NCBI GenBank assembly: GCA_963765765.1
Contig: CAVXYC010000021.1
Span: 60,591 to 124,590 of the forward strand
Length of the DNA: 64,000 nucleotides
Origin: an uncultured Chloroflexia bacterium
GTDB lineage: Bacteria; Chloroflexota; UBA6077; JACCZL01
Direction of reading: 5' to 3'
The translations under genes and the position numbers were made by a program. Under the pieces are notes generated by a model that saw only the letters and a list, made by a program, of their open reading frames with translations, was not told the DNA's origin and ran no database searches. Below are positions 1 to 64,000 of this stretch, one piece after another. Numbering within the stretch: the first letter of the stretch is position 1; each line of letters opens with the position of its first letter.

Positions 1-62
1 ACCTGGTGCCGGGCACCTCATAGGAGGTCAAGTCCCTAAAATTCGCGTGCGCTCACCGGTCA

Positions 63-227
63 CAGAGCCGCATCCCGTGAGAGTGCGGTTCCTCTGGCGC
101 GAGCCCCTTGACCGATCAACTCGCCTCCGAGCCACGCCCGTACGGAAGCGGCTCCTCTCGCCGAAATCGCCCGACCCATCGCGAGGGATAACTCGGAGGA
201 ACCTTCCTCAGGGGCGTGGCTCGGAGG
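63..227. repeat. REP-like palindromic units (family B, AGAGCCGC-type): one unit plus an inverted doublet
   Basis: 63-95 cagagccgcatcccgtgagagtgcggttcctct matches 14611-14643 with one mismatch. 124-139 cctccgagccacgccc is inverted at 212-227. Confidence 0.7.
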
Positions 228-336
228 TTCTTGATGGCGATATTGCCGGTGTGGTTGTTGGCGGGAGGAACGGCATCAGTACAGGATGCGGCTCTAATCC
301 GATGTGCGAGAGACAGCCGCCGTCCATCGAGGACGG

Positions 337-1944
337 CTATCGTGCGGGACGCGTGTCGCGCCTCAGCACGTCCGCAATATCGTGGTGTCCGTGTCGCTCC
401 GCCCAGCGGATTGGTGTTGCCCAGGGCTTGTCAAGCGGTAGCCTTGGATCCGCGGCCTGCTGTAGGAGCCACGTCACCATTTCGAGTTGGCCGGCGCGGG
501 CGGCCCAGCCGAGCGGTGTTGAACGGAATTCATCGTCGCGTGCATTGATGTCTGCACCGAATTCCAGACACAGCGCCGCGATCTCAATCTGACCGTTCCC
601 GGCAAACCGGTGCAAGGGCGTGATCCCTAGCCAGTTGGTTCGCCGCACATCCGTGCCGTGCTCCAGGAGCCAGCGGGCCATCTCACGAGAGCCCGCATTC
701 CCTAGACGGACCGCCTCGAGAAGATGAGGCTGGTATCGGAGCATGAGCTCCAGGATCTTCTGGTGGCCATTCTCGGTTGCGTTGTGTACCGCCTCTTCCG
801 AGATTGGCAGCGCGGGATTGGCCCCTAGCATCGCCGATACGTGCGGGAGGTTCCCGTCGTAGCACGCGTGCTCGAGCGACAGGACTCCACCGTAAGATCC
901 GAGCAACGTGAGCAGCTCCGGATCACTGCGAGCTGCCCACATACAGCTCCCGCTGGAATCAACGTCGGCATTCGGATTGGCGCCATGCTCGAGAAGCAGT
1001 CGAGCGATCTCCAAATGCTTGCCAAAGACGGCGTTATGCAGGGCTACACCGTGCTCCGCGATGCTTTCAGGTTCGTTGGGGTCGGCGCCTCGCTCCAGGA
1101 GAAGTCTGACGATTTCCGTGTGGCCAGCACGTGCCGCGCATCTTAGAGGGGGGCCAGCGTAGAAGCTCGAGTACGGTGGTACGCGACTGGTGAGATCCGG
1201 CTGCTCGTCCAGGAGCAACCGAACTCTTTCCAGGTCGCCGAGCTTGGCTGCCGTACTGATGTCATAGTCCGCGCCACGCGCTAGCAGATAGCCCGCGAGC
1301 ACCCAGTGGTTCTGGATCGCTGCATCCGGTACGTCTCGCCAGCCGCGATACCAGTAGTCGCCGTTGGTCAGATCGAGCGGCCGCGCGCCATCTGGCCGCC
1401 GAGTGTTGATGTCGGCGCCCCGATTGAGTAGCTCATCGATCATCTGGATCTGGCGCGTCATCACTGCCCAGTGAATCGGTTTGCTGCCGCGCTTGTCGGC
1501 TGAATCTATGAGCTCTGGTTGCTCATCGAGCGCCGCTCGCAATGTCTCAATGTCTCGACTCTGAACGATCGATGCGATCCGTTCACCATCCGGTCCGATG
1601 TGGAAGCGCTCCGCCAGTGTGCGCTCGAGCAAGTGCTCTATCTCCTGGTGTCCCCGATCACGGGCCATCGTGAGCAGTGAATCACCGTATGAATCGTACG
1701 TGGGGTCGGCGCCGTGCTCTAGCAGCAGCCTTACGATCCCGAGGTGGTTTTCCGAAACGGCGAAGCGGATGGGGCGTCGATACTCGAATTCACATTCAAC
1801 AAACCTGCGATCCCGCGCAACTAAGCTGCGGACGGTCTCCAGATCTCCATTACTTGACGCCTGGAACATGGCCCACACGTCCGCTCCCGTCAGCCCATTC
1901 CATGTGCGGTAGGTCGGCGATTTGAGTCGTTCGGGCTGGATCAT
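337..1944 (-). CDS. Ankyrin repeat protein (535 aa)
   Basis: Many ankyrin motifs: PIHWAV, PLRCAARAGHTEIVRLLLERGADPN, TPLHRFAGNG, TPLGWAARAGQLEMV. Confidence 0.92.
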   Translation of the reverse strand: MIQPERLKSPTYRTWNGLTGADVWAMFQASSNGDLETVRSLVARDRRFVECEFEYRRPIRFAVSENHLGIVRLLLEHGADPTYDSYGDSLLTMARDRGHQEIEHLLERTLAERFHIGPDGERIASIVQSRDIETLRAALDEQPELIDSADKRGSKPIHWAVMTRQIQMIDELLNRGADINTRRPDGARPLDLTNGDYWYRGWRDVPDAAIQNHWVLAGYLLARGADYDISTAAKLGDLERVRLLLDEQPDLTSRVPPYSSFYAGPPLRCAARAGHTEIVRLLLERGADPNEPESIAEHGVALHNAVFGKHLEIARLLLEHGANPNADVDSSGSCMWAARSDPELLTLLGSYGGVLSLEHACYDGNLPHVSAMLGANPALPISEEAVHNATENGHQKILELMLRYQPHLLEAVRLGNAGSREMARWLLEHGTDVRRTNWLGITPLHRFAGNGQIEIAALCLEFGADINARDDEFRSTPLGWAARAGQLEMVTWLLQQAADPRLPLDKPWATPIRWAERHGHHDIADVLRRDTRPAR

Positions 1945-1962
1945 GGGGCGCTGACTTCGAAA

Positions 1963-2783
1963 CTAGGGGTGGATGAGCCGACTCGTTGTTGCAACGAGAA
2001 AGCCTTCTCCGCGCTCGAAGAAGTCTCCCACGACCTCGGCGAACGCCTCGGGCCTATCAGCGTCCAACGCGTGGCCGGCGTCATACATCAGTACGAAATT
2101 GCAGCGTGGCAGCGTGGCGCGATAGATCCGCCCCATCTCTGATGGGATGACACGGTCCAACGTGCCGAAAAGCACGAGTACGGGCAGGTCAAGCGTTTCC
2201 ATGGCGCTCAGCAGATTCCGGATCTTGCGCTGGTCCGCGCAGTCGGCTGACGAGGGCTTCCTGCTTGGCGATGATCTCCGGAGCAAGTGGCGCCATCGGC
2301 GGCTGTCGCTCCGGGTGCGCGTAGAGCTGGCCGAGGCGATCTTGCGGCGATACCGGCGGCTGGATTCCTGATTCAGGGTCGAAGGGCGGCGGGCGCTGCC
2401 AGTACGAGTGCGTTCAGTGTCTCTGCGTGTCTGATGGCAAGCCATAGCGCCAATCGACCGCCGAACGAGTTTCCCAGCACTGCGCATCGATCGATGTCGA
2501 TGCCGGCGATGGCCGCGGCCATGGTGTCGGCCAGATCCTGAATTGATTGCGAGCGGTTGTTTTCAGGCGATGTGCCGAATCCAGGCACTTCGAACAGTAC
2601 GACTCGAAACTTCTCGGCAAGCAGCACGTGCGCGGGCGAGACACGAAGACCGCCGGCGCCATGGAAGCATACGAGTGGCTCACCTTCCCCACATTCGAGA
2701 TAGCGGATATGGAAGCCGTCTGCGTCGACGAAGTGCTCGCGAAAATCGGCGGATCTCAACGTGCTGGTTGAAGGTTGGGTCAC
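1963..2783 (-). CDS. Alpha/beta-fold hydrolase (two frameshifts, near 2385 and 2215)
   Basis: FHGAGG oxyanion loop and GNSFGG nucleophile elbow in ORF 2373-2783; PVLVLFGTLDRVI and DAGH in ORF 1963-2487; a third frame bridges them. Confidence 0.85.
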
Positions 2784-2833
2784 TCTTCAGGACTCCTCGA
2801 CGACCGTAGTCAAAGCAGCCTAAGGACTTCTTC

Positions 2834-2916
2834 TCATCCTGGAGCGCAGCGAAGGATCTTCCCAGCGGTATCCAAGACTCTTGGTGGGGAAGATCCTTCG
2901 CTGCGCTCCAGGATGA
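2834..2916. repeat. REP-like inverted doublet (family A, TGTC/CGTC-tagged)
   Basis: tcatcctggagcgcagcgaaggatcttccc ... gggaagatccttcgctgcgctccaggatga; same family at 7714, 9774 and 13295. Confidence 0.85.
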
Positions 2917-3011
2917 CATGGATTTCCTGACCGCGAATATTGAAAGCCGTCGGTAACTGTCAGTAACTATTGCCGGGTTCGTGGCCTGTGATCCCGCGGA
3001 TCCTTGTGCCA

Positions 3012-4112
3012 TCATCCCAGCTCCTGCATGCGTGGAAGCACAGTCGTGCCGAACAGCTCGATGGCTTTGAGTGTCTTGTCTCGCCCGACGGGGCTGAAGC
3101 TGACGTCCAGAATGCCCGCTCCAAGCTCGGATCGAATCCAGCGGACGCGGTCAAAGACGTGGTCGGCATCGCCGGCAATGAGCTGGCCCAGCGAGATGCG
3201 CTCATCCAGCTCTCGTGCCTGCAGGCGGTCTTGCTGCGTGTGCGCGTCGCGACCATAGTAGCCGGCGGTGGCGGCGGCTGAGTCGAGTGCGCGGTTGCTC
3301 ATGGCATAACCGGGGCGACGTTGGCTGGCACCGGTGGCGATGAGATCATCCATCGCCTGCTGCGTCGTGTCGGCCACGTGGACGGTGAGGCGATAGAGCA
3401 CGTGATCCGGCGTCGGCTCCCATCCAGCTTCGGTTGCTTTCGCTCGGTAGTAGGTCGCCGCTTCTCGTGCGAGCGGCACGGTGGTAAACGCAAATCCCAG
3501 ATGAAGGCGATTGCGCGCGGCGAACTCACCCGACTCGGGACTGGAGCCGGAAATGTAGATTGGTGGGTGCGGACTTTGTACGGGGCGCGGCCAGATAGAG
3601 ATCGTGCGTTGCTGATAGAAGCGGCCCTGCCAACCGAATGGCTGTGGCTCAGTCCACGCTCTCACGATGAGTTCCAGCGCCTCCTCTAGCCGCTCTCGCG
3701 ACTCGGCTGGATTGACGTTGTAAGTCACGTATTCGTTCGACGTGCCGCGCAGCATGCCAGCGATGAGACGCCCGTTGGTGAGCGTATCCAACATGGCGAA
3801 TTCTTCCGCTACGCGCACCGGGTTCAGAATGGGCACGGTGGCGCCCAGCAAGGCAATCTTGGCTCGCTTCACGCGCTGCGTGAGCGCGCCGGCCAGGACC
3901 ATGGGATTGGGCGTCAATGACATCGGCGCGAAGTGATGCTCGGCCACGGTCACCCAGTCGAACCCAAGCTGATCCGCCATCTCGAACTGCTCGAGCGCCG
4001 CCTGCATCGACCGCTCGGCCACCTCGCTTGAGTACGTCTGCCCCGGAACAGGCCATTGCACCGGGCCTGACGGAGCCTGGTAAGGCACCGAGGAGAAGAG
4101 AGCGGCTTTCAT
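3012..4112 (-). CDS. LLM-class (luciferase-like) flavin-dependent oxidoreductase
   Basis: ADQLGFDWVTVAEHHF, PVRVAEEFAMLDTLTNGRL, WPRPVQSPHPPIY. Confidence 0.92.
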   Translation of the reverse strand: MKAALFSSVPYQAPSGPVQWPVPGQTYSSEVAERSMQAALEQFEMADQLGFDWVTVAEHHFAPMSLTPNPMVLAGALTQRVKRAKIALLGATVPILNPVRVAEEFAMLDTLTNGRLIAGMLRGTSNEYVTYNVNPAESRERLEEALELIVRAWTEPQPFGWQGRFYQQRTISIWPRPVQSPHPPIYISGSSPESGEFAARNRLHLGFAFTTVPLAREAATYYRAKATEAGWEPTPDHVLYRLTVHVADTTQQAMDDLIATGASQRRPGYAMSNRALDSAAATAGYYGRDAHTQQDRLQARELDERISLGQLIAGDADHVFDRVRWIRSELGAGILDVSFSPVGRDKTLKAIELFGTTVLPRMQELG

Positions 4113-4202
4113 GTCAATTGGTAACTTGATTGGTGGGCAGAGGCGACCACGGGCACTGCATCTACGGTGGGGTCTTTGTCCTAAGCACCGGTGATCTACC
4201 TC

Positions 4203-5582
4203 TTATTCCCGATCCCGCTGCCCAACTTGCTCCAGAATATTCCGCTTGGCGAAGAATGGCCCGGTCGGGTGCTCGATGGTTCGGGCGTGGTGCCAGTCGC
4301 TCAAAGCATCGGTCCATTTCACATTCGTGGGCAGCATGGCGAGGCATGACCGCAGGGTATAGAAATCAGGCCGATCAGCGCCTGGCGGTGGAGTGCCGTT
4401 GTCTCGCAATGCCTTTGCCGCGGCAATGAGACGTCTGCGCACACGGATGAGGGCGGCGTCAGCCGTGCCCAGATGCTCCTTGGTGCGGTCCATGATGGGG
4501 CCCATGCTCGTAATAACCGCATGATCCTGCAGCCGAATTCCAGCGATACCCGTGAAGTTCTTCTCCTTCTGGATATCGCGCCGCATTCCCCACTCGTTCT
4601 CCTTGTTCAGCACCGGCCACCAGTTGGGATATGGCTTGCCGTGCTGCTCGGGCTTCATGGGACCCACTCCGCGAATAAGCTCACCTGTCGGCTTGGGCGC
4701 ATCAAGGTTTGGCTTTCCGTCGCCCTGATACGCGGTGGATGGATGCCAGAACACGCCCATGTGAATAGTGTGCTCGTCGTCGACCGGAAGGTAGATCGAG
4801 AGCGGCACGGTGCCGTCATCAGACCCGCCAGGAAACATACCGTAGATAGGAAACAGGAATTGAGTGGTTCGCCAGTAATACGTGGTCTCGCCGTTGTACT
4901 CTTCGGTCCGACGACCGCCGTACATGATGCCGTAGTCAGTATCGAGCACTTCCAGGTGGGCAGCCCGGTCCTCGACGTAGGCGCCATATGTGGCTGAGAC
5001 GTCGGGCTTGAGCCGTGCGTGCAGGAAATACACGTGGCTGGTATCGAACTCGCCCTCCAGCGCCTGCATCCAGTTGCACTCGTACATGACCTTGTGTGAG
5101 TGCTTGCGCTGGGCGTCTGGAACGAGTCCCCACTCAAATCTGGGTACCTCGGGTGGATGCTCCTGATCGCGGCCCCATGTAGACCCACGTCATGCCGCCG
5201 AAGTCAGCGCCGCGATAGGCGCCCACTTTCACTTTGTGCTTGAAATTGCTCTCCGGTGGCTCGTTGGGCATATCCACGCATGCGCCGGAAGTGTACGAAC
5301 TTCCAGCCGTGGTAGACGCATCGCAGCCCGCATTCCTCATTGCGCCCGAAGAACAGCGACGCGCCTCGGTGCGGGCAATTCTCCGAGACGAAACTGGGCG
5401 CACCATTGGAGTCGCGCCAGGCAATGAGATCTTCGCCGAGCACGCGTACGCGTTGTGGCGGGGCCGTCCGGCTCGATCTCCCAGGTGTACAGGACGGGCA
5501 TCCAGTAGCGCCGCATGAGTGCGCCCATGGGCGTGCCCGGTCCGATTCGACACAACAGGTCAGTGTCTTCTCTGGAAAGCAT
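4203..5582 (-). CDS. Rieske non-heme iron oxygenase alpha subunit, phthalate 4,5-dioxygenase/LigX-like (three frameshifts)
   Basis: N-terminus GPGTPMGALMRRYW; Rieske CPHRG...CVYHGW; mononuclear Fe site NWMQALEGEFDTSHVYFLH; C-terminal QDHAV and DRTKEHLG, spread over four reading segments. Confidence 0.9.
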
Positions 5583-5670
5583 GCTTGGCCTCTCCCCGCT
5601 ATGATTCGCTGAAGTGGGACGCGAGGATCAGGGTATGACAGGAGTATCTCGCCATCGTGCCCGCATGGCA

Positions 5671-5707
5671 AACGAAAAGCGCCCCGTCAGGATTAACGGG
5701 CGCTTTC
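5671..5707 (-). terminator. Intrinsic terminator of glnII
   Basis: Minus-strand hairpin aaagcgcccgt...acggggcgctttt followed by a U-rich tail, about 35 bp after the stop codon. Confidence 0.7.
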
Positions 5708-5740
5708 CTTGGGAGGAGTGATGATCGAGTGTTTGTGCTG

Positions 5741-6781
5741 TTAGAGGTCGCCATCCGCGGCGCCGCAGACAGACTCCACAATCAGCCGTGTTACGACATA
5801 GGGGTCCATGTTGGCGTTCGGTCGACGATCTTCGATGTAGCCTTTTTTATCCTGAGCAACTTGCCAGGGAATTCGGACGGATGCCCCACGGTGGGAGACC
5901 CCGTACGAGAAGTCCTTATAGGAGGCAGTTTCATGCTGCCCCGTGAGGCGATCTTCGATGCCGAAGCCGTAGTTCGAGACGTGAAGCTCATGTCGTTTCC
6001 CTAACGCTTCCGCGGCCGCGATACATGCGTCATAGCTCTCGCGCATCTCAACAGTCGAGAAGTTCGTGTGGCACCCAGCGCCGTTCCAGTCGCCCTTCAC
6101 AGGCTTCGGGTCCAGTCGCGCTGAGATGTTATTGCCAGTGTCGGTGTGGAAATCCTCACCGGTGCGGTAGAGGATCCAGCGCGCAAGCCAGAGCTGATCG
6201 GCGACCGCCGGAGTAGGCACGGGGCCAATTTGGAACTCCCACTGCCCGGGCATGACTTCAGCGTTGATTCCTGAGACCTTGAGACCGGCTTTGAGACAGT
6301 TCTCAAGGTGCGCTTCGACGACAGGTCGGCCGAACACTTCGTCCGCACCGACACCACAGTAGTAACCACCCTGCGGCGCGGGGAAGCCGTTGTCGGGCCA
6401 GCCAAGGGGCTTGATGCCATCGAAGAAGGTGTACTCCTGCTCGAGTCCGAACCAGGTGTCGTGCTTGGCGTACTTCTCAGCGATCTCTCGGCAGGCCGCG
6501 CGCTTGTTCGTTGGGTGAGGCTCACCGTTCACCAGGAAGACTTCGCACATCACCAGCTTGTGCGGCTCACCGCGGAACGGATCGTCGCAGACGTAGACTG
6601 GCTTGAGAACGCAGTCGGACCGATCGCCCGTAGCCTGCTCTGTGCTGGAGCCGTCAAAGCCCCAGATCCCGGGCTCCTCGCCCAGTGGGATGACCTTACC
6701 CTTAGATCGTAGCTTCTGGGTTGGCTCGGTACCGTCGATCCAGATGTACTCGGCCTTGTAGAAATCGTACTTCTGTGGCAC
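5741..6781 (-). CDS. glnII: Glutamine synthetase type II
   Basis: 346 aa; AEYIWIDG, WGFDGSST, WFGLEQEY, QGGYYCGVG, NAEVMPGQWEFQIGP, DWNGAGCHTNFST, RGASVRIP, GYIEDRRP: GSII signatures and length. Confidence 0.95.
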   Translation of the reverse strand: MPQKYDFYKAEYIWIDGTEPTQKLRSKGKVIPLGEEPGIWGFDGSSTEQATGDRSDCVLKPVYVCDDPFRGEPHKLVMCEVFLVNGEPHPTNKRAACREIAEKYAKHDTWFGLEQEYTFFDGIKPLGWPDNGFPAPQGGYYCGVGADEVFGRPVVEAHLENCLKAGLKVSGINAEVMPGQWEFQIGPVPTPAVADQLWLARWILYRTGEDFHTDTGNNISARLDPKPVKGDWNGAGCHTNFSTVEMRESYDACIAAAEALGKRHELHVSNYGFGIEDRLTGQHETASYKDFSYGVSHRGASVRIPWQVAQDKKGYIEDRRPNANMDPYVVTRLIVESVCGAADGDL

Positions 6782-7151
6782 GCTGGCTCACCATCCTTTA
6801 TGTTCGTGGTCTCACCGCTCGGCTCGAAAGCTCGAGTCAGCGCCCTCACCGTGTGTGGCGAGGATAGCTTCCGCTCCGACCCACGAACAATGTGTACGCT
6901 GCATACTAATCGGCCCAGGGGATCGTACAGACTGCACAATGGTGAAGGGTCCGCTACAGGGCCTATTGACCCGGACGCAGAGAAGTGACCCCGCTCTCCA
7001 ACGTGTCTAATGCGGAGGTTGACCATTGTTGTCGCGGCGCGTCTGTGCCGGGCAGTGTGCACAATCGAGGTCCTGTTCGGGACGAACGATGCTAAGCCAG
7101 TGGAGGGCCGCAGATCGTAACGCCGCCTAATGTAGCTATGAAGGAGAAGCC

Positions 7152-7691
7152 ATGAGTCGACTACCCGAGCTCAAACGAGAAGATTTGTCGCCAGACGAGC
7201 AGGTCATCCTTGATCGGGTGCTTGCTACACGTAGCGGCCTTGGTGGGCCCACCGGAGTGCTCATGTATGTGCCTGAGCTGGCCGGACGCATGGCCGCGGC
7301 CGAGGACTACTTGCGTATGGAGACGGAGCTTCCGGGCGCCGATCGCGAGCTGGTCATTCTCGCTACGGCTCGCGAGGTTGGCGCCCGATATGCCTGGGCG
7401 CGCCATGAGCGCCGCGCCGCGCAAGACGGTACGCGGCCTGAGGCGGTGGAGATTCTCCGCGCGCATGGATCCTTGGATGGCCTCACCCCGCGCGAGCGGA
7501 TGCTGGTCGATGTAGTCCACGCACTCATTCGCACCCGGGCACTACCGGATGAGTTGTACAACCGCGCTGAGGCCGAGCTCGGCAGAAAGCAGCTTGTGGA
7601 GACAGTCGCGCTCATTGGCCACTACAACGGCATCGGATTTCTGCTCAATGCTTTTGAGGTGCCACCACCAGCGGACATGCCGAACTTTTAG
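7152..7691 (+). CDS. Carboxymuconolactone decarboxylase/AhpD-like family protein
   Basis: RELVILATARE...YAWARH and LVETVALIGHY; RBS aaggag upstream. Confidence 0.85.
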   Translation: MSRLPELKREDLSPDEQVILDRVLATRSGLGGPTGVLMYVPELAGRMAAAEDYLRMETELPGADRELVILATAREVGARYAWARHERRAAQDGTRPEAVEILRAHGSLDGLTPRERMLVDVVHALIRTRALPDELYNRAEAELGRKQLVETVALIGHYNGIGFLLNAFEVPPPADMPNF

Positions 7692-7713
7692 TTCTGGGCA
7701 GGCATCGGAAGTT

Positions 7714-7799
7714 TGTCATCCTGAGCGCAGCGAAGGATCTTCCCCACCGAATAAGGATGAGTCCGGTGGGGAAGATCCTTCGCTGCGCTCAGGATGACA
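7714..7799. repeat. REP-like inverted doublet (family A) between convergent genes
   Basis: Perfect 36-bp arms tgtcatcctgagcgcagcgaaggatcttccccaccg / cggtggggaagatccttcgctgcgctcaggatgaca. Confidence 0.9.
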
Positions 7800-7897
7800 G
7801 TGACTCTTGGGGCCGATCAGTAAATTGAACTAATCTAGGTGAGTTCAGGATGAAGAGGTAAGTTGCGAACTCCCGGCACACCCATCTAACTCATTAC

Positions 7898-8715
7898 TCA
7901 TGACTTATTAGGAGGGTCGCTGCACCGGACCGGTCCCGCGACCGTTCCGCCCTGGATGCGGTCTACGTCGATGATGAGCGCTCCGCCCTTCTCCATCAGT
8001 GGATCGTGATTGCGCTCCACCTCCGGCACGATATCGAATACGTGCTGTCGAACGGCGGGATCGGGATCGAAGTGACCGCGGCCCTGGATGAGCACCGTTG
8101 ACCGGGTCTTCTGGTCGCGATAGAGGAATCGCAATAGCCAGGATTCTTCTCCAGCGACTTTGCGAGTCCACCTTCCGTGCTGCGAATCCAGGCGCAAAGC
8201 TGGAGGTCGCCATACACCTGAATACTGCCGCGCAGCGAGAGCACCGGCTGGTTCTGCTCGTTCACGTATGCCACGGACATTGGTGTGCCATTCGCTAAAG
8301 CGTTGTTGATCAAGCCACGAACGACGTCGGGAATCTTGTCCGTCGGCGTTGGCGGCGCCTGCGGAGTGATCTCCATGGTGATGTGATTGATCTTGTCCTG
8401 CGGGTTGAAACCGAAGGTCAGCTTCGCCGACTTCGGCGCAGCACCAAGGGGCGGGAAATCAGCGGTCACAACCGTCGAGCCGTTCTGAGACATAGGGGCC
8501 GACCAGAATCCCTGCGTGTACACCGCCGTATTCGGCCAGATGCCGGTGATGAGCTTGACCACCGCGTCCTTGCCCTTGGTCTCAGTGGAGCCTTGCTTGA
8601 GCACGACATCGTCAGCCAGGTGCGAGGCCGCGATCTTTCCCGCCGGCGCCTCGCCCGTGCGGACTGATTGCGTGACGGCGCGGGCCGCCTCACTGCGTGT
8701 ATCCATAATCATCAC
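7898..8715 (-). CDS. Two-domain protein: NTF2/SnoaL-like N-terminus plus pyridoxamine 5'-phosphate oxidase-like split barrel (frameshift near 8140)
   Basis: HLADDVVLK...GKDAV...LTFGFNPQDKINHI, then SVAYVNEQNQPVLSLRGS...WIR...LEKNP continuing in ORF 7898-8197 (LYRDQKTR..IQGRG..IIDVDRIQG). Confidence 0.6.
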
Positions 8716-8838
8716 CTCCCAATTTGAGCGAAAGCTCCGGCGATTCTATCAGGCGCCCGTGAGCGCGGTGTGCGGACGCCACTCTCGATTCTCGCGGATA
8801 TCTGAGGTATGCCTGAGGATTAAAGTTGGCGCCCCTCG

Positions 8839-9717
8839 TTAGTCAAAGAATCCGGCGATGCTCTGGGCTCGACGCGAAGCCAGCTCCCTTCGAGCGGACT
8901 GCTGACCGAAACGACGCCTCAATGAGCTGCCGCCGAGGACGAGCGCAAAGACGGACGTGGACACAAGGACAATCGTTGCTCCACTTGCAACGTCCAGGAA
9001 ATAGCTCAAATAGACGCCAGCCACCCCGCATCCCGCACCGATCAAGGCAGCCAGCCATAACATGCGACTAAAGCTATCCGTCAGCAACCGCGCGATGATC
9101 GCCGGTGTCACGATCGCGGCCGCGATGAGCGTCACGCCCATCACCTGCATGGAAGCGATGACGGTGGCTGCCAGCACAAGCGCCATGATCATCTCCGTCC
9201 GGGAAGCGGGCACCCCGTAGATCGGAGCGACCTCTGGGTCGAAAGTGGCAAACAAGAGCTGCTTGTAGAACAGGAAGAACACGGCCACGGCCAGCGCGCA
9301 GACTCCCGCGATGACCCACAGGTCCTCATTCGTTACGCCCAGAATGTTGCCGAAAAGGGCCGCGTCGAAATTGCGGGTGAATCGTCGATGCCGACTGATC
9401 AGCGCTACGCCCACGGCAAAGCTGGCCGTGGTGATGATGCCGATGGCCGCATCAGCGCCGATCTGCCGCTTGCGGCTCAGAGCATTGATGAGCAGCGCCG
9501 AGACCAACCCCCAGAGACCGGCCCCAACATAGAAGTTGAGCTGCATGACATAGCTCGCCACCGCGCCGCCAAAGACGGCATGCGAAAGCCCGTGGCCGAT
9601 GTAGCTCATGCGGCGCAAAACGATGTACACGCCGACCAGCCCACACAGCCCGCCCACGAGCACCGCCGCGATGAGGCCTCGGACGAAGAAGTCATACCGG
9701 AAGGGGTCCAGGAGCAC
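8839..9717 (-). CDS. Metal (Zn/Mn) ABC transporter permease, ZnuB/MntB family
   Basis: GVYIVLRRMSYIGHGLSH, DAAIGI, LFGNILGV, ATFDPEVA, SGATIVL. Confidence 0.93.
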   Translation of the reverse strand: MLLDPFRYDFFVRGLIAAVLVGGLCGLVGVYIVLRRMSYIGHGLSHAVFGGAVASYVMQLNFYVGAGLWGLVSALLINALSRKRQIGADAAIGIITTASFAVGVALISRHRRFTRNFDAALFGNILGVTNEDLWVIAGVCALAVAVFFLFYKQLLFATFDPEVAPIYGVPASRTEMIMALVLAATVIASMQVMGVTLIAAAIVTPAIIARLLTDSFSRMLWLAALIGAGCGVAGVYLSYFLDVASGATIVLVSTSVFALVLGGSSLRRRFGQQSARRELASRRAQSIAGFFD

Positions 9718-9773
9718 GAGCTAAGAAACCGATTCGCGGGCGCAGCAAAGTCGAAATCGGTGTTCAACTTCGA

Positions 9774-9865
9774 CGACTGTCATTCTGAGTGCCGCGAAGG
9801 ATCTTCCGTTCGAGCACATTGAGTTCGTCGGGGAAGATCCTTCGCCGCACTCAGGATGGCAGTCG
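9774..9865. repeat. REP-like inverted doublet (family A, diverged) inside the metal ABC operon
   Basis: cgactgtcattctgagtgccgcgaaggatcttcc ... ggaagatccttcgccgcactcaggatggcagtcg. Confidence 0.8.
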
Positions 9866-9904
9866 CTACAGGCGGGGAAAGCCATTGCTCTGTTGGTTGT
9901 CAAT

Positions 9905-10735
9905 TCACGCCCCGCGGGCGATGGACACAGGCTCGCTACGCGTGGCCGACAGCTTATCGGACACGAGGATCAGGTCGCCCTGCCGAAGCACCACCATCTC
10001 GGCGCCGTACGTCTGGCTCAGCACCTCAGGGGTAAAGACGTCATCCGGAGCGCCTTCCGCAACTATCTGCCCGTTCAGGCAGATCACCCAGGGAAGATGA
10101 GCCGCCACGGAGTTGAGATCATGCGTGGTGAGCACCACGGTGACCCCGTCTGCATTCAAGTCGGCGAGGAGATGCAAGATCTCATGTCGCGTCTTGATGT
10201 CGGCGCTGGCCGTGGGCTCGTCCAGTAGCAAGAGCTGGGGCGACCGTATGAGCGCACGCGCCAGGAACACGCGCTGCTGTTGACCGCCGGAGAGATCACG
10301 GATGTGGCGTTGGGAGCAATCGGCAATGCCGAGCCGTTCGAGCAGCTCGGCCATTCGCCGTCGATGTTCCCGCGACGGCCACGGCCAGAGCCCGCCCTCG
10401 GCCGTAAGTCCCATGAGCACGACCTCCTCGGCCGTGACCGGGAAGGTCCAGTCAATCGTCTCGAGCTGCGGCACATAGCCGATGCGAGTGCCTCTCTCGG
10501 CGGAATCGCCTCCGAGACGGACTGCCCCGTGGTAAATATCCGCTCGCCCTAACAGCGCCCGTAACAACGTGGTCTTGCCCGATCCGCTGGGGCCGACGAT
10601 CCCCGCGAACTGACCGGGGTAGAGGTCCAGTGAGATGTTTTCAAGCACGGTCTGACCGTCATAGCCGCAAGTCAGATCGGTGATCTGAACGAACGGCCTG
10701 GTGGTCTGTTGCGGGCGCGGTGGTGTCGAGATCAT
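9905..10735 (-). CDS. Metal ABC transporter ATP-binding protein
   Basis: GPSGSGKTT, IGYVPQ, LSGGQQQRVFLARAL, LLLDEP, TTHDL; ATGA overlap with the upstream gene. Confidence 0.93.
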   Translation of the reverse strand: MISTPPRPQQTTRPFVQITDLTCGYDGQTVLENISLDLYPGQFAGIVGPSGSGKTTLLRALLGRADIYHGAVRLGGDSAERGTRIGYVPQLETIDWTFPVTAEEVVLMGLTAEGGLWPWPSREHRRRMAELLERLGIADCSQRHIRDLSGGQQQRVFLARALIRSPQLLLLDEPTASADIKTRHEILHLLADLNADGVTVVLTTHDLNSVAAHLPWVICLNGQIVAEGAPDDVFTPEVLSQTYGAEMVVLRQGDLILVSDKLSATRSEPVSIARGA

Positions 10736-11695
10736 TGACTGAAGGTATTCCGTGGATCGAACGAATTGAGCGGCGAGGGATCTCCACCGAGCGCCTCGGC
10801 CATGAGCTGAACATCGAATTGAAGCATGCCGAAGTAGCTGTGTTCCGGAGCTGTTTCAGCTCCCGGCAGATCATCGTCCCGCAGCTCATCGAAATAGCGC
10901 ACCCCGGCTTCACGACCGATCTGCTCCAGGACTCGACTGGGGAAGACCTCCGAGCCAAAGATGGCCGGCACGCTTTTCAGCCCGCACCTGGTCGATCAGT
11001 GCCGCCACCTCGCGTGGAGACGGCTCGGAAAAGTCCGATGGCTGGATAGCGCCAATCACCGACATTCCGTAGCGAGGGGCGAAGTACGCGAACGAGTCGT
11101 GATAAGTGAGCAGCTTGCGGCTCGTGGTCGGAATGGTCTCAATTGTCGCCATGATCGCGCTATCGAGATCGCGGATCTTCGATTGGAACTGCCAGACGTT
11201 TGCACGAAAGTAATCGGCGTTCGCAGGATCCAGCTCACTGAACGCCTCACCCATGAGCTCGGCATAGCGGGCGGCATAGATTGGATTCATCCAGACGTGT
11301 GGATTCGGATCACCGTGCTCCTCGGGGAAACTGAAATCGAACATCCACTGCTCAGGCGAGATGGTCTTATCCCCCAGCGTGAGCAGCTTCGCACCTTGTT
11401 TCATATTCGCTTGGGCAAGCTCGATAGTGGTTTCCTCGAGTGCTAATCCGTTGGCGACGATCAAGTCCGCATTGGCAAGCCTGCGCGCATCACTGGGAGA
11501 AGGCTCGAATGTGTGGGAATCGACCCCGCCGGGTACCAGCCCTTCCAGCGAAATGCGTGTACCACCCACGTTGAGGGCAATATTGGTAAGCGGTGCAACC
11601 GTAGTGATCACATTGATACGAGGCTGCGCCAGGACGCGCGCTGGAGTCATCGTCCCTAACAGAAGCGCCAGGACAACAAGTACTCGGTAGATCAT
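10732..11695 (-). CDS. Metal ABC transporter substrate-binding protein, ZnuA/TroA family (frameshift near 10972)
   Basis: Signal peptide; DSHTFEPSP, NGLALE, DPNPHVWMNP, YHDSFAYF; C-terminus in ORF 10732-10971. Confidence 0.9.
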
Positions 11696-11756
11696 TACGT
11701 TTGGAAAACCCGTGCGAGTGTTCGGTCGCTCCTTTGTATCGTGTTCACAACGTTAA

Positions 11757-11770
11757 TGCAAGTCATTGCA
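11757..11770. promoter_or_regulatory. Candidate Fur/Zur-family operator
   Basis: Palindrome TGCAA-gtca-TTGCA in an AT-rich patch about 60 bp upstream of the metal ABC operon. Confidence 0.4.
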
Positions 11771-11952
11771 ACTAGCAGCTTGCGCATCCGGAATACGCTC
11801 CCGAATACCGGCTGGGGGCGCTGTATGGAGAGCGACGCGCGCACGCTGATTGGCGGAATTCCGTACCGGTCGTAGAATAGCGGGATCGCCCAGGTGAATC
11901 GCCCGCGCATGAGCGAGACACATCCAGGTGGGAGGAGCCGCGCAGTTACGCC

Positions 11953-13239
11953 ATGAGTGAAGAGAAGTCGTCATCATCAGGCCCACTATCGTGGAATAGC
12001 GTCCTCTCGCTGTACGTACCGGGCATGCTGCTCATGCTAGGAAGCAGCATGGTAGCTCCCGTCATTCCCGTCTATGCGAAGTCGTTCGAGGTTACGCTGA
12101 CTACGGCAGCCTGGGTGTTCGTCGCCTACGCAACTGGTTCCGTCGCTGCCACATTCCCCGCTGGCTACATGATGGACAAGATCGGCCGCCGACCGGTCAT
12201 ACTCAGTGGACCAATCATCACCGCCATCGCGGCGTTTCTTACCCCCCATGCAGGCACATTCTGGGAGCTGCTGTTCTGGCGGTTTCTGTCTGGCGCCGCT
12301 CAGCAGCTCTGGCAGCAAGGTCGCCTGGCCGTCATTACCGATACGGCACAGCACCGGGAGCGCGCACGACTGGTGCAGTGGATGCAAGGCGTAGGGCGGG
12401 GCGGTCAGCTCATGGGACCTGCCATCGGCGGGTTTCTGGCCGCGGCCTTTGGAGTTGCCATCCCGTTTTACGTCTACGGCCTGCTGACACTTATTGCCGT
12501 ATTGCCCAGCTTCAAGCTCATCAAGGAAACCGCGCCCGAGCTGCGCAAGCGAAAGAGCGGTGAAGAAGCGGTGGTAGACACGGGTTGGAAGGGCGTCATC
12601 TCATATCTTCTGACGTTCCAGATACTCGTCTTCCTGACGATTCAGCTTCTGGCCAATATGTCGCGCGGCGGCCAGGAGTACGGATCGCTGAACCTCTACG
12701 CCGTGTACGCCTACGACATGGGCCCGGCTACCCTGGGCGTTCTAAGCACCGTGGCAATCGTGTTTGGCATCCCGGTGCCATTCCTGAGCGGTTACCTGAT
12801 GGACAAATTCGGGCGTCGCTCCGTGATTGTGCCCGGCTTCAGCCTCTTCGCCATCGCCCTGGTATTGATGTCATTCACGTCGTTCGCGTCGCTGCCAATT
12901 GAGTACTTCATGGTGATGTACGTGGTGGTGCAGGCGACTCAGGGTGTTACTGGTGGCACCATGCAGGTGCTAGGAGCGGACCTTTCACCGACGACCGGCC
13001 GCGGTAAGTTCTTCGGCATCTGGCGCATGATCTCTCAGATTGGCGCTGCCATTACCCCCGCTATTTTCGCCTTCATCGCCGATACGTTCGGCTACGGCTC
13101 AGGTTTCATCTACCTGGCCCTGTGCGCCGGTGGCGTGGCTCTCGGTGTCGGCGCGGTTCTGGGCGATACCCTGGCGCGCCACGACCGCGAGGATCGCGAG
13201 AAGTCAGGCAACGTAGGGGTGAAGGGGGCGTCGGCGTAG
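11953..13239 (+). CDS. MFS transporter
   Basis: About 12 hydrophobic segments; motif A twice (GYMMDKIGRR, GYLMDKFGRR). Confidence 0.92.
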   Translation: MSEEKSSSSGPLSWNSVLSLYVPGMLLMLGSSMVAPVIPVYAKSFEVTLTTAAWVFVAYATGSVAATFPAGYMMDKIGRRPVILSGPIITAIAAFLTPHAGTFWELLFWRFLSGAAQQLWQQGRLAVITDTAQHRERARLVQWMQGVGRGGQLMGPAIGGFLAAAFGVAIPFYVYGLLTLIAVLPSFKLIKETAPELRKRKSGEEAVVDTGWKGVISYLLTFQILVFLTIQLLANMSRGGQEYGSLNLYAVYAYDMGPATLGVLSTVAIVFGIPVPFLSGYLMDKFGRRSVIVPGFSLFAIALVLMSFTSFASLPIEYFMVMYVVVQATQGVTGGTMQVLGADLSPTTGRGKFFGIWRMISQIGAAITPAIFAFIADTFGYGSGFIYLALCAGGVALGVGAVLGDTLARHDREDREKSGNVGVKGASA

Positions 13240-13294
13240 ATAGCTAACTGGGGGCGTCGGCGTAGATCTGACTCAGGCCCCCTGACCTGAACGG

Positions 13295-13323
13295 CTGTCA
13301 TCCTTCTGCGCTCAGGATGACAG
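13295..13323. repeat. Internally deleted family A repeat
   Basis: ctgtcatcct-tctgcgctc-aggatgacag keeps both termini of the 7714 element. Confidence 0.65.
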
Positions 13324-13391
13324 GGCTACAGCGGTTGGGTGAGCATTCCGAGACCTGAAGTTTCTTAGAACGGATCAACCCCAGAGCGAAA

Positions 13392-14570
13392 TTACAGCCA
13401 TTGCTGCTCGTGCTCGAGCCCGAAGAGCGCCTGACCCACCGTCTCCAGGTGCTCCGCGCGGCCCTGAACCTGTTGGGATACCGCGTGAATATCCCGAAAG
13501 CGTCGCTCAAATGGGTGGCTGGTGAAAATTGCCGTGGCGCCGGCCATGTGGAACGTGGCATCCGCCACCTTCATCGCCTGCAGGATGGAGAACGTTGTGG
13601 CCAACCGGATCGCAATGCGGTGGTCGTGCGATACCGAACCTTGGCTCAGTGCGTCATCCCAGGCAGCTTCCACGGTTTGCCGCAAGTACATGCGGCAGGA
13701 GCGCAGGAGCGCTTCGTTCTCCGCTACGCGGGATTGGATCACCGCGTTATCTCGAAGGATGCCCGTAGCACCACGGGGGATCTTGGTAGTGGCGAGCTCG
13801 ATGAACGCGTCGTGCATCGCACCAGCCAGCCCTAGCGCCACATGAGAAAACCCAATGGCGTGCACAGGCGTGAAGCCAGCGCGTGGAAAACGGTAGAGCA
13901 TGCCTGACTCGAGCGGCTGATCGTATGGCATTAAGGCAATGCGATCGGCCTGAATGAACATGTCCGCTACACCGTAGAGGTCACTGCCGGTGCCGCGTAG
14001 GCCGCTTACGTGCCAGATGTCCTGGAACTCCGCTTCTGACTGACGGAAGTAGGCGGTGCACGTCTGTGGCTGGCCATCGTCCCGCAGAATAGTGCTGCCA
14101 TCAGCTCGCTGCATCACGCAGCCGCCGGCCAGCCATGTGGCGTGTCGCGAGCCGCTGCCAAACGGCCATTTACCTGTCACACGCCAACCGCCATCCGTCT
14201 CGATGGCGACACCCGGGGTACCGGCGCCTGATGCGACGATCACGTCCGGATCGCTGAAGATTTCCGCGGCGCCGGGCAGAAACCCCGAGACGAGCGCTGC
14301 CACGGCACCCTGTGAAGTGCACCAGGCGGTACTGCCATCGGCGCGGGCGATGGTTTCCATAATCTCGCCGTAGTACGGCAGCGGAATCTCAGCGCCGCCC
14401 ATGGATCGCGGCACGAGCACCTTAAAGACGCCGATCTCAGACAGGCCCTGGATAATTTCGCGCGGGATCCGCCGCTCCTGCTCGATCCGCGGGCTGGCCT
14501 CGGCGATGCGCGGTGCGAATTCGCGCACCGCGTCAATGATCTCTGTTGCGCTCAAGTGTTGGGCAACCAT
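13392..14570 (-). CDS. Acyl-CoA dehydrogenase-fold flavin-dependent monooxygenase (HsaA-like)
   Basis: ARADGSTAWC, GGWRVTGKWPFGSG, WHVSGLRGTGS, FERRFRDIHA. Confidence 0.9.
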   Translation of the reverse strand: MVAQHLSATEIIDAVREFAPRIAEASPRIEQERRIPREIIQGLSEIGVFKVLVPRSMGGAEIPLPYYGEIMETIARADGSTAWCTSQGAVAALVSGFLPGAAEIFSDPDVIVASGAGTPGVAIETDGGWRVTGKWPFGSGSRHATWLAGGCVMQRADGSTILRDDGQPQTCTAYFRQSEAEFQDIWHVSGLRGTGSDLYGVADMFIQADRIALMPYDQPLESGMLYRFPRAGFTPVHAIGFSHVALGLAGAMHDAFIELATTKIPRGATGILRDNAVIQSRVAENEALLRSCRMYLRQTVEAAWDDALSQGSVSHDHRIAIRLATTFSILQAMKVADATFHMAGATAIFTSHPFERRFRDIHAVSQQVQGRAEHLETVGQALFGLEHEQQWL

Positions 14571-14610
14571 GAGGGTGGCTCAGTGTACTCCAAGGTTCCG
14601 AGGCCGCGAA

Positions 14611-14708
14611 CAGAGCCGCATCCCGTGAGGGTGCGGTTCCTCTCGCGGACGCATCAATTGATCGAAGCCATTCGAATCAGGACCGCGCCCTCACGGGATG
14701 CGGCTCTG
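14611..14708. repeat. REP-like inverted doublet (family B)
   Basis: cagagccgcatcccgtgagggtgcggttcct ... aggaccgcgccctcacgggatgcggctctg. Confidence 0.8.
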
Positions 14709-14714
14709 CTGGTC

Positions 14715-15779
14715 TTACGCCGCGATGCCGTAAAACTCCGCGGCATTGGGGCCCAGGATGCGGTCAACAATGGCCGGGTCAATCCCGCCCTGATTGCGGA
14801 TGTTCCGCATCGCTTCGATCTCGCTGCTCTGGTCCTGGTGGCCGTAATCCGTACCGATCATCAGATGACCCGGGTTGGCGTACTTCAGCACCGTCGGCAA
14901 ATCGTCATCCGTCTGGGCGGTTACCCAGATGTTGTACGCGCCCAGCACGTCCTCCTCGAGCTGCCGCCCGCGGGTCTCGAGTCGGCGCCGCAGATCGTGG
15001 ATGACGTAGGGGATCCATTGCGAGCTTGCCTCAATGTAGCCGAAGCGCAGCTTGGGGAACTTCTTGGGCATGCCCGTGGTTACGAGCTGATGAAAGCTGG
15101 CCACTGATGACAGTCGAAACGCGCCAAACGTCCCGCCGATCCCGTCCTTGGCCATGATGCCCAACATCCCGGAGTTGGAATTGCCAATGTGCACGGTAAT
15201 CGGCACGCTCAGCCGCTGCGCTTCCTCATAGATCGGATAGAAGTGCTCGTCCACGAGCAAACGCTCGTCCTCGATGCTGCGCATCGTGATGCCACAGCAG
15301 CCGCGTTCCATAGACCAATGCAGCTGCTTGATCGCTTCATCCATCGTTTCCAGTGGCAGGATGCACGTCCAACGCAAGCGGCCCTTGCTCTGTTGCCAGA
15401 TGTCCGCCAGCCAGCGGTTGTAGCTCTTCGCCAGAGCAATCTCCGTCTCGGGCGTGTCGCACATCCTATTGATGTACATCGTGGGATAGAGCACCTGGAC
15501 ATCGATGCCCAGCTCATCCATGTGCGCAACGCGGCCCGGAATGTCTTCCATGTACCGTTTGGAATCGTCCGTCACCATGTTGCGCTTCACGCTATCGGAG
15601 ATTCCCCGCGCCGCCACAGGACCGCGCGCTCGACCGCGGATCTTGCCGTCGATCAGCCAGTATTTCACACCGTCCGGTGCGTCAACGATAATGGGACGAT
15701 ACTTCTCCTCGTCAGGATCCATGTAGTCCCAGGTATGCTCTGTTTCGACGACATGCGCATCAGCATCGATGACCGGCAT
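14715..15779 (-). CDS. Amidohydrolase family protein (amidohydro_2)
   Basis: IDADAH, MDELGIDVQVLYPT, YNRWLAD, VHIG, GTDYGH; start chosen from RBS ggagg spacing. Confidence 0.9.
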   Translation of the reverse strand: MPVIDADAHVVETEHTWDYMDPDEEKYRPIIVDAPDGVKYWLIDGKIRGRARGPVAARGISDSVKRNMVTDDSKRYMEDIPGRVAHMDELGIDVQVLYPTMYINRMCDTPETEIALAKSYNRWLADIWQQSKGRLRWTCILPLETMDEAIKQLHWSMERGCCGITMRSIEDERLLVDEHFYPIYEEAQRLSVPITVHIGNSNSGMLGIMAKDGIGGTFGAFRLSSVASFHQLVTTGMPKKFPKLRFGYIEASSQWIPYVIHDLRRRLETRGRQLEEDVLGAYNIWVTAQTDDDLPTVLKYANPGHLMIGTDYGHQDQSSEIEAMRNIRNQGGIDPAIVDRILGPNAAEFYGIAA

Positions 15780-15943
15780 GTGCATAGCCTCCGCGAGAGA
15801 TCCGAACTGCAGCAAAACCGCGCATCCACGGCTGCCCAGTGCCTCGAATCGTAGCCTTCGAGCCATCGTCAGTCAATGAACGCTGGATGCATTCTCTCAA
15901 CGCGCGGGCCAGGGGCGCGGCACAATCGGCTACCATCGAAGTC

Positions 15944-16639
15944 ATGCCCACTGGTTCCATCGTCCCTCTTGTTCTGTCCGTCTTTGTCTCTCTTCTCCCG
16001 GCGAGTGCCTCAGCGCAAGTGCCGCCCTCTCCCGAGGAGATCGCTGCTTACAGCGCTCTTCACCGCGCTGCCGCTGACAATGATGTCGGAACGCTGGAAT
16101 CGCTTCTCGCATCCGGGACCTCGCCAGACTCCCGCGACGGGTATCACCGCAGCCCCCTCCATGTGGCCGCCTATCGTTCACAGCACGATGCCATGCGGGC
16201 ACTTGTAGCAGGAGGCGCCGATGCAAATGCACTGGAGCGGGATTTCTATGACATCGTCACGATCGCCGCGGTAGCGGATGACTTGCCAACGCTCCAGCTC
16301 GCCTTAGAGCTAGGCTGTAGCGCCGGAAATATCACCAGCCGCTACGTCGGTACTGCGCTCATCGCCGCGGCCCATCTGGGTCACGTGGAAGTAGTGGAAA
16401 CGCTCATCGCCGCGGGCGCTCCGCTGGACCACGTGAACAACCTTTCATGGACGGCGCTTATCGAGTCGATCGTTCTCGGCAATGGCGGGCCTCGCCACAC
16501 CGCCACGCTCCGCGCCCTGGTCTCTAGCGGAGCCAACGTCAACGTCGCGGACGGTCGGGGTCAGACGCCGCTTGCTCTTGCTCGAGCCCGTGGATACACG
16601 GAGATGACCCAGATCCTGGAGACAGCAGGTGCTCGATAA
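15944..16639 (+). CDS. Secreted ankyrin repeat protein
   Basis: Signal peptide ending ASA-Q; SPLHVAA, TALIAAAHLGHVEVV, GQTPLALA. Confidence 0.85.
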   Translation: MPTGSIVPLVLSVFVSLLPASASAQVPPSPEEIAAYSALHRAAADNDVGTLESLLASGTSPDSRDGYHRSPLHVAAYRSQHDAMRALVAGGADANALERDFYDIVTIAAVADDLPTLQLALELGCSAGNITSRYVGTALIAAAHLGHVEVVETLIAAGAPLDHVNNLSWTALIESIVLGNGGPRHTATLRALVSSGANVNVADGRGQTPLALARARGYTEMTQILETAGAR

Positions 16640-16871
16640 ATGACGCACTTTGTACGTGGCGAGCGACCCCGGTACAGGACACAGCCCGGCATGTAGTGAG
16701 TGCTTCAGCGCTTTTACCGGGCGTCCGAGAGCAAGCGTAGCGAGGCGGCCCGCGGCATCACGGCTAGCAGCGACCACGGAGCGATCGCAAACCGAATCGC
16801 TGCGCTCGCTTTCCGTGATACGGCGCCGAAGCACTCACTACACGCGACGGGCACCCGATTCTCATCAACGC

Positions 16872-17274
16872 TCAGCGCGGGGCCGGCGTCTCGGCCCGCA
16901 TGACAGAGCGCATATGGATCACCAACAACACAATCAGCGCGACCTCGATGATCTTCGACAGATAACCCGTTCCCATTGGATTAGGAAGGCCTATCTGCAC
17001 CCATCCGACGATCGATAGGAAAGCGACCACGAGGAGCGCCACGTCTATCAGCCAACGACGAGGACCCAGATAGTCGCGGGCCAAACCAGAACGCCACGGC
17101 CAGAATCACGTAGACGACGAAATTGAGTGTGAACAACTGGTTGAGCGGCAGTGGAAACGGACTAGGAAACGGCAGCGGGCCCCACAGATTTCCGCGGAAT
17201 AGCAGCCAGTTCAGCCACAGATGAAGGACGCCATCCAAAAGCGCCAAGATGACGATGAGTGTTCGCAATTGCAT
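16872..17274 (-). CDS. Small membrane protein (frameshift near 17075)
   Basis: Four hydrophobic segments across ORFs 16981-17418 and 16872-17084; RBS aggag before ATG 17274. Confidence 0.6.
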
Positions 17275-17431
17275 GGTTACTGGCTGTCTCCCTACAGCGT
17301 AGCTAATTCGTCGCCACTGCCCGGGCGCACCTCGGACAGCATGTGCGAGCACCATAATTTGACTCGGCATGGGGCGCGCTTGGAGTGCAGCCAACCATTC
17401 GAGTCTGAGTACTTGCAACTGAAGCCGTTCC

Positions 17432-17803
17432 TTATACGCATGGCCTCAGGAAAAAGTTCGCGGCGCCAGCCAGAACGATAGCGAAGAGAAACATGGCGCT
17501 TAGCAAAACGGTGAGCGTTCCCAGAAACCCGTGCTCCATCATCAGTTCTTGACTCTCTCGGCCGTCTGCTATTGATGAAGGTCGCCGCGCTGGGCCGCGC
17601 AACGCGTAGATCCACGCGACAACGGTGACGCCGAGCGCCAGAACAGTGGTGAGGTGGCGCAGGCTCAGAAGCATCGAGTCCGCCACTGCGACGCAGTCCA
17701 ACCACGCCAGGAAATAGCTCAATACCAGGTGCAAAGACCACACAGCGGTGATAATCAGCAGCGCCAGGCTCATTCGAATCAAACGAGATTGCCCTGTCAC
17801 CAC
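17432..17803 (-). CDS. Three-TM membrane protein, probable oxidase-associated small subunit
   Basis: Three hydrophobic segments (AVWSLHLVLSY...C), ending PCV; directly downstream of oxidase subunit I. Confidence 0.6.
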   Translation of the reverse strand: MVTGQSRLIRMSLALLIITAVWSLHLVLSYFLAWLDCVAVADSMLLSLRHLTTVLALGVTVVAWIYALRGPARRPSSIADGRESQELMMEHGFLGTLTVLLSAMFLFAIVLAGAANFFLRPCV

Positions 17804-17858
17804 TCACACTCGCAATGATGCGGATCGAGTGCCTTACCAGCCGTGCAGTGTTCCGTCA

Positions 17859-20414
17859 TTATCCGAGGCGGGGGGTGAGATAGAGCACCGCGAAGAGCAC
17901 CAGCCAGTTGATTGCGATAGCGGACAGGTAAAGCGCCGCGTTCTGGACTGCAAGGAATCGTCGGCGATCGAAGTATCCCAGTAGGGCCTGCGTGAGCACG
18001 ACGCCGGCGAGTATGAGCCCAACGACAACCAGGACCAACTGATACCAGCCCAGCAGCAGGAACGCGGACCCATACGCGTGCGCAGTGTGCGAGATCCCCT
18101 GCCAGCTCTGTAGCGCCGCCACCAGGAACAGCCCACCAAGAAGCAGCGCCGCTGTTAACCACAGCCTTAGCTGACCCTGGGCGCCACCACGAATACTCCG
18201 CAATGCCAGGTTCGCCGCGACGGCACACCCTACCAGCGACAGTGTCGCCACCCCGGGCTGCATCAGATCAGGCACCGAATACCCGTCCGGCGGCCAGGCC
18301 GCCGCGTTCGCGTAGGTGAAGTAGTAGCTGAAGATCATGCAGACACTTGCCACAATCATCACGAGGACGATGTGCAGCATCGTCCACCAGCCCAGGGCGC
18401 TGGTTCCAGATGTGTAGACCGGCAGTCCATGCAGCGTGGACCCGTCACCGGCCAGACGCCGCTCCCGCTCCAGCTTGCTGGGCCAGAGCCAGCCGATCGT
18501 TGCAAGGACCGTAGCCACGGTGGAGAATGCCAACAGCCAGTACAGGTCAAACAGCGTGGCGACGAAATTGAGTGTGAGCGTCACCGCGGCCACCAGCGGC
18601 CAGAGCGACGGCCCGGCCAGGCGAGCAATGGCGCGCGGCTCCGCGGTGAAAACGCTCGTCACGAGCTGCGCACGCCACGCCGTGGGTGACTCAGCTAGAC
18701 CATGCACCACGCGCTCGTACTCGGGGTCGCCACTGCCGATGTCCTTTTGCTCCCAGAGCGGATAGCGGCTTTGCACGATCGGGATCACTCGATAGCCCTC
18801 GTCCGGCGGTGGTGTTGGTGTGGCCCAGTCCATCGTGCCCGCGTCCCACGGATTGTCATTTGGAATTTCACCGCGCCCCAGCAAGACGCTCCGGATGACG
18901 TTCCACATGAATACAGACACGCCCAGAGCCAGGATGAATGCGCCAATCGTGGAAATGAGGTTGGTGGTCTCCCAGCCCAGTCCCGGTGGATACGTGTAGG
19001 CACGCCTCGGCATGCCCAGCAGCCCTGTGATGTGCATAGGGAAAAAGGTGACCTGAAAGCCGAGGAACATCAGCCAGAAGTTCCAGCGGCCCAGCCGCTC
19101 ATCAAGCAAACGCCCAACCAGCTTGGGCATCCAATAGTAGAAGCCGGCGAAGATTGGAAAGATCACGCCGCCGACCAGTACGTAGTGGAAGTGTCCCACC
19201 ACGAACTGCGTATCGTGTACCTGCCAATCAAACGGGACTGCTGCCACCATGACCCCCGTGACGCCGCCCGCGACGAAGGTGACGATGAAGCCCAGGGCAA
19301 AGAGGAGCGCGGTGGTAAATACTGGTCGGCCCAGCCAGAGGGTAGCGATCCAGGCCACCACCTGGATACCGCTGGGTATGGCAATGGACATACTGGCCGC
19401 GGCAAAGAAGCTCATACCCAGCACCGAAAGACCCGTACCGAACATGTGGTGTACCCATAACCCGAAGCTGATGATGGCCGTGGCAATCAGTGACGCCACG
19501 ATCAGGCTCTCGCCCACCAGCGGCCGGCGAGCAAACGCCGCGACAACCAGGGAGATAATGCCCGCGGCCGGGATGAACTGGATGTACACATCCGGGTGGC
19601 CGAAAATCCAGAACAGGTGCTGCCAGAGCAAAGGATCGCCGCCGGCGGACGGATCGAAGAAGCGGGTGCCCAGCTTGCGCTCGACCTCCAGCAGCGTCGT
19701 ACAGACCAACAGCGGCGTGAAGCCGAACAGCATGGCGTACGCCGTGACCAGAATGGACCAGCCGAAGATCGGTATGCGGCTCAGCGTCATGCCCGGGGCG
19801 CGCATTTTCAGCACAGCGATCGCTAGTTCGATGCCCGCCCCCAGCGCGGCCACCTCGGCCACACTCAGGCCTAGCAGCCAGAAATCTACACCCAGGTCGG
19901 GCGAGAACTGTGGTCCGGCTAGGGGCACGTACGAGGTCCAACCCACCTCTGGCACCTCGCCAAACGCTCTGCTGCTATAGAGAAGGATCGCGCCGAACAG
20001 GAACGTCCAGAAGCCAAAGGCGGTCATGCGCGGGAACGGCAGCTCGCGCGCACCCAGCAGCACCGGCATGGCAAAGCTAGCTAGCCCCTCCAGAAGGGGT
20101 ACCGTGACCAGGAACATCATGATTGAGCCGTGCATTGTGAAGAGCTGGTTGAAGTGCTGTGCATCAACCCACGTGTTTTCCGGTCTGGCAAGCTGAATGC
20201 GCATCATCAGCGCCTCTAGGCCGCCGATGACGAACAGCGCAAAGGCGGCGAACATGTATCGATTAACCACCGGCCCGTTCTGGACGGTGACGAGCCAGCC
20301 ATAAAGTCCCTCAGGGTCGTTCCACTGACGCAGAAGCGGATCACGCGGGTCCGGCTCTTCCTCCTCGGGTAACAGTCCAATCTCGCGCATGCGTCCAATG
20401 ACCCGGCCGATCAC
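17859..20414 (-). CDS. ctaD: Cytochrome c oxidase subunit I with fused subunit III-like C-terminus
   Basis: FTMHGS, WIFGHPDVY, WVHHMF, VGHFHY, GMPRR, then about 270 aa of extra TM region (WPP, HAYGS); GTG start overlaps the subunit II stop (GTGA). Confidence 0.93.
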   Translation of the reverse strand: MIGRVIGRMREIGLLPEEEEPDPRDPLLRQWNDPEGLYGWLVTVQNGPVVNRYMFAAFALFVIGGLEALMMRIQLARPENTWVDAQHFNQLFTMHGSIMMFLVTVPLLEGLASFAMPVLLGARELPFPRMTAFGFWTFLFGAILLYSSRAFGEVPEVGWTSYVPLAGPQFSPDLGVDFWLLGLSVAEVAALGAGIELAIAVLKMRAPGMTLSRIPIFGWSILVTAYAMLFGFTPLLVCTTLLEVERKLGTRFFDPSAGGDPLLWQHLFWIFGHPDVYIQFIPAAGIISLVVAAFARRPLVGESLIVASLIATAIISFGLWVHHMFGTGLSVLGMSFFAAASMSIAIPSGIQVVAWIATLWLGRPVFTTALLFALGFIVTFVAGGVTGVMVAAVPFDWQVHDTQFVVGHFHYVLVGGVIFPIFAGFYYWMPKLVGRLLDERLGRWNFWLMFLGFQVTFFPMHITGLLGMPRRAYTYPPGLGWETTNLISTIGAFILALGVSVFMWNVIRSVLLGRGEIPNDNPWDAGTMDWATPTPPPDEGYRVIPIVQSRYPLWEQKDIGSGDPEYERVVHGLAESPTAWRAQLVTSVFTAEPRAIARLAGPSLWPLVAAVTLTLNFVATLFDLYWLLAFSTVATVLATIGWLWPSKLERERRLAGDGSTLHGLPVYTSGTSALGWWTMLHIVLVMIVASVCMIFSYYFTYANAAAWPPDGYSVPDLMQPGVATLSLVGCAVAANLALRSIRGGAQGQLRLWLTAALLLGGLFLVAALQSWQGISHTAHAYGSAFLLLGWYQLVLVVVGLILAGVVLTQALLGYFDRRRFLAVQNAALYLSAIAINWLVLFAVLYLTPRLG

Positions 20415-21516
20415 TCCAACCCCTCCAGATACTCCAGGAGACTCCGTGTCTGCTCCTCGCTCATGGGGATCGATGGCATCTTGTTGCCCGGTTTCATGAA
20501 CTGCGCGTTCGTGGTCCATCCAGCCAGGGACTCTGGATCGTTCTCATGGATCCCGGCGCCCAGCGTTTGCCTGCTGGCCAGGTGCGTTAGGTCCGGGCCC
20601 TGGGTGCCGGTGCTTACACCGCGAACCGTATGGCACTCGGCACACCGGTCGGTGAAGATGCGGAGCCCCTCGGTCGCGGACGGTGTCGCGGGCGGGGCGG
20701 CGTCGCGCCGCTGTCCGTCAAGCCAGCGCGCAAACTCATTGGCCGGTTGTACCAGCATGCGCATATGCATGTGGGCGTGCTGCAGCCCACAGAACTCACT
20801 GCACATCCCTCGGTACTCGCCTGGCCGCTGGACTACCAGCCCAAGTGTGTTGACCTTGTTGGGAATCAGGTCGACCTTGCCCGCGATCTGCGGAATCCAG
20901 AAGCTGTGGATCACGTCTCTCGAAGTCACGGTGAGTCGGATCGGTATCCCGGCCGGAATGTGGACCTCGTTGGCAGTAACGACCTGCTCGCCCGGATATT
21001 CAATCTGCCACCACCACTGGTGACCGGTCACATGCACCGTGAGCTCCGTCGGGCTGCCGACTGCTTGCTCCGCCGCGGCAGCCCGCGCCTCCTCTGCCCG
21101 GCCGGTGTGCTCGTGCGCGACAAACGCGCCTGCTCCGCCCGCGCCGGCCACCCCTCCTACCTCGCGCAGCGTGTAGACCGTGTAACCGAAGGTGAATGCC
21201 AGGATCACGGCGGGGATCACCATGCCAGCCACCACAACCACCTGGTCCGCACCGGCCTCACTCTGGCGGCTGTCCGGTCGTTGCCACTCTCGCCCGCCGT
21301 GCCAGGCACTTTGCGCACGCTAAGAATGAGCGCGCCGAAGACCACAATGCAGACCACCGTAGCCAGACCAATCATTACCCAGCCGAGCTCGGCGATCCGC
21401 TCCGCTCCAGCTGAGCGTGGATCCAGCGGCGATGGCGCCCGGGCGCAGCCCGCGACGAGTAGCCCCAGTCCAAGGCCCGGGAGTCTCCGGGCGAGGCTCG
21501 CCCATCGTCTTGTCAC
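20411..21516 (-). CDS. ctaC: Cytochrome c oxidase subunit II with C-terminal cytochrome c (caa3-type; frameshift near 21240)
   Basis: Lipobox LVAGC, GHQWWW, DVIHSFW, CuA motif CSEFCGLQHAHM, heme motif CAECH, KPGNKMP. Confidence 0.92.
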
Positions 21517-21558
21517 CGAACACACCGCACGCCGCACCAGCGTGCGCAAATTTCGGAC

Positions 21559-22917
21559 CTATCGAGGCAGGGCGGCCATTCCGTCGTGCTCCGCCACGAC
21601 AACATCCTCGAGCTGCGGGTTCCGATACCGCTCCGACAGGCGTCGATAAGCGTCCGATCTCAATGCGATCACCGTCAGGACCAGCCCCACCACGCCGGAG
21701 GCTGTGAAGAGAAGGGCTAGACCGCGGTCTTTGCCCGTGCCAAACCACGGGCCGAGGAGATCGACGCCCGCCCCGGTGGTCATGAACGGAATGAAATACA
21801 GCTCCGCGATAGGTCCCATCAGGAACGCCGTGATCGGCGTGGCCGCCTGCTCAATGCTCTGCGCGAACCCAAAGACGCGCCCCTGACGCTCGGGCGGGGT
21901 CACCTTCTGCAGAATTGTCTGCTCGGACGCTTCCACAACAGGCATGAGACACAGCCAGCCGAACATGCCGACACCAAGCAGCACGATCGACGCCTGAAGA
22001 GTGAAGACACCGGCCAGCGTCCACATGACCACATTACAGAGCAGGAGTGTGCGCACGGGATTTCGGCCGAGGCCCTTTCTGGAGACGACCAATCCACCGA
22101 CGATGAACCCCAGGCTCAGAATGCCCCACAGGATTCCCCAGAGCTGCACGGACATCAAGAGGAGGCCGTAAGCATCCATGAGCGCCATGTAAATGCCGCC
22201 CAGGAAATTGTTGAAGGTCTGAAACAGAATGAGCGCCATCAATCCTGGCACAGCCAGAACAATGCGCAGCGTGCCTTTCGGATCCATTCCGCTGGCCTGC
22301 TCGTGATCAGCATCCATCGATCTGGGCGCGAATCCGGGAATAGACAGCGTTGCAAGATGCACGAGCGTGAGCGCCGTAACCACCAGTGCGCTAAGCAGCA
22401 TCCAGGCGGCGCCCAGGAACCCGATTGCCAATCCGCTCAGTACGGAGGCGAATAAGAAACCCACACCGTTGGCGGTGCCTACAAGGCCATTCGCTCTGTC
22501 ACGGGCATCCTCGGGGACCATGATCGTGACAAGTGTGGAGAGCGCGATGGAGCGCGCGTTCCCCACGATCGCACCCACCAACGTCAGCACGACGAACGTC
22601 CACAGCGTCGCGCTCGATGGATCCCTAAAACTCTCCGCTGGCGTGGACACGAATATCGCCAGCGCCAGCGCGTACAAGACCAGCGTGCAGCCGCTGGATG
22701 CCATCATGACTAGTTTCTTCGGATACCGATCCACGAGTGAGCCGAGGAAAAATCCCGAGAACGCCACGGTGACTGTGTACACCCCGGCCATAACCGACGT
22801 GGCGATCACTGATTGCGTCTCGAGATACACCCAGAATGTGACCGCGAACCAGACAAAGTTATTGATGAGGAACGCCGTCATCGAATTCACCAGGACGGCG
22901 AGAAAACTTCTTGGCAT
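21559..22917 (-). CDS. MFS transporter (DHA3-like)
   Basis: GSLVDRYPKK, RDRANG, QGRVFG; about 12 TM segments. Confidence 0.9.
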   Translation of the reverse strand: MPRSFLAVLVNSMTAFLINNFVWFAVTFWVYLETQSVIATSVMAGVYTVTVAFSGFFLGSLVDRYPKKLVMMASSGCTLVLYALALAIFVSTPAESFRDPSSATLWTFVVLTLVGAIVGNARSIALSTLVTIMVPEDARDRANGLVGTANGVGFLFASVLSGLAIGFLGAAWMLLSALVVTALTLVHLATLSIPGFAPRSMDADHEQASGMDPKGTLRIVLAVPGLMALILFQTFNNFLGGIYMALMDAYGLLLMSVQLWGILWGILSLGFIVGGLVVSRKGLGRNPVRTLLLCNVVMWTLAGVFTLQASIVLLGVGMFGWLCLMPVVEASEQTILQKVTPPERQGRVFGFAQSIEQAATPITAFLMGPIAELYFIPFMTTGAGVDLLGPWFGTGKDRGLALLFTASGVVGLVLTVIALRSDAYRRLSERYRNPQLEDVVVAEHDGMAALPR

Positions 22918-23083
22918 CGGGCAACCTTTCGGCCCGCTCTCCCGTCTGTCGGCGGCAGACCTCACACGCCGCGGCGTGTTGTACTCATTATTGAGACGAA
23001 TTCACTGGAGCCGGCTCGACACATGGGCGGGCGGTGCTGCTCAGAGCGAAACGCGCGGGTGGGACAAGGTATTCCCTGTGGAG

Positions 23084-23205
23084 GTGGGACAGGCGTCTCG
23101 CCTAATACGATTAGTTAAGTGATGGGGCATCGCTAGGACAGTCGTCTCGACTGTCCCGTGCACCCGCCGCTGGTCCTCACCGGACAGTCGAGACGACTGT
23201 CCCAC
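23084..23205. repeat. GTAG/GTGG-type REP doublet plus a partial unit
   Basis: ggacagtcgtctcgactgtcc (23136-23156) inverted at 23182-23202 and followed by cac; partial gtgggacaggcgtctcgcct at 23084. Confidence 0.7.
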
Positions 23206-23226
23206 CGTCAGCGGCCGACGCATGAC

Positions 23227-23892
23227 TTAAGACATTACGGCCGGCGGGGAAGCGGATTCGCTGGACCGAACACCAACACGTCGTGACAGTTTGCGCAACC
23301 GGGCAATGGCTTGCCGTCGCCAGCGTTCGCGGCAGCGGGCGCCAACCAGCAGAAAGCCCACGCGGCTCCACCAGTTGGGAAAGTCACCGGTCCGCCAGTG
23401 CGCCTGAATACGGAACCGTATCTCGCCCGTCTCATGGCGCTTGGACAGTAGGAACCACTCGAATCCCTGCTCGATGTGCCCATTAAGGGTGTCGTAGCGG
23501 TACCCGAAGCTGGTTCTCTGACCGTCCGTTTCGTCGCGTACAGTGGTCACTCTCACGCCATTCAGAAAGCGGAGGCCGAAGACTTTGATCTCGAGCAGCA
23601 TGTTGCGGCCCTTGAGGGGAGCGTTGGGGTTAAAGTGCCCCACCACGATCCTTCTATCCGAGAATCGATAACTGATGAGCGCGCGTCTGGCGTTGGCAAA
23701 GGGGCCCTGTTCAAGGGGAGGGCCAGGCGGCTCGACTGCAATGGGCTCGTCCACCCCGTCTACCGTCCAGCCGCGTTCAGGAGTCATCTGATCCAGTGGC
23801 ACATCGAAGTTCAACTTGTGGTTGCTTAGCTCACGCAAGCACGCCCGCAGTGTCTCCTCAGGCCAGGGGCTGCCAAACCGCCAGAGCGCCAA
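23227..23892 (-). CDS. DUF1990-like protein
   Basis: FGYRYDTLNGHIEQGFEWF motif. Confidence 0.7.
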   Translation of the reverse strand: MALWRFGSPWPEETLRACLRELSNHKLNFDVPLDQMTPERGWTVDGVDEPIAVEPPGPPLEQGPFANARRALISYRFSDRRIVVGHFNPNAPLKGRNMLLEIKVFGLRFLNGVRVTTVRDETDGQRTSFGYRYDTLNGHIEQGFEWFLLSKRHETGEIRFRIQAHWRTGDFPNWWSRVGFLLVGARCRERWRRQAIARLRKLSRRVGVRSSESASPPAVMS

Positions 23893-23895
23893 GCG

Positions 23896-25587
23896 CTACG
23901 CCTCCCCGTCTCGCGGTACCCACTCCACCAGATCCCGCCTCGTCGCGGAGCCTATTCCACGCTGCATGCTGGTGCCCGCAGCCACGACCTTCGCCCCAGC
24001 GGATGAGAACACCCCTCCCAGCTCAGCCAGACGGAGATCTGCCAGCAGTACGCGCGCGGCATTGGCACCGGCGGCCCCATGAACCCCTCCACCAGGGTGA
24101 GTGGCCGCCCCGCTCATATAGAGACCCTTTATGGGCGTCTGATAGCGGAACCAGCCCGGAAGCGGGCGAAATACAAGCTGCTGATCCAGCATGTAGCTCC
24201 CTGAGCCAATGTCTCCGCCAACCAGATTCGCATTCTGTGCGTGGAGATCGTCGGGAGTCTGACCTTCCGCGGCCAGCACAAGTCCACGGAATCCGGGAGC
24301 GTGCACATCGATCTCATCGAGGAGTCGCTCCAGGAAGGGTGCCCGCGCCTCTTGCCAGGTCCGCCCACGGATAGCTCCGGCGCTGTCTCCCGCGATTTGA
24401 GATGGCACGTGCGTCATTGCCCACAGCGTGTGCCGACCGTCCGGCGCACGTGAAGGGTCGATCAGCGTGTGAATTCCCGCGATAAGAAGGGGGTGAGCGG
24501 ACAGCATGCCGTTGCGCGAGTCCGTCACTCCCGTTCGTAGCTCTTCCACACTCCGCCCGAGATGAAAGGCCAGCGTACCGTGCAGCGCCTCGGCCCTAAA
24601 GTCAGGGAGTCCATCGAGGGCGCAGTGTACGGTAAAGACTCCAGTGCCCCAGCGAAATCGACGGACCAGCTTGACGAAGTTTCCGGGTAAGTGACCGGCT
24701 CCAACCAGATCACTGAACAGGCGCTTCGGCTCCACCGTGGCCAGGACCGCATAACGAGAGGTGAATTCCTCACCGCCCGCCTGAACGGCCGCGGCGCGCC
24801 CTTCTCGCACCACGATCCGCGTAGCCTCACGCCCACTCAGCACCTCGCCCCCGAGGGACTCGAGCAGCCGCCTGAGAGCGGTTGCAATGGCGCCCGCGCC
24901 GCCGCGAGGAATTGGCATTCCAACCCGCTGCGCCAGACCACACAGCATCAGTCCGAAGGCAGCGCCGCCGGCATCATCCGGCGAGAGGTCAGAGTGGAGC
25001 ACGCTGCCGGTAAGCCAGATTCTGGCGTCGTCCCCGCGAAACGTTCGTCCCACCAGAGCCGCTGCTGAGCTGCTCATGAGCTGGGCAAACTCCAGGAGGC
25101 GGCGCGGATGTCTCAGGAGCGGCGTACCACGCAATACTGGCGCCGGGTGGCCGATGGGGTTGAACAGCAAGCTCAGGAATGCTGGACCGCCCCACTCCCA
25201 CCAGTGCAATAGCTCCCGCCAGCCGTCACCGTCTCCGTGCATCGCTCGATCGAACGACTCAGCGCTCATCTCAGGCGTCTGGCCCAGGGCCACGCCTGGG
25301 CCCATTGGAGTGGCTCCACCGTAGGGTTGCGCTGAATGGCACCAGGTTAGACCGTGCTCGGCTAACGGCAGATCCGAAATGGGGCCCACGTGCGCAAGTG
25401 GATGGAACGCTGAGCAGATATCGTGACGGTACCCCGGCAGGGTCAACTCCGCCGTACGAGCGCCGCCGCCAATGACCTCGTTCGCTTCGAGTACGAGAAC
25501 GCGCAGTCCTTTCAGGGCCAGCGTGCAGGCGGCAACCAGCCCGTTAGGCCCGGATCCAAGCACGATGACGTCTGGATCGCCAGTCAC
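23896..25587 (-). CDS. Phytoene desaturase-family NAD(P)/FAD oxidoreductase
   Basis: GSGPNGL, HDICSAFHP, NANLVGGDI, GLYMSGAATHPGGGVHG. Confidence 0.9.
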   Translation of the reverse strand: MTGDPDVIVLGSGPNGLVAACTLALKGLRVLVLEANEVIGGGARTAELTLPGYRHDICSAFHPLAHVGPISDLPLAEHGLTWCHSAQPYGGATPMGPGVALGQTPEMSAESFDRAMHGDGDGWRELLHWWEWGGPAFLSLLFNPIGHPAPVLRGTPLLRHPRRLLEFAQLMSSSAAALVGRTFRGDDARIWLTGSVLHSDLSPDDAGGAAFGLMLCGLAQRVGMPIPRGGAGAIATALRRLLESLGGEVLSGREATRIVVREGRAAAVQAGGEEFTSRYAVLATVEPKRLFSDLVGAGHLPGNFVKLVRRFRWGTGVFTVHCALDGLPDFRAEALHGTLAFHLGRSVEELRTGVTDSRNGMLSAHPLLIAGIHTLIDPSRAPDGRHTLWAMTHVPSQIAGDSAGAIRGRTWQEARAPFLERLLDEIDVHAPGFRGLVLAAEGQTPDDLHAQNANLVGGDIGSGSYMLDQQLVFRPLPGWFRYQTPIKGLYMSGAATHPGGGVHGAAGANAARVLLADLRLAELGGVFSSAGAKVVAAGTSMQRGIGSATRRDLVEWVPRDGEA

Positions 25588-25631
25588 TGGTCTGCTCCTT
25601 CGTGCACGGTTGAGCTCACCGCGGCGCTATC

Positions 25632-25646
25632 GCAGTCGCCATGCCA
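25632..25646 (-). promoter_or_regulatory. Candidate sigma-54 (-24/-12) promoter
   Basis: Minus strand TGGCATGGCGACTGC = GG-N10-GC, 45 bp upstream of the oxidoreductase start. Confidence 0.35.
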
Positions 25647-25671
25647 GTGCTCCTTGGAATGCCAAATGTCA

Positions 25672-25687
25672 TGGCACGAGGCCTGCA
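25672..25687 (+). promoter_or_regulatory. Candidate sigma-54 (-24/-12) promoter
   Basis: TGGCACGAGGCCTGCA just upstream of the SDR ATG at 25702. Confidence 0.4.
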
Positions 25688-25701
25688 TCCGCGAGCGCGA
25701 C

Positions 25702-26649
25702 ATGCCAGCAAGGTACGCGCCGCGATCAATTGCACACGCCACCGTTGTGGTTACCGGATCCTCGAGCGGGATTGGGCGAGCAACGGCACTGGCATTTGCT
25801 GAGCGCGGAGCCAATGTAGTTGTCGCCGCTCGCCGAGAGGAGGCGCTAGAGGAATTGGCGGACGAGTGCCGCCAACGTGGAGGCCTGGCGCTAGCCGTTC
25901 CGACGGATACAACGAACGATGCGGCCGTCGATGCCCTTGCTTTACATGCGGAAGAGCGTTTCGGGCGGCTGGACGTGTGGGTGAATAACGCTGGTGTGTA
26001 TGCGTCGGGGCGCTTCGAGGACGTGCCGGCGGAGGTGTTTCGCCGGGTGATCGAGACCAACTTGCTGGGCTACGCCGCGGGAGCACGATCGGCTCTGCGC
26101 CAGTTCCGCCGACAGGGCAGCGGTGTCTTGATCAACGTAGGCTCTATCGGCAGTCGTGTCCCCATGATCAGCTTCAGCGCCTACACGGCCGCCAAGTTTG
26201 GCCTACTTGGTCTCACGCGAGTACTCCGCCAGGAGCTGCGTGGGACGGACATTCACGTGTGCGCCGTGCTACCTGCCTCCATTGACACGCCAATCTTTCA
26301 ACACGCCGCCAATTATTCTGGCCGAGCGCTGAGCGCGATGAGCCCCGTGTCCGACTCGGATCAAGTCGCGCGAACCATCGTGGGGCTGGCGGAGCGCCCG
26401 CGGGGCGTGCGAGTGGTTGGGCGGTCCGCCGGATTCCTGTCTCTCTTGAACGCCGTCGTGCCAGCATTCGCCGAGCGGCTCGTCACCTGGATGATCGAGC
26501 GACAGCAATGGAGGTCCATCCCAACCCCGCCCACCCCCGGAAACCTCTTCGAGCCTATTCCAGAATGGACGGGAACCAGCGGTGGCTGGAAACCTAGTGG
26601 ACCGCTACCAATCGCTCGCCGCACGCCCAATGCCGCGGCAGTGCGGTAG
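25702..26649 (+). CDS. Short-chain dehydrogenase/reductase
   Basis: TGSSSGIG, WVNNAG, YTAAK, IDTPIF. Confidence 0.92.
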   Translation: MPARYAPRSIAHATVVVTGSSSGIGRATALAFAERGANVVVAARREEALEELADECRQRGGLALAVPTDTTNDAAVDALALHAEERFGRLDVWVNNAGVYASGRFEDVPAEVFRRVIETNLLGYAAGARSALRQFRRQGSGVLINVGSIGSRVPMISFSAYTAAKFGLLGLTRVLRQELRGTDIHVCAVLPASIDTPIFQHAANYSGRALSAMSPVSDSDQVARTIVGLAERPRGVRVVGRSAGFLSLLNAVVPAFAERLVTWMIERQQWRSIPTPPTPGNLFEPIPEWTGTSGGWKPSGPLPIARRTPNAAAVR

Positions 26650-26756
26650 GCCCTGAGTCATGAAGCAAATTCTCAGCGATACGGTGTTCACTCGTGTCGC
26701 TATGGCCGCGAACGCTGGCAGTTTGGCAAGGGAGAGATGATGAACGGAGCCCCAGC

Positions 26757-27248
26757 ATGCGAAGTGGGATAGCTCATTCGCCGAACCTCAGGTCGGCCGG
26801 GGCGGGAGCTCTGGCCGGTTTCATTGCATCAGTGGTGCAGGTCACCGTTGGTCTGGGCATTGACAAGCTGCTCCTCCCGCCTGAACACAACAACAACATC
26901 GCTCCTCGTCTGATCACACGGATCTTCCAGAGGCAGGGCGAGCCGCCAAATACAGCGCGAGACTGGTTCTTGGGAACACTGTTCCACATCGGCTATGGCG
27001 TCACCTGGGGTGTTGTCTTCGGCCTGGTCCGGCGCTGGACCCGCATACCAGCGCCGCTTGTCAGCGTTGCCATGGGACTCTCGATCTACCTGATCGCCTT
27101 CTCGAAGATCGGCGCCGGCACGAAGACTGGCACTGAAGTACATCCGAAGTACCGTGATCCGCGGAAGCAGCTCTCGCTCATCGCAATCGTTACGACGTTT
27201 GTGTTGACTACGACCGGCGCCTACGAGCGACTGTCAGCTCGACCCTGA
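26757..27248 (+). CDS. Membrane protein (DUF1440-like)
   Basis: GALAGFIAS, FHIGYGVTWG; four hydrophobic segments. Confidence 0.6.
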   Translation: MRSGIAHSPNLRSAGAGALAGFIASVVQVTVGLGIDKLLLPPEHNNNIAPRLITRIFQRQGEPPNTARDWFLGTLFHIGYGVTWGVVFGLVRRWTRIPAPLVSVAMGLSIYLIAFSKIGAGTKTGTEVHPKYRDPRKQLSLIAIVTTFVLTTTGAYERLSARP

Positions 27249-27395
27249 AGCTCCTCACCGGGACCGCCGAGCTCCAGTGTCTCAGTACCTAATCGGCGGT
27301 ACACTGGCCCTGCACACTACATTGCACGTACACGGGAGCGACCATGCGGCCACATAGTGGGCCGATGCGATAAGGGGCGCTCACGGAGACGAGGT

Positions 27396-28817
27396 ATGAC
27401 GACCGTGACCAATGCTGCGCTACGCACACTGATGCCGATTGCCGGATGGACCGAAGAGCGCGCCGACACGGTGAAGATTACCGATGTCGCCGATCCCATT
27501 CTGCCGACGCCGTTCCGCATCGGCGAGACGAGCGCCGCCACCATCGCGGCGGTGGGCCTGGCGGTCTCAGATCTGTGGAAGCTACGCACCGGGCGGCAGC
27601 AGGATGTGGCGGTTGATACGCGACAGGCAACTGCCTCACTACGCAGCAGCCACTATTTAAAGATGGATGGCGCGGAGGTCTCCACCGAGCGTAACACGAT
27701 CATGGGCTTCTACCCGGCCAGGGACGGCCGCTGGAGCTACGTGCATGCCAATTTCCCCAACCATCGCGCCGCGGCGCTCAGCGTCCTGGGGGTGCCCGAA
27801 GATCGCGATGCCGTGCGTCAGGCGGTGGCGAAGTGGGATGCGCGAGAGCTGGAAGAGGCCATCATTGCTGCCAAGGGCGCTGGCGGCATGGTGCGCACCA
27901 TGGACGAATGGGCCCAGCATCCGCAGGCCGCGGCGGTCGCAACCCTACCGCTGCTGGAGATCGTCAAGATTGGCGACGGTCCGCCTGAGCCGCTGCCCGA
28001 CGGCAATCGACCATTGTCAGGCGTTCGGGTACTGGACCTTACTCGCGTGCTGGCCGGCCCCACCTGCGCGCGTACCCTTGCGGAGCACGGAGCCGACGTG
28101 ATGAAAATCACCGCGGCGCACCTGCCCAATCTCGGCTACCAGGAATACGACACCGGCCACGGCAAGCTATCGGCCCAGCTCGACCTGCGCCAATCAAAGG
28201 ATCTGGACACGCTACTCGGGCTTATCCGAGAGACCGATGTATTTTCCCAGGGCTACCGGCCGGGTACGCTGGCCGACCGCGGGCTCTCGCCGGAAGCTCT
28301 GGCGGAGCTGCGGCCCGGTATCGTCTTCGTCACGCTGTCTGCCTTCAGCCATCTTGGTCCATGGGCCTCCCGCCGCGGCTTTGACACGGTGATCCAGACC
28401 GTCAGCGGCATCACCAACCGGCAGGGCCAGCTCTTCCCGGGCAAGGAGCCCGGCCCGCAGTTCTATCCCGTCTCGGCGATCGATTACCTCACGGGCTACT
28501 TGATGGCCTTCGGCACCATCCTGGCTCTCACCCGCCGCGCGCGCGAGGGCGGAAGCTGGCTCGTGCGGATCTCCCTGGCCCAGACAGGTCGCTGGCTGGT
28601 GAATCGTGGCCAGGTTCCGGAGTCCGAGCTAACCAATGTCCCCAAGGACTTCACCCCTGAGGAGATCGAGCGTTGGTCAATGGCCAGCGACACGCCGGTT
28701 GGTCGCTTGAATCATCTCGGCCCAGTAGTGCGCCTCTCCGAGACTCCACCACATTGGGCCCGGCCAACGGTGCCGCTCGGCTACCACGAGCCGGCGTGGC
28801 CGGCGCAATCCACGTAG
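27396..28817 (+). CDS. CoA-transferase family III (CaiB/BaiF-like)
   Basis: PLSGVRVLDLTRVLAGP, LAEHGADV, QGYRPG, RRGFD. Confidence 0.92.
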   Translation: MTTVTNAALRTLMPIAGWTEERADTVKITDVADPILPTPFRIGETSAATIAAVGLAVSDLWKLRTGRQQDVAVDTRQATASLRSSHYLKMDGAEVSTERNTIMGFYPARDGRWSYVHANFPNHRAAALSVLGVPEDRDAVRQAVAKWDARELEEAIIAAKGAGGMVRTMDEWAQHPQAAAVATLPLLEIVKIGDGPPEPLPDGNRPLSGVRVLDLTRVLAGPTCARTLAEHGADVMKITAAHLPNLGYQEYDTGHGKLSAQLDLRQSKDLDTLLGLIRETDVFSQGYRPGTLADRGLSPEALAELRPGIVFVTLSAFSHLGPWASRRGFDTVIQTVSGITNRQGQLFPGKEPGPQFYPVSAIDYLTGYLMAFGTILALTRRAREGGSWLVRISLAQTGRWLVNRGQVPESELTNVPKDFTPEEIERWSMASDTPVGRLNHLGPVVRLSETPPHWARPTVPLGYHEPAWPAQST

Positions 28818-29039
28818 CTTCCGGTTGAGGCCATCGGTGACGGGCTCGAGCGCCTACACGGCGTGCTCGGCTCCCTCATAGAGCGCCTGGCCTTCCAGAA
28901 CCCCAAGCGCATCCTGGATGGCCTGCGACGGTACTCCCTATGCGCAGAGGGCACGCCGCTTGCACCCACGACCGGGTCCATCGGGAACGGCGCATGAGCG
29001 ACCGCGGCCGTCCCGATGAGCCCCGTCACGAGGCACATC

Positions 29040-29490
29040 ATGACCATGCGTCCAATCGCGTACCGTCTCCGCAATCTCGCCAGTCGCAAGCTCCTGGCCA
29101 ACCCCGGCGGCTCCCGCGACAGCGGCGCCAAAATCATCCAATGGGACGACTCGGGTGGCCCCGAGCAGGCCTGGACGCTCGAGCCCGTCCCGGGCGGCGG
29201 TGCCCAGCTCCGGAACGCGGCGAGCGGCAAGGTGCTGGCCAATCCCCAGGGATCCCGCGACAACGGCACGGAGCTGATCCAATGGGATGACCGCGGGGAA
29301 TCGGACCAGGTGTGGACGCTGGAGCCGGGCCCGAACGGCGGGATGCGGCTGCGCAACCAGGCCGAGCCGGAAGCTGCTCGCCGTGCCAGGCGCCTCCCAG
29401 GCGAATGGGACGGTGGTGGTGCAGTGGGAGGACACCAGCGGAGCCGAGCAGGAGTGGACCTTCGACCCGCCGCTGGGCAGTACGCGATAA
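29040..29490 (+). CDS. Ricin-type beta-trefoil lectin domain protein (frameshift near 29363)
   Basis: Three repeats RNxAS.K.LA.P..S..NG...IQW.D.G...Q.W; the third repeat continues in ORF 29287-29490. Confidence 0.85.
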
Positions 29491-29581
29491 GTCGCCCCCG
29501 GCCCGCTCGGTCGGGCCGCGTCGATGGAAACGCCCCGCCCCGGACGCAGGCCGCGCGGCCCGCGTCCGGGGCGGGGACGGC

Positions 29582-29794
29582 CTACTTGGAGCCGGCCAGC
29601 AGCGTGAGCGCCTGGGCGGCCCGAATGAACTTGTGCTCCGCGAGCTGGCGGATTGACTTGACGTTGAACGCTTTCTGAATCGCTTCCGCGTCACCTTTGC
29701 TCACGCCCTGCAGCGCGTCGATCGGCAGCTCCGCGAGCTCGGCGAAATCCTTCTGCTCGTGCGCTTTGTCCACGTACTTCGTGATGTCAGCCAT
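29582..29794 (-). CDS. Small hypothetical protein (70 aa, helix-hairpin-helix-like)
   Basis: MADITKYVDKAHE...PIDALQGVSKGDAEAIQKAFNVKSIRQLA; RBS aaggag. Confidence 0.75.
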   Translation of the reverse strand: MADITKYVDKAHEQKDFAELAELPIDALQGVSKGDAEAIQKAFNVKSIRQLAEHKFIRAAQALTLLAGSK

Positions 29795-29804
29795 GAGACC
29801 CTCC

Positions 29805-30300
29805 TTACCGTCCACCCATCATCTTTTTCATCGCCACGGCTGCGATGCCGGCGAGCGCCGCCTTGGCAATCGGGTTGGCGAGCGCCCCCTGGCCGCCCGC
29901 GCCACCACCAGCGCCACCGAGGAGCTGCCCGAGTAAGCCGGGCTGCTGCTGGTCCATCCGCCCGGTCACCTGCGCCAGGTAGTTGGGATCCTGAAAGCGG
30001 TCGTCGATTCCGTCCTGATTGAAATCCGGCACCTGTACATTCTGTTGTCGGGCTTGCTGTTGCAGGTACTGGCCAAACTGCGTGCGCTGCTGGGGTGTCG
30101 AGCCGGCTGAACGCCTCCTGGGCCGACTGCTGGTACATCTCCGGAGGAAGATGTGGAGCTACCTGCTGGTAGCGCTCCATCGCCTCCTGATCCGAGATCC
30201 CGTCCCAGGGAGCCCCGTTGTCGTACCGTTGCGTGAAGTCCTGGTACTGCTGCCGCTGCTGGCCGCCGCCCAGAATCTGCTCGAGTATGTTCATCCCCAT
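29805..30300 (-). CDS. Gln/Gly-rich hypothetical protein (frameshift near 30095)
   Basis: MGMNILEQILGGG...QEAFSRL joined to QQPGLLGQLLGG...NPIAKAALAGIAA; RBS aaggaag. Confidence 0.7.
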
Positions 30301-30403
30301 GATTGCTTCCTTTCGTTCGCACCTGCGGTGAACGCTGCTCACCAGTTACCGCTCGTCGCCGTCTCCGCTCCGCACGATGAATGCCCGAGTGTGCTGCGAA
30401 GGT

Positions 30404-31001
30404 TCAGTCGAGCGCCTTGCGCATGGCCCGTTCCAGCAGGTTGCCGCTGGGCTTCTCGTCCTCGGGCTCGCGGTCGGTGGGGTAGATCTCCCGCACCTGA
30501 CCGGTGTCATCGGGATCCTCGACGACCACGCGCTCGCGCAGCACCGTGTCCTCCACGAGCCGTGTTTCTCGACGCTGGACGTGGCGAACGCGCACGTGCT
30601 CTTTGAGCACCAACCGTTTGACGACCACAAGCTGCTCTTCATAGACGGGAATAACGGTCACGCCCTCGTCGTCCCAGGGCTCGACGCGCTCGGAGACCTC
30701 TTCTCCGATCGGGACCCGCTCCAGCTGCACTTCATCCCGTAATGCCTCGACTTCGAGGTGGGCCGGCACCGCTTCGACATCGCGCCGAACTCGCACGGTG
30801 CCCGCCGGCACGGTTTCCGTGCGTGCCGTCAGCTCCTCTTCCCGCAGCTCCATGGAGCGGGTTTCAACCGGCGCCAGCCGTGTCGGATTCGGAGCCTTCC
30901 TCGATCGTTCGACGGCGATCCATCGACGCGTTGGGGTCGCCTCGCGCGGGCGAGGTATTCTCGTCCTCGCGGTCGTCGTGTTCCCCCCGTGGTATTGCCA
31001 T
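30404..31001 (-). CDS. YsnF/AvaK (DUF2382) domain protein (probable frameshift near 30866)
   Basis: ELREEEL, IPVYEEQLVVVKRLVLKEHV, DTVLRERV. Confidence 0.8.
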
Positions 31002-31024
31002 GTGTTTTCCCCTGATGCGACGCA

Positions 31025-32381
31025 TCACCTGTGGAGGCGAGCCACCGAAGCAGCCCTCCTCCATTCGAGTACCACCGCGCGGAGGGTTACCGGCCCGGGC
31101 GCTTTTTCGCGGGCATCCTCCCAGGCATCGCGGGCATGCTCCTTGACCCGATCCCAGGTGCTCGACCCGTGTCCGCTCCGACGCGACCATTCGCCATAGC
31201 CGGAGCCAAACTCGGTCTCGACGTCCTGCCAGTTGCGACCCCGGTAGCGTGGGTCATTGGCCATCTCGTAGCCGTAGCGGTACCCGGGCTCGGCTTCTTC
31301 CCAGCGACCTGCCGTGGATCCCGAGCGGGTTTGCCAGCGCTGCCGATACGACGGCATCGCCTCGTCCCACGAGCTGTATGTGGTTGACTGGCCCGCTCCG
31401 GTGTCGCCCGTCACGCGCGCCTCGCCCGTCTGTTTGACCCGCGCGACTTCACGCTGAACATCGGCTTCGACACGCTCGGTGTCCTGCACCGTGCGCTTCT
31501 GCAGCTCGACCTCCTCGTAGACCACTGGGCGCTTCTCGGCAATCACCTCTTCGCGCTCGACCTCGATCTCGATCTCCTCCTTGTCGCCGACCGGTCGGTC
31601 GGCACGGCCGACGGTCCACCGGGCGTCGTTCGACCGTCACTTCTTCATGGGTGACCGGCACGTCCACCGCTCGGTGCTCGGTGACGACGTCCTTCTCAAT
31701 CTCTACCGTCCCCGCCTCGGTGCGCTCCTTACGCGCGGCCAGCTCCTCTTCACGGAGCTCCAACGTGTCCGTCTCCCGTGCTGCGCGCGTGTCGGGAGCT
31801 TCGGCTCGGGCGCGCGCGACATTCGTCGTCTCGACCGCCCGGCCGGCCTGCTGCACGGCGCGGGCCTGAGCGGTATCACGCGTGTCCACGTCGTACGCGC
31901 CGAAGCTGTGCAAGATCGTGCGCGCATCGTCATAGCGCCCGTCCGCTTTGACGGTCACTATCGTTCGGCCGCCCTTGAACTCCTCGTCGTAGTAGCGCGC
32001 GTCCTCCTCGGGGACACCCATCCCAGTGAGCGCACCCAGGAGTCCCCCCGCCGCGGCGCCTACCGCGGCGCCGCCCAGCACGCCCGCCAGCAGGCCACCG
32101 GCCAGCACCGGGCCGATGCCCGGAATGAGACCGGCCGCCAGGGCGCCCAGCACCCCACCCACGACGCCACCGGCGACGGCCCCCTGGGCGGCTCCTCCAC
32201 CAGCGTCTCCCGCATCCTCCTCCGTCGATTGGACGGCGCCTTCCTTGTGGTCGGCATCGCGGATGGCGATGCCAATCTGGTCGTCGCGAAATCCACTCCG
32301 CTTCAATTCATCAATCGCGTGTTCGGCGTCGGTGCGGTCGTGAAAGACGCCGACAACGGCGGTTCGCTCAGTTGTTGCCAC
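31025..32381 (-). CDS. General-stress (YflT/17M-like) plus YsnF/DUF2382 protein (frameshifts near 31600)
   Basis: VVGVFHDR..AE.AI.EL...GF, IPGIGPVLAGG, GMGVPEEDARYY, LELREEEL, VPVTHEEV, YRYGYE. Confidence 0.85.
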
Positions 32382-32779
32382 GGTTCACTTCCTTCTGTGT
32401 GTGTTCGTCGAGATGATGTTTGCGTTGATTCATTGACGGCCACTCGGCCCAGGCTGCGCCGATCGTTGTGGTGCTTGCATCGACCTCCTTACACATGCGC
32501 GTGATCGCTCGTTAGCGCTGCTGCGCAGCATTCGCCGCCTCCTGGACCTTGGGTGCCGCCTGCTGGCCGCGCTCGTACCACCCACGGACGATCTCCGCCG
32601 CGGTATCCCGACTGCCGAGCCCAAACGCGAGACCGAGGGCGCCGGCACCGCGATACAAGAATCAGGCCAGGGGAGGCAGGCCACGGATCCGCGCGGCCCT
32701 GCGTCGGCGGGCCCCCGAGCTCCGGTGGCCGGTGCGACTCTTGCTCTGGATCGATCCAGCAACCACGGAGGAGACCTTC

Positions 32780-33751
32780 ATGACGCTGCCCGGTCCGCTG
32801 CATCTGATTACGGAGTCGTTCAGGGAGTGGCAGAAGGACAAGGCGTCGCGCCTGGCCGCTGCGCTCGCCTATTACACCGCGTTTTCCATCGCCCCGATGT
32901 TGTTGCTCATCATCACCATTGCGGGGATGGTGCTGGGTGAGGAGGCCGCTCAGGGGACGATCTTCGCGCAGCTCCAAGGACTCCTGGGGCCCGAGGTGGC
33001 CGGCTTTCTCCAGTCGGCCGTTGCGCACTCGCGCGAGCCGGGAGCCAATGCGATCTCCGCCGTCATCGGACTCGCCACCTTGGTCTGGAGCTCGTCGAAT
33101 GTATTGGTCAGCTCCAGGATGCACTGAACACCATCTGGGAGGTTCAGCCAAAACCCGCCCGGCATTGTCGGCTCTGTCAAACGCCGCATTGTGCCGCTCT
33201 CCATGGTCCTGGGAATTGGTTTCATCCTGCTGGTCTCACTGGCGCTCAGCGCCGGACTGTCGGCTGTGAGCGCATTCATGGGTGATGTATTGCCCGGGAT
33301 CCGCGCTCCTCTGGCAGATCGTGAACAACGTGCTCTCCTTCGCCGTCGTGACGCTGCTCTTCGCTGCCATCTACAAGGTGTTGCCCGACGCCGAGATCCG
33401 CTGGAGCGACGTCTGGATTGGCGCGGTGGTGACATCCGTGCTGTTCGTCATTGGCAAGGCAGTCATCGGGCTGTATCTCGGTCACGCCAGCGTCGGATCC
33501 ACCTACGGGGCCGCGGGCTCGCTCCTGGTGTTCCTGGTGTGGGTGTATTACGCGGCGCAAATCCTGTTCTTCGGGGCGGAGTTCACGCAGGTCTACGCGC
33601 GCACGCGGGGCTCCGAATCGTGCCGAGCGCGGATGCCGAGCCGCTGACCGCCGAAGCCCGCGGCGAGCAGGGGATGGCCGCCAGGGAGGACCCTACCACC
33701 GCCGCCACCAGGCAGGGGCACCCAACGATCGCCGCCCCGCCAGGTCCATGA
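32780..33751 (+). CDS. YihY/BrkB family membrane protein (three frameshifts)
   Basis: RLAAALAYYTAFS, ALNTIW, YKVLPD, YGAAGS, WVYYAAQILFFGAEF; RBS ggaggag. Confidence 0.88.
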
Positions 33752-34261
33752 GTCGGATGGATACCCCCGGGCGCGACGCCATGGCGGGCGGGACGCTGGT
33801 CCGATCAAGAAGCTGCTCTGGACGGCGTTCCCCGGTGGATCCGTGGCCATCACCGGTCTCATCGCGCTTAAAGTGACCAACGTGCTCTGGTCGAGCATCG
33901 TCCACAGGCCTCCACCTGACCGGTAAGTCTCGGGTCGCGTTCGATCACAGCGCCCGGCTTCGACACCGGATGGACACACGGGACAGAGGCCCGCGGACGA
34001 TGTAAGAGAAGGCCACAGCATGAACGACTCGGGCGTCTGCACGCTCCCGGAGTGTGCTCATCCGCCCCGGAAACCTCCACGCCGCCTGGTCGAATCCGAC
34101 CAGGTGGTGTCCCGCACTGTCGATGGCCATTCCAACGAGAGGGTACCTCCCATCGCCGCGAGAGCCACACGTGCGCGTCCCTCCGCAGGAGAAGAGAACA
34201 GGTCTCTGAGACGGGACCACGCGCTCTGGGGTGCTGGCTGCCCGGTGTGTCGCGGTCCACG

Positions 34262-34545
34262 GTCGCGCGCGGGAGCGCGCTCTTCCGAGAGCTCGTGCTC
34301 CGAGCGTATGAGTACCGCTGCGCCATCTGTGCTACCAGGGCTTCCTGAACGGCCAGGTCATCGGCCTGGACGCCGCACACGTCCGCTGGTGGGCCGGACG
34401 ACGTCCACAACGGCCTCTGTCTGTGCACCTTCCACCACAAGCTGCTGGACATGGGCGTCCTCGGGGCCGATGAGGACCGCTGCGTGCTCGTCTCCCAATA
34501 GTTCATCGCGCCCAACGACCAGGCCAACGCGCTGAGAGCCTGTAG
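34262..34545 (+). pseudogene. HNH endonuclease remnant (restriction-type HNH domain)
   Basis: FRELVLRAYEYRCAIC / GLDAAHVRWWA / NGLCLCTFHHKLLDMGVLG in shifting frames; internal TAG; no N-terminus. Confidence 0.75.
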
Positions 34546-34596
34546 TGCTTCCACCGTGGAGCGCGATTCACGGGCGTTGGATTGACGGCCTGGATG

Positions 34597-36164
34597 TTAC
34601 TGTCCGCGGGTCGTTGGATCGACTCCTGCGAACGCAGGAAATCGGTCATCCGAAAATTGGTGCCGCCGCCACTACCGGCAGCGTCGGAGGTCCAGTTCTT
34701 GTTCACGGACAGGTACGAGTTGGGATCTAGTTGGAGCAATCCGATGATGACCTCGCCCACGATCCGGCCCCCTACGGGACCGAGGAAACGCCCGCCATTG
34801 ACCGCTCGGCTTCCTTGAGGACGTAGTAGAACAGCGGTGTCCTCTCGTCGAGCTGGAGCGGCTGGAGCTCCGGAAGTCGGCCTTCACCAGCGGCGGCGCG
34901 CCGATGCGTCGGGCAATACTCTGGCCCGAAGGCACCTTCCAGGTGAGGCCGCGGAGCAGGGTCCGTTGCGGCAGGACGCGCAGCGTGGCATCCCGGCAAT
35001 GGCCCCGGGCGGAAGACTGAAGAGCGGCGTGGAGAGCTTCGTGTCGATCAACTTGTTCGGCTTCACTTCGGGATTGCCATCTTTATCGCGCAGTCCGAAG
35101 TCGAAGAACATTGCCAGCCCAGGAATCGGCGCGGTGCCCGAGCGCCCCCGATGAGGCTTGCCGGATCTGAGATCGGTTTCTCCAGGTCCGCGGGGTCGAA
35201 GATCATGCCGAAAATGGCTCTTTCTTTAGATCGCCCGCGAGGTTGGCGCGGTAGGACGGACGCACCATGGAGTGACCGAAGCGATACGCGGCCCCCTGGA
35301 ACTCCACCGGCATGAACGCGTCCCGCGTCGGCATGTAGAACTTGCGTCCCTGAGACAGGATGGTGTTGACCATCGACTGGCCGACAAACAAGGGGAGGAA
35401 TTCGTGCAGGACCATCCACTGGTAGTGCCAGATGGTGAGTTGGCGGGCGCGATTGAACACCTCGTTCGCGCCCGAGGCACCCTGGGACTTCACGTGGTCC
35501 ACGGCGTGGTTGTGGAAGAGCAGGAAGGCGGCGTGCAAGCCTGACAAAATCAGGTTCTCGTCATTGCGCGGATCGCCAATGATGCGCGCCGACTAGCGTC
35601 CCGCAGGAGATCTTCGAAGAGTCCGCCATTTCCACCTTAAATTTTCCGGGGTTCGAGGGGTCGTACAGCTGCGGACTGAGCCGTGGGACCGCCACCGTAG
35701 ACCGAGTCGGCATCAAATGCGGGGGTGCGAGCATTGGTCGAGTGTTGTGGCGGTGAGGGCGCACCGAGTCGCGAGTCGGTGTCAACGTGGTGTCATGGTC
35801 CATGAATTGGCCCATGAAGGTGGTGCCGGCGGAGTGGTTGGGGTTGTTCGGATTGCCCGCGCTCGGGCCGGATCGGTAATGAGTTTGACCGGTCCGTCGC
35901 CAGAGAATCCTTCGCGTCCAGGATACCGACCGGCTTGCCGAGCTCCATGAGCGCGGCTTCAACGTTCGGGCTCTGCGACGAGAACGGTGGCAGATCGAAC
36001 ATCCGGCCGAAATTATCTTCAGGGTTTGCCTGGCGGGCAGGCGATGCCTGGATCACATCGGGCCACCGGAAACCGATCGCGGCTGTCCCAGCGACACCGA
36101 GTGTGCCCAAAAATCGTCGGCGGGTCACACCGATCATCCGAGGATTGCGCTTACGTTTGTCCAT
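34597..36164 (-). CDS. Tat-exported heme peroxidase (peroxidase-cyclooxygenase-like), heavily frameshifted
   Basis: TRRRFLG signal; FGRMF, TFMGQFMDHD, IGDPRNDEN, WHYQWMVLHEFLP, AAYRFGHSMVR, TPLFYYVLKEAE, GGRIVGEV; roughly 8 or more frame changes. Confidence 0.8.
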
Positions 36165-37338
36165 GCGATGGATTCGCCTCCGTCGATGTCAGCGCACGGT
36201 CATCCGAACGCTGCAAGCGCACCCTGCTCTAACGGCGCTGATCCTCACTGAGGCGCCGGTGCGCTCGAGCGCACTCGGCGGAGTACGCCGTTTTGAGCCC
36301 CGGTCAGCTGGGCGTGCCTCTTTAACACTCAAGACCGACTCTCGGCTATCCCCCACGTGGGGTCTTCAAGCAGTGCCGATACCGGGCCAATCGGTTTACT
36401 CCACCGGGTCCGTGAGCTATCTCCAACGTGCCAGGGCGCTGGTCTGAGCGCACGGTCGTGACGGATGTTCGCAGCAGGGCGTCGAGCTTGATCGCGTGGT
36501 CCGTGAACAGACGACTAGGTCACGAAGTCGAGTGTTGCCGGACGGCCGCATCATCGCGATTGGCTGGATCCCAGACAGGAGGGCACGGACAGCCAGGACG
36601 AGACCGCAATCGCCGCCGCCGCCAAGACGACGATCCGCCCGCGCTGACCCCAACATTCACCAGCACGCCCGCGTCTACGGGGTCCCTGCAAGCGGCCACG
36701 CCCACCAACACGCTGCCCCCGGTGCAGCCGGGCCTTCGCAAATAGCCAGGGTGTGGAAACAGCAGGTCACCATCCGCCCCGCTCGCGCACCCAGCACGGC
36801 CTGGTGACTGTAGGCTATGCCGTGGTGGCACCGCCGCATTGGCACCAGATCTCAACCAGTCGCTCTCCGCAGTGCTTCAGATCACCCACGCGAGTACCGC
36901 AGCCCTATCCGCGGCCATCGGCGGTGTGACGATTACACCGAGTGGGACGTCCGATAGCTCGACAAGGTAGCGAGCCGCTCGAGATGGAAACCCTGGAGCC
37001 CATGGCGAGACATGGGAGGCGCAGTGTGCCACGCGTCGCTCGCGGAGTCGACTTGGTTGACTGCCCGCGCCGAGCGGATCATGGTATCGCTAGCATGGAG
37101 CCTATCGCTAGCATGGAGCGGGGGGCGTAGGCGATGGCGTTGTGCACCAGGTGGAGCAGCGGGATCGGGAACAGCGGCACCAGCGCGCCTGGCCCGTGAC
37201 CTGTTGTAGCATCGACGGGATCCTCATGAACTCCCACTGGCAACGGGCCGAACGATCCCGACGTATCATGCTGTCGGCAGGCCGGTGTCCGCTGATTGAG
37301 ATGCCCCAGCATGGTGTCTCGCCGGCCGCCGAAAAGCG

Positions 37339-37572
37339 CTAGCGTCCCAGCCGTTCCAGTTCCTCAAGGTGGTCGGTCTCCGCGGAGAGCATGCTCTCCA
37401 GTCGGATCGCCAGGCCCTTGTCCCCGAATTCGAGCGCTTGATCGATGCGCTTGGTGTAGTTGGCGATCACCGCTCGCTCCGCGGCGATGTTGTCACTCAA
37501 GAGTTCGCGCGCGGCGAGCAAGCTCCGTGGGATGATTCGGATGCATGTGAACGGGGGTGATTCGACATCCAT
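37339..37572 (-). pseudogene. Bacterioferritin/ferritin-like C-terminal fragment
   Basis: AERAVIANY...GDKGL...LESMLSAETDH; the first two helices are absent. Confidence 0.6.
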
Positions 37573-37690
37573 CCTGCAACGCGTACTGGTGCCGATAAGC
37601 CCGATGAGACGGCCCGAGTGGGAGCCTGGCGTTTCTGGGACTATAGGGGCGGATCTGGTGGAGCGTGTGACAGCGCCCCTTCCACCTAGA

Positions 37691-38407
37691 TCATGTCAGC
37701 CCACTCGCGCAGAAGCAACGACGCTTGCTTTTCGTCCGCGATCTGGAGTTTCTAGGCCGTTTCGAGAAGATGGTGACGCCGATCATCCACGGCCTCGGAT
37801 CAGGGTGCATGTTTTCCAACCGCGCGACGACGGGAGGGTAAGACGGGCGCATCTCCAGCCCCTGCCAGTGTTGGGTAGCTTGGCGGTAATTGTCGATCTG
37901 CTCTGCTTGAAGCGTGCGCAATTGCTCAATGTACGGCAGCATCGCCGCTGATCGATTTATTAGTGCCGCCTGGATCAGTGTCCAGAAATCGCGCCGTGCA
38001 AGGGAGAGTCGGGGACTCGGCGCTTGCTTCAGGTCGAACCAGATGTTTAGCCACAGGGCGAACGCGTCAATCGCCGCCTGCGCTGATCCCACGCCCGCGG
38101 AGACGTACAGGTCGGCCTCGTTTATGTCCAGAGTGTTGTCGAGCATTCGGGCGGCCAGTCGCATTCTGCTGATTGAGCGGCCCACCCCGTGTGTTAGGAC
38201 ATAATCCCAACTGGTCGCGTTGTCCTGGTTCCTCGGAAAGAATGAGTTTTTACCCTTCCGGAATGCTGCAATGCAGGCAGGGAGCTCGTAGCGCGTCGTC
38301 TCCATAAGGCGATTATCCGTCACTGCCCAGGTCCAGGACGACGATGAGGGCCCAGCCAGGCCCCCAGAAAAGCCCAGACAATATGCCCGGGAGAATTTCT
38401 CAGTCAT
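37691..38407 (-). CDS. Hypothetical protein, candidate HEPN domain (Cthe_2314-like)
   Basis: Helical pattern SAQAAIDAFALWLNIWFDL followed by an R-x4-H motif (YRQATQH); the C-terminus may be frameshifted. Confidence 0.45.
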   Translation of the reverse strand: MTEKFSRAYCLGFSGGLAGPSSSSWTWAVTDNRLMETTRYELPACIAAFRKGKNSFFPRNQDNATSWDYVLTHGVGRSISRMRLAARMLDNTLDINEADLYVSAGVGSAQAAIDAFALWLNIWFDLKQAPSPRLSLARRDFWTLIQAALINRSAAMLPYIEQLRTLQAEQIDNYRQATQHWQGLEMRPSYPPVVARLENMHPDPRPWMIGVTIFSKRPRNSRSRTKSKRRCFCASGLT

Positions 38408-38823
38408 CGCGGTAGGGGCGGATCGGGGTCAGTCCGAGGAGACTTGTCCGGAAACCCCAAACATGGCGCCGTCGGACACGGCCATGAGGAGATCCACCGT
38501 TCCTTTTCCAGGATCGCTTCAGCGTCAGCCTGCTCAGGGCCATTCTCCCGCCAGCAGCGTGCCCCCGGTGTGGGTCGAGCCGCTGTCGTTCACGTTGGAC
38601 ATCGCGGGGAGCGGGACCGGGATTGGCTGGAAGAGAAGATTGACCCATGACACTCGTCATTGGCGGCAACGTGATGAGGGCGGAGCATCGTGTTAAAAGC
38701 ATCGAGCATGAGCTCTTCAAGCTTGAGACTGACCACGCCGAGGCGTGTAAGCCGCGATGGACTTGATATGCACTGTGCCACGACGGCGTTCGCGGGAGCT
38801 CACGTGGCGCCGCGGAGGACCGC

Positions 38824-39318
38824 GTGAATCATTCGAGGCGGGTGCCACCGGGCGTGCCCGTCGAGCGACCAGCCTCGCTCGGGACCCAGAGCGGGGCGGT
38901 CCCGGCCTGGGTGTTCGTGCTGGTGGTGGCCCTACCGGTCGCGGTCGGCTGGTTCGTTGCTCTGTCCCTCGACCTCTCCTGGGTCCGTGGGTCGGCCGGA
39001 GCGAGGGTCGCGACCGCGCGCGGGCCCGTCGCGAGCGACCGCGGCACCAACGTGCCTGACGCGCCGACCGCCGCGGCGCCGGAGGCGGACTCTCGGCCGG
39101 CGCCGGGCCCCGGTGAGGCTGCCCGGGTGGCGCACACGGACGGGCAGGGCGTGGTGCTCCGCACCGCGCCGCGCGAGGACGCCCGGGTGCCGCGCGGCCT
39201 GCTCGAGGGGGCCCGGGTGACCGTGATCGAGCGGCCTGACGGCGAGTGGGCGCATGTGCGCGGTGACAACGGGCTGGAAGGATGGGTACCGATCGAGTTC
39301 CTTGCGGCCTCCGACTGA
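38824..39318 (+). CDS. Membrane-anchored bacterial SH3 domain protein
   Basis: TM segment, Pro/Ala linker, then GVVLRTAP...LLEGARVTV...WAHVR...EGWVP.EFL. Confidence 0.8.
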   Translation: MNHSRRVPPGVPVERPASLGTQSGAVPAWVFVLVVALPVAVGWFVALSLDLSWVRGSAGARVATARGPVASDRGTNVPDAPTAAAPEADSRPAPGPGEAARVAHTDGQGVVLRTAPREDARVPRGLLEGARVTVIERPDGEWAHVRGDNGLEGWVPIEFLAASD

Positions 39319-39792
39319 AGGGCCCGTGCACGGGGGCGGCCACCCCGCCGATCGCCGCGGCACCCCACGGCCACGCATCCGCTCGAAGCGGTCATCTCCT
39401 GAACTTGATCGGTGGCCGGCCCGACCTGCTCTCCGATGCGATCCTTCATCTGTCCGATGGTGCCACGCTCTTCGTCATCAGGTCGGTTTGGTCCGCCCGG
39501 TGTGCTGCCCATGCCGGGCGTGGACCCAATACGGTTTAGTAAAAACGCCGGTGGCTCGTGGGCAGCTTTGGAATTCGGGTGGACGGGACACCGCTCTGGA
39601 TTCCGCGCACGCTGCCAACCCGAGATCGCGGAATCTACAGCGGTGTCCTTGCTACCGCACTCCAAGCTGCCCTAATCATTATTGGCCAGAGACGCCTTTC
39701 CCACCGGGGCTGGCCGCTGATCGCTATTTCGGAAGAGAACGAATGTCGTCGGGTCATAGCGGGCCTTTCCGTGGGCCGGGGGCTCGCCGATC

Positions 39793-40299
39793 CTACGGGA
39801 CCAGATAGCTCATCGTTTGCACACTGACCTGACCGACATCTGGCGGACCTGGGAAGGCGACAACGGCCTCCATCGTGGCGCCGCCGGCCAGCACGTCTAA
39901 TCGTATTTCGGCCGGCGCGCTGGCGCCTGGGTGGGCAATGACTACGCGGAGATCTGTCGCGGGTGACGTGCCGGTATTGACGATCTCGACCGGTAAGTAG
40001 CTCGCGCCGTCTGTATTCCACACCCGCTCGTGGAGCGGCGTGACGGAAATGCTCGCACCGCGATCGTCGCTACTCAGGCTCTCGAACAGGACAAGCCCGA
40101 GCAGGCCCAGAACTATGGCCGCGCTCAACGCGAATGTGGCCACCTCAGCATATCGGCGATTGCGATTCCAGTCGGTCCGGGTCACGCCCTCGTCTTCCTC
40201 TGGTTCGCGACGGAGTCTGCCGCGTCCAAGTGAGGAGCCGGGATGGATTCGCCACCATGGACCCGCGGCCCCGAATCTACGAAGCTCGATGGGAGTCAT
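39793..40299 (-). CDS. TIGR02588-type protein (alternative start 40185)
   Basis: E..TFALS..IVLGLLG TM segment, YLPVEIVNTG, terminal SYLVP; ATGA-coupled to the TIGR02587-type gene. Confidence 0.7.
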   Translation of the reverse strand: MTPIELRRFGAAGPWWRIHPGSSLGRGRLRREPEEDEGVTRTDWNRNRRYAEVATFALSAAIVLGLLGLVLFESLSSDDRGASISVTPLHERVWNTDGASYLPVEIVNTGTSPATDLRVVIAHPGASAPAEIRLDVLAGGATMEAVVAFPGPPDVGQVSVQTMSYLVP

Positions 40300-41183
40300 A
40301 GCGCGATCCGTCCTGCGGCTCCGCCCACGCACGCCGGCAACCCGAGAACCAACGTCTGGGTCATCACCGAAGACAGCGAGTCTCCGGCACCGAGACGCTG
40401 GAGCAAGAACAGTGCAGAGCCGGCCACGATCAGTGAAACGATGTACGCCAGTGCTGTTTCTCCAACGGGTCCCTGGAGCGCGTGCTCGCGCGCTGGGTGC
40501 CGTTTTTGTGGGTCAAAGCCGCTGGCAAACACAATGCCGTAACTCACCAGAAGCGACAGGACAATGAGCGCCGCGACGTGGAGCGACCCAAGCCCCGCGG
40601 CAATCATCGGGATCTCGTCCGTTGGGGCAATGGCGAATGACAGGAACAGCGCCCCCGCCGCCGTCGCTCCAACGTCGCTCAGGAGCTCTCTCAAGGGCGG
40701 CTTTTCATCGGTGGCTTTGGATTTATCGCCAAATGCGCGGCCGAATACCGTGTTGGCGACCATTGCGCCGATGCTCAGAGGAACGGACTGCAGGATAAGC
40801 TTTCCCAGCAAGCTGTTCAGCGGCTCGGTGAGCTGGATCTGGTTTAAAACGGCCAGAACGACCGCCGACCCAATGATCCCCACCGCCACCGCGTCTGTAG
40901 CCTGATCGATTCGAGATCGGAAGGTGGATTCGCGCTTGAATCCCGCGATGCTGGCGAGCCCCAGGTTGGCCAGGAACGCGATGCTGAGTAGGGCGATCAG
41001 TCGCGGCGTCTCAATGGTGGCTCCCAGCCACCACATCTCCATCGTATAGAGCAGCGGCATGCCAAATAGGAACGCGCCGGAGAATGCCCGAACAAAATCC
41101 CCAAGCTCCTTTTGCCAGGGACCGGGCTCACCTGATTCCCGTATCTCGGAGCTGCTTTTTGGGTATTGAATGAGCGCAGACAC
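40296..41183 (-). CDS. TIGR02587/DUF2391-type integral membrane protein
   Basis: GAFLFGMPLLYTMEMWWLG, IAPTDEIPMIA, VLGLPACVGGAAGR. Confidence 0.85.
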   Translation of the reverse strand: MSALIQYPKSSSEIRESGEPGPWQKELGDFVRAFSGAFLFGMPLLYTMEMWWLGATIETPRLIALLSIAFLANLGLASIAGFKRESTFRSRIDQATDAVAVGIIGSAVVLAVLNQIQLTEPLNSLLGKLILQSVPLSIGAMVANTVFGRAFGDKSKATDEKPPLRELLSDVGATAAGALFLSFAIAPTDEIPMIAAGLGSLHVAALIVLSLLVSYGIVFASGFDPQKRHPAREHALQGPVGETALAYIVSLIVAGSALFLLQRLGAGDSLSSVMTQTLVLGLPACVGGAAGRIAL

Positions 41184-41417
41184 ATGAACGTCCAGACTTC
41201 ACTTGAGCAGAAGATGTGCCGACTAGCGGTTGCTGACGAGCCGATCCGGGCGTAAGTGGCTCTGGGCTCACCCGAACGGCTCATGACACACAATGAGACC
41301 TGCCATAGAATCGTTCCGTTTCAAGCACTGAGCCTCGCTAACAAGCACCATCTCGGGATTCACTCATTCGCCAGCCCAGAGCACAACGTCTATCAGAATC
41401 GGCAACGGAGTATCACT

Positions 41418-42083
41418 ATGCCGCTTGACCGCTACGGCGTTCTTTCAGGACAGCTTGTTCGTCACCATCGCGACCAGCCGGATAACCAGGGCCGCTGGTA
41501 CCATGTCAATCTGATCGTTTCCGCTCCGCTGGGTGAGTACCGCTGCGCGATCGACGTGGACAGCCATGCGTCCAACACGGGTGTGGAGTGGCGAGTGATT
41601 CCTATTGAAACCCGCGCCATTGCCGGGGTCCTGGCACTATCAGCTGGGTACCACGACCTCGCCCTCAACGCGAGCTCGGGAGCCATTGACTACATCCGGA
41701 GTCCCTGGTTGCGAGCGAAGGTGGGCTGCCTGTTCGTGACCATGCCCAATGCGCTCCTGCAATTCATTCTCGCCATTCTGGGCGCCATCGTGAATCAGTG
41801 GCAGCGCGGCAACAGCCTCCAGGCTAGTACGGCGCTGGAAGGCATTCTGCATCCCGGTAAGCGCATCCTCGTCTGGGGAGAGCCATTCACGTCAGGTTTG
41901 GGCATGCACAATGTCCATCAGAATCAGGGTGATCCCGCCGGCTCGCAATGGTGGGCGGAGAACGCGATCTGGCAAGACGGCGGCACCATCGCTGAGCAGC
42001 CCGATGGAAGCTGGGTGGCGTTTATCAGCAAGTTCACCTCCCAGTCCTACCGCACGGACAAGAATGGGCACCCGGCTCCTTGA
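41418..42083 (+). CDS. YukJ/DUF2278 family protein
   Basis: MPL..YGVL.G, AIDYIRSP, WGEPF..G.GMHNVHQNQG, ENAIWQDGG, KF.SQS..TD. Confidence 0.85.
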   Translation: MPLDRYGVLSGQLVRHHRDQPDNQGRWYHVNLIVSAPLGEYRCAIDVDSHASNTGVEWRVIPIETRAIAGVLALSAGYHDLALNASSGAIDYIRSPWLRAKVGCLFVTMPNALLQFILAILGAIVNQWQRGNSLQASTALEGILHPGKRILVWGEPFTSGLGMHNVHQNQGDPAGSQWWAENAIWQDGGTIAEQPDGSWVAFISKFTSQSYRTDKNGHPAP

Positions 42084-42123
42084 CAAGCTGGGATGAGCAT
42101 CGCGCTCGCGCCGGACTCGTGAA

Positions 42124-43337
42124 CTAGAGCAATCCGGTGGGGGCCAGCAGAAGCACGAGAAGTCCCGCCACGATCTCGATGGTCCCCAGCCCGACGGCGA
42201 TTCCAAACCCAGCCGCTCCTACCGCGTGGCCGCGCGATATGGAGCTCGCACTCCGGATTCCGACGGCAATTGCGCCGACGGCGACACCAATGATGGCGAG
42301 GGGCACCGTGAGGTTGATCAGCAGCAGCATGAGATTCTCGTAAGGGAATATGCCGCCCGAGATCTGATCGAGATTGCTGGGATCTCCGGCTCCCGTGAAG
42401 ATACCGTCGACCAGAAGCACGTAGGTCGGAAGGCTGGCCGCCAGATAGGCGTTCACCAGCGTCATGGCCAGATAGAACAGCGGGCCGAGAACGCCAACCA
42501 GATACGATCCGACAATGAAGACGGCTCGTCGGCCACCGTCCGTATTCGGCGGAAGGATGCGGGACACCGCGTAACCTACCGCCGCCCAGAGCAAAACATT
42601 CCGCAAAAGGAAGTCGACATGCGGCTTCAGCTCGTACGTCGTTCCGACACTCGCCAGGTCGCGGCTTTGCTGAATCAGTGTGCCAAGGTTCGGATCGAGA
42701 GCCATAAACAACGACAGGACGTAGCCCCGGCTGGGCTGCGTGGAATTTCCCTGGCCCAACGCCAGTGAGCCATTCACCGCATGCTCGAGAGGCTGGGGCT
42801 GCTCTCAGTCATTGCGCGGAAACGAGCCAGCACATGCTGAAACGATTCCTCGGGCAAAGCACGGATGACAACACCCAGCTCAGCACGCTTGATCCCGTCC
42901 TTTGTGAGGGACGAGGGCAGTGCACCACGCACGGCCTGGATTCGCGTCGCGGTATCGACCAGCGCACCTGGGGGATCGAACATCAGGAACGCCGGCGCCG
43001 TGAAGTATGCTCTGACAAGCTGTTGCGGAAGCGCCCAGTGCATGGTGAACAGCACGAAGCTGAGGGCAATTCCCTGCAGCATGAAGGCGACACCCTGCTT
43101 TGGACTCTCAGCCGCGGCGTAGTCCAGATGGCGGAAGTAGTCGAAGGGCGACCGTACGATCAGGCGGAATTTCCGACCGTAAGACGGTAGATCGGCGATC
43201 AGCTTCTGAAGCTTGATCTCCGCCCCGGCGACCTGGGCGAGCAGCGACGTCTCAGGTGGCGAGAGGGCTTCGCCGCAATAGCGGCACTTCACTGCGGCGT
43301 CCTGAATCTCTTCAGCGCACTTGGGGCAACGCTTCAT
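42124..43337 (-). CDS. Zinc-ribbon-containing membrane protein (probable frameshift near 42780)
   Basis: MKRCPKCAEEIQDAAVKCRYCG, then hydrophobic segments continuing in ORF 42124-42777. Confidence 0.6.
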
Positions 43338-43481
43338 CGCCGAGCTGGCCCCCCGGTCCGGCGCGGTAGGCACCGGCTACTGGCGGGGAGTGTACGCCTA
43401 CCAGAAGCAGAGGGCAACGGCGTCAGGTTGCTCGAATCCCGACGCCTGCCTCTGCACTGAAGGGGCTGGAACAGAACGAGG

Positions 43482-43697
43482 CTAGCTGCCTCCGAGGTTC
43501 CGCTGAGCGTCCTCAACGAACTGCTGGTGCAGATCTGGCGGGGCGATTTCCAGGAACTCTGTGTCTTCCTCCGCCACGCCAGTATGACCCGGCGGCATGT
43601 AGTAGGTGTCACCGGCTCGCAGCACCTCGTCACGATCGGCGTATGAGATGCGGAGCGCTCCTTTGATCACGTAGCCCCAGTGCGGACACTGGCAAAC
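43482..43697 (-). pseudogene. Cupin domain protein, 5'-truncated
   Basis: CQCPHWGYVIKG...LRAGDTYYMPPGH; no start codon, abuts the LLM gene stop. Confidence 0.65.
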
Positions 43698-43705
43698 CTA
43701 TGAGG

Positions 43706-45028
43706 CTACGCGAACGAGCTTACCGGCCAATCCAGCCCGTAATGCTCCCTCAACGTCGTGCCCTCGTAGCACGTGCGGAACAGCCCGCGCTTTTGCAGGA
43801 TTGGGATGACCTCGGCACTGAACACATCCAGCATTGCAGGCAGAATCGGCGGCATGATGTTGAATCCGTCCGCGGCTCCATCGGTGAACCAGTCCTCAAT
43901 GAGGTCAGCCACCTGCTCCGGAGCGCCAGCAAAGGTGAAGTGGCCGCGAGCGCCGGCAAGGCTTGCCAGAAGCTGCCGCAGCGTCGGCTTTTCGCGCCGC
44001 ACCAGGCCCAGAATCACTTCGGTGCGACTGCGCGCCGCCTCCACAGTGTCAGGATCCGGGAAATCATCCGGCGTGAGCGGCCGGTCCAGCGGCAGATGTG
44101 AGAAGTCGTAGCCGCCGAACCGTCCCGAGAGGCGCTTGCGTCCAACTTCCGGATCGGACAGCTCGTTCGTCTCGCGAGTCATACGCTCCGCCTCGGCCTC
44201 GGTGGAGGCGATCATCGGACTCAGCCCGGGCAGAATCAGCACCTGGTCCGGCTTCCGTCCTTCTTCAGCCACCAGCCGTTTGAGATCGGTGTAGAACGCT
44301 TGCGCGGTCGCCTTTTCCATGTGCGCGGTGAAAACGGCCTCGGCGTGTCGCGCGGCAAAGCGGCGACCGACTTCGGACGATCCCGCCTGCACGAGCACGG
44401 GTCGTCCCTGCGGCGTGCGCGGGAGGTTCAAGGGTCCCGCCACCTGGTAATGCTCGCCCACGTGGTTGATCGGGCGGATGCGATTCGGACTGGCGTAGCG
44501 ACCGCCCTCACGGTCATCCAGCACCGCGTCTTCGGCCCAGCTATCCCAGAGGCCCTTAATCACGGTCATGAATTCTTCGCCCTGAGTGTATCGGTCGTCG
44601 TGCCCGAGCTGACCGCGACCGCCGTAATTACTGGCCGCCGTGGCCAACCAAGAGGTGACGATATTCCAGCCCACGCGACCGTTGCTGATGTGATCCAGCG
44701 AGCCAAACTGCCGCGCCAGGTTGAACGGCTCCGTGTACGTGGTGGAGCAGGTGGCAATCAGCCCAATCCGACTCGTCACCGCGGCCACCGCCGCCAGTAC
44801 CGTCACGGGCTCCAGCCAGGTGCGCGCCGCCTGCGCCGCGTCATCCCCCAATGCAAGCTGATCCGCCAGAAAGATCGCATCGAACAGCCCCGCCTCCGCG
44901 CGCTGCGCCAGGTCCTGGTAATAACGGATGTCGGTCAACGCCAACGGCGACGCCAGCGGATGCCGCCACGACGCCTCGTGATGCCCGCGGCTATGGATGA
45001 ATAGGTTCAGATGCAGCTGCCGCGTCAT
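43706..45028 (-). CDS. NtaA/SnaA/DszA-family FMNH2-dependent monooxygenase
   Basis: HHEASWRHP, LFDAIFLAD, EPFNLARQFGSLDHISNGRVGWNIVTS, PQGRPVLVQAGSS, DGFNIMP, TLREHYGL. Confidence 0.93.
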   Translation of the reverse strand: MTRQLHLNLFIHSRGHHEASWRHPLASPLALTDIRYYQDLAQRAEAGLFDAIFLADQLALGDDAAQAARTWLEPVTVLAAVAAVTSRIGLIATCSTTYTEPFNLARQFGSLDHISNGRVGWNIVTSWLATAASNYGGRGQLGHDDRYTQGEEFMTVIKGLWDSWAEDAVLDDREGGRYASPNRIRPINHVGEHYQVAGPLNLPRTPQGRPVLVQAGSSEVGRRFAARHAEAVFTAHMEKATAQAFYTDLKRLVAEEGRKPDQVLILPGLSPMIASTEAEAERMTRETNELSDPEVGRKRLSGRFGGYDFSHLPLDRPLTPDDFPDPDTVEAARSRTEVILGLVRREKPTLRQLLASLAGARGHFTFAGAPEQVADLIEDWFTDGAADGFNIMPPILPAMLDVFSAEVIPILQKRGLFRTCYEGTTLREHYGLDWPVSSFA

Positions 45029-45344
45029 GACGCACCATCATCATTGAGTGTTCGTGCAGATCAGAATAGCAACTTCATTCTCAAGTCCGCACAACCACTG
45101 ATGACAGGTTGTCCCTAGCGATCAGCTCGATGGGTTGCCAACGTCGGTAGTGCAGGGAGCCCGCGCTGCACGGCGAGTAAGATCAGAAGATGGCGTAGCT
45201 ATTGCGCGCAAACTTCTCGTGGCGGAGCATGAAGATACAGATATGAGGATTCGCGACGCACAGACTTGGCGTCCTCCTCCGGACCAGGCCGACGCGGTTT
45301 CTCGGACGGCTGTGACCCTGGGAGAGTCAGCAGGAGGCAATGGA

Positions 45345-45884
45345 ATGAGCAGCTCCACGCAGCGTGACCCGGCGGAGCGCAGTGCCGTGATGAGACTGTT
45401 TTACCGAGACTGGCGCCCGACGAGACTTGGTCGCTGGGTGAACCGGTTGCAAGGCTGGTGGTCCGCTCTAGGGCTGCCGCCCGCGTTGATGGCTGCTCTG
45501 GAAGTCCGTGGGCGCGTATCCGGGCGAAAGCGATCCATCCCCGTGGTGATCGCAGTCGTGGATGGGAAACGCTACCTCGTTTCGATGCTGGGTCCGAAGT
45601 CTGATTGGGTGCTAAACGTGGAGGCCGCGCACGGCAAAGCAGTGATTCGTCAGGGGCGCAAACGTCGCGTTCACCTCGTTGCGCTGTCACCTGAGCAGAG
45701 AGCGCCAATCCTGCGAGAGTACGTGCGCATTGCTCCTAGCGGCCGCCAGCATTTCCCGATCGGGGTCGACGCCCCACTGACCGACTTCGAGGCCATCGCG
45801 GAACGGTACCCCGTGTACCGGATCGATCCTCCGCAGCCATCCGCTCATCGCCACTCGGCTCACGGACATCGGCGGTTCCCATGA
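45345..45884 (+). CDS. Deazaflavin (F420)-dependent nitroreductase-family oxidoreductase
   Basis: LEVRGRVSGRKRSIPV, DWVLNVEAA, YPVYRI. Confidence 0.75.
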   Translation: MSSSTQRDPAERSAVMRLFYRDWRPTRLGRWVNRLQGWWSALGLPPALMAALEVRGRVSGRKRSIPVVIAVVDGKRYLVSMLGPKSDWVLNVEAAHGKAVIRQGRKRRVHLVALSPEQRAPILREYVRIAPSGRQHFPIGVDAPLTDFEAIAERYPVYRIDPPQPSAHRHSAHGHRRFP

Positions 45885-45958
45885 ACTTCACCGCAGTCTC
45901 GTCCCATGAGTCTCTCGAGCCAGAAATGATAGTAGTCCAAGGCGTCCAAATCAGACTG

Positions 45959-46038
45959 CCGTGGGCGGGACTCCGTGCCCGCGAGTCCCCGATTTGGCCG
46001 GGTTGAGAGACTCGCGGGCACGGAGTCCCGCTCTACGG
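45959..46038. repeat. GTAG-type REP inverted doublet
   Basis: ccgtgggcgggactccgtgcccgcgagtc ... gactcgcgggcacggagtcccgctctacgg, between convergent genes. Confidence 0.8.
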
Positions 46039-46165
46039 AGGCCCTGACGCGATGCTATCGGACCGATCTAATGGAGCATCACTGCGCTCAGGCACGCCAC
46101 CACGGCCTGAGCCGCGATAGCTCTTGAAACACATTTGTCCGTGGTCGGAACCAAACGGCCGCTCG

Positions 46166-46207
46166 AAAAACAGAGAGCGCGGCCGGTGACGGGCTGCGCT
46201 CTCTGTT
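46166..46207 (-). terminator. Intrinsic terminator
   Basis: Stem aacagagagcgcggcc/ggctgcgctctctgtt with a T-run on the minus strand, after the solute-binding protein gene. Confidence 0.75.
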
Positions 46208-46229
46208 CTACAACAACGGCCCGCGACCG

Positions 46230-47404
46230 CTAGCGGAACAGTGCCTTATCGAATATCTCTATGTACTCGTTGTTGCGGGCGATCTGCTCGTCGGTTCGCT
46301 TGGACGGCCTCACCTGGTCGATGGGTGGCTGGCCGGCGGGCGGGGGGATTCCGGGGAGCGCCGCGTAGGAGTTTTGAATCTCCACCACGGCTCGCTGCCC
46401 CTCCTCAGAGAGGAGCCATGAGACAAACGTCTTGGCCGCGTCCTGCCCGGGCGCATCCTTGACCACGCCAACGGTGCTCTCCTGAATAGATGTGCCTCCG
46501 TCTGTCAGGTAGACGACCTTGACCGGGGCGATCTGCGACATATCGAAAAGCTCTGACGTGATTGTCACCGGGTAAAAGAGCGCGTACTCGCCACGGGCGA
46601 TCTGCGACGGTGCCGCATCCCGGTCACGCGTAAACGTCGTCTCTTGCGACTTGAGCCGGCAAGCCACTGATCGCCAAGCTGCACGTAATTGATCGTGCCC
46701 ACGTCCAGGCCGGGCCCGCCGCCTCGGGGATCCTCGAAGAGCAGCTTCCCTTTGCCCTTCCAGAACGGCTCGAGAAGGTCCAGGCGGCCGGATGGAATCT
46801 TGTCAGCCGGGACCAGGTCCGTGTTGACAAAGGCCGAGAAGAGACTGACCCTGTAAGACCAGCGCGTCTTGCCATTGGTGAGGCCGGCCGGGGGAATCAG
46901 CGCCGCCGTAGGCGGCCCTTCCCACTCCGTCAAGTCGCCTTGCTTCTCGTAGGTAGACATGGTCGTTTGGCCGTGCACCGCCACATTCGCCACGTACTTC
47001 CCGCTTGCCTTTTCGGCGGAGAGACGCTGAAGCATCTCGGGCCCGCGCAGATTGACCTTTTCAATCTGGATTTCCGGATAGTGCTTGCGGAACTCCGGGA
47101 TCATCCCGTCCCACTCAGGACCAACTCCGCCGTAGATCACCACATTCGTTTGCCTGGCCGCCTTGGCTTTCTCGTAGTAGCCATTAATGGCGGCCGTGAC
47201 TTCCGCAGCACCGGGTCCGCCACTGGTCTGTGCCGCCGCGGGAATACCCGGCATTCCGGCTGCCGGCGATGCCGCCGCCCCGGGTGACGCTGCCGCGGCA
47301 GGGGCCGAGGTCGGTTCGGCCGGCGCTGGCGTGGGACTGGCCGGCGCAGGCGAGCTGCACGCAACAGCAAGCAATGATGCGAGCAGGGTGAAGAGAACGC
47401 GCAT
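46230..47404 (-). CDS. Orphan ABC solute-binding lipoprotein, Fe3+/AfuA-like (frameshift near 46660)
   Basis: Lipobox LAVAC, Pro/Ala linker, FRKHYPEI, VNTDLVP, DLLEPFWKG, AAKTFVSWLLSEEGQ. Confidence 0.85.
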
Positions 47405-47560
47405 TACTGGGATATACCTCCATCAAATCCGGGTCCGATTGCGGTCAATCAGCCAATGGACTGAGAACTCTCAATAGTAACCAATTCCAGAGCTCATCTC
47501 GTGTGACCTCAGACCGACGAATGAGCCCAGAATGGATGGGTCAATCCACCGGCTGGTCGC

Positions 47561-47661
47561 CGTAGCACGGGCCCTTGTGGCCTGTGCCTGGGATTCACCG
47601 GCCACGATCACGTTTCGGTGAAGAGGCGCTCCAGGCACAGGTCAGAATGGCCCGTGCTACG
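47561..47661. repeat. GTAG-type REP doublet (family C)
   Basis: cgtagcacgggcccttgtggcctgtgcctgg ... ccaggcacaggtcagaatggcccgtgctacg. Confidence 0.75.
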
Positions 47662-47762
47662 AGTGACAACTCCCATCTGTTCGCATTCTCAACAGCCGCA
47701 ATCGCGCCCCGGCGAGCAAACGAGTATGCTCCCTGACGATCGCTCGAGTGGAGGAGACAGTC

Positions 47763-48320
47763 ATGGCCGAGACACCGACGTTTGGACGGTATGCCGAGAT
47801 TCCCTACGATGATATGACGCCCGAGCAGCAGGAAGGCTATCGGCTGATCAACGAGGCGCGCGGACGCCTGCCCGGTCCCAACAAGATCTACGTGCACAAC
47901 CCCGGCCTGGCCAAGGTGATGGCCCCGCTTGGCGCGTACTACCGCACCGGCTATTCGCTGAGCGAGCGTGAGCGTGAGATCGCCGTCTGCGTCATCTGCA
48001 GTAAGTTCCATTCCGCCTACCCCACCAACGCGCACGAGCTGGCGGCCAAAGCAGCCGGGGTTCCCGATGACAAGGTCGAGGCGATCCTCACAGGCCTGCC
48101 CACGTCCTTCACGGATACGCGTGAGCAGGTCATCTACGAGATGGCCACCTGCCTCGCCAATGCCCGCTGGGTCTCCAAAGGCCTCTACGATCGCGCCGTC
48201 GAAGCGCTCGGCCATGAAGGCATTACCGACGTGATCACTCTGATGGGCTTCTACACCAGCGTGTCGATGACGCTGGCGTTCTATGACGTGCCGGCTGGCG
48301 CTATGGGCATGGAGCGCTAA
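47763..48320 (+). CDS. Carboxymuconolactone decarboxylase family protein
   Basis: GRLPGP, LSEREREIAV, AHELAAKAAG, MGFYTSVSMTL; RBS ggagg. Confidence 0.85.
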   Translation: MAETPTFGRYAEIPYDDMTPEQQEGYRLINEARGRLPGPNKIYVHNPGLAKVMAPLGAYYRTGYSLSEREREIAVCVICSKFHSAYPTNAHELAAKAAGVPDDKVEAILTGLPTSFTDTREQVIYEMATCLANARWVSKGLYDRAVEALGHEGITDVITLMGFYTSVSMTLAFYDVPAGAMGMER

Positions 48321-48342
48321 TAGGCAGCCCATCAATAAGATG

Positions 48343-48378
48343 AAAAAAGGATGCGATGTGGACACCCACATCGCATCC
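48343..48378 (-). terminator. Intrinsic terminator between convergent genes
   Basis: 13-bp stem ggatgcgatgtgg/ccacatcgcatcc with T6 on the minus strand. Confidence 0.75.
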
Positions 48379-48430
48379 ATCGAATGATCTAAAGATCGTC
48401 ACGACCAACACGGTCACACTGGGCGAAGCG

Positions 48431-48926
48431 CTACCAGTCGGCCGTCCCCGGCTCTCCCTTGAAGGGTCCGGCGATGTCTTTGGTGACGAATCCGTACAGG
48501 CGGGGCGTATCGCTGAAGACCTGTTCACCGTCGACGGTGCACGAGTCCATCAGGTGCGGGTAAAAAGCGAGATGCTCTCGAATAACTTCAGAGTTCTCTG
48601 TGGGGTTTGGGTATGACCATACCGCGTTGACAGCTTCGCGCTCACCGTGCTTGACGGTGAAGTACTCCGCTGCCCCCTTCCATGGTCAAGTGCTGGTCCG
48701 CTCCGAATGCTCCAGCAGCTCCATCCGCACATCTTCGCGCGGGATGTAGAACACGGGCGGGATACCGCGCTCTAGAAGCCGTTGCGCGTTGCGCGTATCC
48801 GCCACAACAACGCCGTCGAAGGTGATCTGGATGTGCCCGGCTGGACGGCTCAATGCGCGTTTCGACCGGATAATCCCAGACGGATTCTTGCCCGGGCGCT
48901 GGCTTGGGTGGTCCGTTCACTGTCAT
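48431..48926 (-). CDS. DUF427 domain protein (frameshifted)
   Basis: PGQESVWDYP, FYIPREDV, WKG, VWSYPNP, LAFYP, GPFKGEPG..W across frames. Confidence 0.8.
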
Positions 48927-49093
48927 CGTGAAGCACCTCTTTTCATCGCGAACGCCGTTACTGGTACGGCGAATACTCCTGTAGCGTAGCGCAAACTCTG
49001 GACTGGTGCGGACAATTTGCGATAATGGAGCATGTACCAAATTACACACGGTGCGTCTCTCTGGAAACGCTGACCGGTGCGGAATTGCAGGAA

Positions 49094-50140
49094 ATGACCG
49101 AATCAGTCCGGCGGCTCACCAGCTTCTCTCACGGCGCCGGTTGAGCGTGCAAGCTCAGCCCGGCTGAGCTGGTGCAGGTGCTGCGCCACATCCCCCAATC
49201 AATCGATCCACGCGCCCTCGTCGGAGTGGGCACGCGGGACGATGCCGCCGTTTACAAGCTGACGGATGAGCTCGCAATCGTTGCAACGGTCGATTACATC
49301 ACCCCCGTTGTGGATGATCCGTACGCCTTCGGCCAGATCGCGGCCGCCAACGCCCTGAGCGACGTGTTTGCCATGGGTGCCGAGGCGTTGTTCGCGCTCA
49401 ACGTTGCGAATTTCCCGCGTGAGGCGCTGCCGCTGGAGCAGCTTGGCGACATCATTCGCGGCGGCGTCGATAAAGCGGCGGAGGCCGGCGTGGCCGTACT
49501 CGGTGGCCACACCGTGGATGACCCCGAAATCAAATATGGCATGAGCGCCATCGGCATGGTGCACCCCGAGCGAATTATTCGGAACGTCGGCGGCCAGGCC
49601 GGAGATAAGCTTGTGCTCACCAAGCCCATCGGCACCGGGGTCGTCACCACCGCTATCAAAGTCGGTGCGGAGACCGAAGAACAGCGCGAGGCGGCAGTTC
49701 GTTCGATGTCCATGCTCAATCTCGGCGCCGCTCGGGCAATGCTCGCCGTGGGCGTGCACGCCGCCACGGACGTCACGGGCTTCGGGCTACTGGGCCATCT
49801 CTCTGAAATGCTGACGGCGTCGTCGATCGACGCCACCCTATGGGCCGATCAGATCCCACTTCTTCCGGGCGTACGAAGCCTGGCAGAGGAGGGGGCGATT
49901 CCGGGCGGTTCCCGCAGAAATCTGGATGCATTAGGCACGGTGATTCAGTGGGATTCCGATCTTACGGAGCTCGATCGCCTCGTGCTATGCGACGCACAGA
50001 CATCGGGCGGTATGCTGATGGCGGTCCCGTCGGGGCTGCTGGATGCGCTCCTTCATGAGCTCCAGCAGGAAGGCGTCATTGTCGCGGCCGTCATCGGGGA
50101 GCTTCAAGATGGTGCGGGGCGCATCCACGTTCACCGTTGA
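49094..50140 (+). CDS. selD: Selenophosphate synthetase SelD/SenC, selenocysteine-containing (Sec17)
   Basis: MTESVRRLTSFSHGAG-TGA-ACKL is in frame with ORF 49172-50140; DDAAVY, TVDYITPVVDDP, AANALSD, GGHT, DVTGFGLLGH, DAQTSGG. Confidence 0.95.
49169..49189 (+). promoter_or_regulatory. Bacterial SECIS-like hairpin
   Basis: ggtgcag-gtg-ctgcgcc stem-loop with a G-led loop 33 nt after the UGA, resembling the GCAGGUCUGC apex of the E. coli fdhF SECIS; a second hairpin lies at 49152-49170. Confidence 0.65.
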
Positions 50141-50361
50141 ACGTGTCCGGCAATCATTCGCACGCCCACCCTGCAATTGTCCCGAGCTCAGGATTACAGC
50201 ATGACTCCGGAGTGCATCGAACTTTGAACCGCAGAAGGCTAGCGCCAGCTCTCATTCCTGGCGTTCAAAGAGTGATATGTGGGATGCGGCGCGTCGCACT
50301 CAATCTCGACCGTTAGGAACGACCACTGACGATTACCAGTCGCGCTCAAGAGACCGAAGAC

Positions 50362-51129
50362 GTGGCATCCACCGGTAGCGTTCCCGTTATCACCGCGGAT
50401 GGGCTCGGAAAGCGCTACCCAAACGGGGTCGCCGCTCTTCGAGACGTCTCGATAACCGTCCGAGCCGGTGAAGTCATTGGGCTTCTCGGTCGGAGTGGAA
50501 GTGGCAAGACCACCCTCTTCCGACTGCTGGTCGGCGCATTGCGACCAACAAGCGGCCAGCTCTCTGTGCTTGGCGCCGATGTGTCCATGGCGCATGGTGC
50601 GTCGCTGCGGGCCCTCCGCAGGCGAATCGCCTGGGTAACGCAGCAACACAATCTCGTCCCCAGTTTGTCAACCGCTCACAACGTCCTACTCGGACAGATC
50701 GGACGTGAGCCGTTGTGGCGCGTGCTGCTCCAATTGTTGTGGTTGCCCGAGCGTGACCGGCGCGCGGCATTCGACGTACTCAACGAGCTTGGAATCGCCG
50801 ATAAGCTCTACGAACGAGCAGACGATTTGTCGGGCGGACAGCAGCAGCGGGTGGCCGTGGCACGGGCGATTCTCGGGAAGCCGGAGCTCGTTCTGGCGGA
50901 TGAGCCGGTCGCTTCCGTGGATGCTCGAACGGCTGAAGAGGTACTGATGGCCCTCTTGCGGCTCAACGCCCAGCACGACGCCACGGTGTTGTTGAGTCTC
51001 CATCAACCCGAGGTGGCGCTTCGATTGTGCCCACGCATCGTGGTCCTGGAGCGCGGGTCCATCGTCTTTGACGGTCCCCCTGAGCGGAATCGATCAGGGG
51101 CGACTCTATCAGCTTGCCGACGATACTGA
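50362..51129 (+). CDS. PhnC-like ABC ATP-binding protein (C-terminus probably extends to about 51187 via an indel)
   Basis: GRSGSGKTT, QQHNLVP, NVLLG, LSGGQQQRVAVARA, LADEPVASVD, SLHQ. Confidence 0.9.
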   Translation: MASTGSVPVITADGLGKRYPNGVAALRDVSITVRAGEVIGLLGRSGSGKTTLFRLLVGALRPTSGQLSVLGADVSMAHGASLRALRRRIAWVTQQHNLVPSLSTAHNVLLGQIGREPLWRVLLQLLWLPERDRRAAFDVLNELGIADKLYERADDLSGGQQQRVAVARAILGKPELVLADEPVASVDARTAEEVLMALLRLNAQHDATVLLSLHQPEVALRLCPRIVVLERGSIVFDGPPERNRSGATLSACRRY

Positions 51130-51146
51130 CACGGAGGAGGAGCGTA

Positions 51147-52099
51147 GTGCAGAACGCGCGGAGCTATACCCAGCGCCCAACATTTGAAGATGTACGGGGG
51201 CCGGGCTTTAGCGCCATCAATTTGGTCCTCGCGCTCGTTATCGGCGGCGTGGTGGCCGTTTCGTTCCAGCAGAGCCACGTATCCATCACCGAGCCGTTTA
51301 CCGCGCAGAATGCCAAGAGTGTCGCCCGGTTCGTTTCGGGGCTGTTTCCTCCCGCGACGGCGCCCGACTTCCTGCAGGGCATCGGCGGACTCATCCTCGA
51401 GACGATCTGGATCTCCATCGCAGGAACGGTGATTGCCTTTGTTCTCGCTGTGCCGCTGGCGCTTGGCGCTCTGCGGACGCGCGGTGAAGAGACCTCGATG
51501 CGGGCGGTGGGGCTCCCGAGCTGGCTGCTGCGCTGGACCGTTTTCGGCGCATCGACGGCTCCTGTTGAATCTTGGCCGAGCGATTCCCGAGCTTGTCTGG
51601 GCACTGGTCTTTGTCGTCTCCGTCGGATTGGGTCCCTTCCCCGGTGTCCTGGCGCTCGCCGTCCACAGCGCGGGTGTCCTTGGGAAGCTGTATGCGGAGA
51701 TGCTCGAGTCCGTGGACCAGCGGGTGGTGGAGGCTTCGCGCGCCACCGGAGCCACGGAAGGCAGCGGTCACGCTGCTTTCCCGTATCCCGCTGGCGTTGC
51801 CAACCCTGCTCTCCTATACGCTCTTCCGCTGGGAGTGCAATATGCGCGCGGCCACCGTGCTGGGGTTCGTTGGCGCGGGCGGCATCGGTACGCAGCTGGG
51901 CATCAGCATGAAGCTGTTTCGCTATGACGAAGTACTCACATTGGCCATCGGCATCTTTCTCCTCGTGACGCTGGTTGACCTGGTCGGTAGCATCATTCGG
52001 GCTCGGATTCTGGATACCCCAACCATCACCTGCTCACCGCAGGACCAGCCCGATTTGCCCAATCGCACCACCGGCGCGTTCGGTCGAGCGGAGGGCTAG
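51147..52099 (+). CDS. PhnE/PtxC-like ABC permease (two frameshifts)
   Basis: LFPP, ETIWISIAGT, RAIPELVWALVFV..VGLGPFPGVLALAVHSAGVLGKLYAE, RWECNMRAATVLGFVGAGGIG; RBS ggaggagg before the GTG. Confidence 0.88.
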
Positions 52100-52102
52100 C
52101 AG

Positions 52103-53474
52103 ATGCAGCTCGATCGCCAACGCTCGAGTACACGTACACGTACACGCACTCGCAGCTCAGATGCTCTTTCCGATCTGCGTGAGGCCCGCCAACGCACCCT
52201 GGAGGTCATTTCCGACCTTTCGGATGAACAGCTCATGGGTCCGATGCTGCCCATCGTCAACCCACTTCGCTGGGAGGTTGGGCATCTCGGCTGGTTCCAG
52301 GAGCATTGGCTCCTGAATCATTTCAGCGGTGAGCCACCCATCCGCGAGGATGGCGACGCGCTCTATGACTCGATGAAGGTCCCGCACGATGCCCGCTGGG
52401 ACCTGCCACTTCCCACGCGCGAGGAGACGCTGGCGTACATCCAGCGCGTGTTGGACCGAGTGGTCGAGGAGCACGATTCCGGGCGGCTATTGAGTCGCAC
52501 CGCCTCAGACGAGTTTGATGGCCAGTACTTCCTGCGGCCTCGCGCTGTTTCACGAGTGCATGCACGCCGAGGCATTCACCTACACGCGGCAGACTCATGG
52601 ATACCCAGCACCCAGAATGGGAACCGAGCGACGCCGGCCCATGAGTGACCCAAACCGACCGGCCGCGTCACTTGGTGACGCGACAATTCCCGGCGGGACG
52701 ATCAAGCTGGGCGGGCAACAGGGCCGAGACTTTGTCTTTGACAATGAGCTGACCGGATGCGAAGTGCACGTCGACCCGTTTTCGATCTCGCGGACCGCGG
52801 TCTCCAACGGCGAGTTTCTTGAATTTGTTCAGGATGGCGGATACCTCCACCGAGAGCTGTGGGGCGATGACGGCTGGCGCTGGCTGCAACAGGCGGGACT
52901 CGAGCATCCTCGCTACTGGAGGCGGAGCTCTGAGGGCCAGTTTGAACGTCGGGATTTCGACCGCTGGGGGCCATTAGAGCTGGCCCTGCCCGTACTTCAT
53001 GTCAATTGGTACGAGGCTCAGGCTTACTGTCGCTGGGCGAGGCGTCGATTGCCGAGTGAGGCCGAGTGGGAGATGGCGGCCACCTGTGAGCTGGCGCCCG
53101 ACGGACAGAGTCTTGCCGCCCGTAAACGCATCTATCCCTGGGGTGACGAGGCGCCAGATAGCGAGCGCGCCAATCTCGACTGGGAACAGGGCGGCTGTGT
53201 GGACGTCGACGCACTGCCCGAGGGTGATAGCGCATTCGGGGTGCGTCAGCTCATCGGGAATACGTGGGAGTGGACCTCGTCGACCTTCGAGGCGTTCCCC
53301 GGATTCGTGGCGCACCCGTACGACGACTATTCACAACCCTGGTTCGGCGATCACATGGTGCTCCGCGGAGGATGCTGGGCCACTCGATCCAGTCTGATTC
53401 GGGCCTCATACCGCAATTTCTACAAACCCGATCGAGGTGACGTGTGGGCCGGCTTCCGCACCTGCGCACGCTAG
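52103..53474 (+). CDS. senA: Selenoneine synthase SenA (EgtB homologue; +1 indel near 52537)
   Basis: VNPLRWEVGHLGWFQEHW, LYDS..VPHDARWDLPLP, LFHECMHAEAFTYTRQT; FGE-type domain RLPSEAEWE, GNTWEWT, LRGGCW, GFRTC; adjacent to senB and selD. Confidence 0.88.
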
Positions 53475-53580
53475 GCTGAATCCGTACAGGTTTCCATCGC
53501 CCGTCGGGCGAGGTGCGGGTTATACCCCATCACAGTACGGGCAATCGCGGTCACGTTGGCTTGATCTCGAGGCCGCACTG

Positions 53581-54603
53581 ATGCCACGGACTGAGCGGCG
53601 AGTTCGGTCCAGGCGCATTGGCATCGTCACTCCAGCGCCTCCCAGAACCCAATACGGCAATCGCATCACCGCCTTACGCTGGGCTCGGCAGCTCCGGACT
53701 CTCGGACATCGGGTGGAGATCGCGTTGAGCTACGAAGGTCAAGATTGGGATGTCCTGCTGGCGCTTCATGCCCGTCGCAGCCACGCATCGATGCATCGCT
53801 TTTCACTCGAACGCCCGGGCCGACCAATCATTCTGTCCTGGACGGGAACCGATCTCTATCAGGATCTGGACAAGAGCGCGGAGGCGTGGGAGTCGATGAT
53901 GCTCGCGAATCGGATGATCGTGCTCCAGGCTGAAGCACTCACGGTCCTTCCAGAAGCCGTACGGCACAGGGCGCATGTGGTGTACCAGTCCGTGACACTG
54001 CCGCGCCGCGCCGCTGAGGCAGCCATTGATCCGGCGCGATTCTCCGCTCGAGATCGGTTTGACGTCATGGTGGTCGGCCACATCCGGGCAGTCAAAGACT
54101 CTATGCGCACCGCGTTGGCCTCCCGCCTGTTGCCGCCTTCCAGTCCCCTGCGCGTATTTCATTGCGGTGCGATCATGGAGGAGCCTTACGTGCCTCAGGT
54201 GCAGGAGGAGCTGGCAGCCAACCCACGGTACCGCTGGCGGGGAGAAGTTCCGCGCTGGCGAGTGATGAGAATGTTGGCTCGGAGCCAGCTCTTCGTTCAC
54301 ACCTCGCGGCTGGAAGGTGGCGCCAATGCCCTCGGGGAAGCGCTGGTGGCGGGTATCCCGGTGCTTGCGTCCGACATACCCGGCAATGTCGGCTTATTAC
54401 AGGCGGACTACCCCGGACTATTTCCCGTGGGCGATACGCGCGCACTTGCGGAGCTTATGCAGCGTGCCGAGATGGACCGCGATTTTCTCCTGGATCTACG
54501 CGATCGCTGTCTCGAGCAGCAGCCAAGATTCACTCCCGAGCATGAGCGGCAAGGCCTGGCAGCGGTGCTCGCCGTGGCGCTTGATGAAGCTGGTCAACAT
54601 TAA
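53581..54603 (+). CDS. senB: Selenosugar synthase SenB (GT-B glycosyltransferase)
   Basis: IVTPA....GN..TA.RW, ALHARRS, TGTDLY.D, VGH.R..KD, SRLEGGAN...EA, SDIPGNVGLL..DYPGLF.VGD. Confidence 0.9.
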   Translation: MPRTERRVRSRRIGIVTPAPPRTQYGNRITALRWARQLRTLGHRVEIALSYEGQDWDVLLALHARRSHASMHRFSLERPGRPIILSWTGTDLYQDLDKSAEAWESMMLANRMIVLQAEALTVLPEAVRHRAHVVYQSVTLPRRAAEAAIDPARFSARDRFDVMVVGHIRAVKDSMRTALASRLLPPSSPLRVFHCGAIMEEPYVPQVQEELAANPRYRWRGEVPRWRVMRMLARSQLFVHTSRLEGGANALGEALVAGIPVLASDIPGNVGLLQADYPGLFPVGDTRALAELMQRAEMDRDFLLDLRDRCLEQQPRFTPEHERQGLAAVLAVALDEAGQH

Positions 54604-54785
54604 CGCTGACGCTTGCTCGGGCGGTGCGCTTCTCGCATTAACCGAGAGTTAGCTGGTTGCATGCGGCAACACTGTAATGGCTCGCGCCCCGTACGCGGTC
54701 AGAGCGTCTCGATGACGCTCACACTTCGTAAGGTGCCGGCCGAAGCCATCAGCACGGAGCGTTAAGATCGGGTAGGGGAAACAAT

Positions 54786-54905
54786 CGTAGCACTGGGGGC
54801 TTGTCCCCTGTGCCTGGATCTCGGACTGACGCATTCGCGGAGAACTCTCCCGAATCCCGTCGTTGGAGGCACTCCAGGCACAGGGGACAAGCCCCCAGTG
54901 CTACG
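54786..54905. repeat. GTAG-type REP doublet (family C)
   Basis: Perfect 33-bp arms cgtagcactgggggcttgtcccctgtgcctgga / tccaggcacaggggacaagcccccagtgctacg. Confidence 0.85.
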
Positions 54906-55380
54906 GCCATCGTTCGGTGGGTCGTCCCTCGAAATCTAAGCTGTCTGAGCCGTGCTCTGCTGGAGTGGCCCGCATCTCGCACTCTCCACACCCGCGCACG
55001 ACCCAGCATTTGTCAGGCGCGCTCCAATGAAGGAGCCGCCGGCTCAGTTGTCGTCTTCGTCCGGATTCCCCGATGGGTTCGGATCGTTAATGGAGTTGCC
55101 GCCGTACTCTTCGATCTCCGTTTCGGGATCAACGGGTTCGAGTTCGGTAACCATCAGTGCTCGCACACTGAACATCGATGCCAATGCGTCGTACATTACT
55201 CTGCTCCTGTTCGCAGCCATGGCTGAACCCTGGCACGCGCCGTTTTTAGATGGAGAAACCTTAGGTCATCACGGAGCTTACCCGCCACGTGCGACGGTCT
55301 GACATCGTTGCCAGATGGCCCGCATCGGCCATTCGACCACACTGGCTTCTGGCGGCTGGTTGGCCCGGCCCAACGAGGTT

Positions 55381-55701
55381 TTAGTCTAGGGCTCCGCCGG
55401 TCTTTTCGTCCCAGCCCAGGTGCTCGAATTCTTCCCGAGGCTTCGAGATAAAAATTGAGGTCTCGAGCCCATCATCGATGGCATCCGTCGGGATGTAGAA
55501 ATGATGACCAAGGCCAAACAAGCCGGTCTTCACTTCCATAACCTCATCTGGCGTCGTGCTGGTGGGACTTGAGACCGCGCCGCCTGCGTGTCCAGTCGGA
55601 TCGGTGTAGCGAAACACCCGAGCGATCGTTCCGACCTTCTCTCCTGCCATATCGTAGACAGTCATGCCTGGCGCCACGCGTCCTAAATATGTGCTCTGCA
55701 T
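55381..55701 (-). CDS. Small PRC-barrel/DUF2171-like protein
   Basis: GMTVYDMAGEKVGTI, EVKTGLFGLG..FYIP; RBS aaggaggt. Confidence 0.75.
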   Translation of the reverse strand: MQSTYLGRVAPGMTVYDMAGEKVGTIARVFRYTDPTGHAGGAVSSPTSTTPDEVMEVKTGLFGLGHHFYIPTDAIDDGLETSIFISKPREEFEHLGWDEKTGGALD

Positions 55702-55774
55702 CGCTGACCTCCTTGTAGGAATGGGCCGGGTCATCTCCCGCCCTCAGCGGATGGTTCCTCCTAACCAGTGATGC

Positions 55775-55790
55775 TGCAAAACGTGTGCCA
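55775..55790 (-). promoter_or_regulatory. Sigma-54 (-24/-12) consensus promoter
   Basis: Minus strand TGGCACACGTTTTGCA is a full match to TGGCAC-N5-TTGCA, 74 bp upstream of the 55701 start. Confidence 0.6.
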
Positions 55791-55905
55791 ACCATCCTTA
55801 CTTGATGGCAACTGGCAGGTCTCATCATTCTGCTCGTCCGCGTCGACATACCAGCGACATCAAGTCCCGCACCACCCGCGGACTGAGCTGGACGGTCACT
55901 GACCA

Positions 55906-56439
55906 TCAAGCCCGGTCAGCCGTCGTTTCTTCTTCGATCATGCGAAGCACGGGGACTTGACCATCCGTGAAGTCGAACGCGTCATGGATGCGCTCGACGT
56001 GCATCTCGAGAACGTCCAGCCCCTCACACTCGACACGTGAGAAGTAACCCAGTTCCGCGGCATCATCACTCGCCCTGGGCGTCCCCGCCAGCACCTTGAC
56101 CTCGAAGAGCACCGAAGCCGCTTGAACCCGATTCCCATCCGGGTATTCGAGAAGCCAGTCCGGGACTGCTGTAGATGCCGATGACTCCAGTCGGAACAGT
56201 CTCCAGGCCGGTTTCCTCGCGCACCTCTCGTTGGCAAGCTTCGGAGAAACTCTCTCCCGGTTCCAGCCCCCCCTGGGCAAGCACCACTGGCCGTTGTCCG
56301 TTCTCCGCGTCAGGAGGATCTTCGACCGGCCGCCATTGTAAATCGCGGCCTCGCAGCCCGCGCGGATCTCCCCCAGTTTTCCGACACGATGGCCACGAAT
56401 AACCTTGGTGCGCTGCGTATTCGGGTCATCTTGGGCCAC
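55906..56439 (-). CDS. NUDIX hydrolase (two frameshifts)
   Basis: ILLTRRTDNGQWCLP joined to GGLEPGESFSEACQREVREETGL (Nudix box), then YPDGNRVQ. Confidence 0.85.
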   Translation of the reverse strand: MAQDDPNTQRTKVIRGHRVGKLGEIRAGCEAAIYNGGRSKILLTRRTDNGQWCLPRGGWNRERVSPKLANERCARKPAWRLFRLESSASTAVPDWLLEYPDGNRVQAASVLFEVKVLAGTPRASDDAAELGYFSRVECEGLDVLEMHVERIHDAFDFTDGQVPVLRMIEEETTADRA

Positions 56440-56486
56440 AGAGACCCTCCTCCTGATCTCTAACTCGGTTCAAGGGGCGAGAGCAT

Positions 56487-56502
56487 TGCAGACACGGTGC
56501 CA
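56487..56502 (-). promoter_or_regulatory. Candidate sigma-54 promoter
   Basis: Minus strand TGGCACCGTGTCTGCA, 48 bp upstream of the NUDIX start. Confidence 0.45.
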
Positions 56503-56817
56503 CCGTATCGAATGGAAAGGAGTCCAGGGGACCTTGGACTCCAGCTAACTGTGGTCAGTGCCGAAGATAGACCGGAACTCGATCAGAATACGGATCTCCG
56601 AGATCGAGCGATAAAAAGTTGATCGCATCGACCGCGGTGCCATGACCGTACGCCCGGTCCGAGATGGCCCCAAAGGCAGGAGTGGGTAAACCCAGCAGGT
56701 GGTAGAGTGAAAGAAGATCTGCATTTCGCGGGTGCGGAATCCGAGCTCGGCACCCGCGCACAGCTACCCGGGGGGCGTCTGCCGCTTACCGCCGGATTCG
56801 GACACGAATGAGAGGAC

Positions 56818-57099
56818 ATGATGGGAGACGAGTTCAGGGACGAGGTTGAAACGGCCCTTGCGCGCGAGCTTGGGGCGTCCCGGATACCAGTCCCCAGGGA
56901 TGGGCATCCGCACGTGACCCAGGTTGCGGATGAGCAGGTTGCCGTTGAGTGGCGACTGGCGGACGGAAGTACCTCCCTCCTCGAGAGCGGCCTCTCGGTG
57001 TGCGAGGCAGTGCTGACCGCGCTGGGCTACGACGTTCGGACAGTCAACGCCAGTCAGCAGCTGCTCGTCGCGCGCGGCACGGTCCCGAAACCGAGTTGA
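56818..57099 (+). CDS. Hypothetical protein (93 aa)
   Basis: ORF with GC-ending codon bias and gagg upstream; no family recognised. Confidence 0.4.
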   Translation: MMGDEFRDEVETALARELGASRIPVPRDGHPHVTQVADEQVAVEWRLADGSTSLLESGLSVCEAVLTALGYDVRTVNASQQLLVARGTVPKPS

Positions 57100-57722
57100 C
57101 GGTGTAGCCTGTCGGGCCGCGGGGAGCATCTGCGTTGGTCCCGATGAGGCGCGACAGGGCACGCCACACAATAATTGGGCTATCGATGCTTCACCGTTGG
57201 CCGCGCAGTTTCGCCGTATCAATGGGATAGTGGACCAGACTTAGCGCTTCCCCAACTTGCGGCGAAGCCCTTCGTCTAGCAAAAGTTTGATGCGGCTAGG
57301 CTGCGGCATCCAACCGACGTTCCCACACTAACGCAGCCGCAATCACGCGACATCAGAGTTCACCGCTGTCCCATACTGAGAAAGCTCACTGATCTGGAGG
57401 CTGCTTCGGACAGTGGCACATGATTACCCCAAAGGCCAACACATAGTCCATCGCGGGCTGATAGTAGCGACCTTGATGCCGAGATTGGGGTGCAATGCAG
57501 GCGGATATCCAGCCACTGGACACCGCAGGCCCCGAGTGATCTTGCCATCCCCAGGACGGGGGCCGAATGTCCCATGTGCGGGTTCCCGCATTGGCACCTT
57601 CAATACGTGCGCGCCTGTGGTCACCCGGCCGGCGCGCCCCCGGGATGGAGCGACCGAGGCGCCGAGGTATCCGTTGACACCAGTAAGGCGCGGCAACACG
57701 CTGGCGCGAGGAGGAACTTCCG

Positions 57723-58322
57723 ATGGCACTCACGCGAACCCTGGCTGTATTGGCGTTGATGGGCGGACTGCTGCACCTGTCCCCCATGATGACAGTCGTG
57801 CGGGCCCAGGAAACTTGCTTCGATGAGGCTCCTACGATTACGGGAGCGGGCGTCATCCTGGGCACCGCCCAGCGGGACGTGATCATGGGGAGCACGGGCG
57901 ACGACTTCATCGACGGCGCGGGCGGTGACGATCTGATCTGCGGCGACGATGGCGAAGACTTCATCGTCGGGGGCGATGGCGACGACGAGCTGGACGGGGG
58001 CGAGGCGAACGACACACTTGTCGGCGGGGACGGCGCCGACCGCCTGTACGGGCGAGACGGCCAGGACCACCTGAGCGGCGACGACGGCGACGATCGCTTG
58101 AGCGGCGGTGACGGGCGGGACTGGCTGAGCGGCGGCACAGGGCGGAACGAGCTCTTCGGCGGCGAGGGCGACGACGTCCTCATCGGAGGACTCGAGCGGG
58201 ACGAGCTGGAAGGCGGCGACGGGAACGACACGCTGGCGGCGGGCGACGGTCAGGACCGGTGCGACGGTGGAGAGGGCACGGACAGCCAGTCCGGCTGCGA
58301 AGAGGTGGCCTCCATCCCCTGA
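57723..58322 (+). CDS. Secreted RTX/hemolysin-type calcium-binding repeat protein
   Basis: Signal peptide and about 13 GGxGxDxL nonapeptides, ending DRCDGGEGTD...CE; RBS gaggagg. Confidence 0.9.
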   Translation: MALTRTLAVLALMGGLLHLSPMMTVVRAQETCFDEAPTITGAGVILGTAQRDVIMGSTGDDFIDGAGGDDLICGDDGEDFIVGGDGDDELDGGEANDTLVGGDGADRLYGRDGQDHLSGDDGDDRLSGGDGRDWLSGGTGRNELFGGEGDDVLIGGLERDELEGGDGNDTLAAGDGQDRCDGGEGTDSQSGCEEVASIP

Positions 58323-59118
58323 TGCCCGCGGTCGGCTCGGGGCCGTCGGCGGCCCCGAGCCGACCGGAGACAATGCGCCGTCCCTCTCGCGGTCATGACC
58401 TCGGCTCGCCCGGATACGGCGATTGCCGCCGTGTCCCTGCGGCTCGTTGACCGTGACGGGACGACTCGGAGTCATCGCGCTGACATCCCGCCCGACGACG
58501 ACCCCAATCAGGCCGAGCGACCGACGCCGGTGTTGGGCCGCCAGGTGGTCCGCTTGTTGGGATCCCGGAGCGGCGGCTCAGCCTAGTAGAAGTCCGGCGG
58601 TGCCCGACAGGTCGCTCGGCTGCGGGAGCCGCACCCCAGCACCTCGACGGGCGCCCGCTCCTCGGCCTGTTTCTGCTTCAATTTCCGCCCACGCTTCGCC
58701 GCGCAGCCGCGCGCCAGTAGCAGGCGCAGCGTTCGTTGACCCACTGCAGCCACAAGGGCTTCGGCGCTTCTGGCGCAGTGGCAACAATGGCACCGTGGCC
58801 CTCGGTCCGGGCGAGTCCCTGCCGGAACGGACGATCGCCCAGATGAACTACTTCGCGCGGTCGTTCAGGCGCAGTCTGCAGTCCCTTAGCCGCTTTCCTT
58901 TAAGACGCGTCGGTGCCTCTGATCAGGGGGGCTAACGTGTCGAGCCAGCCTCAATGCCATGAGCAGTACGGCTCTTTTTCTGCTGACATCTTCGCGCTAC
59001 CGAGTATGTAAACTTGGGTACTCGGATGAAGGCATAAGCAGCGACTCGGCTAGCCCTGGGGATGCGCGGTTCTGCTATGGTTTCCGCGGGTATTGGGTGG
59101 CTCGTTTGGCAAGGACCA

Positions 59119-59507
59119 ATGACCGCTCAGAACAGTGGCAAAACAGCGGGGCACGCGAACCTTCGTCCGTGGCAGCCCGAAAATCCGGGTGGCTGGCCCG
59201 CGGCGGGATCCGGTGACTGCCGAGCTGCGGAAGCAGATGACCCCCGAGGTGGCCGCCAACATCGCCGGCTCGCTCATCCTGCTCGTGCGCTGCCCCAATA
59301 AAACGCAGCTCGACGCCATCAACAGCATCATGGACAGAGTTGGAGGAGAACCGGTTGTCAGGATGGAGCACGGCGAGGCGGGCGCGTTTCGACCCGATCG
59401 GCGCGGCCCTGGACGAGTACAGCGTGGACGAGCTCCGTGGCATGCTACGCGTACTGCGCGATCAGGCGACCGAAGGGGAACGCTCGAGTCAGTCTGGTGA
59501 CTCTTGA
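59119..59507 (+). pseudogene. Degraded DUF5681-like (phage small-terminase-like) gene
   Basis: NLRPWQP-ENPGGWP (decayed PGQSGNPGGRP) and AINSIMDRVGGEPVVRMEHG across shifted frames. Confidence 0.45.
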
Positions 59508-59630
59508 TTCCAATTTTCCTCGGAGTCCTCGGGAGAGAGACCTTGAACGACATCGAGGACGCTGACGGCGATCTGATGGCCGGGCGACCGACCATTCCCC
59601 TGTGCCTCGGTCACCGGTGGGCCTATCGAC
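59504..59630 (+). pseudogene. UbiA-family prenyltransferase fragment
   Basis: GRETLNDIEDADGDLMAGRPTIPLCLG, the second Asp-rich motif only. Confidence 0.55.
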
Positions 59631-59769
59631 ACGACGAGTACAGGGCGGGCAACAATCTGGGCACTCGGAGTTCCGCATGGACTGGCTCAAGGTGGACGAT
59701 CTTGCCGAGGATCTGCGTCGCCGCCTGGAGCGTGGGAAGCGGCGGGATGTACCGGACGTGCTGAGACCC

Positions 59770-60333
59770 ATGAGACAGATCCATGCGCTGACCATTGCGC
59801 TCGTGATGGCGGGCCTGGCCGCCGCGGCGTGTAATCCACAACGTTCCACGCCCGCCACGGAGCCGACTCGGGCTTCGTCCCAGGTCAGCTCCGCAAGCGC
59901 CCGAGCCACAACGGCCGAAGGTCCCGGTGGCGTCACGTTTGACAACCGGCTTGAGCTGGTGTCATTTCACCTCAGCAGCACGACCCTTCGGCCTGGCGAC
60001 GGCCTGGAGGTCACCGTGCGCTGGCGTAGCCTGGCGCCGATCGCCGCCGATCTGCGTGCATTCGCCGAGCTCACCGACCCGGCCGGCGAGGAGATCGCCG
60101 GTGACACCGACGTGATCGGTACCCGCGCGCATGCCACATCGACGTGGGCGATCAATGAGGAGGGGCAGCACATCCTCCGACTGGACATGCCGGCGCGCAT
60201 CCCCGCCGGACCCGCCGAGCTCCGGGTGGGCGTCCTGGACACGGACGAGACGACACGATTGCCGGTGTCCTTCCCAGGAAGCGTGCCCGGTGGCCCGACC
60301 TGGACCACGCTGGCGGTATTCGCGAGCGATTAA
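59770..60333 (+). CDS. Lipoprotein, hypothetical
   Basis: Lipobox AAAC, Ser/Thr linker, F...LEL......LRPGD.LEVTVRW beta-sandwich pattern. Confidence 0.7.
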   Translation: MRQIHALTIALVMAGLAAAACNPQRSTPATEPTRASSQVSSASARATTAEGPGGVTFDNRLELVSFHLSSTTLRPGDGLEVTVRWRSLAPIAADLRAFAELTDPAGEEIAGDTDVIGTRAHATSTWAINEEGQHILRLDMPARIPAGPAELRVGVLDTDETTRLPVSFPGSVPGGPTWTTLAVFASD

Positions 60334-61132
60334 GGGGCAGCGTGGGTGAGCCGGCGAAGGTCGCTGGCCCAGGAAGAACGCCCCCTTAGATGCTCGACTC
60401 ATAGTGAAAACGCTCGATCGCCTGGCTGTTCATTGTGGTGGTAGCCATTTCGTTGAGGTATGAAAATCGACGAGACGGAGCAGCGGAGATTCCGCGATCA
60501 CGCTCAGGTGAGGGGGGCAGAATGGCTGCCTACCGAGCCTCCGTCAATTTTGTGACGCGCTTGAAACATCTCGTATCTTTGGCGCCTTTGTCTCCAGGTA
60601 CACAATGAAGGAGCACGCATCGAAGTATCTGGGGCTTGGGAACGCTGTGCTAGGCAGCCGACACTGTCAGAACATGGCGACCGGGGCTCACCACGGAACA
60701 AACCACCCACCCGATTGCCTCAGAAGAGCAGGCCTCTCCTTGCGCGCTGCGGCTACGAAGGACGTGCAGAAATGAAAAATGAGCATCCATAGGACGAACG
60801 ATCAGGCCAGAGACGATATGGTCGGGCGATTTCCGGGTGGCGCTTCACACCGTCGAGCGGAGCCCGTCGGACGAGGCCGTCGGAGAGCTGCGATCGGCCG
60901 CGGCTCCCATCATGGACCGACTCCGAGCGGAGTATCGGGCTGCCGGAAATACGGACGGCGATGGCCCCGCGATGTTCCGCTGGCTTCGGCCGAAGCTGGC
61001 GAACCGCGACTCGGCGGCAGCACGCGACTGGGCTCGTGAGGCGGGAAGGCATACGCCTCAACGTTCAGTTCGCTGAATGTCGGCGATATTCTGCTCCGCC
61101 GAATGGGGGTGCTCGGCTACGAGCATCCTTTT

Positions 61133-61357
61133 CTAGCGCGAAACAATGCACGTCCTCGCACGAGCCTTTACAACGCGCACAGAGCCCCATTTGAAGATGC
61201 CCAGCTCACGAGTTCCATTTGAGTGCTGCACCACGATGGGGATGGCCTGTGATGGCGCCACGTTGAAGCGGGGCGTGATCGTCGTCTCGGCGAACCCTTC
61301 GAGGCCGAACCGGCGCATCAGGGGGCTGGGATCACCCAGCGTGTAGCGTCCGCACAT
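61133..61357 (-). pseudogene. SOS response-associated peptidase (SRAP), N-terminal fragment
   Basis: MCGRY...PRFNVAPSQ...KWG, then similarity stops. Confidence 0.8.
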
Positions 61358-61407
61358 ACAGCACATCGTACCGATTCCGTGCTGGTATCTATCGGCCTGC
61401 CTGGAAC

Positions 61408-61743
61408 TTACTGACTGCGCGGTCCGAAGATGATCGCTGCAACTCCAGCCAGACAAATTACGGCTCCGATCAGAACCCAATGGTCGGCTTCGAACCCATC
61501 GAAGAGTCCCCATACCAACGAGAGCACCACAAAGACGCCGCCTTAGGCGGCATACACGCGTCCGAAGTGCGGATCGGGCTGGAACGTCGGAATTACCCCG
61601 TAGGCTACCAGCACGAGCGCTCCAATCAGACCGAACGGCCAGGGGCGATCTTCCCGAAGCCACTGCCATACCAGCCAACCATCGCCGATCTCTGCTACCC
61701 CAGCGCGCGCGAACAGGACCAATACGCGTGCGACATCAGGCAT
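61408..61743 (-). pseudogene. ynfA: YnfA (UPF0060) membrane protein with internal TAA
   Basis: AEIG.GWLVWQWLR...[21 protein letters not shown]...IGAVICLAG; stop at 61543-61545. Confidence 0.8.
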
Positions 61744-62116
61744 GGTGTCCGAGCTGCTGCATCCGGTCCCAGGTGTCTTCCAGGCTCCAGACATCCGAAA
61801 GTCGTCCGTCCAGCACGCGAAAGATGAAGATCTCGTGCACTTGATCCATGCGTTTGCCAGTTGCAGGTTGACCGATGAAGGGGCCTTCCTGTGTCCCAGA
61901 GCAGGTGCAATGCTCCACCACCCGATCATCCTCGCCGATGAGATCGACGATGTCCTGACGCCAATCTGGAAGCGCTTGAAGGAATACTGTAAATGCATCT
62001 CGGAATCGGTCTGCGAGCCGCGGCGCGCATAGCTCCTCCAGCACTTCGAATCTCCGCTCGTTCATTGCCTCCTGAACCAAGCGGCGGAAAAATGTCTTAT
62101 TTGACTCGGTTCGCAT
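61736..62116 (-). CDS. SnoaL-like ester cyclase
   Basis: SNK..FRRLV.E.MN, ALPDW, GEDDRVV, GTQEGPFIG.PATGK, MQQLG. Confidence 0.85.
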   Translation of the reverse strand: MRTESNKTFFRRLVQEAMNERRFEVLEELCAPRLADRFRDAFTVFLQALPDWRQDIVDLIGEDDRVVEHCTCSGTQEGPFIGQPATGKRMDQVHEIFIFRVLDGRLSDVWSLEDTWDRMQQLGHHA

Positions 62117-62674
62117 CTCTCTCGCTTTGTCTTGTTTCTTGCGCTCATTGGAGTCCAGCGTCTGCCAATGGATAGTAGGGTAGGCTCTGGCGGTGGCATC
62201 CTGCGCTGGGCATCGTTGGCGTCAACACCCACCACACGAGCCACTGCAAGTACGGCTTCGTGTTCACGCGCGAGATCACACATTGGCCGGAGGACGTCGG
62301 CCGTCTCTGCCTCATTTGGACCCACAATGCCCATCTGCGCACGGAGACACGCAGGAAAGAGCGGCAGCAAGCACAATCTCAGAACCAGTGCTAGGGCCTC
62401 GATGCTTCGGGCTCGCCGAAGCCCCTTATACCGATGACAACGCCACCGTTCGATCCGATAGGGATGATCTCCTCTGAACGGAGCCGATTCGGTCCGTTTC
62501 GTGGCGGATCCACTTGCACCCGATCAGGGGCGGATCAGACTTCCGTGGTAGCGTTGGCGCGCCTTGCTAACACTCGACGCGTGAACAGGATTAAGACACC
62601 ATACCCCAGCCGGCCGAGGCCGTTTCTCGGGCCGCTGTGGGGGCCTTACCAGCCGTGTTGCGCCCCGGATGAAG

Positions 62675-63073
62675 TCAGCCGCGGATAGTCGATCCCCGCT
62701 CGGTATGTCGGCGTCCGAGCCATCCCCAGAGGGCCGCAAGTCCGATGAGCAGATGCGCAGCATGGTCGGACGGGTCAGCCAGTTCCGGGATATCGAATCG
62801 TCGCGCGGCTCGCCCACCAAACAGCAACCCCACCAGCCCGATAGTCGTTCCCACCAGGGCGCCACCAAGGGCAAATCCCGCTTGGAGTCGAGCCCGAGAC
62901 GAAGCAGCCACGGCGGATACCACAATTCCGAAGATGAGGTGGACCCAGTTAATCCAGCTTGGCGGATGAAAGAAGCTCGCCGGTGAGATCTGTCCCAGTA
63001 CTCCGACAATACCCAGTAGGCCCGTGGACATGAGTACGCCGCCGCCCAGTCTGAGAAATCTCTTCGGGGTCAT
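62675..63073 (-). CDS. Four-TM membrane protein (DUF4383-like)
   Basis: NWVHLIFG and DHAAHLLIG His-bearing TM helices; RBS ggaggag. Confidence 0.65.
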   Translation of the reverse strand: MTPKRFLRLGGGVLMSTGLLGIVGVLGQISPASFFHPPSWINWVHLIFGIVVSAVAASSRARLQAGFALGGALVGTTIGLVGLLFGGRAARRFDIPELADPSDHAAHLLIGLAALWGWLGRRHTERGSTIRG

Positions 63074-63909
63074 AGCTCCCTCCTCCCAAAGTCTGCACTT
63101 AACAGATCTTCTGATACCACTCCAGCTCGTTCAGGGGCATTCTCGCGCCGCTGTGACAAGAGCCACGGTCTCTTAGTGTGTTTCGCGCAGCGGCTTGGAT
63201 GGTCCATTGCGTTTCAGGAGGAGGCAACGATGGACATCGAACAGCGACTCGGACGACTGGTACGCGAGAACAAGCGACGAAAAGTCATTGGCATCGTAGT
63301 GATGGCGAGGTACCTGCGTGCCGTTGTCATCATGTCCGACATTTGGTGGGTGTGTGCTTCCCGATCTGCCGCACGGTCGCGCGCGTTCGATGCGGCCAGC
63401 TTCCCGTGGGCTGCCTCCGGATGGGTACCGTTGCGCGGCCTGTCACGGACACTCAAAGCCCTATCCAGCCGCTCGTCGGCTTGCTCACAGCCGTGACGTT
63501 CGTCGGCGCGATGGCAATATACTCGTTCGGTCAATGCGACTTGGGATGCATCGGTAGCCGGGACGATCGGATTTCTCGCCGGCGCTCTGTACGCGTATCG
63601 AGACGCTATACAGCACCGGGCTCTGCCGAGGCCGGTTCTCGCCATGCTGTGTGCTCGTCGACCGCTCAGGGAGTGTCGACGAGGTCGGCGCAACTCCGCA
63701 AGCCGCAATGTTGGAACCGGGAAGCTTGCCGCTTGGGCGATGCGGCTGATTTCAGCATCCATATTCAACCCTCGGTAGCTCCGCGACGGTCCAGAGTTTT
63801 CAGACTCTCCCGCCTACCATGTTCATTTCCAATAGGGTAGATTGGAGCACGGCTCGCAAGAGATACGTTTCCACATCTATGGCTCCGGTGTACCGGGTTG
63901 CTGCCAAAT

Positions 63910-63952
63910 CGAAAATCGCCCTGGATGTTTGTTCATCCCAAGGCGATTTTCG
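63910..63952 (-). terminator. Hairpin downstream of the tRNA
   Basis: cgaaaatcgcc-ctggatg...catcccaa-ggcgattttcg, 10 bp from the tRNA 3' end. Confidence 0.65.
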
Positions 63953-63962
63953 TATTCAATTA

Positions 63963-64000
63963 TGGTCGGGCCGAGAGGATTTGAACCTCCGACCACCTGA
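63963..64000 (-). tRNA. tRNA, 3' half, probably tRNA-Pro (cut by the window edge)
   Basis: Minus strand tcagg-tggtc-ggagg-TTCAAAT-cctct-cggcccg-A-CCA: T-arm, acceptor strand with G72/A73 and encoded CCA. The anticodon lies outside the window. Confidence 0.85.

Follow-up and report, generated by a model that had tools for sequence, protein, structure and literature searches.

The window analysed here is a stretch of 64,000 nucleotides (G000:C21:60591-124590, in which G000 denotes the genome studied), and coordinates given below without a contig name are positions in this window. On its + strand lie, in this order, selD, a gene for an ABC transporter ATPase, a gene for an ABC permease, senA, and senB. 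The selD gene carries an in-frame TGA at codon 17 that is followed by two adjacent hairpins, the second of which is a candidate selenocysteine insertion sequence (SECIS).

The selD gene and its reading frame

The selD gene (selenide, water dikinase; 49094..50140, + strand) comprises 348 residues plus the stop codon when read through its TGA codon 17. The frame that opens at ATG 49094 encodes MTESVRRLTSFSHGAG, followed by the TGA at 49142-49144 (residue 17) and then by ACKLSPAELVQVLRH, and contains no stop other than TGA 49142 before the TGA stop codon at 50138-50140. The list of open reading frames (ORFs) opens selD at GTG 49172 and ends it at the same stop codon (50138-50140), which gives 322 residues. 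An earlier note on this DNA had proposed that the frame from ATG 49094 crosses the TGA into the listed ORF, and that the ORF track truncates the gene. Both proposals hold: the frame from 49094 yields a SelD of 348 residues, compared with 322 residues from the start in the list.

The read-through product matches the selD family model TIGR00476 over its full length (387.9 bits; cut-off 125) and the model NF002098 (367.7 bits; cut-off 299), and contains both AIR-synthase domains (AIRS and AIRS_C). Its best match among solved structures is E. coli SelD (3u0o, residues 1-340; E 1.2e-78, phmmer). The product is thus assigned by sequence as a SelD, and ATP-dependent formation of selenophosphate is predicted for it. 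In the alignment with 3u0o, residue 17 falls on Cys17 and K20 on Lys20. The motif at the read-through site is U17-A18-C19-K20 (MTESVRRLTSFSHGAG-U-ACKL) and, as the earlier note had it, the UGA occupies the catalytic Cys/Sec17 position of a U-x-x-K motif. Cys/Sec17 and Lys20 of SelD (E. coli numbering) are essential. The SHGAG-x-x-C-K loop and Lys20 are common to the E. coli enzyme, which is of the Cys type, and to the G000 protein; the two differ at residue 17, which is Cys in E. coli and is encoded by UGA (Sec) in G000.

The start codon at 49094 is supported by G001, a genome of the same genus whose SelD is 83% identical to that of G000, since in G001 a stop codon lies 5 codons upstream of the equivalent ATG. 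The 16 codons ahead of the TGA encode the conserved N-terminus of SelD. In a six-frame profile search of G000, this gene was the only SelD above the family cut-off (381.6 bits, with 1 TGA inside), and a search of the G000 assembly for selU gave no match.

Conservation of the TGA at codon 17

A protein search of G000 and 40 relatives (41 genomes) yielded 34 strong SelD matches (E ≤1.5e-76, 47-100% identity) from 32 of the 41 genomes, G000 counted; two genomes (G020 and G024) have two strong copies each. Each of the 34 has a single in-frame TGA, and none is present in the weak matches (E 1.2e-17 or worse), which belong to other proteins of the AIR-synthase family. One unpublished genome (G006) supplies 1 of the 34 strong matches, 1 row of the alignment A1 described below, and 1 of the tRNA-Sec matches, and the conclusions are independent of it.

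A wider alignment to Cys- and Sec-type SelD proteins, as the earlier note had suggested, covered 80 SelD loci of species-representative genomes, the closest named of which (59% identity) belong to metagenome-assembled genomes labelled Chloroflexota or Dehalococcoidia. The residue-17 codon is TGA at 52 of these loci, TGC at 24, and TGT at 4. Sec codons are typically recognised in this way, by an in-frame TGA that shares one column with Cys codons inside a conserved catalytic loop. TGA 49142 is strongly supported by this comparison as the selenocysteine codon of the only selD of G000, from which we infer the insertion of Sec itself.

These alignments also bear on two other readings of the codon. 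Taken at face value, the plain ORF list implies that translation ends at the TGA and that the gene product is a SelD of 322 residues, starting at GTG 49172 and shortened at its N-terminus. Such a protein would have lost the loop with residues 17 and 20 (Cys17 and Lys20 of E. coli); moreover, the 16 upstream codons are conserved as protein, the TGA is present in 34/34 strong matches, and Cys codons occupy the same column at 28 of the 80 wider loci. We consider this truncation very unlikely. Alternatively, the TGA could be a base-calling or assembly error for TGC or TGT in an assembly that is visibly error-prone for indels. The errors seen are, however, indels and not substitutions, and the same TGA occurs in 33 other strong SelD matches from 31 other genomes, the 83%-identical G001 included, which makes such an error hardly credible. 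The best public sequencing runs carried 0.20-0.30 of the sampled words, and all of their contigs stem from related soil populations; the runs placed on 49000-54700 gave no usable cover of 49142 and neither confirmed nor refuted the base call there.

The selenocysteine decoding machinery of G000

A Sec-containing SelD depends on SelA, SelB, and tRNA-Sec, and plain ORF finders truncate the genes of such proteins. The G000 assembly (33 contigs, 91.8% completeness, 6.85% contamination) contains an unbroken selA at C14:161612-162949 (555.5 bits, a 478-residue ORF with a SelA domain), which adjoins an unbroken selB at C14:159641-161521 (337.1 bits summed, a 641-residue ORF). The SelB protein comprises an EF-Tu GTPase domain, a SelB β-barrel, and the domains SelB-wing_2 and SelB-wing_3. 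A formate dehydrogenase alpha gene contains a second in-frame TGA, at C15:219819; its context is QARI-U-HSSS, the usual Sec position of formate dehydrogenases. This gene has a single hairpin with an 8-bp stem and a GUC loop, the stem of which starts 11 nt after the UGA.

The earlier note had called for a search for selA, selB, and selC, and its outcome was divided: selA and selB are intact on C14, and the 91.8%-complete assembly contains no canonical selC. Among the 33 contigs, no canonical tRNA-Sec (RF01852) was found, and the best match (47.7 bits) was a tRNA-Ser(gct) according to ARAGORN. A blastn search of G000 with the selC of G001 gave nothing longer than 21 nt, and the best hit of an nhmmer profile built from the selC genes of 30 relatives had an E of 0.11 and lay at a tRNA-Ser. 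By comparison, 33 of the 40 relatives, G001 included, have tRNA-Sec matches of 62-76 bits. Homologues of the gene that flanks selC in G001 are located at C20:868039-869507 and C15:308836-310185 of G000, and no tRNA follows the C20 site. Most simply, selC would be located in sequence that is missing from the G000 assembly.

The only tRNA-like gene with a UCA anticodon, designated tRNA-SeC(tca) by ARAGORN (C15:168062-168147), was rejected as selC. The Rfam tRNA-Sec model has no match on its strand, a tRNA-Leu(taa) on C20 is 90% identical to it, and the anticodon of its counterpart in G001 is still taa. The gene has two acceptor-stem mismatches and a weakened D arm, and is, judged by its sequence, a decayed copy of tRNA-Leu.

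A tRNA-like gene with a UCA anticodon in an assembly that has no selC could suggest that UGA 49142 is read by a tRNA other than tRNA-Sec, either this tRNA-Leu derivative on C15 or near-cognate Trp or Cys tRNAs. Against this stand the two acceptor-stem mismatches, the weakened D arm, and the 90% identity to tRNA-Leu(taa) of the C15 gene, together with the taa anticodon of its G001 counterpart; in addition, Leu at the catalytic position would inactivate SelD, and the Sec machinery (selA and selB) is intact. Decoding by such a tRNA appears exceedingly improbable to us.

Two hairpins follow the UGA codon

Hairpin 1 (49152-49170, + strand) has an 8-bp stem and a CCG loop (-11.7 kcal/mol), and lies between the UGA and hairpin 2, which it directly precedes. 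Hairpin 2 (49171-49187, + strand), the candidate SelB-binding SECIS, has the sequence GGTGCAG-GTG-CTGCGCC, which forms a 7-bp stem with a GUG loop (-9.4 kcal/mol); the loop begins 33 nt past the last base of the TGA. The earlier note had pointed to exactly this arrangement, a hairpin 33 nt after the UGA with an 8-bp hairpin ahead of it, and both elements are present at these positions. Both are also contained in the minimum-free-energy fold of 49142-49200 (-23.7 kcal/mol). The energy of this fold is within chance (z = -1.64; 16 of 200 shuffled sequences fold as well). The earlier note had suggested folding this segment against the bacterial SECIS model, and hairpin 2 fits the published consensus described below. 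Since the fold energy is unexceptional, the case for the hairpins is comparative and not thermodynamic.

Alignment A1 comprises 31 sequences of 54 nt, each beginning at the TGA and each from a different genome; of the 34 strong matches it omits the G016 copy and the second copy in each of G020 and G024. In this alignment, 94.8% of the cells of the two-hairpin structure are paired, a share that drops to 28-38% once the 3' partners are displaced by 1-3 columns. Two-sided changes affect five pairs, and none of 500 shuffles reached either the covariation score or the percentage paired. For hairpin 1, 92.7% of the cells are paired and 3 of the 8 pairs change on both sides; these two-sided changes occur in at least three lineages (L028, L087, and five sequences of the f4 family), and the register of the hairpin is shifted in L089 and L092. 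For hairpin 2, 97.2% of the cells are paired. Compensated changes affect 2 of its 7 pairs and are confined to the f4 clade, where a synonymous change in an Ala codon pairs with an Arg-to-Gly change. Because the relatives are not independent and part of the covariation stems from the f4 clade, these changes represent few separate events.

The wider loci, from outside the order, serve as a second and cleaner control. Hairpin 2, in the same register and with at least 6 of its 7 pairs, is present at 25 of the 52 TGA-type loci and at 2 of the 28 Cys-type loci among the 80 loci. Coding constraints of the peptide alone therefore do not explain the pairing.

According to the legend of Fig. 2 of PMC13188914, the bacterial SECIS (bSECIS) consensus has (i) a loop of 3-9 nt; (ii) a stem of 4-16 bp; (iii) a G in the first two loop positions; (iv) a spacing of 16-37 nt between the UGA and the loop; and (v) a minimum free energy of at most -7.5 kcal/mol. 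Hairpin 2 falls within all the ranges of this legend (3-nt loop, 7-bp stem, GUG, 33 nt, -9.4 kcal/mol). Hairpin 1 falls outside them, with no G in the first two loop positions and a spacing of 15 nt. The selD spacing is thus close to the maximum of the model in this legend, and a second, conserved hairpin that itself lies outside the consensus occupies the gap. The formate dehydrogenase hairpin of G000 (8 bp, GUC loop) fits the same legend.

The 5' arm of selD hairpin 2 opens with the same GGUGC as the formate dehydrogenase hairpin, and because of this shared element hairpin 2 is read as a putative SelB-binding element. Hairpin 1 would then be a conserved structured spacer. Rfam searches gave no match for the whole window at gathering thresholds, and only chance matches (mir-7143, HDV ribozyme, and glmS) for 49080-49280 at E values up to 10; therefore, no curated model covers the selD element.

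The genes downstream of selD

The selD gene is separated by a spacer of 221 nt, within which no terminator-like site was found, from the gene for the PhnC-like ABC transporter ATP-binding protein (50362..51129, + strand). This protein matches PF00005 with 122.5 bits and TIGR02315 with 240.1 bits, the latter below the cut-off of 266.1, and is 78% identical to its G001 orthologue. The PhnE-like ABC permease gene (51093..52099, + strand) is spread over three frames, with an extra base near 51555 and another near 51763; in a tblastn search, the intact 345-residue permease of G001 matches it in three collinear pieces in frames 3, 1, and 2. The gene for the selenoneine synthase, senA (52103..53474, + strand), occupies two frames, with an extra base near 52536. 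Its N-terminal piece matches NF041186 with 115.1 bits (profile positions 9-117) and its C-terminal piece with 361.4 bits (130-382), so that each piece alone is below the cut-off of 420; SenA of G001 is intact, with 449 residues. The gene for the selenosugar synthase, senB (53581..54603, + strand), follows selD on the same strand at a distance of 3.4 kb and matches TIGR04348 with 348.7 bits (cut-off 300). Its start is uncertain: the longest ORF begins at GTG 53437, and ATG 53581 fits the start in G001. A copy of egtD is located at C20:126627-127532 (TIGR03438, 354 bits; cut-off 290.9) beside an EgtB-like gene, and hercynine should therefore be available.

The scan for regulatory sites found one promoter-like site (48999-49026) and five terminator-like sites, numbers as expected from shuffled sequences. 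None of the five lies between selD and the ATPase gene, and since the consensus scan performs at chance level it is evidence neither for nor against an operon. The selD and sen genes presumably share a transcript, and the genes downstream of selD may be subject to polarity. In G018, senA follows selD within about 35 nt.

The same cluster is present in G001, with an additional gene for a periplasmic binding protein between selD and the ATPase gene. This gene is absent from the G000 cluster, and a copy with 74% identity lies at C15:311793-312686. The arrangement in G000 is not a misassembly, because it also occurs in a contig of run X4, from a related soil population, that covers 50012-50430.

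Frameshifts in the permease gene and senA

Relative to G001, G000 has one extra base near each of 51555, 51763, and 52536, and at each of these three positions a contig of run X4 (93-98% identical) lacks one base. As a control, all 100 ORFs of at least 250 residues from 153,407 bases of G001 were compared with G000, and 47 had a best G000 match of at least 60% identity. Twelve of these 47 match G000 in more than one frame; 2 of the 12 are genes of the sen cluster, and 1 (L193) is probably paralogue noise. An EF-Tu-like gene on C20 is also split, and rpoC is intact. The G000 assembly thus carries frequent single-base indels, and apparent pseudogenes in it are therefore untrustworthy without reads.

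These data bear on a further reading, in which the Sec trait is decaying in this strain: selC would have been lost, UGA 49142 would terminate translation and leave the cell without SelD, and the sen and transporter genes would be becoming pseudogenes. It is consistent with the assembly having no selC, with the three 1-nt insertions that G000 shows over a stretch of about 1 kb in the permease gene and senA relative to G001 and the X4 contigs, a density above the assembly average, and with the missing binding-protein gene between selD and the ATPase gene. However, selA, selB, and selD are without frameshift or extra stop, the frameshifted genes remain open and 74-90% identical to G001 within each piece, frame changes occur throughout the assembly (12 of the 47 orthologous ORFs), and the assembly is 91.8% complete. 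Because frame changes are this common, indels are favoured over local decay, and the three downstream frameshifts are probably assembly indels. We judge decay of the Sec trait to be unlikely.

Occurrence of SenB and its proximity to selD

Of the 41 genomes (G000 and its relatives), 8 contain SenB; the figures are 8/39 for the order and 8/401 for the genomes sampled in the phylum. It lies beside a TGA-type selD in G000, G001, G012, G018, and G087. In G023, G029, and G031, a search of the 12-14 kb surrounding senB gave no SelD, and each of these genomes has one strong SelD match elsewhere, which is of the TGA type. No SenA or SenB was found within 7 kb of the 80 wider SelD loci (E below 1e-20).

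The senB genes of G018 and G087 (71% identical in protein and 72% in DNA) have an in-frame TGA at the same column, downstream of which the sequence is well conserved. A 6-bp SECIS-like hairpin with a CGUGC loop is present in both, the loop being located 20 nt after the TGA, and in one of its pairs both bases differ between G018 and G087. The other six SenB sequences have R, M, L, or F at this column. Among 79 metagenome relatives of SenB that cover the column, none has a TGA there, and most have R, Q, or K. Since the column is variable, it is not a Cys/Sec column, and it was rejected as such. The TGA in these two genes may represent Sec, another kind of read-through, or a shared defect.

Discussion

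The region 49094-50140 very probably encodes a Sec-type SelD in which UGA 49142 is read as Sec17, hairpin 2 directs this decoding, hairpin 1 serves as a spacer, and the product is shared by SelA and SenB/SenA. In the mechanism that we propose from the gene content and the alignments, UGA 49142 would be decoded as Sec17 in the N-terminal, glycine-rich selenium-binding loop. The stem-loop at 49171-49187 would bind SelB carrying Sec-tRNA(Sec) and most likely directs the decoding, and the hairpin at 49152-49170 would act as a structured spacer. The selenophosphate made by SelD would pass to SelA for the synthesis of selenoproteins (SelD itself and formate dehydrogenase) and to SenB/SenA, which are encoded just downstream, for the predicted synthesis of selenoneine. 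Selenophosphate would serve these two users because this SelD is the only one in the assembly and the gene content includes both. The proposal of the earlier note that one enzyme supplies both Sec and selenoneine agrees with the genome, which has one SelD above the cut-off together with selA, selB, senB, senA, and egtD.

The selD gene of G000 is a real and ordinary addition to a well-known selenoprotein family. The Haemophilus influenzae enzyme is the classic example of a Sec-containing SelD. As in other bacterial Sec-type SelD proteins, Sec would lie in the N-terminal flexible selenium-binding loop, at the position of the Cys of other SelD proteins, with a SECIS stem-loop inside the coding sequence just downstream. 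Nothing in G000 is different in kind; what it adds is the extra conserved hairpin, with 33 nt from the UGA to the loop, and the selenoneine cluster.

In the sen cluster, as presented in part of a preprint (bioRxiv 10.1101/2022.04.13.486033), the SelD homologue SenC lies beside the TIGR04348 glycosyltransferase SenB and the EgtB homologue SenA, and a putative selenium transporter is encoded nearby in a subset of the clusters. G000 likewise has a SelD homologue with SenB, SenA, and transporter genes. The characterised SenC of Variovorax was produced in E. coli like any ordinary protein, and the same part of the preprint makes no mention of a Sec-type SenC (bioRxiv 10.1101/2022.04.13.486033); the G000 SelD, in contrast, is of the Sec type, is the sole SelD of its assembly, and occurs alongside selA and selB. 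Being the sole copy and co-existing with selA and selB, it is therefore not a dedicated second copy. No paper in the literature searched combines selenoneine, senC, and UGA; the supplements of this preprint may list clusters with a Sec-type SelD. Two features appear mildly new: the sen clusters of this order would rely on a Sec-type SelD that selenoprotein synthesis uses as well, and the putative SECIS would have a two-hairpin layout, in which an additional conserved hairpin separates the UGA from the SelB-type stem-loop.

Synthesis of a Sec-type SelD requires the selenophosphate that the enzyme itself makes, and a positive loop is therefore inherent. Autoregulation of SelD is an old idea, which reportedly goes back to the 1990s and to a 1996 paper on selD homologues. 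The earlier note had suggested that the whole cluster could become responsive to selenium through positive feedback or polarity. A stronger version, in which selenoneine synthesis in this lineage is translationally gated by selenium, is conceivable although doubtful. The sole SelD, itself a selenoprotein, heads the sen cluster, so that the pathway would run only with working Sec decoding, and in G018 and G087 the UGA in senB would be a second dependent step; if so, SenB would be a previously unrecognised selenoprotein or a product of programmed read-through.

An annotation of selD in G000 should place the start at 49094 and record a translation exception at 49142, because a gene model without these omits the catalytic loop of the genome's sole SelD. 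For the biology of this group of soil bacteria, the comparison suggests that the selenoneine genes depend on a Sec-type SelD that would also serve selenoprotein synthesis.

A second selenoprotein gene

The formate dehydrogenase alpha-type gene on contig C15 of the source assembly, G000 (C15:217426–220242, minus strand), is a second selenoprotein gene of this genome. Its in-frame TGA (C15:219819) lies in the context QARI-U-HSSS, and a hairpin with an 8-bp stem and the loop GUC begins 11 nt 3' of this TGA.

A tRNA-like gene on the same contig (C15:168062–168147, minus strand; L018:3063–3148 in the fetched locus) was called tRNA-SeC(tca) by ARAGORN. We rejected its identity as selC: the gene is a degenerate tRNA-Leu(taa) copy, sharing 90% identity with C20:72127–72211 and differing from tRNA-Leu(taa) by an A-to-C change in the anticodon, 2 acceptor-stem mismatches, and changes in the D-arm. 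The counterpart in the same-genus relative G001 retains the anticodon taa.

Gene content and reading frames of the selD–senB cluster

In G001, selD is separated from the ABC ATPase gene by a periplasmic binding-protein gene (298 aa; L032:7157–8053). In G000, the spacer from selD to the ATPase gene is just 221 nt (window 50141–50361), and the G000 copy of the binding-protein gene is isolated on C15 (311793–312686; 74% identity); the G000 selD–ATPase arrangement is spanned by a contig from X4, a public sequencing run covering a related soil population. In another relative, G012, a second EgtB/SenA-like gene (L091:5577–6800; 33% identity to G001 SenA) is placed between the TGA-type selD and senA-senB.

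Single extra bases at window positions 51555, 51763, and 52536, none of which occurs in G001 or in the X4 contigs, split the G000 ABC permease gene into 3 frames and senA into 2. Genome-wide, 12 of 47 orthologous ORFs match in more than one frame in G000, and the assembly is therefore indel-prone. An EF-Tu-like gene adjoining a tRNA cluster (C20:253894–254767, minus strand) matches the SelB/EF profile in 2 adjoining pieces, each with its own open frame, an apparent further frameshift in a core gene.

The senB genes of the relatives G018 and G087 carry an in-frame TGA (L093:10089 and L197:4060, respectively) in one shared alignment column, which is occupied by R, M, L, or F in other SenB sequences and by TGA in 0 of 79 metagenome relatives. 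The coding sequence 3' of this TGA is conserved. After the TGA comes a hairpin with a 6-bp stem and the loop CGUGC, in which 1 pair is changed on both sides between the 2 genomes. The TGA could represent read-through or selenocysteine insertion, or a shared defect.

Shape of the selD SECIS

The layout of 2 hairpins after the selD UGA, the second being the candidate SECIS, is absent from the TGA-type selD of Rokubacteria- or Methylomirabilota-labelled MAGs and of some Dehalococcoidia (L100–L107, L115, L132, L134, L141, L162, and L163). The selD in these loci has one longer hairpin, starting approximately 15–22 nt past the TGA. Therefore, the shape of the selD SECIS varies by lineage.
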